Below, one piece after another: positions 1 to 41,996 of a stretch of 41,996 nt of DNA. The position numbers were made by a program, and so were the translations under genes. This DNA is from an uncultured Gemmatimonadota bacterium (GTDB lineage Bacteria > GCA-2686955). Location of the stretch: assembly GCA_964490075.1 (NCBI GenBank), contig CAZBBK010000051.1:1-41996 (forward strand), given 5' to 3'. How positions within the stretch are numbered: the first letter of the stretch is position 1; each line of letters starts with the position of its first letter. The notes under the pieces were generated by a model. That model was not told the DNA's origin and ran no database searches. It saw only the letters and a program-made list of their open reading frames with translations.

Positions 1-2
1 CC

Positions 3-2287
<2,285 letters not shown>

Positions 2288-2291
<4 letters not shown>

Positions 2292-3304
2292 CCCTCGTGA
2301 CCCTGGCCCGCCCCCGTGCGCTCTTGGCGGCGCTCGTCTGTGTCTCGCCCGCCGCGGCGTCCCCCCCGTCCGGACTGGACGATGATGTCTCGAGCGTGGT
2401 GATCAACGAGATCATGTACAACCCCTCCGACTCGCTCGGCGCCGACGACGACTACCAGTGGGTGGAGCTCTACAACACCTCGGCACTGGCCGTCGATCTC
2501 CAGGGCTGGAGCCTGAACGACGCGGCACTCTCGGGCACGATCGGGGCGCACGACTACGCCATCGTGGCGCGCCAGGATCTCTCCGACCCCGATCAGGACG
2601 GCGCCTACTTCAGCGCCTTCTACAACCCTCAGCACGACTACCAGATCGAGCATCCGATCATCGACCTGGAGGGAGTCGACCTCGGCTTGGGGGACAGCGA
2701 CTTCGACCTGGTGCTGCGCGATGCCGAGGGGACGGCGATCGACTCCACCGGCTTCCACCCGGCGCCGGGCGGCGACGGCGACGGCTCCACCCTGGAGCGC
2801 CTGGTGGCGCCTTTCGTCGGCGACGTGGCCAACTTCGAGCCCAGCGCGCCACCCGAGCGCTTCGGCTCGCCGGAGGGTCAGAACTCGGTCTCGCCGGTGG
2901 TGATCGACGTGCTGCTGCCCGACGGCCCTTTCGAGCCGGGCGAGCTGGTATTGATCTCCGAGACGATCCTCAACCGCACCTCTCAGCCGCAGCCGATCTC
3001 GCTGATGCGCGCCCTGGAGCTCCCGGAGGACTTGGTCCTGCCGATCGACGTCCCGGAGCTGCCGGACTGGGTCGTGCTGCCGCCCGACTTCGAGCTCACG
3101 CTCGAGGCCGAGGTGGAGGTGCCGGAGCTCCTCCCCGAAGGCGGCTATGCCTACCAGGCAGCCTTCGGACGCGGCATCCAGTCGGCCGGATCGGAGTGGG
3201 AGGAGTTCATCGTGCGCACCAACGACCAGTCTTCGGAGCGCCGTCGGGTTCACAATTTTGTGAACTCCTGCGCGGCTTCGCCCAGAGCGATCCCGGCAGA
3301 CTGA
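2288..3304 (+). CDS. Secreted lamin-tail-domain (LTD) protein with shared C-terminal beta-sandwich domain
   Basis: The ATG overlaps the upstream stop (ATGA). Signal peptide, LTD signature VVINEIMYNP...QWVELYNTS...VDLQGWSL, acidic composition. Confidence 0.85.
3248..3265. promoter_or_regulatory. AT-rich palindrome, candidate upstream activator sequence for a sigma54 activator
   Basis: Perfect inverted repeat GTTCACAA-TT-TTGTGAAC about 100 bp upstream of a -24/-12 element, conspicuous against the GC-rich background. Confidence 0.6.
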
Positions 3305-3364
3305 GCCCCCGCGGCACGAAACCGGCGAAACGCCGGGATTCCTGCCCCGCCCGACCCCCGTGCC

Positions 3365-3380
3365 CGGCACGCATCCTGCA
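3365..3380 (+). promoter_or_regulatory. Sigma54 (-24/-12) promoter
   Basis: CGGCACGCATCCTGCA matches TGGCACG-N4-TTGC(A/T) with exact GG-N10-GC spacing, and a bEBP gene lies two genes upstream. Confidence 0.7.
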
Positions 3381-3628
3381 GTCCCTTCGGGCAGGCCTCC
3401 GGCACGGATTCACCGCGCCGGGCTCGGCCCACGGCTTCCCGCCCACGCGCTCAACCCTCTGCACGGCGTGGGTGGGAGGTCGTCGGTCCGGGGTCTCGAT
3501 GGACGAGTCGCCCGGGCCCGCAACCTGGTCGGCACCAGCCGTCGCGGGGGCGCGGTGACAGGCCGCGCCGAAGCGCCGGTGGGTCGACCCGCCGCCCCTT
3601 GCCGGGGCGGAGGAACCAGGACAGAACC

Positions 3629-4009
3629 ATGCTCCGTTCCATCATCGCCGCCGCCGCGGCCGCCTTCGCCTTCGCCGCCCACGCCCAGTGCGTTTCCTGC
3701 GGCATCGAGCTCAGCGCCGACTGTGTCGCCCCGGGCGGGCAGCTCGAGATCGACGTCTTCGTGACCAACGGCTGCGACCTGCCGGTCGAGGTCGAGGCCT
3801 CGCTGATCGCCCACGCCCCCGAGGGCGAGGAGTACGTGATCGAGGCGCGCACCTTCGTGCTGCCGCCGATCGAGGCCTCCGCCAGCTTCCTGCTCACCGT
3901 GCCCGAGGACATCGCCCGCGGCGACTACGACCTCGAGGTGACGATCCTCGAAGGCGACCACGTGAGCACCTGCGCCGCAGCAGTGACGGTCTCGGACGAC
4001 TGCGGTTGA
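3629..4009 (+). CDS. Small secreted Cys-containing beta-sandwich protein (signal peptide plus a stand-alone copy of the shared C-terminal domain)
   Basis: GGAGG/AGGA upstream of the ATG at 3629. Signal peptide MLRSIIAAAAAAFAFAAHA, motif VPEDIARGDY, six Cys. Confidence 0.8.
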   Translation: MLRSIIAAAAAAFAFAAHAQCVSCGIELSADCVAPGGQLEIDVFVTNGCDLPVEVEASLIAHAPEGEEYVIEARTFVLPPIEASASFLLTVPEDIARGDYDLEVTILEGDHVSTCAAAVTVSDDCG

Positions 4010-4108
4010 TCCGCGACCGCACACGGGATCGATTCCCCCCCCGGAACTCCGGTCCTTCCATGAGCGGCCGGCTCGATGTCTCCGATGACGCGGGCCGGCC
4101 GCCGCCCG

Positions 4109-4486
4109 TCATTCCCAGAGGGCCTCGGCGAAGCGGGCGCGGATGCGCTGGTCCTTGGTCACCAGAGTCGCACCGGCGCAGATCGCCTGCGCCACGATCA
4201 GGCGATCGAAGGGGTCGCGCGTCCAGCGCAGACCGAGAGCCTGCGCGACCACATCGTGAAAGGGCCGATCGCAGACCCTCAGCTCCAAGGCGCGGCTCAG
4301 CTCCGCCATGATCTCGGCGGCGCTGGGGACGATGCGGCCGATCTCGTGCAGATACTCGAGCTCCAGCAGCGCCATGGGAGAGACTCCGAGCGGGCGGGTC
4401 TCGATCTCGGTCTTGACGCGCTCGGGGAGGGCCGCCGCGCCATCCTGATACAGCCAGGCCAGCACGTGGGTGTCGAGGTGGATCAC
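4109..4486 (-). CDS. vapC: Type II TA toxin, PIN-domain ribonuclease (VapC family)
   Basis: IHLDTHV N-terminus, SPMALLELEYL, RDPFDRLIVAQA, LVTKD. The GTG start overlaps the antitoxin stop (GTGA), with RBS GAGGAGG. Confidence 0.9.
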   Translation of the reverse strand: MIHLDTHVLAWLYQDGAAALPERVKTEIETRPLGVSPMALLELEYLHEIGRIVPSAAEIMAELSRALELRVCDRPFHDVVAQALGLRWTRDPFDRLIVAQAICAGATLVTKDQRIRARFAEALWE

Positions 4487-4737
4487 GATCGATCCTCCTC
4501 TTCTTGACCCAGGAAGGGCCGCCACTCGCTCGACCAGTCGACGCGCAGCAGATCGTCCGGATCGCCGACGATGGTGCCCGGGTGTGGAAGCAGACGCGCG
4601 AGCCGACTCGGCCGGCTTTCCGGCACGATCGACAGCCGCCGGCCTTTGCGAATGATCTCGACCGGGATCCCGGTGGCCAGGGCTCGATCGAGGATTCGGT
4701 AGATGTCTTGCCGCAATCTGGAAACGGAAATCGCCAC
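4483..4737 (-). CDS. Type II TA antitoxin, Phd/YefM family
   Basis: ISVSRLRQDIYRILDRALATGIPVEIIRKGRRLSIVP fits the Phd/YefM pattern. It is ~84 aa and directly upstream of the PIN toxin. Confidence 0.85.
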   Translation of the reverse strand: MAISVSRLRQDIYRILDRALATGIPVEIIRKGRRLSIVPESRPSRLARLLPHPGTIVGDPDDLLRVDWSSEWRPFLGQEEEDRS

Positions 4738-4750
4738 GGTGCACTTCCAA

Positions 4751-4790
4751 GTCGATCGTACGTAATCACGATACAATCGTACGAGTCGAT
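4751..4790. promoter_or_regulatory. Candidate TA operator (paired CGTACG palindromes)
   Basis: gtcgatCGTACG-N15-CGTACGagtcgat, an AT-richer near-inverted repeat just upstream of the antitoxin start. Confidence 0.55.
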
Positions 4791-4824
4791 GCGCAAGCGA
4801 CCCTGCGCCTCACGCTCGCCCCCC

Positions 4825-6492
4825 TCAGCCGCCCCGCTTCTCCTCCGCCACCCAACGCTCCATCCACCCCTCCAGCACGTCGAGCGGCACGCCGCCGAGG
4901 GCCAAGAGCCGGTCGTGCAGGCGGCGCAAGTCGAGATCGGGCAACGCCGCCTGGGCCGTCTCGCGGATCTTCGAGATGGTCAGCTCGCCGATCTTGTAGG
5001 CCAGCGCCTGGCCCGGCATGCAGATGTAGCGATCGACCTCGGCCACGATGTTGTGGCGCGAGAGGGCGGTCTCGCTGGCCAGGTAGTCGACCGCCTGGGC
5101 GTGCGACCAGCCCTTGTGGTGGATGCCGGTATCGACCACCAGACGCGCCGCGCGCCAGATCTCCATCGTCAGCCGGCCGAACTCCGAGTAGAGGTCGCGG
5201 TAGAAGCCGAGCTCCTTCGGCAGTCCTTCCGAGTAGAGCGCCCAGCCCTCCACGTAGGCGGTAAAGGTGCCGTACTTGCGGAAATCCGGCAGGTCCTCGA
5301 CCTCTTGGGCCAGGGCGATCTGTAGGTGATGACCGGGAACCGCCTCGTGGTAGGCGAGCGCCTCCATCGTGTAGCGCGGCCGCGACTCGGGCTTGTGCGT
5401 GTTGGCGTAGAACACCCCGGGGCGCTCGCCGGCGGGAGGCATGTAGTAGGCGTCGGGCGCGTTGGCGGCGCGATAGTCCTCGATCGGCCAGACCTCGAAG
5501 CCGGTCTTCGGCAGGCGGCCGAACATCCGCGGCAGCTCGGCCTGGACCGCGTCGAGGACGCCGCGGAAACCGGCCAGCACCGCGTCCGCGTTCTCGAAGT
5601 GCAGCTCCGGACGGCCGCGCAGGTGGTCGACGAACTGGTGCACGTCGCCGGCGAAGCCTGTGGCCTCCATGACGCGCGTCATCTCGCTCGCGATGCGCGC
5701 CACCTCTTCGCGGCCGATCTCGTGAATGCGGTCCGGCGTCAGGTCGGTGGTGGTGAAGCGCTCGGTGACGTGGTGGTAGATCTCGTCGCCGCGCGGCAGG
5801 GCGTGGACTCCGATCTCGGTGCGGCAGCGCGGCAGGTAGTCGCGCTCCAGGAACTCGGCCAGTTTGGCGTAGCTGGGGACCACCGCCTCGGCCAGGCAGG
5901 ACTCGGCCTGCGCCGCCAGCTCCTGGATCCCCTCGATCTCCTCGCGCGGCTCGGCGAAGGGTGTCAGGAGGGGACTCGGTCCGCGGCCGGCCTGCGCCTT
6001 CACCTGGTCGAGGATGGCGCGGAAGTTCACCGCGGCGCCCACCATGCCGCGCGCCATCCCCTCGCGCATCAGGTCGATCACCTGGTCGATCTGGCGCGGA
6101 AAGGCGCGCAGCCGTGCGATGTAGGAGAGCAGCCCCTCGCGGTCGGCGGTGGGGTGGATGGTGGCCAGCTGTAGGAGGTCGAGGTGGGGACCGAAGAGCT
6201 GGGTCATCGGGATCAGGTGGGTGTCGAGAGCGTTGCCGCGCAGGTTCGACTCCATCAGCGCGATGAAGATCTCGCGCTCGATCGCCTCGGCCTCGGAGAG
6301 CCGCAGCGGATCGAGGGCGCGGGCCCGGCGCAGGGCGTCGCGCTCGCGCTCGATCTCACGTTCGCGCTGGGCTCGAGAGTAGTCGTGCAGGCGATCCTCG
6401 AAACGGCGGTCGCCGAGCTGCGTGGCCAGCGTGGGATGGTCGTGGAGCAACCCCTCCCAGTAGTCGTGGAACAAGGACCGTAGGTCGGACAT
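4825..6492 (-). CDS. DUF885 family protein (metallopeptidase-like)
   Basis: HPTLATQLGD, YHEAVPGHHLQ, AYVEGWALYSE, WRAARLVVDTGIH, EVDRYICMPGQALAYKIG. GGAG precedes the ATG at 6492. Confidence 0.92.
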   Translation of the reverse strand: MSDLRSLFHDYWEGLLHDHPTLATQLGDRRFEDRLHDYSRAQREREIERERDALRRARALDPLRLSEAEAIEREIFIALMESNLRGNALDTHLIPMTQLFGPHLDLLQLATIHPTADREGLLSYIARLRAFPRQIDQVIDLMREGMARGMVGAAVNFRAILDQVKAQAGRGPSPLLTPFAEPREEIEGIQELAAQAESCLAEAVVPSYAKLAEFLERDYLPRCRTEIGVHALPRGDEIYHHVTERFTTTDLTPDRIHEIGREEVARIASEMTRVMEATGFAGDVHQFVDHLRGRPELHFENADAVLAGFRGVLDAVQAELPRMFGRLPKTGFEVWPIEDYRAANAPDAYYMPPAGERPGVFYANTHKPESRPRYTMEALAYHEAVPGHHLQIALAQEVEDLPDFRKYGTFTAYVEGWALYSEGLPKELGFYRDLYSEFGRLTMEIWRAARLVVDTGIHHKGWSHAQAVDYLASETALSRHNIVAEVDRYICMPGQALAYKIGELTISKIRETAQAALPDLDLRRLHDRLLALGGVPLDVLEGWMERWVAEEKRGG

Positions 6493-6625
6493 CGGGGGGC
6501 TCCTGAACACGTGTGGCCGGATGCGCCGGGGTCCGCTACCGTTGAGGCGCCGCCCGGCCGGGTCGGCGGTGGCATTGGAAAGGCCGAGATTCTATCCCTT
6601 CGTAGCGCTCTTGCCGCCTTTGGAA

Positions 6626-7564
6626 GTGAATCGTCGCGGATCGATCCTGAGCGCGGCCGACGCCCGCGGTGGGCTGCCGTGGGCCTATCTGGCCTTCGCG
6701 CTCGCCTGGATCGTGTTCGGTCTCAAGCTGGTCGCCTATCGCTGGACCGGCTCGGTGGTGGTGCTCTCCGACGCCCTGGAGGGACTCGTCAACATCGCCG
6801 CCGGCGCCTTCGCGCTCTTCGCGGTCTCGCTGGCCCAGCAGCCCCCTGACGACAACCACCCCTATGGGCACGGCAAGGTGGAGTTCCTGTCGGCGGCGAT
6901 CGAGGGCGGTCTGGTGGTCGGCGCCGCGTGCGTGATCGCCTACGAGGCGCTGCTCGATCTGGTTCGGGGCCCTGGAATCGACGCGGTGCGCGGCGGCAGC
7001 GTCCTGCTCCTGGCGTCGGCGGCGGTGAACGGGACGATCGGCTGGGCCCTGGTGCGCGCGGGGCGGCGAGTCGGCTCGGTGGCGCTCGAAGCCGACGGCC
7101 GCCACCTGCTGACCGACGTGGTGACCAGCATTCTGGCGATCCTGGCGCTGCTCCTGGTGTCGGCCACCGGGCTGGCGGTGCTCGATCCCTTGATCGCGCT
7201 CGGGGCGTCGCTGCTGGTGGCGCGCACCGGTGTGCGTCTGCTGCGGCGGGCGGTAGGGGGCATGATGGACGAGGCCGACCCCGACGACCTGCGGTTGCTG
7301 CGCCGGGCGCTCGCGGAGATCGACGAGCCTTTGGTGCGCGGCTACCGCGGGCTGCGATCGCGCCATCAGGGCAAGCTGCACCAGGTCGACGTGGCGCTCC
7401 TGATCGACTCTTCGATCTCGGTGGGGACGGCGGCGGCGGTGGCGCGGCGGGTGGCGCAGGCTCTGAAGGGGGCGCTCGGCGCAGCCGCGGTGTCGTGTCG
7501 GGTCGAGCCCTGGCGGGGCGACCCGACCAGCGAGGCGCCGGAAGTGTCGCTCGGGCCGGAGTGA
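6626..7564 (+). CDS. Cation diffusion facilitator (CDF/FieF-like) transporter; start uncertain
   Basis: LKLVAYRWTGSVVVLSDALE, PPDDNHPYGHGKVEFLSAAIEG, ALEADGRHLLTDV, several hydrophobic helices. Confidence 0.9.
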   Translation: MNRRGSILSAADARGGLPWAYLAFALAWIVFGLKLVAYRWTGSVVVLSDALEGLVNIAAGAFALFAVSLAQQPPDDNHPYGHGKVEFLSAAIEGGLVVGAACVIAYEALLDLVRGPGIDAVRGGSVLLLASAAVNGTIGWALVRAGRRVGSVALEADGRHLLTDVVTSILAILALLLVSATGLAVLDPLIALGASLLVARTGVRLLRRAVGGMMDEADPDDLRLLRRALAEIDEPLVRGYRGLRSRHQGKLHQVDVALLIDSSISVGTAAAVARRVAQALKGALGAAAVSCRVEPWRGDPTSEAPEVSLGPE

Positions 7565-9444
7565 TGGGCACCGACCACGACTTCCTGCCGATGACGGCGC
7601 ACGAGCTTGCCGCCCGGGGCTGGGAGCGCCCCGACGTGGTGTTCGTGACCGGAGACGCCTACGTCGACCATCCCGCTTTCGCGATGGCGGTGCTGGGGCG
7701 GGTGCTCGAGCAGCAGGGTTTTCGGGTGGCGATCCTGAGTCAGCCGAACTGGCGCAGCGTCGAGCCCTTCCGAGCTCTGGGCAGGCCGCGGCTCTTTTTC
7801 GCGGTAAGCGCCGGCAACATCGATTCGATGGTCAATCACTACACCGCCAATCGGTTGCCGCGCTCCGACGACGCCTACTCGCCCGGTGGCCGCGCCGGTC
7901 TGCGACCCGATCGCGCGACCAATGCCTACGTGCAACGCTGCCGCCAGGCGTTCAAAGGCGTGCCGGTGGTGGCGGGAGGGGTCGAAGCGTCGCTGCGGAG
8001 GCTGGCTCACTACGATTTTTTCTCGGACAAGGTGTTGCCTTCGATTCTGCTGACCTCGAAGGCCGACCTGGTGGTGCACGGCATGGGCGAGCAGGGAATC
8101 GTTGCGATCGCTCGGGGACTGGATGAAGGCCGGTCCTGCGCCGATCTCAGCGCGATGCGCGGCTGTGCCTACCTGACCGGCGCCAAGGGAGAACCGCCGC
8201 GGGAGGCGGTGATTCTGCCCTCGTTCGAAGAGGTAGCGCGAGACAAGGAGCTGTTCTCGCGCGCCACCCGGATGATCCACCGCGAGACCAATCCCCACAA
8301 CGCGCGGGTCGTGGCGCAGCGTCACGGCGAGCGCTGGGTGGTGGTGCAGCCGCCGGCAACGCCGCTGGCGGCGGAAGAGCTGGACCGGATCTACGCGTTG
8401 CCCTTCGCACGCGCCGCGCACCCCGGCTACCAGCAGGCGGTTCCGGCGCTCGAGACGGTGCGTTTCAGTGTGTCGCTGATGCGTGGCTGCTTCGGTGGTT
8501 GTGCGTTCTGCTCGATCACCCTGCACCAGGGCCGCATCGTGCAATCGAGAACGCGCCGATCGGTGCTCGCGGAGATCGATCGATTCGCCGCCGACGATCG
8601 CTACACGGGCGTAGTCTCGGATCTCGGCGGCCCGACCGCGAACATGTACCGCATGCACTGCACGCGGCCCGAGGTCGAGAAGATCTGTCGCCGGCTGTCG
8701 TGCGTGCATCCCACCGTCTGCAAGCTGCTCCAGACCAGCCACGCTCCCTTGCGCGACCTGATGCGCGCGGTTCGCGGCAGGCCCCGAGTGCGCAAGGCGC
8801 TGGTCGCCAGCGGGGTGCGGATGGACCTGGCGCTGCGCGATCGCGCCTACATCGACGACCTGGCGCGACACCACACCGGGGGGCGGATCAAGGTGGCGCC
8901 GGAGCACGTCGCGGCGCGCGTATTGGAGCTGATGAAGAAGCCGCCGATCGGCGATTTCGAGCGCTTCGCGGCCGCATTCCTGGAGTCGAGCGCGCGCGCC
9001 GGCAAGCGGCAGGAAATCGTTCCCTACTTCATCTCCTCCCATCCGGGAGCCGATCTCGAAGCGGCGCTGGAGCTGGCGCTCTTTCTGAAACGCACCGGCT
9101 ACCGGCCGCTGAAGATGCAGGATTTCATCCCGGCACCGATGGACATCGCCGCCTCGGCCTTCCACACCGGCATCGATCCTTTCACCATGCGCCCGGTCGC
9201 GGTCGCTCGGGGAACGCGCGCCCGCAACATGCAGCGCGCGCTCCTGCACTTCTTCAAGCCCGAGCACCATGCGACGGTGCGTCGCGCGTTGCGCAGCCTG
9301 GGGCGCAGCGATCTGATCGGCGAGCACGAGGGCGCGTTGATACGATCCACCGCGCCCCGGCCGAGCGCCGATTCGCCGGCCGCCCGAGCGTCGAAGGGAC
9401 AGCGGCGATCGGTGGGGTATCGACCCCATAGAAAGCGAGGCTGA
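7564..9444 (+). CDS. ygiQ: YgiQ family radical SAM protein (UPF0313)
   Basis: FLPMT...DVVFVTGDAYVDHP, DSMVNHYT, GGVEASLRRLAHYD, RGCFGGCAFC, DLGGPTANMY, KVAPEH, PYFISSHPG. The start overlaps the CDF stop (TGATG). Confidence 0.93.
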   Translation: MGTDHDFLPMTAHELAARGWERPDVVFVTGDAYVDHPAFAMAVLGRVLEQQGFRVAILSQPNWRSVEPFRALGRPRLFFAVSAGNIDSMVNHYTANRLPRSDDAYSPGGRAGLRPDRATNAYVQRCRQAFKGVPVVAGGVEASLRRLAHYDFFSDKVLPSILLTSKADLVVHGMGEQGIVAIARGLDEGRSCADLSAMRGCAYLTGAKGEPPREAVILPSFEEVARDKELFSRATRMIHRETNPHNARVVAQRHGERWVVVQPPATPLAAEELDRIYALPFARAAHPGYQQAVPALETVRFSVSLMRGCFGGCAFCSITLHQGRIVQSRTRRSVLAEIDRFAADDRYTGVVSDLGGPTANMYRMHCTRPEVEKICRRLSCVHPTVCKLLQTSHAPLRDLMRAVRGRPRVRKALVASGVRMDLALRDRAYIDDLARHHTGGRIKVAPEHVAARVLELMKKPPIGDFERFAAAFLESSARAGKRQEIVPYFISSHPGADLEAALELALFLKRTGYRPLKMQDFIPAPMDIAASAFHTGIDPFTMRPVAVARGTRARNMQRALLHFFKPEHHATVRRALRSLGRSDLIGEHEGALIRSTAPRPSADSPAARASKGQRRSVGYRPHRKRG

Positions 9445-9700
9445 AAGCGAGACTTGCAATAGCCCGGGGTTTCCCCCACAATTCGCTGCCCGATTGTATG
9501 GTCCGGGAGGCCGTTCAACCGAGCCAGCATGATGCGAAGCTCATCAGCCGCGGTGTCAGTTTCCACGGCACCGGCGAGCGCCGCCGTCGCGGGAAGGACG
9601 GGCGCTCCGGCCGGCAGGGGAAGTTGCGCTTCAGTACGACCGGAATGGACAAGCTGTTCGCGCAGGGGTGTTGCGCCCCGCGAGGGGTGAGGAGTCATCG

Positions 9701-10783
9701 ATGAGAGCGATTGCAGTTGCGAACCAAAAAGGCGGATGCGGCAAGACCACCACGGCGATCAACCTCGCCTGGAGCCTGTCCCAGAGGCAGCGCAGGACGC
9801 TGCTGATCGACATGGACCCGCAGGGTCATGTCGCCGTCGGGCTCGGCCTGCAGATCGAGAGCCCGCCGGCGACGCTCGCCAGTCTGTTGCTCGAGGAAAG
9901 TGGAATCACTCCTCTCATCCGAATCGCCGTGGCGATCGATGAGCGGCTCTCGGTGGTGCCCTCGACCCTGAAGCTGGCGCTCCTGGAGCAGCGTCTGGCG
10001 GGCAAGAAGCGGCGCGAGCGTCGTCTGCAAGCGGCGCTGGAAAGCGCCGCCGGCGACTACGATTACGTGCTCGTCGACTGCCCCCCCAACCTCGGCATGC
10101 TCACCTTCAACGCGCTCTTCGCCTGCGACGAGATCATGATCCCGGTCGATACCAGCATCTTCGCCATCGATGGCCTGGCGCGCTTCATGGAGACCGTTTC
10201 GCTGGTCGAGGGTCATGCCGGACACGGCAAGGCGGTGAACATCTTGCGCACCAATCACGATCGCCGCACCCGTTATGCCCGCGCCGTCACCGAGCGCCTG
10301 ATCGAGCGATTCCCCGACCGGGTGTTTCAGACCGCGATCTCGCGCAGCGTGCGTTTCTGTGAGGCGGCCGAGCGCGGCGCGGCGATCGGCGCCCTCTATC
10401 CGAGCTCGCGCGGCGCCGGGGACTACACGTCGCTGGCGGCCGAGGTGATGCGCGAAGAGATCGCCGCCGCGGCGCGCAGCAACGAGATCCGTCACCTGCA
10501 CGAGTCGCAGCGGCCGATCGGCGAGCAGGTGATGTTTGCTCTGAACATGCCCTCGGCCGCCGACGTGCGCCTGGTCGGCGATTTCAACGACTGGGATCCC
10601 TCGGGAATCGCGTTGCGGCGCGAAAGCGGCGGCGAATGGACCACGGCGCTGTCGTTGCGGCCCGGGGATTACCAGTACCGCTTCCTGGTCGATGGCCGTT
10701 GGCTCTGCGATCCGGCCAACGAGCGCAGCGTCGAAAATGTGTACGGAGGACGCAATTCCCTGTTGGAGGTGGGGAGCGTCTAG
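9701..10783 (+). CDS. ParA/Soj-family ATPase fused to a C-terminal AMPK1-CBM/CBM48 glycogen-binding-like domain
   Basis: RBS GAGGAG. Deviant Walker A NQKGGCGKTT, IDMDPQG, DCPPNLG. C-terminus VRLVGDFNDW...GEW...LRPGDYQYRFLVDGRWLCDP...N.YGGRNS. Confidence 0.9.
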   Translation: MRAIAVANQKGGCGKTTTAINLAWSLSQRQRRTLLIDMDPQGHVAVGLGLQIESPPATLASLLLEESGITPLIRIAVAIDERLSVVPSTLKLALLEQRLAGKKRRERRLQAALESAAGDYDYVLVDCPPNLGMLTFNALFACDEIMIPVDTSIFAIDGLARFMETVSLVEGHAGHGKAVNILRTNHDRRTRYARAVTERLIERFPDRVFQTAISRSVRFCEAAERGAAIGALYPSSRGAGDYTSLAAEVMREEIAAAARSNEIRHLHESQRPIGEQVMFALNMPSAADVRLVGDFNDWDPSGIALRRESGGEWTTALSLRPGDYQYRFLVDGRWLCDPANERSVENVYGGRNSLLEVGSV

Positions 10784-11781
10784 TGCCCACTCCCGAGCAC
10801 CGGCACAGCGACCTGGACGAGATCGCGCATCTCTATTTCTCCGATGAGGGATGCGAGGGTCCAGGCGCCGGAGGGCCGGTGGTTTGTGTCTCGTCCTGGC
10901 GTCGGGCGCGTCTGAGCTTCGACGATCTGGCGGCGACACTCTCTTCCTGGGGCGTGCCGGCGACGGTCCTCGGACATTCGCCGGAGGGGGAAGGGCCGGC
11001 CGTCCAGGAAGGCGGCGTGGTGCTCTGGCCGGTGCCGGTCGAGACCTTGCGCCAGTGGCCCGGTGCGCCGATCGGTTACTTCGTCGCCATCTCGTGCGCC
11101 GACCGGGAAGCCCTGGTGGCGGGCTACGAGCTGGCCCGCAGCGTCGCCGAGCAGGCCCCGACCGGGATCTGGCTGTGGGCCGCCAACCGGCGCCGGCTGA
11201 ATCGCGCGCTGGAAGGAATCCGGGCGCTCTGGAACGAGCACGGAGCCGCCGGGCTGCCCTCGCTCTCTGGCGCCTGCGCCCTGGTGCACGAGTCGTCGGC
11301 GAAGTCGATTCTGAGGGTCTGCGGCCTGTCCGACGTGGTGCCTCCGGCGCGTTCCATGCCCCCACGCGATCCGCGACCGGCGCCGCCCACCGGTGCGGCG
11401 GTCTCGGTGATCCATGTCGACCCGGACGTGGCGGGAGTGGTGACGCTGCTGCACGCCAACACTCCGGGCACGACCTTGTGCCGCTTCGTTCGCGAGCTGC
11501 GCGCAGACGCACGCATCGAGGCGGAGGGCCGCGACCGCAGCATCCACATCGCCGGGCTGCCGACCGCGGCCCTGATCACCACCGACCGTCTGACGACCCT
11601 GCACATCGGCGATCAGGCGATGCTACTGACCGCCACCACCCTTCCGGATGCCTGCCGCTGGCTGGCGCGCCTGGCCGCGGGAAGCGCCCGCCCCGCGCAA
11701 CCGCGCCCGCTCTGGAACCCCCTGCCGGGAGCGGAGCTGGCGGCGGTGGCGGCGCTTGCGCGAGATCTGGCGGCGCCCTGA
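10783..11781 (+). CDS. Hypothetical protein, translationally coupled to the ParA-CBM gene; possible degenerate MinD/FlhG-like fold
   Basis: The GTG start overlaps the upstream TAG (TAGTG) and the ORF fills the gap to the convergent gene. Segment YFVAISCADREALVAGYELARSV...IWLWAAN. No Walker A. Confidence 0.6.
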   Translation: MPTPEHRHSDLDEIAHLYFSDEGCEGPGAGGPVVCVSSWRRARLSFDDLAATLSSWGVPATVLGHSPEGEGPAVQEGGVVLWPVPVETLRQWPGAPIGYFVAISCADREALVAGYELARSVAEQAPTGIWLWAANRRRLNRALEGIRALWNEHGAAGLPSLSGACALVHESSAKSILRVCGLSDVVPPARSMPPRDPRPAPPTGAAVSVIHVDPDVAGVVTLLHANTPGTTLCRFVRELRADARIEAEGRDRSIHIAGLPTAALITTDRLTTLHIGDQAMLLTATTLPDACRWLARLAAGSARPAQPRPLWNPLPGAELAAVAALARDLAAP

Positions 11782-11788
11782 GTAGTTC

Positions 11789-12166
11789 TCATGGCCCGGC
11801 GCCGGTGCGCCGCCGGTGCCAGACCGAGTAGTAGCGATAGCGCCCCGGCATGTGGCTGGCGACCGAGGCCAAGACCATGGCCGACGCCAGGAGGGGGATG
11901 CGCACAGCCGACCAGTGCGCGGCCAGGGCGATCAAGAGGCTCTTCAGGAGCGTCGCCACCCCGCGCAGCTCGACGATCCACACCGGTGCCCGACCGATGT
12001 TGACGGCGGCCAGCGCCGCGCCGCTGGCGGCGGCCCAGAAGAGCGCCCGGCCGAGCTCTTCGGCCCCGAACCAGACCCCTCCGGCGTACACCGAGAAGGC
12101 GCAGATATGAGCGGTGCGCAGAGCAATGCGCAGCCAGCGTTCGACTTGAGAGGGAGGTGCGGTCAT
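11789..12166 (-). CDS. Small hypothetical integral membrane protein (~4 TM)
   Basis: Hydrophobic helices, LRTAH and SHMPGRYRYYS motifs, fits between its neighbours. Confidence 0.75.
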   Translation of the reverse strand: MTAPPSQVERWLRIALRTAHICAFSVYAGGVWFGAEELGRALFWAAASGAALAAVNIGRAPVWIVELRGVATLLKSLLIALAAHWSAVRIPLLASAMVLASVASHMPGRYRYYSVWHRRRTGAGP

Positions 12167-12309
12167 GACCGGGCCGAATCATAGGCGAGCGCGCAGCGCC
12201 GGCACGCTAGTATCGGTGCGGTCGTCAGGGTCCCGCCGACTCTGCCGGGACTTCGGTCCGGCGGTGGCGCGGACCGCGGCAGACTCCGAGTCCCCAGAAC
12301 GAGGCAGAG

Positions 12310-13701
12310 TTGAACCAGCGCGAGCTCGCCGAGGAGCCATTCGAGCCCGGGGTCCTGCTCCGCCTCTCCGCGCCTCTGGTGGTCTCGTTCTGGATGCGCT
12401 CGGCGTTCACTTTCGTCGACACCATCTACGCCGCGACCCTGGGCGACGAGGCGATCGCCGCGATCGGCCTCTCGGTGCCGCTCGAGTTCCTCTTCATCGC
12501 CGTCTGGGTCGGGCTCTCCAACGGTTTGACCGCCACCCTCGGCGAGGCTTTCGGCGCTCGCGACGACAACCGCATCGCGCAGCTGCTGCGAGCGGCGCGC
12601 GGCATGGCCCTGTCCGCCATGCCGGTCTTCGTGGCGCTGGGGATCGCCATCTGGTTCGCGGCGCCGCGGATGGGGCTCGATCCCGGCGTGGCGCGTGCCT
12701 TCGCCGTCTACACGGCGGTGTTGATCACCGGCACCGGCCTCACCGGTTTCTGGTCGGTGATCCCCGACTCGCTGGTCAAGGCCCACTACGACACCCGCGC
12801 CACGATGATCGCCGGGATTCTGTCCAACGTCGTCAACCTGGTGCTGAACACGGTCTTTCTCTTCGTGTTCCACTGGGGGGTGTTCGGAATCGCCTTCTCC
12901 ACCGTGCTGGGACGCCTAGGTGGACTGGGCTACGCCCTGCGCCGCGCCTCGGTGCTGGAGCGGCGGCGTGACGTCGAGTGGAGGTCGGACACGGTCGCGC
13001 CGCCGCCAAGGGTCCCGGGGCCTGCCGAGAGCGCCCGCCGCGGCCCGAGCCGAGCGATCCTGGCACTGGCGGCTCCCTCCGCGCTCTCGTTTGGACTGAT
13101 GGCCTGTGAATCGGGAATCGTCAACCGCATTCTGGCCGGTTTCGATCAGGCCACCGCGGGAATCGCCGCCTACTCGATCTACCATCGAGTGGCCCTCTTC
13201 GCGGGGATGCCGATGATCGCGATCTCGGTGGCGGCGCTGCCCTACTTCGCGCGCGCCTTCGGGCGCAGCGATCTGCGCGCCATTCGCCGTGGTTTCGCCG
13301 AGGCGGTCGGGGTGTCGGCGCTCTATGTGCTCGCGCTCGTGGCACCGCTCAGCTGGCTGAGCGCCTCATGGATCTCCCGAGCTCTGGCCGACTCGCCTCA
13401 CACCATCGCGTTCGCGACTTTTGCCTTGAAGACAGTGCCGCTGGCCGGCCTGGCGACGCTGCCCTTCGTGCTCTGTCGCCCGGTCTTCGACGCCATGCAG
13501 CGCGGGGCCCCCAGCGCGATCATGGCGGTGGCCCGCTTCGCGGTGCTCACCTTTCCCTGCGCGCTGGCCGGCGCCCACGTGGCTGCGGCCCTGGGAAGGC
13601 CGGCGTTCGAGGGATTGATCGGCGGCTTGATCGTTGCCGGATTGACGGCATCGGGCGCCTTTCTGGTGTGGACGTCGACCGTCTTGCGGCGAGGGCGATA
13701 G
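12310..13701 (+). CDS. MATE family efflux transporter
   Basis: LLRLSAPLVVS, FVDTIYAATLGDEAIAAIGL, NVVNLVLNTVFLFVFHWGVFGIAFST, about 12 TM. TTG start with GAGG upstream. Confidence 0.9.
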   Translation: MNQRELAEEPFEPGVLLRLSAPLVVSFWMRSAFTFVDTIYAATLGDEAIAAIGLSVPLEFLFIAVWVGLSNGLTATLGEAFGARDDNRIAQLLRAARGMALSAMPVFVALGIAIWFAAPRMGLDPGVARAFAVYTAVLITGTGLTGFWSVIPDSLVKAHYDTRATMIAGILSNVVNLVLNTVFLFVFHWGVFGIAFSTVLGRLGGLGYALRRASVLERRRDVEWRSDTVAPPPRVPGPAESARRGPSRAILALAAPSALSFGLMACESGIVNRILAGFDQATAGIAAYSIYHRVALFAGMPMIAISVAALPYFARAFGRSDLRAIRRGFAEAVGVSALYVLALVAPLSWLSASWISRALADSPHTIAFATFALKTVPLAGLATLPFVLCRPVFDAMQRGAPSAIMAVARFAVLTFPCALAGAHVAAALGRPAFEGLIGGLIVAGLTASGAFLVWTSTVLRRGR

Positions 13702-13857
13702 AGCTTCCCCCGATCTCGGTGACCTCGTCGAAACGGACCGCCCGGGAGCCGGCGCGCTCCCCTCGGTGGTAGACTCGATGCAAGCGCGTCGCCTGAGCGG
13801 GACGGTCGTGGCGCGCACGCGCGATTGGAAAAGGCGGACCAAGTGCCGGACACGATC

Positions 13858-14412
13858 ATGGGGTTCTTGCGCACCAGCGTGCTCTGCTTGCTCGCCCTGT
13901 GCACTGCCGTCGCGGGCCCCACGTCGGCTGTCTCGGTCGCCGCCGTTCCGCCCACGGAAACCGAGATTCGGGGTGCCTTTCTGCTCAACTTCGCGGGCTT
14001 CGTGACCTGGCCCGAGGAGGGCGTCGGCGGGTCCGATGCGGAGACCGTCATCGGTGTGCTCGGCGACGAAGAGCTGCACGGGGTTCTGGCCTACGCGATC
14101 GAAGCGAGGCGACCAAGATCCAGCGGCATCAGCCTGGCCCTCATCGACTCCCTCGAGCAGGTGAAATCCTGCCACATCCTCTATGTCGGTGACGCGACCT
14201 CGATCTCCGCGCGCGAAGTGCTCTCGGTGGTGGGCGACCACCCGGTTCTCACGGTCAGCATGCGCCGCGGCTTCGCCGACCAGGGCGGGATCATCGGCCT
14301 GTTCTCGGAGCAGGGCCGCATGCGTTTCGACATCAACCGGCGCAGCGAGCGCCGCGCTCGACTCCAGATCAGCTCACGACTTCTCAGACTGGCCCGAAAG
14401 ATCCTGGAATGA
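13858..14412 (+). CDS. YfiR/HmsC family (DUF4154) periplasmic protein
   Basis: Signal peptide. EIRGAFLLNFAGFVTWP, CHILYV, PVLTVS...FADQGGIIGL, RFDIN...ARLQISSRLLRLA. Confidence 0.9.
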   Translation: MGFLRTSVLCLLALCTAVAGPTSAVSVAAVPPTETEIRGAFLLNFAGFVTWPEEGVGGSDAETVIGVLGDEELHGVLAYAIEARRPRSSGISLALIDSLEQVKSCHILYVGDATSISAREVLSVVGDHPVLTVSMRRGFADQGGIIGLFSEQGRMRFDINRRSERRARLQISSRLLRLARKILE

Positions 14413-14481
14413 TGGGGAACTAGCAACTGGGGGGCGCCGCCGAATCCGACCGGCCCAGCGCCCGAGCTCGGAGGAACGACG

Positions 14482-16455
14482 ATGATGCGACCAACTTGTC
14501 TCGGCCTGGCGTTTCTGATTGCGCCCCTGGCCGTCGGCTCCACGGCGCGTGCCGCCGCCCCCCGCCAGGACGTCTTCGATCTGTCGATCGAAGAGCTGGT
14601 CGAGATCGTCTACACCTCGTCGCGGCGCCCGCAGCAGGCCAGCCAGGCCGCGGCCAAGGTCTACGTGATCTCGGAGCAGACGATTCGCTCGAGCGGCGCC
14701 CAGAGCCTGGACCAGATTCTGCGGCGCGTGCCGGGGCTGCAGGTCCGCACCTGGCTGTGGGGATTCACCAATACCTCGATCCGAGGTCTGCTCGGCGGTT
14801 CGCCGATCAACGAGCGCCTGCTCTGGTTGGTGGACGGCGTGCCGATCAACGACGTGCGCGACGGCGGCATCTGGACCGACCTGACGGTCTTCCCCTTGCA
14901 GCTGGTCTCGCGCATCGAGGTGATGCCGGGGCCGCAATCCTCCATGTACGGCAGCAACGCCTTTCAGGGAGTGATCAACATCATCACCAAGGAGCCCGGC
15001 GCGGTGCGCTCCGGTGGCGAGTACAGTCTGAGCTTCGGTCGCGACAATACCACGCTGAACAGCGCCGCCGTGCCCAGCTACAGCGGTCCCTTCGAGTCGC
15101 TCTTGAGCGTGAACTACAGCGCCACCGATGAGCACCGCCTGGTCTCCGACCACTCGGGCAAGCAAGTATGGTGGGTGCGAGGTCGCAGCGACCTGGGACA
15201 GACCCGCTTCAACTATGGTGGTCGCTCGGCCCACCTCAAGTACCCCTCCATCTTCTCCAGTCCTTACCAGCGCTATGCGGAGCACCGCGACGAGATCTAC
15301 TTCAACGTCCGCCACGAGCAAGCCCTGGGAGAGCGGGCGCAGCTGCATCTGCAGCCTAGTCTCCACCACTGGCACGACCAGTTCTGGAACTTCGGCGACG
15401 TGCCGGGTCTGCAGTACGCCCAGGATTCTTTCCGGCTCAGCGCCCTGGTGCAGTTCCACGCGCGATTGAGAGCAAGCGACCGCTTGACCTTGGGCGCGGT
15501 GCTGCACCGCGAGCAGTACCAGGGCGACGATTTCCAGCCCGGTAGACAAGATCTGCGAGTCACCAAGAAGGAGCTCTACGGAGAGTACGAAGCGGCACTG
15601 GGAGACAGGGTGCGAGTGCTCCTCGGCGCCAACGTCAACGACTCGGGTCGCTTCGCCAACGACGAAAACGTCGCCTTCCTGCATCCCAGGCTCTCTCTGC
15701 TGCTGCGTCTAACCGACACCCTGGGCCTGCGCGGCGTTTACGCCACCGGCTATCGTCCCCCCTCCTGGTGGCATCTGTTCATCAACACCGTAGATGCCGA
15801 GGGCAATCCCGAGCTGCGCGCGGAGGAGCTGCGCGGTGGGGAGTTGGGGTTGGACTACGAGCTGCCCGCCGGCAGGGCCAGCGCCTACTTCTTCTTGCAG
15901 CGCGTCAGCGACGGAATTCTCGAGGTTTACGATCCTACCTTGGCCGATCCGGAGTATCTGCAGTACGGCATCTTCGGCAAGTTCCGGCCGATTCAGGCCG
16001 CCGGGGAGTTCAAGATCAGCGGCCTGGATCTACAAGCGGAATCCGAGGTGTTGGGTGATCGCTGCTTGCTCGGCGGCGCCTACTCCTACCTGCGCTCCCG
16101 GCAGCCCGATGGGCGGCAGACCCCCTACGACGCGGAGCACAAACTACAATTTTCGACTCTGTTTCGGCCGACCGAGCGCTTGAGCATGAGCTACGGGGTG
16201 CACTTCGTCGGGGAGACCGTCGATGCCGAGCTGGAGTATGCCCCGATCGATCCGGAAGACCCCGACGCCGGTCTGATCGGGCGCCGTCCGGTCGACTCCT
16301 ACCTGATCCACGAGCTCAGTCTGGGCTACAGCTTCGCCGGCGGTCTGGGACTCAGACTCTCGGTATGGGATCTGGGGCAGGAGAGCTATGAGCAGTACCT
16401 GGGCTCGGAGCAGCACGGAAATCTGTGGCTCGCGACGCTGAGCTACGCCCGTTGA
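14482..16455 (+). CDS. TonB-dependent receptor (plug plus beta-barrel)
   Basis: Signal peptide, [10 protein letters not shown], plug motifs [15 protein letters not shown] and [27 protein letters not shown], barrel motif GNPELRAE. Confidence 0.93.
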
Positions 16456-16520
16456 CCATGGAGTTGCATCGATCCGAAAGCGCCTGGCGGGAGGGTGGCG
16501 AAATTCGCCATCGACGCCTG

Positions 16521-18872
16521 ATGCCGCGCGTCTTTCTGGACATGTCGATCCGCCACAAGCTGCACTGGATCGTCATTCTCATTTGCGTGTTGATTCTGGT
16601 GCCGGTGTTGACCGCGATGATGGTCTTCGATCACGTGGCCACCACCCGCACGATCGGCAACAATTTCCAGATCTCGGCCCGGGTCACGGGCAGCCATGTG
16701 GCCTCTCCTCTGCTCTTCGACGATCCTCTCGCCGCGCAGGAATCGCTGCACAGCCTGCAACAGGACGAGCGCATTCTCGGCGCGTCGGTGCGCAGCGCCA
16801 CCGGAGAGCTCTTCGCGAGCCTGGCCACCGGCCGCGAGATCACCGCGCCGAGCGGCTTCGACCGCCAGCCGGGGGTTCACATCGAGGGCAACTTCGCGCA
16901 CATCGTGGAGTCGATCACCCACGACGGCGCCGAGCTGGGCACGATCTATCTGCAGGTCGATCTGGCGGAGCGCCGCGCGCGAATCATCGGCGCGCTGACC
17001 GTTCTCGCGCTGCTGGGATTCGTGGCTCTGGTGCTGGCGCTGCTGGTCTTTTCCGGCATGCAGGGCGCGCTGCTGATTCCACTGGAGTCGCTGGCGGGAG
17101 CGGCCCGCCAGGTCTCCGAGGATCAGGATTTCGGCCGTCGCGTGCCCAAGCTCTGCGACGATGAGACCGGCGAGCTGGTCGATGCCTTCAACGAGATGCT
17201 GGCGCAGATCGAGCTCCGCACCGTGGCCAAGGAGAAGGCCGACGCGGCGAACCGCGCCAAGAGCGAATTCCTGGCCAACATGAGCCATGAGATCCGCACC
17301 CCGATGAACGGGGTCATGGGGATGGTGACACTGTTACGCGACACCGAGCTGGACGACGAGCAACGCGAGTTCGTCGACAGCATCTCCAGCTCCGCCGATT
17401 CGTTGCTGGTGATTCTCAACGACATTCTCGACATGTCGCGCATCGAGGCCAGCGAGGTGGTCCTCGATCCGCGGCCTTTCGATTTGTGGCGCTTGATCGA
17501 AGACGTCGCGGAGCTGCTCTCCGGACGCGCGCTGGAGCGCGGCATCTCGCTCGACCTCGACCTGCCCCTGGAGCTGCCGCGGCGAGTGGTGGGAGATGCC
17601 GGTCGTCTGCGACAGGTCTTGACCAACATCGTCGGCAACGCGGTGAAGTTCACCGAAACGGGATCGGTGCAGGTGCGCGCCGCCGCGGAGCCCTCCGGGG
17701 AGGAGCGAGTGGCCCTGAGCATCGCCGTCAGCGACACCGGAATCGGTGTCAGAGAAGACCAGATCGACAAGCTCTTCGAGCGCTTCTCACAGGCCGACAG
17801 TTCCTACTCGCGACGCTTCGGTGGCACCGGCCTGGGACTGGCCATCAGCTGGCATCTGGTCGAGCTGATGGGCGGCACGATCGAGGTGCGCAGCATCCTG
17901 GGAGAGGGCTCCACCTTCACGGTGCGCTTGACCCTGCCGGTCGCCGAATCGCAGCCCTCGATGGAGCGCCTGCCCGAACCCCTGCGAGGGGAGCGGGTCC
18001 TGCTCCTGGAGAAGGACTCGGTGCGGCGCGAGATCGTGGCGCGCGACCTGGGGGCGCTCGGCCTCTCGGTGGCGAGCTGCGACGAGGTGGTGGCGGCTTG
18101 CCGGGCGCTCAGCTCCGAAGGGGGCGGATTCCGCTTGATCATCGCCGGCCGCAGCGCGAGCCCCGATGCCGCACGCAAGCTGGGAGGGGCGGTTCGCGCG
18201 GCCGCCCGGGACTCCGGTCTCACGCCCCTGTGGCTCGGTCTCGGCGACGGCTCTTTGCCGCGCGCGGTGACCGGCAATGACAACCTTCCGGTGATCCGCG
18301 TGCCATTGCGACGCAGCCAGGTGATTCGGGCTCTGAAGGCCGCCGGGATGCCGGAGCCGGCGGCGCCGGCGCGGCTCCCGGGATCGGCGGCCGGCAGGCC
18401 GCGCCCGGGAAGCGGCCCGCGAGTCCTGCTGGTCGAGGACAACGAGGTGAACCAGCAGGTCGGCACCCGCTTTCTCGATCTCTTGGGCTGTCGCGTGGAG
18501 GTGGCCGGCAACGGCCGCCAGGCCCTGGAGCTCTACCGGGCCTCGCGCCACGAGCTGGTGCTGATGGACTGTCACATGCCCGAGATGGACGGCTTCGAAG
18601 CGACCGTAGCGATTCGCGCGCTGGAGGGCGATCGGAGCCGGGTGCCGGTGGTCGCCCTGACGGCCAGCGTGCTGCCTGAAGACCAGCGCGCCTGCGAGCG
18701 TGCCGGAATGGACGATTTCCTCGCCAAGCCTCTCAGCCAGAGGGACCTGGCGGCGGCGCTCAAGAAGTGGTGCGGCTGGCCCCCCGATGTGGCCACGACC
18801 CCCCGAGGGGCAGTCGACCCAGCGGATGATGCAGCGCCCCGGCCGGGCGCAGCTCGCTCTCGAAAAGAGTGA
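16521..18872 (+). CDS. Hybrid sensor histidine kinase/response regulator (periplasmic CHASE8-like sensor, HAMP, HisKA, HATPase, pseudo-REC, REC)
   Basis: Two TM helices, [57 protein letters not shown]-terminal [13 protein letters not shown]...[12 protein letters not shown]...FLAKP. Confidence 0.95.
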
Positions 18873-19362
18873 GCTCTTCCACCGGCACCACGATCGGCTC
18901 GCTTGCGCGACTCTCGCCCGCCGCGCCCCCGGCTCCGCGTCCCCGGAATCTCCCCAGCGTCAGGTGAGCGTGGAAGCGCCTTCGCTCGCGCTCGAACCCG
19001 ACCCCTTCCAGCGCCCGCTCCACGATGCCGGCCAGGATCGAGAGGTCGGTGCCGCTGGTCGGATGCAGCGCCATTACCGACGGGCGCCGGCCCGGCGGAA
19101 AGGGCGCCAAACGCTCCCAGCGGGTGGCGAAGGGGGGGACCTCTTCGAGGGCGACACGCAACGCCGAGAGCAGCTCCGGCACCGTGCCCGGATCGATCTC
19201 ACCGAGAAAACGCATGGTGATATGCCAGGAGCGCGCCGCGACCCAGCGCACGCCCTCGCCTTCGCGCCGTGTCCGGTCGACCCACTCGGCGATCCGCCGG
19301 CGCGCCGCCGCGTCGAGCTCCACCGCGACGAAGGCGCGAATCGTGGCACGCCCCCCGATCAC
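18760..19362 (-). CDS. thpR: RNA 2',3'-cyclic phosphodiesterase (2H phosphoesterase, 2'-5' RNA ligase family)
   Basis: RAFVAV, two HxT motifs ([19 protein letters not shown]), [10 protein letters not shown]. Coupled to the PP2C gene. Confidence 0.9.
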
Positions 19363-20102
19363 AGCCCCGCGATGACCACCGTGACGTTGTCCTCGCCGCC
19401 GGCCTCCAGCGCCGCCTCCACCAGCGCGTCGCAGGCCGCGTCCACCTCGGTCTCACGCCCCAAGATGCTCTCGATCTCGGCGTCCGCGAGCATGCCGCTG
19501 AGGCCGTCGGTGCAGAGCAGCACACGCTCCCCCGACCGCAGCTCCAGCGGTTCGTCGTTGCGGGCGACCTCGGCGATCGGCGTGGCCCCCAGAGCCATGG
19601 TGATCACGTTGCGCTCGGGGTGGTGGCGTGCCTCCTCGCTGGTGATCAGTCCCGCGTCGACCATCTCCTGCACCTTGGAATGATCGCGCGTCATCAGCCT
19701 CAGGCCGGCTGCGTCGTGGAGGTAGAGGCGGCTGTCGCCGACATGGGCCCAGCGCAACCGAGCCCCATCCAGGTGGGCCGCCACGCAGGTGGTGCCCATG
19801 CCGAAGAGCGTGCCCGGGTCGGTCATGGCGCGCACCCGGATCACATCGTGAGCCGAGCGAAAGGCTCGATCGAGACGTGCGCCGAGCTTGTCCGCATCGG
19901 CCGCCGGCCCTTCGAAGGCCTTGGTGATCGTCTCGACGGCGAGGGCGCTGGCGATCTCTCCGCCCATATGGCCGCCCATGCCGTCGGCCACCACGCAGAG
20001 CGTGCGCGTGTCGTCCAGCTCGACGATCGCGAAGCAGTCCTGGTTTTCGGCCCGGACCTTCCCAGTCTCGGACCGGCCGTACACGACGAGATGCGATGAC
20101 AC
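19359..20102 (-). CDS. PP2C-type (Stp1/PrpC) Ser/Thr protein phosphatase
   Basis: GKVRAENQD, VVADGMGGHMGGEIAS, GMGTT, AHVGDSRLY, RDHS, LLCTDGL, GGEDNVTV. Confidence 0.95.
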   Translation of the reverse strand: MSSHLVVYGRSETGKVRAENQDCFAIVELDDTRTLCVVADGMGGHMGGEIASALAVETITKAFEGPAADADKLGARLDRAFRSAHDVIRVRAMTDPGTLFGMGTTCVAAHLDGARLRWAHVGDSRLYLHDAAGLRLMTRDHSKVQEMVDAGLITSEEARHHPERNVITMALGATPIAEVARNDEPLELRSGERVLLCTDGLSGMLADAEIESILGRETEVDAACDALVEAALEAGGEDNVTVVIAGL

Positions 20103-20158
20103 AGATGAGCTCCAGACCCGGGGAATGGAGGCAAGCCTAGCATCCGCGAGCGGCCGCG

Positions 20159-20911
20159 TCAGTCTTCGACGACCTCGATCTTGGCCTGGTCATCGGGCCC
20201 CATCCGCATCGACGCCCGGCGTGCCCCGCCGGCATCGAAGAGCTCCAGGGCCGCCCCGCCGGCGTCTCCCGAGCGCAGCAGGGCCCGCACCCGCGCCTGG
20301 GCGTCGCTCATGCGCAGATGGGCCCCGGCCCGCGATACCGCGAAGCCCAGCCGCTCGCGCCCCTGGTCATCGAAGAGGGTCGCGTTCGGCTCGCCCGCCA
20401 GCAATCCCAGGTGGACCCGCGGCCGGCCCGCCGGATCGCTGAGCGTGATCTCCGGACCGGCGCCGGTCGCCGCCACGCTCAAATCGTGTCGCTCCGGCAA
20501 CGCCCCCAGCGCCATTCCCACGCCGGCCCCCAAATCGCCGAAGCGTCCTCTGACCCGTCCTTCGGCGTCGATCGACTCCAGTCCGCGCTCGCTCAGGCGG
20601 GCGCGCGCCACACCCTCGGCGTCGTAGAGCGTAACGCCGGGAGTCGCGCCGTCGGCCCGCAGGTCGATTCGCGGCCGTCCGCGGTCATCGGTCACCACCA
20701 CCTGTCTAGCGTTCAGCGCCCCGCTGCCGGGCGTCAACCGCGACTCGGTCACCCCGGCGTTGGAGAGCGCCAAGTAGGCGATCAGGGGCCCCAGTCCGCC
20801 CGCCACCACGATGCCCAGCGCAACGACCGTGAACTGCTTCAGGCGCTTCAGCTCGAGCTCCATGTGGCGAAACCGTCGTTCGAGGTGCAGGAACTGCTCG
20901 GCGGACTGCAT
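20159..20911 (-). CDS. Hypothetical membrane-anchored protein with N-terminal coiled coil, TM helix and repeated (L/F)xDxxGxxRxxL beta units
   Basis: RBS GGAGG before the ATG at 20911. Repeated units VTDDRGRPRIDL, LYDAEGVARARL, IDAEGRVRGRF, LSDPAGRPRVHL, LFDDQGRERLGF, LFDAGGARRASM. Confidence 0.75.
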   Translation of the reverse strand: MQSAEQFLHLERRFRHMELELKRLKQFTVVALGIVVAGGLGPLIAYLALSNAGVTESRLTPGSGALNARQVVVTDDRGRPRIDLRADGATPGVTLYDAEGVARARLSERGLESIDAEGRVRGRFGDLGAGVGMALGALPERHDLSVAATGAGPEITLSDPAGRPRVHLGLLAGEPNATLFDDQGRERLGFAVSRAGAHLRMSDAQARVRALLRSGDAGGAALELFDAGGARRASMRMGPDDQAKIEVVED

Positions 20912-20932
20912 CGAAGCCTCCAAGGTGAGGGG

Positions 20933-20964
20933 TCGCCGGGATCGCCGGGATCGCCGGGATCGCC
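20933..20964. repeat. 9-bp tandem repeat (TCGCCGGGA)x3.5 in a divergent intergenic region
   Basis: tcgccggga tcgccggga tcgccggga tcgcc, read directly from the sequence. Confidence 0.85.
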
Positions 20965-21008
20965 AGAGTCGCGGAGATCCTACCGGGTTGCGGTAGTCTG
21001 GCGCCCTC

Positions 21009-22994
21009 ATGGAAGCCCTTCGTCGTCACGCTCCGGCGCTGCTGGTGCTCGCCCTGCTCTGCGCTGCGGCGGGGCTGACCTTCGGCCACACCCTGGACGG
21101 CGCCTTTTTCTGGGACGACTTCGGCCACCTGGCCAGCGGCGCCGAGATCCACCGCTCCGGCTTCGATCGCGGCGTGTTGCGCGGCTACTTCTTCATGGCC
21201 CAGGCGGAGCGCTACTTCCGTTCCCTGCCCTTCCTCTTCGACGGCGTCGACCACTGGCTCTACGGAGGGAGTCCACGCGGCTGGCATCTGAGCACCCTGG
21301 GGTTTCACGTGGTCGCGGCGTGGCTGCTCTTCTTCCTGGGACGTGCCCTCGGTCTGCGCAGGGTGCCGTCGGCGGCCGCCGCGCTGCTCTTCTGCGTCCA
21401 CCCGATGGTGGGCCGCACGGTCTCCTGGGTGACGCTGCGCGAGGAGACCATCGCGGCAGTCTCGATTCTGGCTACCTTGCGTCTGTTCTGGGTCGCGGTC
21501 GCTCCGGAGCCGGCGCCGCCCCGCCGCCGTGTCGCCGCCGCGCTGGCGGCCGCCGGACTCGCCGAGCTGGCCTTCTTCAGCAAGGAGACCGCGCTCACCC
21601 TGCCTCTGCTGGCGCTGGTGCTGGCCGGCGCCGGGGCGGCGGCGGAAGGCCGGCGCCCCCTGTGGACCCGACTGTCGCCGCGCCTGTTGGCGACGCTGCC
21701 GATGGGTCTGGCGCTGTGGATCAACCTGGGCCTGCGTCGCACCCACCTGGGCTCGATCCTGCCCAATCCGATCTCCTCCGGCGGCACGCCCTTCCCGGCA
21801 CGGCCCGATTTCGACGGTGTCCTGGAGTTCGCCTCCGGCGCCGCGGCTTTCGTGCCCGCCATCCTCGGCGCCCAGCTGGTCCCGGTGCGGGCGGCCTTCC
21901 CCGCCGAAGGGGTCGAGGGGATCGGCGGCGCGACTCTGGCGCTGCTGTTGGCGGGGGCCCTCGCGGCCATCGCGGTGCTCGGGCTGCGCGGCGCGCTGAC
22001 CCGCGGCGCCCCCCGCCGCGTCCTGGTCGCGGGGTCTCTGCTCTGGATCCTCTCCCCCATCCCCGCCCTCCCCTTCATCCTCCGCAGCCCGCATCCGCTC
22101 GACATGGGCAAGGTGTGGAGCCACTACTTGCCCGCCGCCTTCGCCTGTCTCGTGATCGGTGCCCTCGCGGCGGGAGCGCGCGGGCGGACCCGCGTGCCTG
22201 CGCTCGTGCTGGTGGTGGCGCTGGCCTTCGGTTACGCGACCGGCGCGCGCGCCTGGGCGCGGCGCTTCGTGCAGCTGGGCGCCGCCGACGCTCAGGCTCT
22301 CGCCGACTTCCGCCGCCTCCCCGACCCCCCGCCCGCGGGCTCCACGCTCTACTTCCTCGACGAGGAGCGGGTCTGCCGCGGCGCCACCATCCTGCGCCAT
22401 CTCGAGGAAGGGCTCGGCCAGTCCTGCCGCCGCGGCGATCTGGAGGAGCTGCAGGGCGGACGCCGGGGCGGACTGAGGGAGATGGGCGAGCGCAGCTTTG
22501 TCTACCGGCTGCGGGCTCGCGCCGGTGACGCGCTCGACTTCGGGCCCGACGCCGGTTTCTGGGTCCCGGTTCACGACGAGCTGGCCGATCGTCTGCACGC
22601 GCGCCGCGTCGAGCCGCCGCCGCCGCCGCTCGAGCTCTGCGCCGCCCCGCACCAGGAGTCGGGGCGCTGGTATTTCCCGGTCGACCTGGCGCAGCCCTGG
22701 CGCTATGCCGCGCTGCGTGTCGTGCTGGAGCCGGGGGAGCCCGTGGAGCCGGAGTCGGCGCCGCCCACGTTGCGGATCTACGGCCTCGAGGTCTCGCTGG
22801 AACGCCAATGCCGGCCCCTGCTGCGCGGCGACACGCTCGAGCTTCCCCTGGCTCAGGATCTGCGCTGGCTGCTGGAGCCGCGCATCCAGGCCCTGGAGCT
22901 CTCTCTCGACTCTCCGCGGCGTGCTCTGCGGAGTGCGGTGCTGGTGCCGTGGGTTCCGGTCATTCCTGCAGCTCCTGGGCGAGTAGGCCGATGA
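21009..22994 (+). CDS. Multi-pass membrane protein, GT-C (PMT/TMTC-like) glycosyltransferase-like
   Basis: FFWDDF acidic motif after TM1, YFRSL, GWHLSTLGFH, ALLFCVHP, AFFSKETALTLP, many TM helices and a soluble C-terminal domain. Confidence 0.7.
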   Translation: MEALRRHAPALLVLALLCAAAGLTFGHTLDGAFFWDDFGHLASGAEIHRSGFDRGVLRGYFFMAQAERYFRSLPFLFDGVDHWLYGGSPRGWHLSTLGFHVVAAWLLFFLGRALGLRRVPSAAAALLFCVHPMVGRTVSWVTLREETIAAVSILATLRLFWVAVAPEPAPPRRRVAAALAAAGLAELAFFSKETALTLPLLALVLAGAGAAAEGRRPLWTRLSPRLLATLPMGLALWINLGLRRTHLGSILPNPISSGGTPFPARPDFDGVLEFASGAAAFVPAILGAQLVPVRAAFPAEGVEGIGGATLALLLAGALAAIAVLGLRGALTRGAPRRVLVAGSLLWILSPIPALPFILRSPHPLDMGKVWSHYLPAAFACLVIGALAAGARGRTRVPALVLVVALAFGYATGARAWARRFVQLGAADAQALADFRRLPDPPPAGSTLYFLDEERVCRGATILRHLEEGLGQSCRRGDLEELQGGRRGGLREMGERSFVYRLRARAGDALDFGPDAGFWVPVHDELADRLHARRVEPPPPPLELCAAPHQESGRWYFPVDLAQPWRYAALRVVLEPGEPVEPESAPPTLRIYGLEVSLERQCRPLLRGDTLELPLAQDLRWLLEPRIQALELSLDSPRRALRSAVLVPWVPVIPAAPGRVGR

Positions 22995-23009
22995 TCCGCG
23001 GCATGGCGA

Positions 23010-23531
23010 TCAAGTGTCGGACCTTTGCGGCAGGATCTTCTCGACGACGGACTGTGTCCGGGGTGGGTTCAGCCTCCTTGGGTAGTAGTCCTCGATGATC
23101 TCGAAGACCGCGGCGGGGGTGCGCAGCCGCAGGTGTTCGATCAGAAATCCGACGTCGTCCAGATCGCCGCTGTCGAAACGCGAGGAGATGCACTTCATGG
23201 CCAGCATGTAGCGGGCGGTGGGGGCCCACACTCGCAGGTTGGGCAGATCGAGCACCTCTTCCCGGGGAGGATCGACATGGAAGTAGGCCCTTGCCGCATC
23301 GTTCAGCCAGTCCTCGGGAACGTCGAGACGGCGGGCCACGATCTTCGCAGCGGCTCTGATCTCTCGTGTCGGTTCGAAGATGGCGTCGATGTCCCTGGTG
23401 GCGCGACGAACCTGGAAAACCAAGCACATCACCGCGCCGCCGCAGATACCGGCTTCGCCTTTCACGCCCAGTTTGCCCAACTCCTGGTCGAGGGCTGAGA
23501 GGAGCTCTCTGATTCGTTCGACGGTGAGCAC
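23010..23531 (-). CDS. Nucleotidyltransferase-fold protein (DUF6036/AbiEii-like), putative TA toxin
   Basis: ICGGAVM, RRATRDIDA, DWLNDAA, YMLAMKC...R...DLDD. The GTG start lies 2 nt after the upstream stop. Confidence 0.8.
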   Translation of the reverse strand: MLTVERIRELLSALDQELGKLGVKGEAGICGGAVMCLVFQVRRATRDIDAIFEPTREIRAAAKIVARRLDVPEDWLNDAARAYFHVDPPREEVLDLPNLRVWAPTARYMLAMKCISSRFDSGDLDDVGFLIEHLRLRTPAAVFEIIEDYYPRRLNPPRTQSVVEKILPQRSDT

Positions 23532-23533
23532 GA

Positions 23534-24097
23534 TCAGGCCCTTGCCAGGAAGTTGGCGAGAACGAACCCATTCCGTCTGCGGAACTGTGCCGGCGACTCG
23601 ATCAGCGCTGTCGCTTTCAGGCTCTCCACCCCGGCCACGAACCACGGCGAAGGCAAGGGACCGACGCCGTCGCACCACCACGGCGGAGCCAGGCCGCATT
23701 CCTGACACAATGCCTCGACCGTAGACGCCAGCAGGGCGCGGATGCGGTCGGTGGTCGCCCGGACCGGTGGAGATGCGACGAGATCCTCCTCGGGGGAGCG
23801 GCGAAATGCATCCACGAGCTCGAACAACCAGAGCTTCCAGGCACCTTCTTCCGCGCCGATTCGGCGCGATAGGGCGGCCAGCGAGCAGGGATCCTCGGTG
23901 ATCAGGCGGTCCAGCTCGACTCTCAAGGCGGGCGCCGGTACTCCCAGGGCGGCCGCGATCTTGATCAGGGTCGAGAGCCGCGGATCGGTCTGGCCAGCCT
24001 CGATCATCTGCGGCGCCCGAAAGCTCACGCCCGCCCTCTCCGCGAGTCGGCGCTGCGAGACTCAGCGGTGCTCTCGCGCTTGCTTCAGACCGTTCAT
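23534..24097 (-). pseudogene. XRE-family HTH protein (putative antitoxin) interrupted by an in-frame TGA at codon 12
   Basis: ATG at 24097 gives MNGLKQAREHR*VSQRRLAERAGVSFRAPQMIEAGQTDPRLSTLIKIAAALG, with TGA at 24062-24064. The C-terminal domain ...ESPAQFRRRNGFVLANFLARA is intact. Confidence 0.75.
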
Positions 24098-24105
24098 GAG
24101 GTCTC

Positions 24106-24134
24106 AAGACAGCTGACGCATCATATTGCGTCAA
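24106..24134 (-). promoter_or_regulatory. Sigma70-like promoter with overlapping palindromic operator for the XRE/NTase operon
   Basis: Minus strand TTGACG-17nt-TGTCTT, 8 nt before ATG 24097 (leaderless-like). Perfect inverted repeat TGACGCA-N6-TGCGTCA at 24114-24133. Confidence 0.65.
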
Positions 24135-25552
24135 GCTGGCCCTGGTCGTCCCAGCCGCTCCTCGATCTCCTCGACGTGGCGCGAGGGCCCGTACTCCAGC
24201 GCATAGAGCTCGACCATCCGCAGCGCCTCGCGGCGGCGCCCGAGCCGCGCCAACGCCTCCGCCGCGAGCTCCAGCTCACCGATCCCCTCGGGCCGGAGCG
24301 CGCGCAGGTAGAGGGTCGCGTCCAGGGCCAGCCGCGGCGCTCCGAGCCGCAGCTGGGCGCGCGCGAAGGCGGCCAGACCGTCCTGGTGATCGGGGTTGAG
24401 ATCGAGTGCTCGGCTCAGAACCTCGGCGGCCCACGCCGGACAGTTCTTCCTCAACAGCGCCTCGCCCAGGTACATCGCGACGCCCGGATCGTTCGGGTAG
24501 AGCTCGTGCGCGCGGGCCAGCGGGTCGACCGCTCCCGCGCGCTTCAGATCGGCGCGCAGCATGCCCAGAGCCAGCGCCGCCGCCCCCAGATCGGGAACCA
24601 GCGCGGCCGCCCTCTTCGCGTCCTGCAGCGCCAGCTCCCAGCGCTCTGCGCTCGCCGCCAGCGTCGATCGCAAGAGCCGCGCGCCGGCATCGTCGGGCAG
24701 CAGAGCCACCAGGGAGCACGCGGCCGCGACCGCCTCGTCCGTGCGCCCGGAGGCGTGTGCCCGCATCGCCAGCTCGGTCGCGGCGCGGATCGCCTCGTCC
24801 GGCCTCTCGGCGTCGGTCGCGGCGCAGCAGCGGAACCCGTCGTCGTGCCAGCGCATGTCTGGCGCGTGGGAGTGCTCGCGGTTGGTGCAGGCGGCATAGA
24901 CGCCGCTCATTCCTCGGTCGCCGCCACGTAGCACGGGGTAGGAGCGGTGGGATCCGATCGGCCGCGGCAGTCGGTCGCCGCGCCCCACGCGCCGCCGCGA
25001 CGCGGTCCACTCGTTGACGTAGCCGCTCATGTCCTGGCAGCCGTAGCCGCTGGCGCACTGCGGGCGCTGCCCGAGCAAGGGAAAGGGACCGCCCTCGTTG
25101 TGCGTCAGGCAGGGCTCCGGGTCGAAGGTATCGCCGTAGGGGTAGAAGCTCCCCGCCGGTCCCCGGCAGGTCTTCTCCCACTCGCTCTCGGTGCACAGCC
25201 GCTTGCCCACGGCGCGGCAGAGCCGCTCGGCTTCGTACCACGAGACATCGGTGAGCACCGGCACGCCGGGCAGGTTGGGAAAGGGGTGGACATCGATGAA
25301 GAAAGCGTCGAGGTGAACCACACGGGGAGTCCAGGCGTGATCGGTCGGCCCTTCGCCCGCCGGACGTCCCCCCAGCTCCGAGCTGCCCGCCGGCACCCGC
25401 ACCATGGGACCGAGCCGGCCCACGGGGCCTTCGCAAGCCGCGACGGCTCCCGCCAGCAGAGCCGGGAGAGTCAGCGCCCTCGCGCGCCGGGGCAGCGCCA
25501 GGCGGCGCGGTGTTCGGGCGCCGTTCTTTGCCGTCTTTGCGGCGGACTGCAT
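24131..25552 (-). CDS. SUMF1/FGE-sulfatase (formylglycine-generating enzyme family) domain lipoprotein with C-terminal TPR repeats
   Basis: Lipobox-like LAGAVAAC. MVRVPAG, VSWYEAERLC...GKRLCTESEWEKTCRG, YPYGD, DMSGYVNEWT, VLRGG, GFRCC. Helical TPR-like C-terminus (RALDLNPDH). Confidence 0.85.
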   Translation of the reverse strand: MQSAAKTAKNGARTPRRLALPRRARALTLPALLAGAVAACEGPVGRLGPMVRVPAGSSELGGRPAGEGPTDHAWTPRVVHLDAFFIDVHPFPNLPGVPVLTDVSWYEAERLCRAVGKRLCTESEWEKTCRGPAGSFYPYGDTFDPEPCLTHNEGGPFPLLGQRPQCASGYGCQDMSGYVNEWTASRRRVGRGDRLPRPIGSHRSYPVLRGGDRGMSGVYAACTNREHSHAPDMRWHDDGFRCCAATDAERPDEAIRAATELAMRAHASGRTDEAVAAACSLVALLPDDAGARLLRSTLAASAERWELALQDAKRAAALVPDLGAAALALGMLRADLKRAGAVDPLARAHELYPNDPGVAMYLGEALLRKNCPAWAAEVLSRALDLNPDHQDGLAAFARAQLRLGAPRLALDATLYLRALRPEGIGELELAAEALARLGRRREALRMVELYALEYGPSRHVEEIEERLGRPGPA

Positions 25553-25682
25553 CGAGGCCTCCGGGTCGGTGGGATTCTACCCTCGGAGCAGCGACCCGGG
25601 CGTTTCGATATAGCGCTTCTCGAGCGACGCACTTCGCGAAGAACCGCGGGCACGACGGGAGCTCGCGGGCCTTCGGGGCTCC

Positions 25683-26264
25683 ATGCGCGATCATCTGCTT
25701 CTGTGTGTTGTCGTCATCGTGGGGGCATCGAGTGCGGCAGCACCGCTTCCGATCTGGGAGGACCTGGGGCCGGGCGGCGGCCAGGGGCCGCAGATCATGG
25801 CGACCACGCCGCTCGATCCGGAACGGGTCATCGCGGCCTGGGCTTCGATGCCGGATCGGCGGACCTTCCATACGCCTCCAGTGCCGCGTCCTACGGCTCG
25901 ATGCGCGCGGCTCTGGTGCACAGCGCAGACGGCGGTCTGAGCTGGAGCGAGCTCGCGACACCTCTGGAGCAGAGGCTCTACTGGGCGGCGCCCGATCCGG
26001 TGGTGCCTGGCGCCGGCGGTGACGCTTTGCTGGCCGGCGGCGAGCTCGGCATCTGGTTGAGCCGCGACGCCGGGCTGCGCTGGGAGCCGATGGCGCTGAA
26101 GGGGGATCCGAACCTTGGCGGCCGGAGAAGCGCCCGCGGGGCGCACGGTGTCTCGCTGGTCGGGAGACAACGATCGAGGCACCGCGGTCTCCTCCGGTCT
26201 CTACCTGGCCCGACTGACCACGGGCGATGGGGAGTGGACGCGGCGGATCGTCGTGCGGAAGTGA
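25683..26264 (+). pseudogene. Degenerate secreted-protein gene: signal peptide and Asp-box (BNR) repeats joined to a FlgD-Ig/T9SS type A-like C-terminal fragment
   Basis: Frame A: MRDHLLLCVVVIVG...WEDLGPGGG. Shift near 25836 to a frame with HSADGGLSW and LSRDAGLRW. From 26106: IRTLAAGEAPAGRTVSRWSGDNDRGTAVSSGLYLARLTTGDGEWTRRIVVRK*. Confidence 0.75.
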
Positions 26265-26309
26265 GTCGGTTCGGGTCGCGGCGACGCGGCCCCCACCGAC
26301 ATGGGACGG

Positions 26310-28985
<2,676 letters not shown>

Positions 28986-29246
28986 GATCGCCTCCTGTCA
29001 GTTCTTGGCCCCGTGCGGAGGGGGAGGCGCAAGTTACGGGCCAGCGGCGCGAGCAGCGTAAACTGTTGTGAAGCAACGACAGAAGCCCGCGCTTGCGCGG
29101 CGGCAATGTCATAATGGCAGGAACAGCGCCATGGTGGCATGCGAAACGAGGCCGCTGCGATCGTGGCGGGATGAATGATCGGGCAGGCGCGGAGGCGCGC
29201 GGCAGCGGGGGGGGTGCGGGGCGGGGGCCGATGCTACTCTGCCCGC

Positions 29247-30032
29247 ATGCAGCAGTCCTCCGTCGACCTGAGCGTCGTGATACCGGCCTACAACGAGGAG
29301 CGCCGCATCGGCAAGACGCTCGGGGAGATCGAGCGCTTCTTCGGCGAGCGCGGCGACCGTTTCGAGGTGATCGTGGTCGACGACGGGTCGACCGACGGGA
29401 CGCGGGAGCTGGTGGGGGGGTTGGCCGAGCGCTCCGAGCACCTGGAGCTGCGCTGGCTGCCGGCCAACCGCGGCAAGGGGGCGGCGATCCGCGAGGGTGT
29501 GATGGCGTCGCGCGGGAGCCGCGTGCTCTTCACCGACGCCGACCTGTCGACGCCTCTGAGCGAGCTGTCGAAGCTGGAGGCGGAGCTGGAGGCCGGCGCG
29601 CGGATCGGCATCGCCTCGCGCGCCCGGCGCGGCGCCGAGCTGCGCGTGCGCCAGCCTCTTTACCGGGTGCTGATGGGCAAGACCTTCAACAAGATGGTGC
29701 AGCTCCTGGCCACGCCGGGGATCGCGGACACGCAGTGCGGCTTCAAGCTCTTCGAGGGTCGGGCGGCGCGCCGGCTCTTCGCGCTGGCCAAGATCGACGG
29801 CTTCGGCTTCGACGTGGAAATCCTGTTTCTCGCGCGGCGCGCCGGTTATCCGGTCGCCGAGGTGCCGGTGGTGTGGGTCAACGATCCCTACAGCACGGTG
29901 CATCCGGTGCGTGACAGTCTGCTCACCTTTCTCGACCTGCTGCGCGTACGCATCCATCACTACGGGCCTTTGCCCGACCACACCTTCGACCCTTCCAACC
30001 GAGACAATCGATCATGTCGAGATCCCTCCTGA
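29247..30032 (+). CDS. GT2 glycosyltransferase, dolichyl/polyprenyl-phosphate beta-glucosyltransferase-like
   Basis: LSVVIPAYNEERRI, VVDDGSTDGT, NRGKGAA, FTDADLSTP, DTQCGFKLF, GFGFDVEIL. An extended -10 TGCTACTCT lies just upstream of the ATG. Confidence 0.92.
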   Translation: MQQSSVDLSVVIPAYNEERRIGKTLGEIERFFGERGDRFEVIVVDDGSTDGTRELVGGLAERSEHLELRWLPANRGKGAAIREGVMASRGSRVLFTDADLSTPLSELSKLEAELEAGARIGIASRARRGAELRVRQPLYRVLMGKTFNKMVQLLATPGIADTQCGFKLFEGRAARRLFALAKIDGFGFDVEILFLARRAGYPVAEVPVVWVNDPYSTVHPVRDSLLTFLDLLRVRIHHYGPLPDHTFDPSNRDNRSCRDPS

Positions 30033-31024
30033 CCGTCACCCTGGCAACACTCTTCTACGCGGCGCCAACGGCCGCCCAGCAAGCGACCACGCGCTCGGGC
30101 CAGCCGATTCCGCCTTCGATCATGGAGCAGGCCGAGCGCATCCGCGGCCAAGACGATTCGCACCGCGAGAAGCTCGAAAACGCTCTGCACTGGCGTTTCA
30201 AGCCGCAGCGCGAGCACAAGCGGCGGGTGTCGTTCCGCGAGACGGTGTCGATCTCGGGCAGCAAGGTCGACGGCGGGGCGGTGCGCGAGCGCTGGGAGCG
30301 CGGCTACACCCAGCAGGAGCTGCTGCGTCCGGCGGGCGAGGGATGGGAGGTCGCCGCGGTTCTCACCCACACCGAGGCGTTTCGCAACGGCAGCGCCGAG
30401 AGCGATCGCCTGGCCGACGCTCTGATCGGCAAGGAGCTGGTGCTGCACTTGGGAGCCGAGGGCAGGGTGGCTTCGGTGACGGGCGTGGAAGAAGCGCTGA
30501 CGGCGATTCGCACCGAGCTAGAGCCGGCGGCGCTGGCGGGGTTGGGCGAGCGGTTGCGGCCCGATCGGGTGCGGATGCAGGCCAAGAACAAGTTCCGGGA
30601 GCGCTTCATCGACCTGTTGGATCGGCCGCTTTCGGAACAGGTCTGGATCGTGCACGGGCGTACGCTGCGCACTCCGGTGGCCGGCAAGCTGGAGGGTGTG
30701 ACGGCGACCCGCCTCGAGGGCTACGAGGAGCGCGACGGGGTGCGCTGCGCTCGAGTGCGGGTGGCGCAGGGCTGCACCCCCGACGATTTTGCGGATCCCG
30801 GGGCCAAAGCCGCGGTGAAGACATATTTCGATGCCGCCGGCCATCCGCCCAAAGCTCCGGGCGGCGCGATCACGGGCGGGAGCAGCTACTGGTTCGAAGT
30901 GGAGACAGGGTTGATGCGCAAGATCGAGCGGCGCATGGAAGGCGACAGCCGGCGGCGCATGGCCGGGCGCGCCGAAGACGTGCACTACACAGTGGAGCAG
31001 ACGACGCTACTACGGGACCGCTGA
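30014..31024 (+). CDS. Hypothetical secreted protein
   Basis: Signal peptide MSRSLLTVTLATLFYAAPTAAQ, overlaps the end of the GT2 gene, GC3-biased codon usage. Confidence 0.7.
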   Translation: MSRSLLTVTLATLFYAAPTAAQQATTRSGQPIPPSIMEQAERIRGQDDSHREKLENALHWRFKPQREHKRRVSFRETVSISGSKVDGGAVRERWERGYTQQELLRPAGEGWEVAAVLTHTEAFRNGSAESDRLADALIGKELVLHLGAEGRVASVTGVEEALTAIRTELEPAALAGLGERLRPDRVRMQAKNKFRERFIDLLDRPLSEQVWIVHGRTLRTPVAGKLEGVTATRLEGYEERDGVRCARVRVAQGCTPDDFADPGAKAAVKTYFDAAGHPPKAPGGAITGGSSYWFEVETGLMRKIERRMEGDSRRRMAGRAEDVHYTVEQTTLLRDR

Positions 31025-32758
31025 AGCGCCCTTGCCTTCGATCTCGAAGTCGAAGGTCACCAGTTCGCCGCCGACCGGAATCGGCGATCCCGGGAAGACG
31101 AAGCCACACTGCCACTGGTAGGCGCCGGGCGGCGCGGAGGGCACGCTGATGCCGTCGAAGACCACGATCCGCTCGTCGACCTCGACGCTCTCGCCCGCGA
31201 GGAAGGGCTGGGGCCAGGAGGAGAGCTTTCCGGTCGGGCCGAGGTAGCGCGGCGCGCCCTGGGGCGGCTGCAGGAGCACGTAGAGGTCGAGCACGCGGCC
31301 CGCGAAGCCGGCATCGGGCAGGCCTCCGGCGTCGACGTCGAGGTGCAGGTCGGCGCTGTCGCCGGGGGCGAAACGGGTGCCGTTCATGGTGACCGAGAGC
31401 GAGGGCTCGGCGATCCCCTTGACCATTGTGAAGTGATCGCGAACTCGCCCCAGGTCGTCGACGAAGCGGGCGTCGAGGCGCGCGCCGTCGACGTCGATCA
31501 CCACCGATCCAGTGTCGTGGATGCCTCGCTGGTCGCCCTCCAGCGCCACCATCACGGGCGACGTGAAGGCCAGGATGCGCACCACAGTGGTGATTTTGCT
31601 GGCGCTGCCGGTGAGGATCTGCACGCAGCCCTGGTTGGGCGAGGGGCCGAGGGTCGGTTTGAGGTAGGGGCCGTTCTCGTCGATCCGCCCGCGCTCGGGG
31701 TTGGTGGTGAAGGGGATCACCTGCTCGTCGAGCGTCAGAGTGTCGAGGTAGTGGCCGGCGAACTGAAGGGAGCGTTCGTAGGCGTGGCTGTGGCCGGTCA
31801 GCACCAGGTCGACACCGAGCGAGTCGATCACCGGCATGAAGGTGGTGCGGGTGGCGAGCAGCTCGTCGTCGACGTCGGCGAACTTGGTGCCCCGGGAGTA
31901 GGGGGGGTGGTGCCAGAGAGCGATGTTCCAGTCGGCGGAAGAGGCCGCCAGGTCGGCGCAGGCCCAGTCGACCTGGTCGGCGAAGCTGTCGAGATGCTCG
32001 GAGTCGAGGACGACGAAGTGGATGTTGCCGTGGTCGAACGCGTAGTAGCGCTCGCTGCCCGAGGGGACGCCGCCGCAGGAGCCGTCGGTGGGGAAGGTAA
32101 ACATCGCTTCGTAGGGGAGCGGATAGCCGCCCTTGACCTCGTGGTTGCCGAGCGCCGACCAGACGACCGAGGTGCGCAGGAGGCGTGGATAGATGTCGAA
32201 GACCGCCTTCTGGAACTCCTCGTCGGTGCCGCTCATGTAGGCGTTGTCGCCCAGCAGCAGCCAGAGGTCGGTATGGCGGCCCTCGAGGTCGTTGAGCGCG
32301 TGGTAGGCGTCGCGCACCTCGGTCGAGGCGACCTTGAGCGCGTTGGTGGAGTCGGAGGTGGCGCCGACGTCGCCGGCGACCCAGACGCGGGTCGGTCGGG
32401 CCGTGCCCGGCGCGGGGGCGGTCACGAAGTAGTGGGCGGAGTCGGCGCCGGCCAACGATTCACCGCCGGTGGTACCGATCTCGTAGAAATAGCGCGTGTC
32501 GGGCGCCAGCGCATCGAGCACCACTTCGTGGTCGATGGTGTCGAGCGCGGCGGCGCGGGTCTGGTCGAGCTGGTCGGGGGCCGCGCCGAAGCGCACCGCG
32601 CCGCGGACCGGCTCGTCGGTGCGCCAGCGCACGTGCACGCGGTCGGACGAGCCCATCTGCAGGTAGGGGCCACGGGTCAGCTCCAGCGCCGGGCTGGGAG
32701 CGACGGAGAGCGACAGGATCGTGGCGAGGCCGAATGCAGCGGCGCGGCGTGCGATCAT
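31010..32758 (-). CDS. Secreted purple-acid-phosphatase-like metallophosphoesterase with FN3-like N domain and shared C-terminal domain
   Basis: Signal peptide. LTRGPYLQ, GDVG, LGDNAY, GNHE, YYAFDHGNIHFVVLDS, WHHPPYS, VDLVLTGHSHAYERS. Confidence 0.9.
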   Translation of the reverse strand: MIARRAAAFGLATILSLSVAPSPALELTRGPYLQMGSSDRVHVRWRTDEPVRGAVRFGAAPDQLDQTRAAALDTIDHEVVLDALAPDTRYFYEIGTTGGESLAGADSAHYFVTAPAPGTARPTRVWVAGDVGATSDSTNALKVASTEVRDAYHALNDLEGRHTDLWLLLGDNAYMSGTDEEFQKAVFDIYPRLLRTSVVWSALGNHEVKGGYPLPYEAMFTFPTDGSCGGVPSGSERYYAFDHGNIHFVVLDSEHLDSFADQVDWACADLAASSADWNIALWHHPPYSRGTKFADVDDELLATRTTFMPVIDSLGVDLVLTGHSHAYERSLQFAGHYLDTLTLDEQVIPFTTNPERGRIDENGPYLKPTLGPSPNQGCVQILTGSASKITTVVRILAFTSPVMVALEGDQRGIHDTGSVVIDVDGARLDARFVDDLGRVRDHFTMVKGIAEPSLSVTMNGTRFAPGDSADLHLDVDAGGLPDAGFAGRVLDLYVLLQPPQGAPRYLGPTGKLSSWPQPFLAGESVEVDERIVVFDGISVPSAPPGAYQWQCGFVFPGSPIPVGGELVTFDFEIEGKGASAVP

Positions 32759-32831
32759 GGGACTGTCCCCTTTCGTCGAGAATCCTAGCCCACCGCCGCG
32801 GTGCGCCGGTAGTCTCGGCGTGGAGGTCGCC

Positions 32832-33728
32832 ATGCTCACCCTCGACTCCCTGCATCTGCTGCTCACCTTTCAGTGCACCTTCGAATGCGATCACTGCTTC
32901 TTGTGGGGCAGCCCGAACCAATGCGGCACCATGCGGATCCGCGACATCGAGCGGATCCTCGATCAGGCCGGCCAATGCGGGATCGCTTCGATCTACTTCG
33001 AGGGCGGCGAGCCCTTCCTCTACTACGGCACCCTGCTGGCCGGAGTGCGCCGCGCCGCGGAACGCGGGATGCGCGTCGGAATCGTCTCCAACGCTTACTG
33101 GGCCAACGACCTGGCCGATGCCCGCGAGTGTCTCGCACCCTTCGCCGGCCTGCTGCGCGATCTGTCGTTGTCGAGTGACGGCTTTCACGCCGGCGACCAC
33201 GATCCGGACCCCAATCCCCGCCACGCGCTCCAGGCAGCCGAGGAGTTGGGAATCGACGCCAGTCTGATTCGCATCGCCGCGCCGGGCGCGGAATCGAGCC
33301 CGGCGGTGGTCGGGCAGCTCCCCGCCGGCGAGAGCCCGGTGCATTTCCGAGGGCGGGCCGCGGAGCGCCTGGCGCCCGACGCGCCCAAGCAGCCCTGGAC
33401 CCAGTTCGACGCCTGCCCCTACGAGGCGCTGAGCGACCCCGGTCGCTTGCACGTCGATCCGTTGGGCAATCTGCACGGTTGCCAGGGCATTGTAGTCGGC
33501 AACATATTCGGCCAGCCGCTGAGCGAGATCCTCGGCGCCTTCGATGCGCGCAGTCATCCGGTGACCGGACCGCTGCTCGAGGGGGGGCCGGCCGAGCTCA
33601 TCCGTCGCTACCACCTCCCTCACGAGGCGGGCTACGCCGACGCTTGCCACGCCTGCTATCACGCCCGTTGCGCGCTCAGAGAGCGTCTTCCCGATGCGCT
33701 CGGTCCGGACCAGGTCTATGGTGTGTAG
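32832..33728 (+). CDS. Radical SAM protein with C-terminal Cys cluster (SPASM/twitch-like)
   Basis: RBS GGAGG. CTFECDHC, FEGGEPFL, IVSNAYW, C-terminal ACP...LHVDPLGNLHGCQG...DACHAC. Confidence 0.9.
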   Translation: MLTLDSLHLLLTFQCTFECDHCFLWGSPNQCGTMRIRDIERILDQAGQCGIASIYFEGGEPFLYYGTLLAGVRRAAERGMRVGIVSNAYWANDLADARECLAPFAGLLRDLSLSSDGFHAGDHDPDPNPRHALQAAEELGIDASLIRIAAPGAESSPAVVGQLPAGESPVHFRGRAAERLAPDAPKQPWTQFDACPYEALSDPGRLHVDPLGNLHGCQGIVVGNIFGQPLSEILGAFDARSHPVTGPLLEGGPAELIRRYHLPHEAGYADACHACYHARCALRERLPDALGPDQVYGV

Positions 33729-33746
33729 CGGCCCCATCCCGAATCC

Positions 33747-35408
33747 ATGACGCGCCCCTCTCCTCGCCACATCGTTCCCCTGGCGATCTTGGCGCTGTTC
33801 TGGCTCCTGGCGGCGAGGGACTTGCAGCTTCCCGGACTCCACCCGGACGAAGCGTTGCAGGTGCCGATCGCCATGAACCTGGTCCAGGAGCAGTACCTCC
33901 CGGCGCACGACACGCTCGGCTCCCATCGCGGCTTCTGGCGAGGCAAGCCCATCCCCCTGATGACGCTCTACTACCTCGGGGCGCTGAAATCCTATCTGCT
34001 GGCCCCTTACCTGTATCTCATGGGGACGAGTCTCGCGTCGATTCGTATCGCGACGATTTCGTTCGCGGCACTGGGCCTGGCCTGCACCTGGCTTTTCGCG
34101 AATCGTCTCTTCGGGGCGCTGGCCGCGGCAATAGGGGCTCTTCTGCTGGCGACCGACACCAGCTTTATCTCCTACTCGCGCATGGACCAGGGGCCCACCG
34201 CGATCATGATGATGACCAAGATGGGCGCGCTTTGGCTCTTCGTGAAGGCCTGGCAGAGCGGGAGGTGGCGCTGGGGGATCCTGGGGGCCTTCGTGTTCGG
34301 ATTGGGGCTCTCCGACAAGGCCAATTTCCTCTGGATGGTGATCGCGCTGCCGGTGGCGGGGGTGTTGTCGGTCAGAGGCGAGGTGTTCCGGCGGATCGCC
34401 GCCGCCGCGGCCTTGGCGATGGCGACGGCTTTCGTGGCCGGCGGAGCGATGTTCTTCTACTACAACGGTGCCAATGCCGGGGAGTCCGTGGCGCCGCTCT
34501 TCGAGGAGTTGACCCATCCGCCCGATCGCGCGGAACCGAGCACGTTCCTGGACGGCGTCGGCGACTTCGCCGATCGCTGGCGGAATCGAGCCGACCTGGC
34601 ATCGGCGCTGCTGCTTTCGGGCATCTGGCACGAGCAGTTCATTATGGCTTCCCACGGCGCCAGCGATGGACCGCTCTCGCTATTGCCCCAGGCCTTCAAA
34701 GTGTCGCTGGTGGTGCTCATCATAGTCATGGCGGTGACCGGAGACGGAAGGAAGCAGATCCTCTTCCTGCTTCTGGTCCCGCTCTTGATCATGGCCCAGA
34801 TTGCGCTCACTCCGCAGGCCTACGACGGCCACCACCTGATGATGTTGTACCCATTTCCGCACCTGATCGTGGGCGTGGCGAGCGCCCGGCTGATCGGATT
34901 AGCTGGGCGTTTCAGTCCATGGATCGCCCGCGGAGTGTTGCTGCTCCTGGGAGTGGTCATCCTCTCCAGCGGGGCTCGCTACCATCGCTATTTCTCGGTG
35001 CTGCGCAAGGAGCAGGGGCGTGGCCTGTGCTCCGCGGGAATCAACCAACTGGCCGGGTGGATCGGCGCATATGCCGAGAGCGACAGCCTCTCTCAGGTCA
35101 TCTGCATGGATGGCGGAATCAAGCAACCGCTGGCGGTTCTGACCGGGGGGTCGACCATGATCAAGAGCCTGGTCCTCACCGGCCAAGAGAATGACGAGGA
35201 AATCCGGGAGTGGAAGGGCCGGATGGCCGCCTACTCAAGCGATCCCAATGTGCTCTATGTGTTTCACGGCAGCGAGCTGATGTTCAATCCGGCCACGCCG
35301 GAGGCGTTCGCCAAAGAGGTGAGCGAGCGCGAGGTGGAAGTCCTGGAAAACGTGTACCAGGCCGACGGCAGCCGTCTCTTCTACGTGGTGCGGCTGTCTG
35401 ATTCGTGA
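33747..35408 (+). CDS. GT-C membrane glycosyltransferase (ArnT/PMT, family 39-like)
   Basis: PGLHPDEA acidic motif after TM1, ASIRIATI, LLLATDTSFISYSRMD, GLGLSDKANF, many TM helices. Confidence 0.8.
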   Translation: MTRPSPRHIVPLAILALFWLLAARDLQLPGLHPDEALQVPIAMNLVQEQYLPAHDTLGSHRGFWRGKPIPLMTLYYLGALKSYLLAPYLYLMGTSLASIRIATISFAALGLACTWLFANRLFGALAAAIGALLLATDTSFISYSRMDQGPTAIMMMTKMGALWLFVKAWQSGRWRWGILGAFVFGLGLSDKANFLWMVIALPVAGVLSVRGEVFRRIAAAAALAMATAFVAGGAMFFYYNGANAGESVAPLFEELTHPPDRAEPSTFLDGVGDFADRWRNRADLASALLLSGIWHEQFIMASHGASDGPLSLLPQAFKVSLVVLIIVMAVTGDGRKQILFLLLVPLLIMAQIALTPQAYDGHHLMMLYPFPHLIVGVASARLIGLAGRFSPWIARGVLLLLGVVILSSGARYHRYFSVLRKEQGRGLCSAGINQLAGWIGAYAESDSLSQVICMDGGIKQPLAVLTGGSTMIKSLVLTGQENDEEIREWKGRMAAYSSDPNVLYVFHGSELMFNPATPEAFAKEVSEREVEVLENVYQADGSRLFYVVRLSDS

Positions 35409-35427
35409 TCGGGGTCTTCATGACGCC

Positions 35428-35468
35428 TTGACACCCAACCCGACCCGACCTACGTATAACGCACGTTC
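35428..35468 (+). promoter_or_regulatory. Sigma70-like promoter with candidate TetR operator
   Basis: TTGACA at 35428, followed by TACGTATAAC and the palindrome AACG-CA-CGTT. RBS AAGGAG precedes the GTG at 35488. Confidence 0.6.
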
Positions 35469-35487
35469 GAAATAAAAAGGAGCCGCC

Positions 35488-36057
35488 GTGCCCAGGATCG
35501 TCGATCGCCAGGAAGTTCGCGAAGAGCTCATGACGAAGAGCTACGAGCTATTCGCGCGCAAGGGGTTCGGAGCGGTCACCATGCGCGATCTGGCGCGCGA
35601 GCTGGGGGTCTCCACCGGCACCCTCTATCACTACTTCCCGAACAAGAGCGAGCTCTTCCACGAGACCCTGCGCTTCCTGGTGGCGCGCGATATCGAGCGG
35701 GTGCTGGGCCAGATCGACGCGGATGCCACGCCGGAGCAGCGAGTTCGGGTGACGCTCGACTACGTCACGCGCCACGAGCCCCACTTCCGCGGCCGTCTCT
35801 CGCTGCTCTTCGAGGCCTGCCGCGGTGCCGGCGGCGAGGACGGCAGCGTGCGTGCCTTCGGCGAGCTGATGCGGGTCTACCGCGAGGCCTTCTCGGACAA
35901 CCTCGGGGTCGCCGATCCCCGGATCGGCCGCATGGCGCTCGGCCTGGTGATCGGCGATCTGGTGCAACGCATGGTCGACCCTCAGGGGTCCGCGCTGGAC
36001 GAGCTCGCGAAGTTCATCACCGAGCTGCTCGGAGACCGGGCGGCGCAGGAGGTCTGA
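35488..36057 (+). CDS. TetR/AcrR family transcriptional regulator
   Basis: ELFARKGFGAVTMRDLARELGVSTGTLYHYFPNKSELF. Confidence 0.93.
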   Translation: MPRIVDRQEVREELMTKSYELFARKGFGAVTMRDLARELGVSTGTLYHYFPNKSELFHETLRFLVARDIERVLGQIDADATPEQRVRVTLDYVTRHEPHFRGRLSLLFEACRGAGGEDGSVRAFGELMRVYREAFSDNLGVADPRIGRMALGLVIGDLVQRMVDPQGSALDELAKFITELLGDRAAQEV

Positions 36058-36061
36058 CGCC

Positions 36062-37165
36062 ATGTCCCACTACGCCAAGTACTTCCTTACCCCGGCACTG
36101 GTCCCGACCGCCCTGCTCGGTCCGCTGCTCGGCGGAGCCTGGCTGTGGCTCGGGATCGCAGTCGTGGCGCTGCTGGTGGTCGGCGGCGACACGCTGCTCG
36201 GCAACGATCCATCGGAGCCGCGCTACCGCCACCCCTGGATCCTCGAAATCCCTCTGCAGCTCGCCCTCCCCCTCTTGACCCTGCTGCTGCTGGCCCTCGC
36301 CTGGAGCGCCGGCCCGCCCCCCTCCGATTTCCTTGGAATCGGTGCCCTGACCAGCCGCCTCACCGGAATCGACGCCCTCGCCGCCCGCGAGCGCACCCTG
36401 TGGTGGCACTACGTCGGCGGCTGCCTCAGCATCGGTTTCATCGTCGCCGGCTACGGCACCAACGTGGCGCACGAGCTCTGCCACCGCGTGGGCCGGCGCC
36501 GCCACGTGGTCGTTGGCCGCTGGCTCCTGGCCATGAGCGGCAACGCCGACTTTTCGATCGAGCACGTCTACGGCCATCACGCGCGCGTCGGCACCCCCGC
36601 CGACCCCGCCAGCGCCCGTCGCGGCGAAAATGTGTATGCTTTCTTCCTGCGCTCCACCATCGGCGGTCACTTGAGCGCCTGGTGCCTGGAACGCGCCCGC
36701 CTGCGCCGCCGCGGCAAAAGTGTCGTCTCCCGGCACAACCAGATTCTCACCGGCTACGCCATGAGCCTGCTATGGATCGCCCTCTTCTATGTCGCCGCCG
36801 GCCGCCTGGGGATCGCCCTCTTCCTGGCCCAGGCCCTGGTCGCCAAGTTCGTGCTCGAGGTGGTCAACTACATGGAGCACTACGGTCTGACCCGCCGTCC
36901 CGGCGAAAAGGTGTTGCCGAAACACTCCTGGAACACCAACCGGCGCATGAGCGCGATGATCCTCTACTCCCTCACCCGCCACTCGGCCCACCACGAGAGC
37001 GGCACCAGACCCTTCTGGTCGTTGCCGGCCTACCCCCACGCCCCGGAGATGCCCCACGGCTACCTGACCACGCTCGTCATCTGCCTGGTTCCACCGCTGT
37101 GGCGGCGGGTGATCGATCCCAGGCTCACCGAGTGGCACCGGCGCTACGCGGCGGCCGCGGCGTAG
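36062..37165 (+). CDS. alkB: Alkane 1-monooxygenase (membrane diiron hydroxylase)
   Basis: His boxes AHELCHR, EHVYGHH, NYMEHYGL and LTRHSAHH. TPADPASAR, HSWN, PEMPHGY, PPLWRRVIDP. Confidence 0.92.
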   Translation: MSHYAKYFLTPALVPTALLGPLLGGAWLWLGIAVVALLVVGGDTLLGNDPSEPRYRHPWILEIPLQLALPLLTLLLLALAWSAGPPPSDFLGIGALTSRLTGIDALAARERTLWWHYVGGCLSIGFIVAGYGTNVAHELCHRVGRRRHVVVGRWLLAMSGNADFSIEHVYGHHARVGTPADPASARRGENVYAFFLRSTIGGHLSAWCLERARLRRRGKSVVSRHNQILTGYAMSLLWIALFYVAAGRLGIALFLAQALVAKFVLEVVNYMEHYGLTRRPGEKVLPKHSWNTNRRMSAMILYSLTRHSAHHESGTRPFWSLPAYPHAPEMPHGYLTTLVICLVPPLWRRVIDPRLTEWHRRYAAAAA

Positions 37166-37188
37166 GGGCCCACGGACTCCGACGAGAA

Positions 37189-37227
37189 CGCGCCCGCAAA
37201 CCCCGATTCACGGGTTCCGCGGGCGCG
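37189..37227. terminator. Stem-loop between convergent genes, possible bidirectional terminator
   Basis: CGCGCCCGC...GCGGGCGCG 9-bp stem with an inner AACCC/GGGTT pairing. No strong U tract. Confidence 0.45.
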
Positions 37228-37251
37228 CCCTGAGGCGGAGTCGGGGTCTAG

Positions 37252-38322
37252 CTACGGATTGACCGTCACCGACACCTGCTGAATATCCCAGGTCTCGACC
37301 CCGTGGTCGCCGGTCTTCACCTGCACCTGGTAGTCGCCCAAAGGAGCGCTACCCGGAACCCCCAGGCTCACCGGACCGGTCACCGTGCCGCCCCCCGGAA
37401 GCGTCACTTCCAGCGGACCCGCGACCGGGTTGATCGGAGCCGGCGCGCCGTTCGGCAGCAGCACGTCGACCCACACGTCGCCGGTGGTCGGAGTCCCCTC
37501 GTTGTTGATCACCTTGACGCTCATGTCGAAGCTGCCGCCCAGCGACACTTCGACGTCGTGCTCCAGGATCAAGGTCGAGAGCGCCGGGCCGACCACCCTC
37601 TGGCGCATCCAGCCGTGCTTGGCGTCGAATTCCATCACCACCGTGTTGCCGGCCATGACGTTCAGCGTCAGATTCCACGAGTCGCCGGGATCGAAGCTCC
37701 AGCCGTTGGGTCCGAACTTGATCGAGCCGGACCAGTCGCCCTGGCGCACCACCTTCCACAGGTCGCCGAGCATGTCGCTGGGCGCCACGAACTGGAAAGT
37801 ATGGACCCCGTCGCCGGCCACCGCGTCGCCGTCCAGGCCGTCGTCGTGCATCGCGGTGACGGTGCTGGTGGGAATCCACTCACCGGCCTCGCCGGCCTCG
37901 TCCTGGAAAGAGCCGACCGCGACCCAGGTGTGGCTGTTCGCCAGGTCGTCGTCGGACAGGCTCCAGCCTCCTTGCGGGTGCCAGCCCTCGTCGGAGCGGT
38001 CGTTGAGGTCGAGATAGAAAACGACGATGTCGGGGGCGCCGCCCAGATCGAGCTGCATGTTTTGGCCGTTGGCGTCGCCGTACCAGGTGCTGTCGCCGTC
38101 GGCGATCTTGTAGTCGATGAGTCCTGAGTCGGGATCGGCGAAGTTGACCAGGGCGCTAAAGATGTTGTCGCCGGCGATCTCGTCCGGCGCCAGGCCGTCG
38201 TCGGCCATGGCGGCCCCATCTTGCGGAACCCAGTTGCCAAGCTCGTCGGTCGACCCGGTGACGTACCAGGCGCCGAGCGACGCGCCGAGAGTGAGAGCGA
38301 GCGCTGCACTGCTGAGCATCAT
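37252..38322 (-). CDS. Secreted acidic protein with two DDGxxxDxxAGD (choice-of-anchor X-like, CBM-like) modules and shared C-terminal domain
   Basis: Signal peptide. WYVTGS...GNWVP...MADDGLAPDEIAGDNIFS and WVAVGSFQ...GEWIP...MHDDGLDGDAVAGDGVHT. C-terminus VPGSAPLGDY...VSVTVNP. Confidence 0.8.
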   Translation of the reverse strand: MMLSSAALALTLGASLGAWYVTGSTDELGNWVPQDGAAMADDGLAPDEIAGDNIFSALVNFADPDSGLIDYKIADGDSTWYGDANGQNMQLDLGGAPDIVVFYLDLNDRSDEGWHPQGGWSLSDDDLANSHTWVAVGSFQDEAGEAGEWIPTSTVTAMHDDGLDGDAVAGDGVHTFQFVAPSDMLGDLWKVVRQGDWSGSIKFGPNGWSFDPGDSWNLTLNVMAGNTVVMEFDAKHGWMRQRVVGPALSTLILEHDVEVSLGGSFDMSVKVINNEGTPTTGDVWVDVLLPNGAPAPINPVAGPLEVTLPGGGTVTGPVSLGVPGSAPLGDYQVQVKTGDHGVETWDIQQVSVTVNP

Positions 38323-38446
38323 GCTTCTAGCCTGGTTGCGAGGGGTGGACAGGGAAGGGAGGACAGACCACCATCGTAACCCCGGCCAGGCTCGATCGCG
38401 GGCCGGCCGGTTCCGAATCTTGCCGCAGCGCGGCGGAGGACTGGCG

Positions 38447-39409
38447 ATGCACTATCGGCGGCTGGGCGCGAGCGGCCTCAAGATCAGCGTGCTGGCACTC
38501 GGGAGCTGGCTCACCTATGGATCCAAGGTCGACTCGGCCGGCACCCGGGCCTGCGTCGAGGCGGCGCTCGAGGGCGGAATCAACCTGCTCGACACCGCCG
38601 ACGTCTACTCCTTCGGCGACGCCGAGTCGGCGCTCGGGCGCGTGCTGCAAGGCCGAGCGCGGCGCCACGTCGTGCTGGCCACCAAGTGCTTCTTCCCGAT
38701 GAGCGAAGACCCCAACGACCGCGGTCTATCGCGCAAGCACCTGGTCGAGTCGGTGGAGGGCAGCCTGCGTCGCCTGCGCACCGACTACGTCGATCTCTAC
38801 CAGTGCCACCGCTGGGACGAGCGCATCCCCCTGGCGGAGCTGGTGTGGACCATCGGCGCCTTGATGACGCAGGGCAAGATCCTCTACTGGGGCGTGAGCT
38901 GCTGGAGCGCCGAGCAGATCGCCGAGGTCTGCCGCGTCGCCGACAGCATGGGGGTGCCGCGGCCGATCTCCAACCAGCCGCCCTACAACCTCCTGGAGCG
39001 CGACATCGAAGCGGCGGTGGTGCCGGCGTCCCTCGAGGCCGGGCTGGGGCAGGTGGTGTTCAGCCCCTTGGCGCAGGGGCTCCTGAGCGGCAAGTACGCC
39101 GGCGGCAAGGTGCCGGAGGGAAGCCGTGCGGCCGAGGAGCGGGGTGGGATCTGGCTGCGGCCCTGGCTGCGCGACGAGGTGCTGGGGGCGGTGCGGCGTC
39201 TGGCCGAGATCGCCGAAGACCTGGGGATGAGCTGCGCGCAGCTCGCGCTGGCCTGGTGCGCGCACCGGCCCGGCGTGGCGTCGGTGCTCTGCGGTGCGTC
39301 ATCGCCCGCGCAGGTGGCAGAGAACGTGGCCGCGGCGACGGTCTCTTTCTCGGATGAGAACCTGCGGCGCATCGACGAGGCGGTGCAAGGGGTAAGGCTG
39401 GAAGGATGA
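38447..39409 (+). CDS. Aldo/keto reductase (Kv-beta/Tas-like)
   Basis: RBS GGAGGA. MHYRRLGASGLKIS.LALGSW, DTADVY, LATK, GLSRKHL.ESVEGSLRRLRTDYVDLYQCH, NQPPYNLL, FSPLAQGLLSGKY. Confidence 0.94.
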   Translation: MHYRRLGASGLKISVLALGSWLTYGSKVDSAGTRACVEAALEGGINLLDTADVYSFGDAESALGRVLQGRARRHVVLATKCFFPMSEDPNDRGLSRKHLVESVEGSLRRLRTDYVDLYQCHRWDERIPLAELVWTIGALMTQGKILYWGVSCWSAEQIAEVCRVADSMGVPRPISNQPPYNLLERDIEAAVVPASLEAGLGQVVFSPLAQGLLSGKYAGGKVPEGSRAAEERGGIWLRPWLRDEVLGAVRRLAEIAEDLGMSCAQLALAWCAHRPGVASVLCGASSPAQVAENVAAATVSFSDENLRRIDEAVQGVRLEG

Positions 39410-39446
39410 GGATGAAGATGAGGATGAAGATGAAGAGGAAGAGGAT
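39405..39446 (+). repeat. Purine-rich hexamer tandem repeat, ~7 copies of GA(T/G)GA(A/G/T)
   Basis: gatgag gatgaa gatgag gatgaa gatgaa gaggaa gaggat, overlapping the AKR stop codon. Confidence 0.8.
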
Positions 39447-39498
39447 TTTGGGGGACGAAGACGCGCGATTGACGCGGGCATGACGCAGCGCGCATGCG

Positions 39499-41172
39499 TC
39501 ATGGATGGAACGACGCGCTGGTGGAGGGCTTGGCGGACTGGGGGGAGGGCGCGAGGGCGCGAAAGACAGATTGTTCGACCGCGTCGATCAAGGGCCGCAG
39601 CGTGGGGCGGTCCAGGGCCGAGATCGGGATCGCGCGGTGGGCCTGGGCCAGTCTCGAGGCGTCGTCCGGCGCGATGCGGTCGATCTTGTTGAGCAGCAGA
39701 AGACGCGGCTTGTCGGCCAGGCCCAGGTCGCCGAGCAGGGCGTCGACCGCCTCCATGCGCTCGGTGAAATCGGACTGGGCGACGTCGACCACGTGCAGCA
39801 AGAGGTCGGCCTCGTGGAGCTCTTCCAGGGTCGCCTTGAAGGCCGCCACCAGGTCGTCCGGCAGGTCGCGGATGAAGCCGACGGTGTCGGTCAGCACGAT
39901 CTCGCGCTCCTCGGGGAAGCGCAGCCGGCGGCTGGCCGGGTCGAGGGTGGCGAAGAGCTTGTCCTCGGCGCGCACCGACGACTGGGTGAGGGCGTTGAGA
40001 AGGGTCGACTTGCCGGCGTTGGTGTAGCCCACGATCGCGACGATCGGCACGCCGCGGGCGCGCCGCCGCGAGCGCTTCTGGGCGCGCTGCTTGCTCAGCT
40101 TCTTGATGCGGTGCTCGAGCTTGTGCATGCGGTCGCGGGCGCGGCGCCGGTCGACCTCGAGCTTCGACTCGCCGGGGCCGCGGCCGCCGATGCCGCCGGC
40201 CAGGCGCGACAGGGCGGGGTTCTTGCCGACCAGGCGGGGCAGCATGTACTTGAGCTGGGCCAGCTCGACCTGCAGCTTGCCGTCGTGCGAGATGGCGCGG
40301 CGGGCGAAGATGTCGAGGATCAGCTGGGTGCGGTCGATCACCTTCAGGTCGGTGGCGCGGGCGACGTTGCGCAGCTGGTTGGGGGCCAGGTCACAGGCGA
40401 AGATGGCGCCCTCGGCGTCGAGCTGGACGGCGGCCAGGGAGAGCTCCTCTAGCTTGCCGCGGCGCACGATGGTCTTCGGGTCGGGACGGCGGGCCGACTG
40501 GGTGATCTCGCCGACCACGTCGACGCCGGCGGTGCGGCAGAGCTCGTGCATCTCGGTGAGCAGCGGCTCGATCGGCGCGCCGGGGCGGTCCAGGGCGACC
40601 AGCAGAACGCGCTCGCGATCGACGTCGCGGGCCGCCCGGGAGTGACGCCGAAACTCCTCCTCGAGGTCGCCGATGAAGGCGCCGAAGTCGAGGTCCATCA
40701 AGGTAATGGAGGGAGCGGAGTGGGTCTCCCAGGGGGCGGCCGAGCCGGCCGGGAGCAGGTGGGCCCAGTGCACCGAGTCGAGGTAGCCGTCGTCGCCGGC
40801 GACCAGCGAGACCACCATGTCGAGGCGCAGGCGGGTCAGGTCGGCCTGGTCGTCGTGGCCCAGCTCGGAGCCTTGCAGGTGGGTGCGGATCAGCCGAACG
40901 CCGCGGAAGCGGCCGGGGCCGGCGCGCTCGCGGCCGATCTCCGGCAGGTAGATGCGGCGCGCGTCGCCGAGCATCACCGCCTGCACCACCCCGCGCCGGT
41001 CGACCAGCAGGCCGACCAGAGAGTTGAGGTCGCGAGAGATCTGGGTGAGGCGGTTGGCGAGCTCCTGGGTGAGGGCGCCGTTGCCGCGGATGCGCCGCGT
41101 ATAGAGGCGCTCCAGGGCGTGCTTCTGGGTCGCCTTGAGGCTCTCGATGCGGCCGTAGATTCGCTGTGCTAT
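39499..41172 (-). CDS. hflX: Ribosome-splitting GTPase HflX, long form with N-terminal extension; probable ATA start
   Basis: [77 protein letters not shown]. The frame extends to ATA at 41172 ([24 protein letters not shown]) with SD AAAGGGA. Confidence 0.93.
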
Positions 41173-41256
41173 GGCAGTCCCTTTCGGTGGCGCGGGGTAG
41201 GGGATGGGCGACCCCGCTGGTCATGGCCATTTGGAGGCCCTATTGTACGGATTGAA

Positions 41257-41496
41257 ATGGAACAACGTGCAGATGATGACATCCAGGATCTGGCGGCGCG
41301 GGTCTCGTTGATCTCGGTGCTGCTGGGCGAGCTGCTCGACGGAATGGCGGACGGGCGCTGGGGCGAGACCGCGCCCGGCACCCGCGACCGGTTCCGCGCG
41401 GCGGCGCACGCCTTCGCCGATGGCATGGCCCTGTTGCAGCCGACGGTGCGCCGCGCCGAGGCCGGCGACCACCTGAAGGTGGTCCGCGAGGGGTGA
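41257..41496 (+). CDS. Small hypothetical helical protein (79 aa) ending HLKVVREG
   Basis: ATG at 41257, GC3-biased codons, fills the space between hflX and the ssrA promoter. Confidence 0.6.
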   Translation: MEQRADDDIQDLAARVSLISVLLGELLDGMADGRWGETAPGTRDRFRAAAHAFADGMALLQPTVRRAEAGDHLKVVREG

Positions 41497-41545
41497 CGGG
41501 CGGACCGACGGTGGCGGGCGCGCGGTGCGCGCGCGGCGTGCCGAT

Positions 41546-41575
41546 TTGACGCCGGGGGGTCGGCGGGGATAGCTT
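41546..41575 (+). promoter_or_regulatory. Sigma70-like promoter of ssrA
   Basis: TTGACG-18nt-TAGCTT, about 30 nt before the mature tmRNA 5' end. Confidence 0.6.
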
Positions 41576-41606
41576 GTCCGGTGTGGTCTCACGACCACGA
41601 CCCCAT

Positions 41607-41956
41607 GGGGGCGATCGGCTTCGACGAGGTCGGTGCTCCACGAGCAGCATGTCGAGTTGCCTCAGACTCGTAAAACGGGGGTTTTTCACAACTGCCGACA
41701 ACCAATTGGCAATGGCTGCGTAATCACGCAACCCGTCTCGTCACCGTCGACCCGGCGGAGGTGGTAGAGGCGACGACAATCCGGGACGACGCCCTTCTCG
41801 AGCCAGCGGGAGAGGGAGCGTCGCACTCACCGCCGGCTGGCCGAGCGGAATCCCGTCCACCGGAGCCCGCAAGGCGAGATCAAAGGTGGAACAAACATGT
41901 AGCGGTTCGTGGTTATCCGGTTTCGGACGCGGGTTCGATTCCCGCCGCCTCCACCA
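41607..41956 (+). ncRNA. ssrA: tmRNA (transfer-messenger RNA), tag peptide (A)ADNQLAMAA
   Basis: 5' GGGGGCG pairs with 3' CGCCTCC-ACCA including the G3-U alanine wobble. GGCTTCGAC near the 5' end, T-arm GCGGGTTCGATTCCCGC, tag ORF GCCGACAACCAATTGGCAATGGCTGCGTAA at 41694-41723, length 350 nt. Confidence 0.97.
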
Positions 41957-41996
41957 TATCGACTTCCTAGGAAGTCCGCAGAGAGCCCGAAAGCTG

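What the first reader, a model, noticed from the sequence alone, without database searches (positions are those of the whole stretch)
9701..11781. ParA ATPase fused to a glycogen-binding module plus coupled partner gene: candidate carbohydrate-granule positioning system
Seen: an intact Soj-type ATPase (KGGCGKTT; basic residues in DRRTR and SRSVR, where Soj has its DNA-binding arginines) carries a C-terminal AMPK1-CBM/CBM48-like domain (~10529-10770) with the typical Trp residues. No parB is adjacent; instead a translationally coupled unknown gene follows. Established: orphan ParA/MinD ATPases with a partner protein position cargo over the nucleoid (McdAB for carboxysomes, PpfA and ParC for chemoreceptors, PomXYZ), and CBM48 binds glycogen. 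Inference: this pair may tether or segregate glycogen/alpha-glucan granules, or tie ParA activity to carbon storage. I know of no experimental characterisation of such a system, although the domain fusion itself may already be catalogued.
Basis: partly seen in the sequence, partly recalled or inferred. Interest (0 to 1): 0.75.

Follow-up and report, generated by a model that had tools for sequence, protein, structure and literature searches.

The report
Glycogen-binding ParA ATPase with partner
A chromosome-partition-type ATPase carries its own glycogen-binding domain and is coupled to a fast-evolving partner with a ParB-like docking peptide, so it may tether or distribute glycogen stores, though no one has tested this.

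Summary
Window 9701-10783 encodes a 360-aa Soj-type ParA with a C-terminal AMPK-beta/CBM48 module. A 332-aa gene (10783-11781) follows, its GTG start overlapping the TAG stop.

The fusion is a large family, mostly inherited vertically, in more than 8 named phyla. Its CBM is almost as conserved as its ATPase (44% vs 47% pairwise identity), and the glucan-contact positions are invariant.

The partner evolves very fast: only 4 clusters among 1.84 billion representatives. It shares with partners in distant phyla an N-terminal peptide that in several lineages reads LGRGL..SHLFLS, like the ParA-binding peptide of ParB. Its body has a P-loop-NTPase fold without a Walker A motif.

No defence genes lie nearby. 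Glycogen genes (GH57, GT5 synthase) sit beside the fusion in 5 of 32 loci, though not in this window.

The fusion is not new to print. An October 2026 preprint catalogues it and proposes an immune role, arguing from rapid CBM divergence, which my alignment does not show. This scan has also flagged the family in at least 33 other genomes.

Best reading (about 0.45): an ATP-switched glycogen-nucleoid tether or positioning system, reset by the partner. Nothing has been tested experimentally.

The parts
9454..9527 (+). Upstream block conserved with the sister genome G002. It contains a promoter-like TTGCAA (9454-9459), a 17-nt spacer and CACAAT (9477-9482).
   Evidence: Pairwise alignment of window 9440-9710 with L093 1230-1510. 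The sigma-70 consensus scan did not call it. Promoter function is inferred.
9701..10450 (+). ParA/Soj-type ATPase domain (residues 1-250): deviant Walker A KGGCGKT, DMDPQ, VDCPP, and invariant R189.
   Evidence: Pfam AAA_31 2.6e-48. Best solved relative is 8RAY_B, a ParA family protein, at 2.2e-50; Soj 1WCV/2BEK and 6IUB also match. Column counts in the 39-sequence alignment A1.
10451..10540 (+). Poorly conserved linker (residues 251-280).
   Evidence: Mean pairwise identity 16%, against 47% for the ATPase and 44% for the CBM; its length varies in A1.
10541..10783 (+). AMPK-beta-type CBM48 module (residues 281-360) and the TAG stop.
   Evidence: Pfam AMPK1_CBM 50.9 bits and CBM_48 33.2 bits. 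phmmer matches AMPK beta CBM structures 2F15, 1Z0M and 1Z0N at about 1e-7. W298, W334, Y326 and D331 are each 39 of 39; K/R327 is 39 of 39; N352 is 37 of 39.
10766..10777 (+). Shine-Dalgarno-like GGAGGTGGGGAG inside the end of the ParA-CBM gene, serving the partner's GTG start.
   Evidence: Read directly from the sequence. Function is inferred.
10783..11781 (+). Partner gene, 332 aa, translationally coupled (TAGTG overlap).
   Evidence: Homologues P0122, P0123 and P0124. A syntenic downstream gene is present in 3 of the 3 other ParA-CBM-bearing genomes of the phylum.
10807..10845 (+). N-terminal partner peptide SDLDEIAHLYFSD (residues 9-21), the proposed ParA-docking motif.
   Evidence: It ranks 2 of 72,491 six-frame positions in the window for a 12-mer matrix built only from partners of other phyla. 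The same motif sits at the same place in 16 of 31 testable loci at score 8 or more, after I set aside one further hit (L019) as spurious, against 10 of 540 control windows. It resembles the ParB N-termini read.
10867..11334 (+). Degenerate P-loop-NTPase-like alpha/beta domain of the partner (residues about 29-184), with no Walker A motif.
   Evidence: AF2 model built on a 5-sequence alignment: pLDDT 64.8, pTM 0.69. VIA-align top hit is the MinD-like FlhG 4RZ2_A (Z 10.3, rmsd 3.1, 149 aligned, model 29-183), tied within 1 Z with CooC1, NifH and FeoB. No GxxxxGK[ST] anywhere in the protein.
11401..11682 (+). C-terminal beta-rich domain of the partner (residues about 207-300), possibly the counterpart of the inactive nuclease-like gene of other lineages.
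   Evidence: Secondary structure. In genome G001 this part is a separate 152-aa gene. hhalign against the nuclease-like family A6 aligns residues 207-240 to its ID.LAVD motif, but at probability 0.22, so this is inconclusive.

Best explanation
This is a two-gene ParA-type system aimed at cytoplasmic glycogen.

Shown: the ParA-CBM protein has an intact Soj-type ATPase and keeps the residue that aligns with the non-specific DNA-binding arginine of Soj. It carries, on a flexible linker, an AMPK-beta-type CBM48 with all glucan-contact positions conserved.

Inferred: the ATP-bound dimer sits on the nucleoid and presents two CBMs, so it holds glycogen particles with an avidity that depends on dimerisation. 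This is the logic MinD uses with its C-terminal membrane helix.

Inferred: the partner docks its ParB-like N-terminal peptide at the ParA dimer interface, stimulates ATP hydrolysis and resets the tether. Its degenerate ParA-like body, and perhaps a nuclease-like body, would act as a dimerisation or anchoring scaffold.

The net effect would be to anchor or spread glycogen granules along the nucleoid and share them between daughter cells, as McdAB does for carboxysomes.
For: 1. The architecture and all ATPase motifs are intact.
2. The CBM is under strong purifying selection. Pairwise identity is 44%, against 47% for the ATPase and 16% for the linker. The positions aligned with the AMPK-beta CBM (FNxW, YxY[RK]F, DGxW, NS) are invariant or nearly so. 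The protein has no membrane or secretion module in Pfam, so an alpha-glucan ligand would be cytoplasmic glycogen.
3. R189 is 39 of 39 and K/R218 is 36 of 39.
4. Distant partners share one N-terminal peptide. It scores 8 or more just downstream of ParA-CBM in 17 of 31 testable loci, one of which I judge spurious, against 10 of 540 random windows. In L013, L017, L020, L025 and L039 it reads LG[RK]GL or LKRGL followed by ..S[HK].F, like the LG[RK]G[LI].A[LF] of 11 ParB N-termini, the genome's own included. The ParB motif is the ParA-binding and ATPase-activating element (passages of 10.1101/2025.03.14.642875).
5. The complex prediction of a ParA(1-262) dimer with ATP and partner(1-60) gave weak support. 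Score 0.34 (runs 0.31, 0.42, 0.34); best of 3 controls 0.00. That mark was reached by 116 of 157 solved complexes and 2 of 215 mismatches, but at 0.60 or under by only 18 of those 157 and by both mismatches. Partner pLDDT was at least 40 and contact agreement at least 34%.
6. Glycogen genes lie on the same strand within three genes in 5 of 32 loci: GH57 in L016, L019, L021 and L026; a GT5 synthase followed by GH57 directly after ParA-CBM in L028.
7. The own genome has glgA above its cut-off (487 against 328 bits) and three GH57 matches. 31 of 33 carrier genomes have at least one of five alpha-glucan markers.
8. The gene behaves like a housekeeping gene. It is present in 4 of 5 genomes of the window's phylum and in 38 of 81 sampled Omnitrophota genomes. 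The tree follows phyla: 11 label changes against a minimum of 10, and 0 of 200 shuffles as low. No genuine defence gene turned up among 109 neighbours.
Against: No experiment exists. The partner shows no glycogen-binding module, so the usual Brownian-ratchet requirement that the activator sit on the cargo is not visibly met. In Omnitrophota the peptide-bearing partner is a single-pass membrane protein whose main domain lies outside the cytoplasm, which fits a nucleoid ratchet poorly.

The window's own peptide has lost the LG[RK]GL part. Its score of 9.8 is matched by 4 of 540 control windows and lies below the top chance hit in several generic loci. One chance hit of 17.0 fell inside the neighbouring YgiQ gene of G002.

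Profile comparison could not link the window's partner to the other partner families beyond the peptide (probability 0.12; 0.22). The fold match to MinD/FlhG is tied with GTPases. Support from the complex prediction is weak.

Synteny with glycogen genes is absent in the window, and 4 of the 5 positive loci belong to one clade. Co-occurrence is weak evidence, because the GT5 domain is found in 12 of 14 control genomes. Two carrier genomes (G006, G027; completeness unknown) showed none of the five markers. The only paper on the family reads it as an immune sensor.
Confidence: 0.45

Rival explanations
1. It is a carbohydrate-sensing defence system, as proposed in preprint 10.64898/2026.10.19.760177 (CBM-containing system, branch ConB5). 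The CBM would detect infection-linked glycans or polysaccharide depletion. ParA would multimerise on nucleic acid as the effector. An inactive second ParA and an inactive restriction-endonuclease-like protein would add sensing.
For: The gene architecture the preprint describes for its second variant matches what I see. A second ParA-like gene follows ParA-CBM, with or without a Walker A motif, and then a NucS-like gene that lacks the catalytic E.K. The partners evolve very fast: 65% identity for ParA-CBM against 50-53% for the partner in the closest genome, and undetectable at class level. L013_d2 gives a weak hit to defence candidate PDC-S11 (24.7 bits).
Against: The stated argument, rapid divergence of the CBM, is not seen in my 39-sequence alignment: 44% against 47% for the ATPase, with invariant ligand positions. 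None of 109 neighbouring proteins in 28 loci, and neither window protein, gives a genuine PADLOC defence hit; the few hits are generic domains of FtsK, MerR, a metallo-beta-lactamase and a sigma factor. The window's surroundings are housekeeping genes with no mobile-element genes. The gene is common within phyla and its tree follows taxonomy. No effector domain is present. I saw passages of the preprint only; its figures and supplements were not available to me.
Confidence: 0.12
2. It is a glycogen-linked regulator or scaffold rather than a positioning motor. ParA-CBM would use ATP-dependent dimerisation to recruit the partner (or enzymes) to glycogen, or to report glycogen load to the chromosome or the division machinery, without moving granules.
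For: AMPK itself uses this CBM as a regulatory glycogen sensor (recalled knowledge; the structures matched are). ParA/MinD relatives such as MipZ and PomZ regulate division rather than carry cargo (titles and abstracts in the listing). The variety of partner bodies (degenerate ParA, nuclease-like, membrane protein) behind one constant peptide fits a recruitment switch as well as a motor. The tight operon with a GT5 synthase and GH57 in L028 could mean enzyme organisation.
Against: No enzyme or signalling output domain is found in the window's pair. The conserved DNA-binding-type arginine and the ParB-like activating peptide are hallmarks of the cycling, gradient-forming ParA systems.
Confidence: 0.2
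3. It is an accessory DNA-partition system. The partner, through its nuclease-like DNA-binding part, would act as a ParB analogue on a DNA site, while glycogen bodies serve as an anchor or sink for the ATPase.
For: In L017 and L025 the partner is simply the ParB-like peptide fused to the nuclease-like domain. That is the layout of a centromere-binding protein: an activating peptide plus a DNA-binding body.
Against: The canonical ParAB pair exists elsewhere in the genome. No repeat or palindrome array that could serve as a centromere was found in 9400-11900; there are only two 12-nt palindromes inside coding sequence. The locus is chromosomal and syntenic with YgiQ in a sister genome. The window's C-terminal domain could not be tied to the nuclease-like family.
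Confidence: 0.08

Closest known systems
Chromosomal ParA/Soj with ParB (M. xanthus ParA 8RAY; T. thermophilus Soj 1WCV/2BEK; H. pylori Soj 6IUB)
   Same: The ATPase domain aligns end to end at 2.2e-50 to 1e-31. [quoted passage not shown] The partner's N-terminal peptide resembles the ParB ParA-binding motif.
   Different: It has an extra C-terminal CBM48. There is no ParB, CTPase or HTH domain and no parS-like repeats. The partner body is a P-loop-less NTPase fold. The genome has a separate canonical ParAB pair. The P-loop always carries Cys (KGGCGKT, 39 of 39).
CBM-containing ParA system (branch ConB5) of preprint 10.64898/2026.10.19.760177
   Same: The same fusion (ParA with Pfam AMPK1_CBM). 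The same two elaborations: an upstream single-pass membrane protein with a second CBM-like domain, or a second ParA plus an inactive nuclease-like protein.
   Different: In the window the second ParA-like part and the C-terminal domain are fused in one 332-aa protein. In my data the CBM is conserved, not fast-evolving. The preprint's main text holds none of the terms 'N-terminal peptide', 'ParB-like' or 'activating peptide'. Its immune reading is not supported by gene context here.
McdA/McdB carboxysome positioning and other orphan ParA/MinD cargo systems
   Same: An orphan ParA-type ATPase with an adjacent, fast-evolving, family-less partner gene; the cargo would be a non-DNA cytoplasmic body (function inferred; titles and abstracts in the listing).
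   Different: Here the cargo-binding module sits on the ATPase itself, not on the partner. The partner has a degenerate NTPase fold instead of a disordered or coiled-coil protein (the McdB description is recalled).
MinD with its C-terminal membrane-targeting helix (recalled)
   Same: A surface-binding element appended to the C-terminus of a ParA/MinD ATPase, so that ATP-driven dimerisation would double the valency for the surface; a small activator resets it.
   Different: The appended element is an 80-residue carbohydrate-binding fold and the surface would be glycogen. This is analogy only and was not tested.
AMPK beta-subunit CBM / CBM48 of branching and debranching enzymes
   Same: Sequence match at about 1e-7 to 2F15, 1Z0M, 1Z0N and 4Y0G, and weaker matches to pullulanase and GlgB N-domains. 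The aromatic and polar ligand positions are kept (their role in AMPK is recalled).
   Different: It is attached to a partition ATPase instead of a kinase scaffold or a glycoside hydrolase.
PhaM/PhaF tethers of polyhydroxyalkanoate granules to the nucleoid (recalled)
   Same: One protein that binds both a storage granule and DNA, to share granules between daughter cells.
   Different: Those are passive, ATP-independent proteins of unrelated sequence.

Membership tests
ParA/Soj partition ATPases (deviant Walker A, SIMIBI) | Deviant Walker A KGGxxK[ST] with the signature lysine | tested here: met
   KGGCGKT at residues 10-16. K10, G11, G12, G14, K15 and T16 are each 39 of 39 in A1.
ParA/Soj partition ATPases (deviant Walker A, SIMIBI) | Walker A' and Walker B aspartates; full-length similarity to solved Soj/ParA | tested here: met
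   D37, D39 and D126 are invariant. 8RAY_B matches at 2.2e-50 over residues 2-252; 1WCV, 2BEK and 6IUB also match. Pfam AAA_31 scores 164.8 bits.
ParA/Soj partition ATPases (deviant Walker A, SIMIBI) | Non-specific DNA binding by the ATP dimer | not testable with these tools
   The aligned arginine R189 is 39 of 39 and K/R218 is 36 of 39. Its identity with B. subtilis Soj R189 is recalled. Binding itself needs an assay.
ParABS system | An adjacent ParB (ParB_N/HTH, CTPase) and parS sites | tested here: not met
   The partner has no Pfam match even at E up to 1. No repeat array was found. The true ParB lies on contig C75.
CBM48 / AMPK1_CBM | Profile match above the curated cut-off | tested here: met
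   AMPK1_CBM 50.9 against 26.8 bits; CBM_48 33.2 against 22.4 bits.
CBM48 / AMPK1_CBM | Conserved glucan-contact residues (two Trp, Lys/Arg, Asn) | tested here: met
   In the alignment to 2F15 and 1Z0M, FNDW, YRF, GRW and NS pair with FNNW, YKF, GQW and NN. W298 and W334 are 39 of 39, K/R327 is 39 of 39, N352 is 37 of 39. Which AMPK residues touch the sugar is recalled.
CBM48 / AMPK1_CBM | Binding of glycogen or alpha-glucan | not testable with these tools
   Needs a pull-down or calorimetry.
ParA/MinD cargo-positioning pair (ATPase plus ATPase-activating partner) | A conserved adjacent partner gene | tested here: met
   A downstream same-strand gene is present in all 4 ParA-CBM-bearing genomes of the phylum, the window's included. 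Peptide-bearing neighbours: PSSM score of 8 or more in 16 of 31 testable loci, after setting L019 aside. Further loci show the motif by eye: L015, L043, L093, L094 and L095, plus the upstream gene in 5 Omnitrophota-type loci.
ParA/MinD cargo-positioning pair (ATPase plus ATPase-activating partner) | The partner's N-terminal peptide binds and activates the ATPase | tested here: inconclusive
   Motif likeness to ParB N-termini. Complex prediction gave weak support: 0.34 against a best control of 0.00. ATPase stimulation needs an assay.
ParA/MinD cargo-positioning pair (ATPase plus ATPase-activating partner) | The partner resides on the cargo | not tested
   No carbohydrate-binding module was detected in the window's partner. 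Localisation is unknown.
ParA-CBM conflict system (ConB5, preprint) | ParA with a C-terminal AMPK1_CBM | tested here: met
   All 120 best homologues carry PF16561.
ParA-CBM conflict system (ConB5, preprint) | A second, inactive ParA | tested here: inconclusive
   The window's partner N-domain matches FlhG at Z 10.3, MinD at 9.4 and ParA at 8.9, but is tied with FeoB and SelB GTPases. It has no Walker A. hhalign to the ParA-like partner family gives probability 0.12. In other loci Pfam calls ParA/CbiA (L013, L020, L023), and two of those keep GxxxxGK[ST].
ParA-CBM conflict system (ConB5, preprint) | An inactive restriction-endonuclease-like protein | tested here: inconclusive
   A nuclease-like family (A6) is clear in L013, L014, L017, L018, L020 and L025 from its ID.LAVD...IIDFE pattern; its likeness to NucS is my recollection. 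The window's C-terminal domain aligns to it at probability 0.22 only.
ParA-CBM conflict system (ConB5, preprint) | Rapid divergence of the CBM, the argument given for immunity | tested here: not met
   CBM 43.9% against ATPase 47.1% mean pairwise identity in 39 sequences from several phyla.
ParA-CBM conflict system (ConB5, preprint) | Defence-island context or an effector | tested here: not met
   PADLOC scan of 111 proteins gave only generic-domain hits. Pfam of the window's 26 genes shows housekeeping and regulatory genes.

The most novel reading that the evidence does not exclude
Glycogen would be a third kind of matrix for ParA/MinD ATPases, beside the nucleoid and the membrane. ATP-driven dimerisation would give ParA-CBM two CBMs and so a stable hold on the granule surface. 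A partner carrying a ParB-derived peptide, anchored to DNA, to the membrane or to a dead ParA scaffold depending on the lineage, would strip it off again. This would create protein patterns on or between glycogen bodies that space them, size them or hand them to daughter cells. It would be the first energy-driven organiser of a polysaccharide store, in at least eight phyla.
Probability: 0.2. Interest if true: 0.85.

Novelty: new variant of a known kind. Interest (0 to 1): 0.6.

Why it matters
How bacteria place and inherit glycogen is largely unknown. One paper seen only in the search listing (PMC12706056) reports that glycogen bodies in E. coli displace the nucleoid and skew division. An ATPase of the cargo-positioning family that carries its own glycogen-binding module is conserved in many phyla, so it is a direct, testable entry point.

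The system also has an unusual design: the cargo- or surface-binding module sits on the ATPase, and one constant ParB-like peptide is attached to interchangeable partner bodies.

Two published or proposed readings, immunity and granule organisation, make opposite and cheaply testable predictions. The value of this particular window is modest, because the family has been catalogued in a preprint and flagged repeatedly by this scan. What it adds is a fused partner form, the shared-peptide observation, and evidence against the immunity argument.

Tried and rejected
- Single-sequence AF2 of the partner was useless (pLDDT 42.3).
- Foldseek on the better model gave only weak, mixed hits. The best E-value, 3.5e-4, was to an unrelated GH3 enzyme. 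FlhG, BchL and NifH scored probability 0.94-0.98 but with E about 1e-2.
- hhalign of the window's partner family against the ParA-like partner family (probability 0.12) and the nuclease-like family (0.22) was not significant.
- MAFFT across all partner types aligned only the N-terminal peptide.
- The ESM Atlas gave unnamed Planctomycetota clusters (0.94) and a MinD/ParA cluster at 0.80, which is only a lead. A second Atlas call for the ATPase did not complete twice and I dropped it.
- No RNA holder was listed for the locus; four DNA runs from one marine study hold it, and I laid no reads.
- No Rfam match in 9300-12400.
- No sigma-70 consensus promoter; the two terminator-like sites are at chance level and lie inside genes.
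- No meaningful inverted repeats.
- I fetched G025:C13 to test whether its GT5-GH57 pair lies on the ParA-CBM contig. The contig length differs, so there is no link.
- A first tree run gave no answer. The FastTree run left out L017 because my coordinates held a stop codon.
- My greedy ORF caller missed real partner genes in L014, L023 and L025 and the GH57 gene in L028. I corrected these by direct ORF listing.
- Literature: searches found no paper that joins ParA with CBM48 or glycogen binding, other than the 2026 preprint.
Full report
**Observation.** The window holds an ORF at 9668..10783 (+) whose ATG at 9701 starts a 360-aa protein. Pfam finds a ParA-type ATPase: AAA_31 at 2.6e-48 (residues 1-170) and CbiA at 2.5e-18. 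It also finds a C-terminal carbohydrate-binding module above both curated cut-offs: AMPK1_CBM at 50.9 against 26.8 bits (residues 286-358) and CBM_48 at 33.2 against 22.4 bits. The stop TAG (10781-10783) shares its G with a GTG (10783-10785) that opens a 332-aa frame ending at 11781. GGAGGTGGGGAG lies just upstream of that GTG. This second frame shows the coding-type GC pattern by codon position (0.74/0.58/0.84), has protein homologues, and has no Pfam match even at E up to 1.

**The ATPase-CBM fusion is a large, conserved family.** Among the 120 best of 3574 matching clusters, all 120 carry PF16561. They are 35-65% identical over 95-100% of the query, most are about 350-390 aa long, and their sources name them only 'chromosome partitioning protein', 'AAA family ATPase' or 'BcsQ'.
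- In a 39-sequence alignment (A1) the P-loop is always KGGCGKT. D37, D39 and D126 are invariant, R189 is 39 of 39 and K/R218 is 36 of 39.
- In the CBM, F295, W298, G322, Y326, D331, W334, D337 and G349 are invariant, K/R327 is 39 of 39 and N352 is 37 of 39.
- These CBM positions pair with FNNW, YKF, GQW and NN of the AMPK beta CBM structures 2F15, 1Z0M and 1Z0N, matched at about 1e-7. That they are the glucan-contact residues of AMPK is my recollection.
- Mean pairwise identity is 47.1% for the ATPase, 16.2% for the linker and 43.9% for the CBM.
- The ATPase domain is closest to the solved ParA 8RAY_B (2.2e-50) and to Thermus and Helicobacter Soj.
- The genome has a separate canonical Soj with a true ParB (ParB_N, HTH_ParB, ParB_C) on contig C75. 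ParA-CBM is therefore an additional, orphan ParA.

**Distribution.** A scan of one genome per species returned 80 loci. In 28 of them the match runs through the CBM. Their labels include Thermodesulfobacteriota, Myxococcota, Planctomycetota, Omnitrophota, Vicinamibacterales, Rokuibacteriota, Auribacterota and unclassified bins. The other 52 are ordinary Soj genes.
- The window's own phylum has only 5 genomes in the collection, and 4 of them carry the fusion. The fifth is 84% complete in 830 contigs.
- In a sample of 81 Omnitrophota genomes, 47 had a match at E up to 1e-65. In 38 of those the match runs into the CBM; in the other 9 it is a Soj ending near residue 250.
- A FastTree of 31 fusion proteins with 6 Soj outgroups puts the fusion in one clade (support 99) and groups it by phylum: 11 label changes against a minimum of 10, and 0 of 200 shuffles as low. 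L017 was left out.
- This looks like mainly vertical inheritance.

**The partner evolves very fast.** A word-index search found two relatives, at 50% and 52% identity. A full HMMER pass over 1.84 billion representatives with the family profile found four proteins, one of them (P0125) a spurious repeat protein. Synteny holds nonetheless.
- In G002 the partner lies directly downstream, at 53% identity where ParA-CBM is 65%.
- In G004 a 330-aa gene starts in an ATGA overlap with the ParA-CBM stop.
- In G001 two abutting genes of 239 and 152 aa occupy the place. The window's 332-aa protein looks like their fusion.

**What lies next to ParA-CBM in other phyla.**
- A second ParA-like gene. Pfam calls ParA/CbiA in L013, L020 and L023. 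Walker A is kept in L020 and L023 and lost elsewhere.
- A nuclease-like gene with an ID.LAVD...IIDFE pattern (A6).
- The nuclease-like domain alone behind the peptide, in L017 and L025.
- In the Omnitrophota clade, an upstream single-pass membrane protein.

**A shared N-terminal peptide.** All these partner types share one thing: a short N-terminal peptide. In L013, L017, L020 and L025 it reads LGRGL(E/A)D.SH.FL(S/T). In L039 it reads LKRGLADLSKFF. In three Planctomycetota it reads (D/N/S)LSEISHLFLS. In Myxococcota it reads R(D/N)L..V..YF(L/M)P. In the window it reads SDLDEIAHLYFSD.
- I built a 12-position matrix only from eight partners outside the window's phylum. It ranks the window's peptide 2nd of 72,491 six-frame positions.
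- In the 360 nt after the ParA-CBM stop it scores 8 or more in 17 of 31 testable loci, against 10 of 540 random windows. The eight training loci were scored leave-one-out, and I judge one of the 17 (L019) spurious.
- The matrix is crude. Chance top scores in the 52 generic loci have a median of 8.3 and reach 17.0. A chance hit of 17.0 lies inside the YgiQ gene of G002.
- The N-termini of the genome's own ParB (ALGRGLSALIP) and of ten other ParBs (LG[RK]G[LI].A[LF]) show the same core. [quoted passage not shown]
- A complex prediction of the ParA(1-262) dimer with ATP and partner residues 1-60 gave weak support. The score was 0.34 (runs 0.31, 0.42, 0.34) and the best of three controls was 0.00. 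That mark was reached by 116 of 157 solved complexes and 2 of 215 mismatches, but at 0.60 or under by only 18 of the 157 and by both mismatches. Partner pLDDT was at least 40 and contact agreement at least 34%.

**Fold of the partner.** With a 5-sequence alignment AF2 gave pLDDT 64.8 and pTM 0.69. The model has an alpha/beta domain at about 30-184 and a beta-rich domain at about 207-300. VIA-align against 48,161 chains puts the MinD-like FlhG first (4RZ2_A: Z 10.3, rmsd 3.1, 149 aligned, model 29-183). CooC1, NifH, ApbC, FleN, MinD and two ParAs follow at Z 8.7-10.2, interleaved with FeoB and SelB GTPases within one Z unit. The N-domain is therefore a P-loop-NTPase fold, compatible with a dead ParA/MinD domain but not proven to be one. 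It has no Walker A motif. The C-terminal domain is unassigned.

**Context.** The window around the pair encodes a sigma-54 activator, DUF885, a cation-efflux protein and a YgiQ radical-SAM protein upstream. Downstream lie a MATE pump, YfiR, a TonB receptor, a hybrid kinase, PP2C, ClpB and HflX. There are no glycogen, defence or mobile-element genes.
- PADLOC on the two window proteins and 109 neighbours from 28 loci gave only generic-domain hits, plus one 24.7-bit hit of a nuclease-like partner to candidate PDC-S11.
- Glycogen genes are adjacent on the same strand in 5 of 32 loci: GH57 two genes upstream in L016, L019, L021 and L026 (one clade), and a GT5 synthase followed by GH57 directly after ParA-CBM in L028. 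L013 also has a stand-alone 101-aa CBM48 gene.

**Alpha-glucan markers across the 33 carrier genomes.**
- glgA (TIGR02095) is over its cut-off in 17, the window's genome included.
- The GT5 domain is present in 10 of the 13 further genomes tested.
- GlgE is present in 2, GlgB over its cut-off in 6, and GH57 in 27.
- 31 of 33 have at least one marker. G006 and G027, whose completeness is unknown, have none.
- These markers are common anyway: GT5 is found in 12 of 14 control genomes. The test fails to refute the glycogen reading but supports it only weakly.

**Literature.** One preprint, 10.64898/2026.10.19.760177 (22 October 2026), describes a 'CBM-containing system' of ParA fused to AMPK1_CBM (branch ConB5), with the same two elaborations that I find. 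It proposes an immune sensor, citing rapid divergence of the CBM. I saw passages only; its figures and supplements were not available. My alignment does not show that divergence, and gene context gives no support for defence. The preprint's main text holds none of the terms 'N-terminal peptide', 'ParB-like' or 'activating peptide'. Searches found no other paper that joins ParA with CBM48 or glycogen binding. This scan has noted the same family in at least 33 other genomes, with similar readings. Those are unchecked AI notes and not independent evidence.

**Verdict.** The finding is real. The architecture is already catalogued, and the function is untested.
- The best-supported reading (about 0.45) is an ATP-switched tether or positioning system between glycogen and the nucleoid, reset by a partner with a ParB-like peptide.
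- Rivals: a glycogen-linked regulator or scaffold (0.2), the preprint's immune sensor (0.12), and an accessory DNA-partition system (0.08). The rest of the probability is open.

Noticed in passing
window 9454-9527: A block upstream of the ParA-CBM gene is conserved with sister genome G002. It holds TTGCAA, a 17-nt spacer and CACAAT (TTGCAT and GACAAT in G002). It is a likely promoter and leader of the two-gene unit.
   Followed up: partly
window 9536-9685: The window's leader carries about 150 nt that G002 lacks, between the conserved block and the start codon. A 68-aa ORF (9498..9704) overlaps it and is probably not coding.
   Followed up: no
L095 2581-3300 and 3301-3759 (genome G001): The partner is split into two abutting genes of 239 and 152 aa. 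The first carries the N-terminal peptide and a degenerate alpha/beta part. The window's single 332-aa gene looks like their fusion.
   Followed up: partly
L016 3287-3853, L019 5401-5961, L021 5414-5989, L024 334-930, L026 1210-1788: In the Omnitrophota-type clade the gene upstream of ParA-CBM is a single-pass membrane protein. It has a cytoplasmic N-terminal peptide (DIYEHLAKIYLD type), a Lys-rich stretch and an external beta-rich domain. A GH57 gene and an alginate-export-like porin gene precede it.
   Followed up: partly
L028 1996-5577: ParA-CBM, a GT5 glycogen-synthase-like gene and a GH57 gene follow one another on one strand. No peptide-bearing partner was detected in this locus.
   Followed up: partly
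L013 6340-6642 (-): A stand-alone 101-aa CBM48/AMPK1_CBM protein lies right after the ParA-CBM, ParA-like and nuclease-like genes.
   Followed up: no
L020 7089-7949 and L023 1174-2088: Two of the second ParA-like partners keep a GxxxxGK[ST] Walker A (GKGVRGKT, GDRTPGKS), so the second ParA is not uniformly dead across lineages.
   Followed up: partly
whole genome G000: The window's phylum is represented by only 5 species genomes in the collection. The locus is held by DNA runs of one marine metagenome study.
   Followed up: no
alignment A1, residue 13: The variable position of the deviant Walker A is cysteine in all 39 fusion proteins (KGGCGKT). In the two solved ParA relatives shown aligned the same position is Val or Ala.
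   Followed up: no
window 13825-18872: A YfiR/HmsC-like protein, a TonB-dependent receptor and a hybrid histidine kinase with a CHASE8 sensor form a same-strand cluster downstream of the MATE gene.
   Followed up: no
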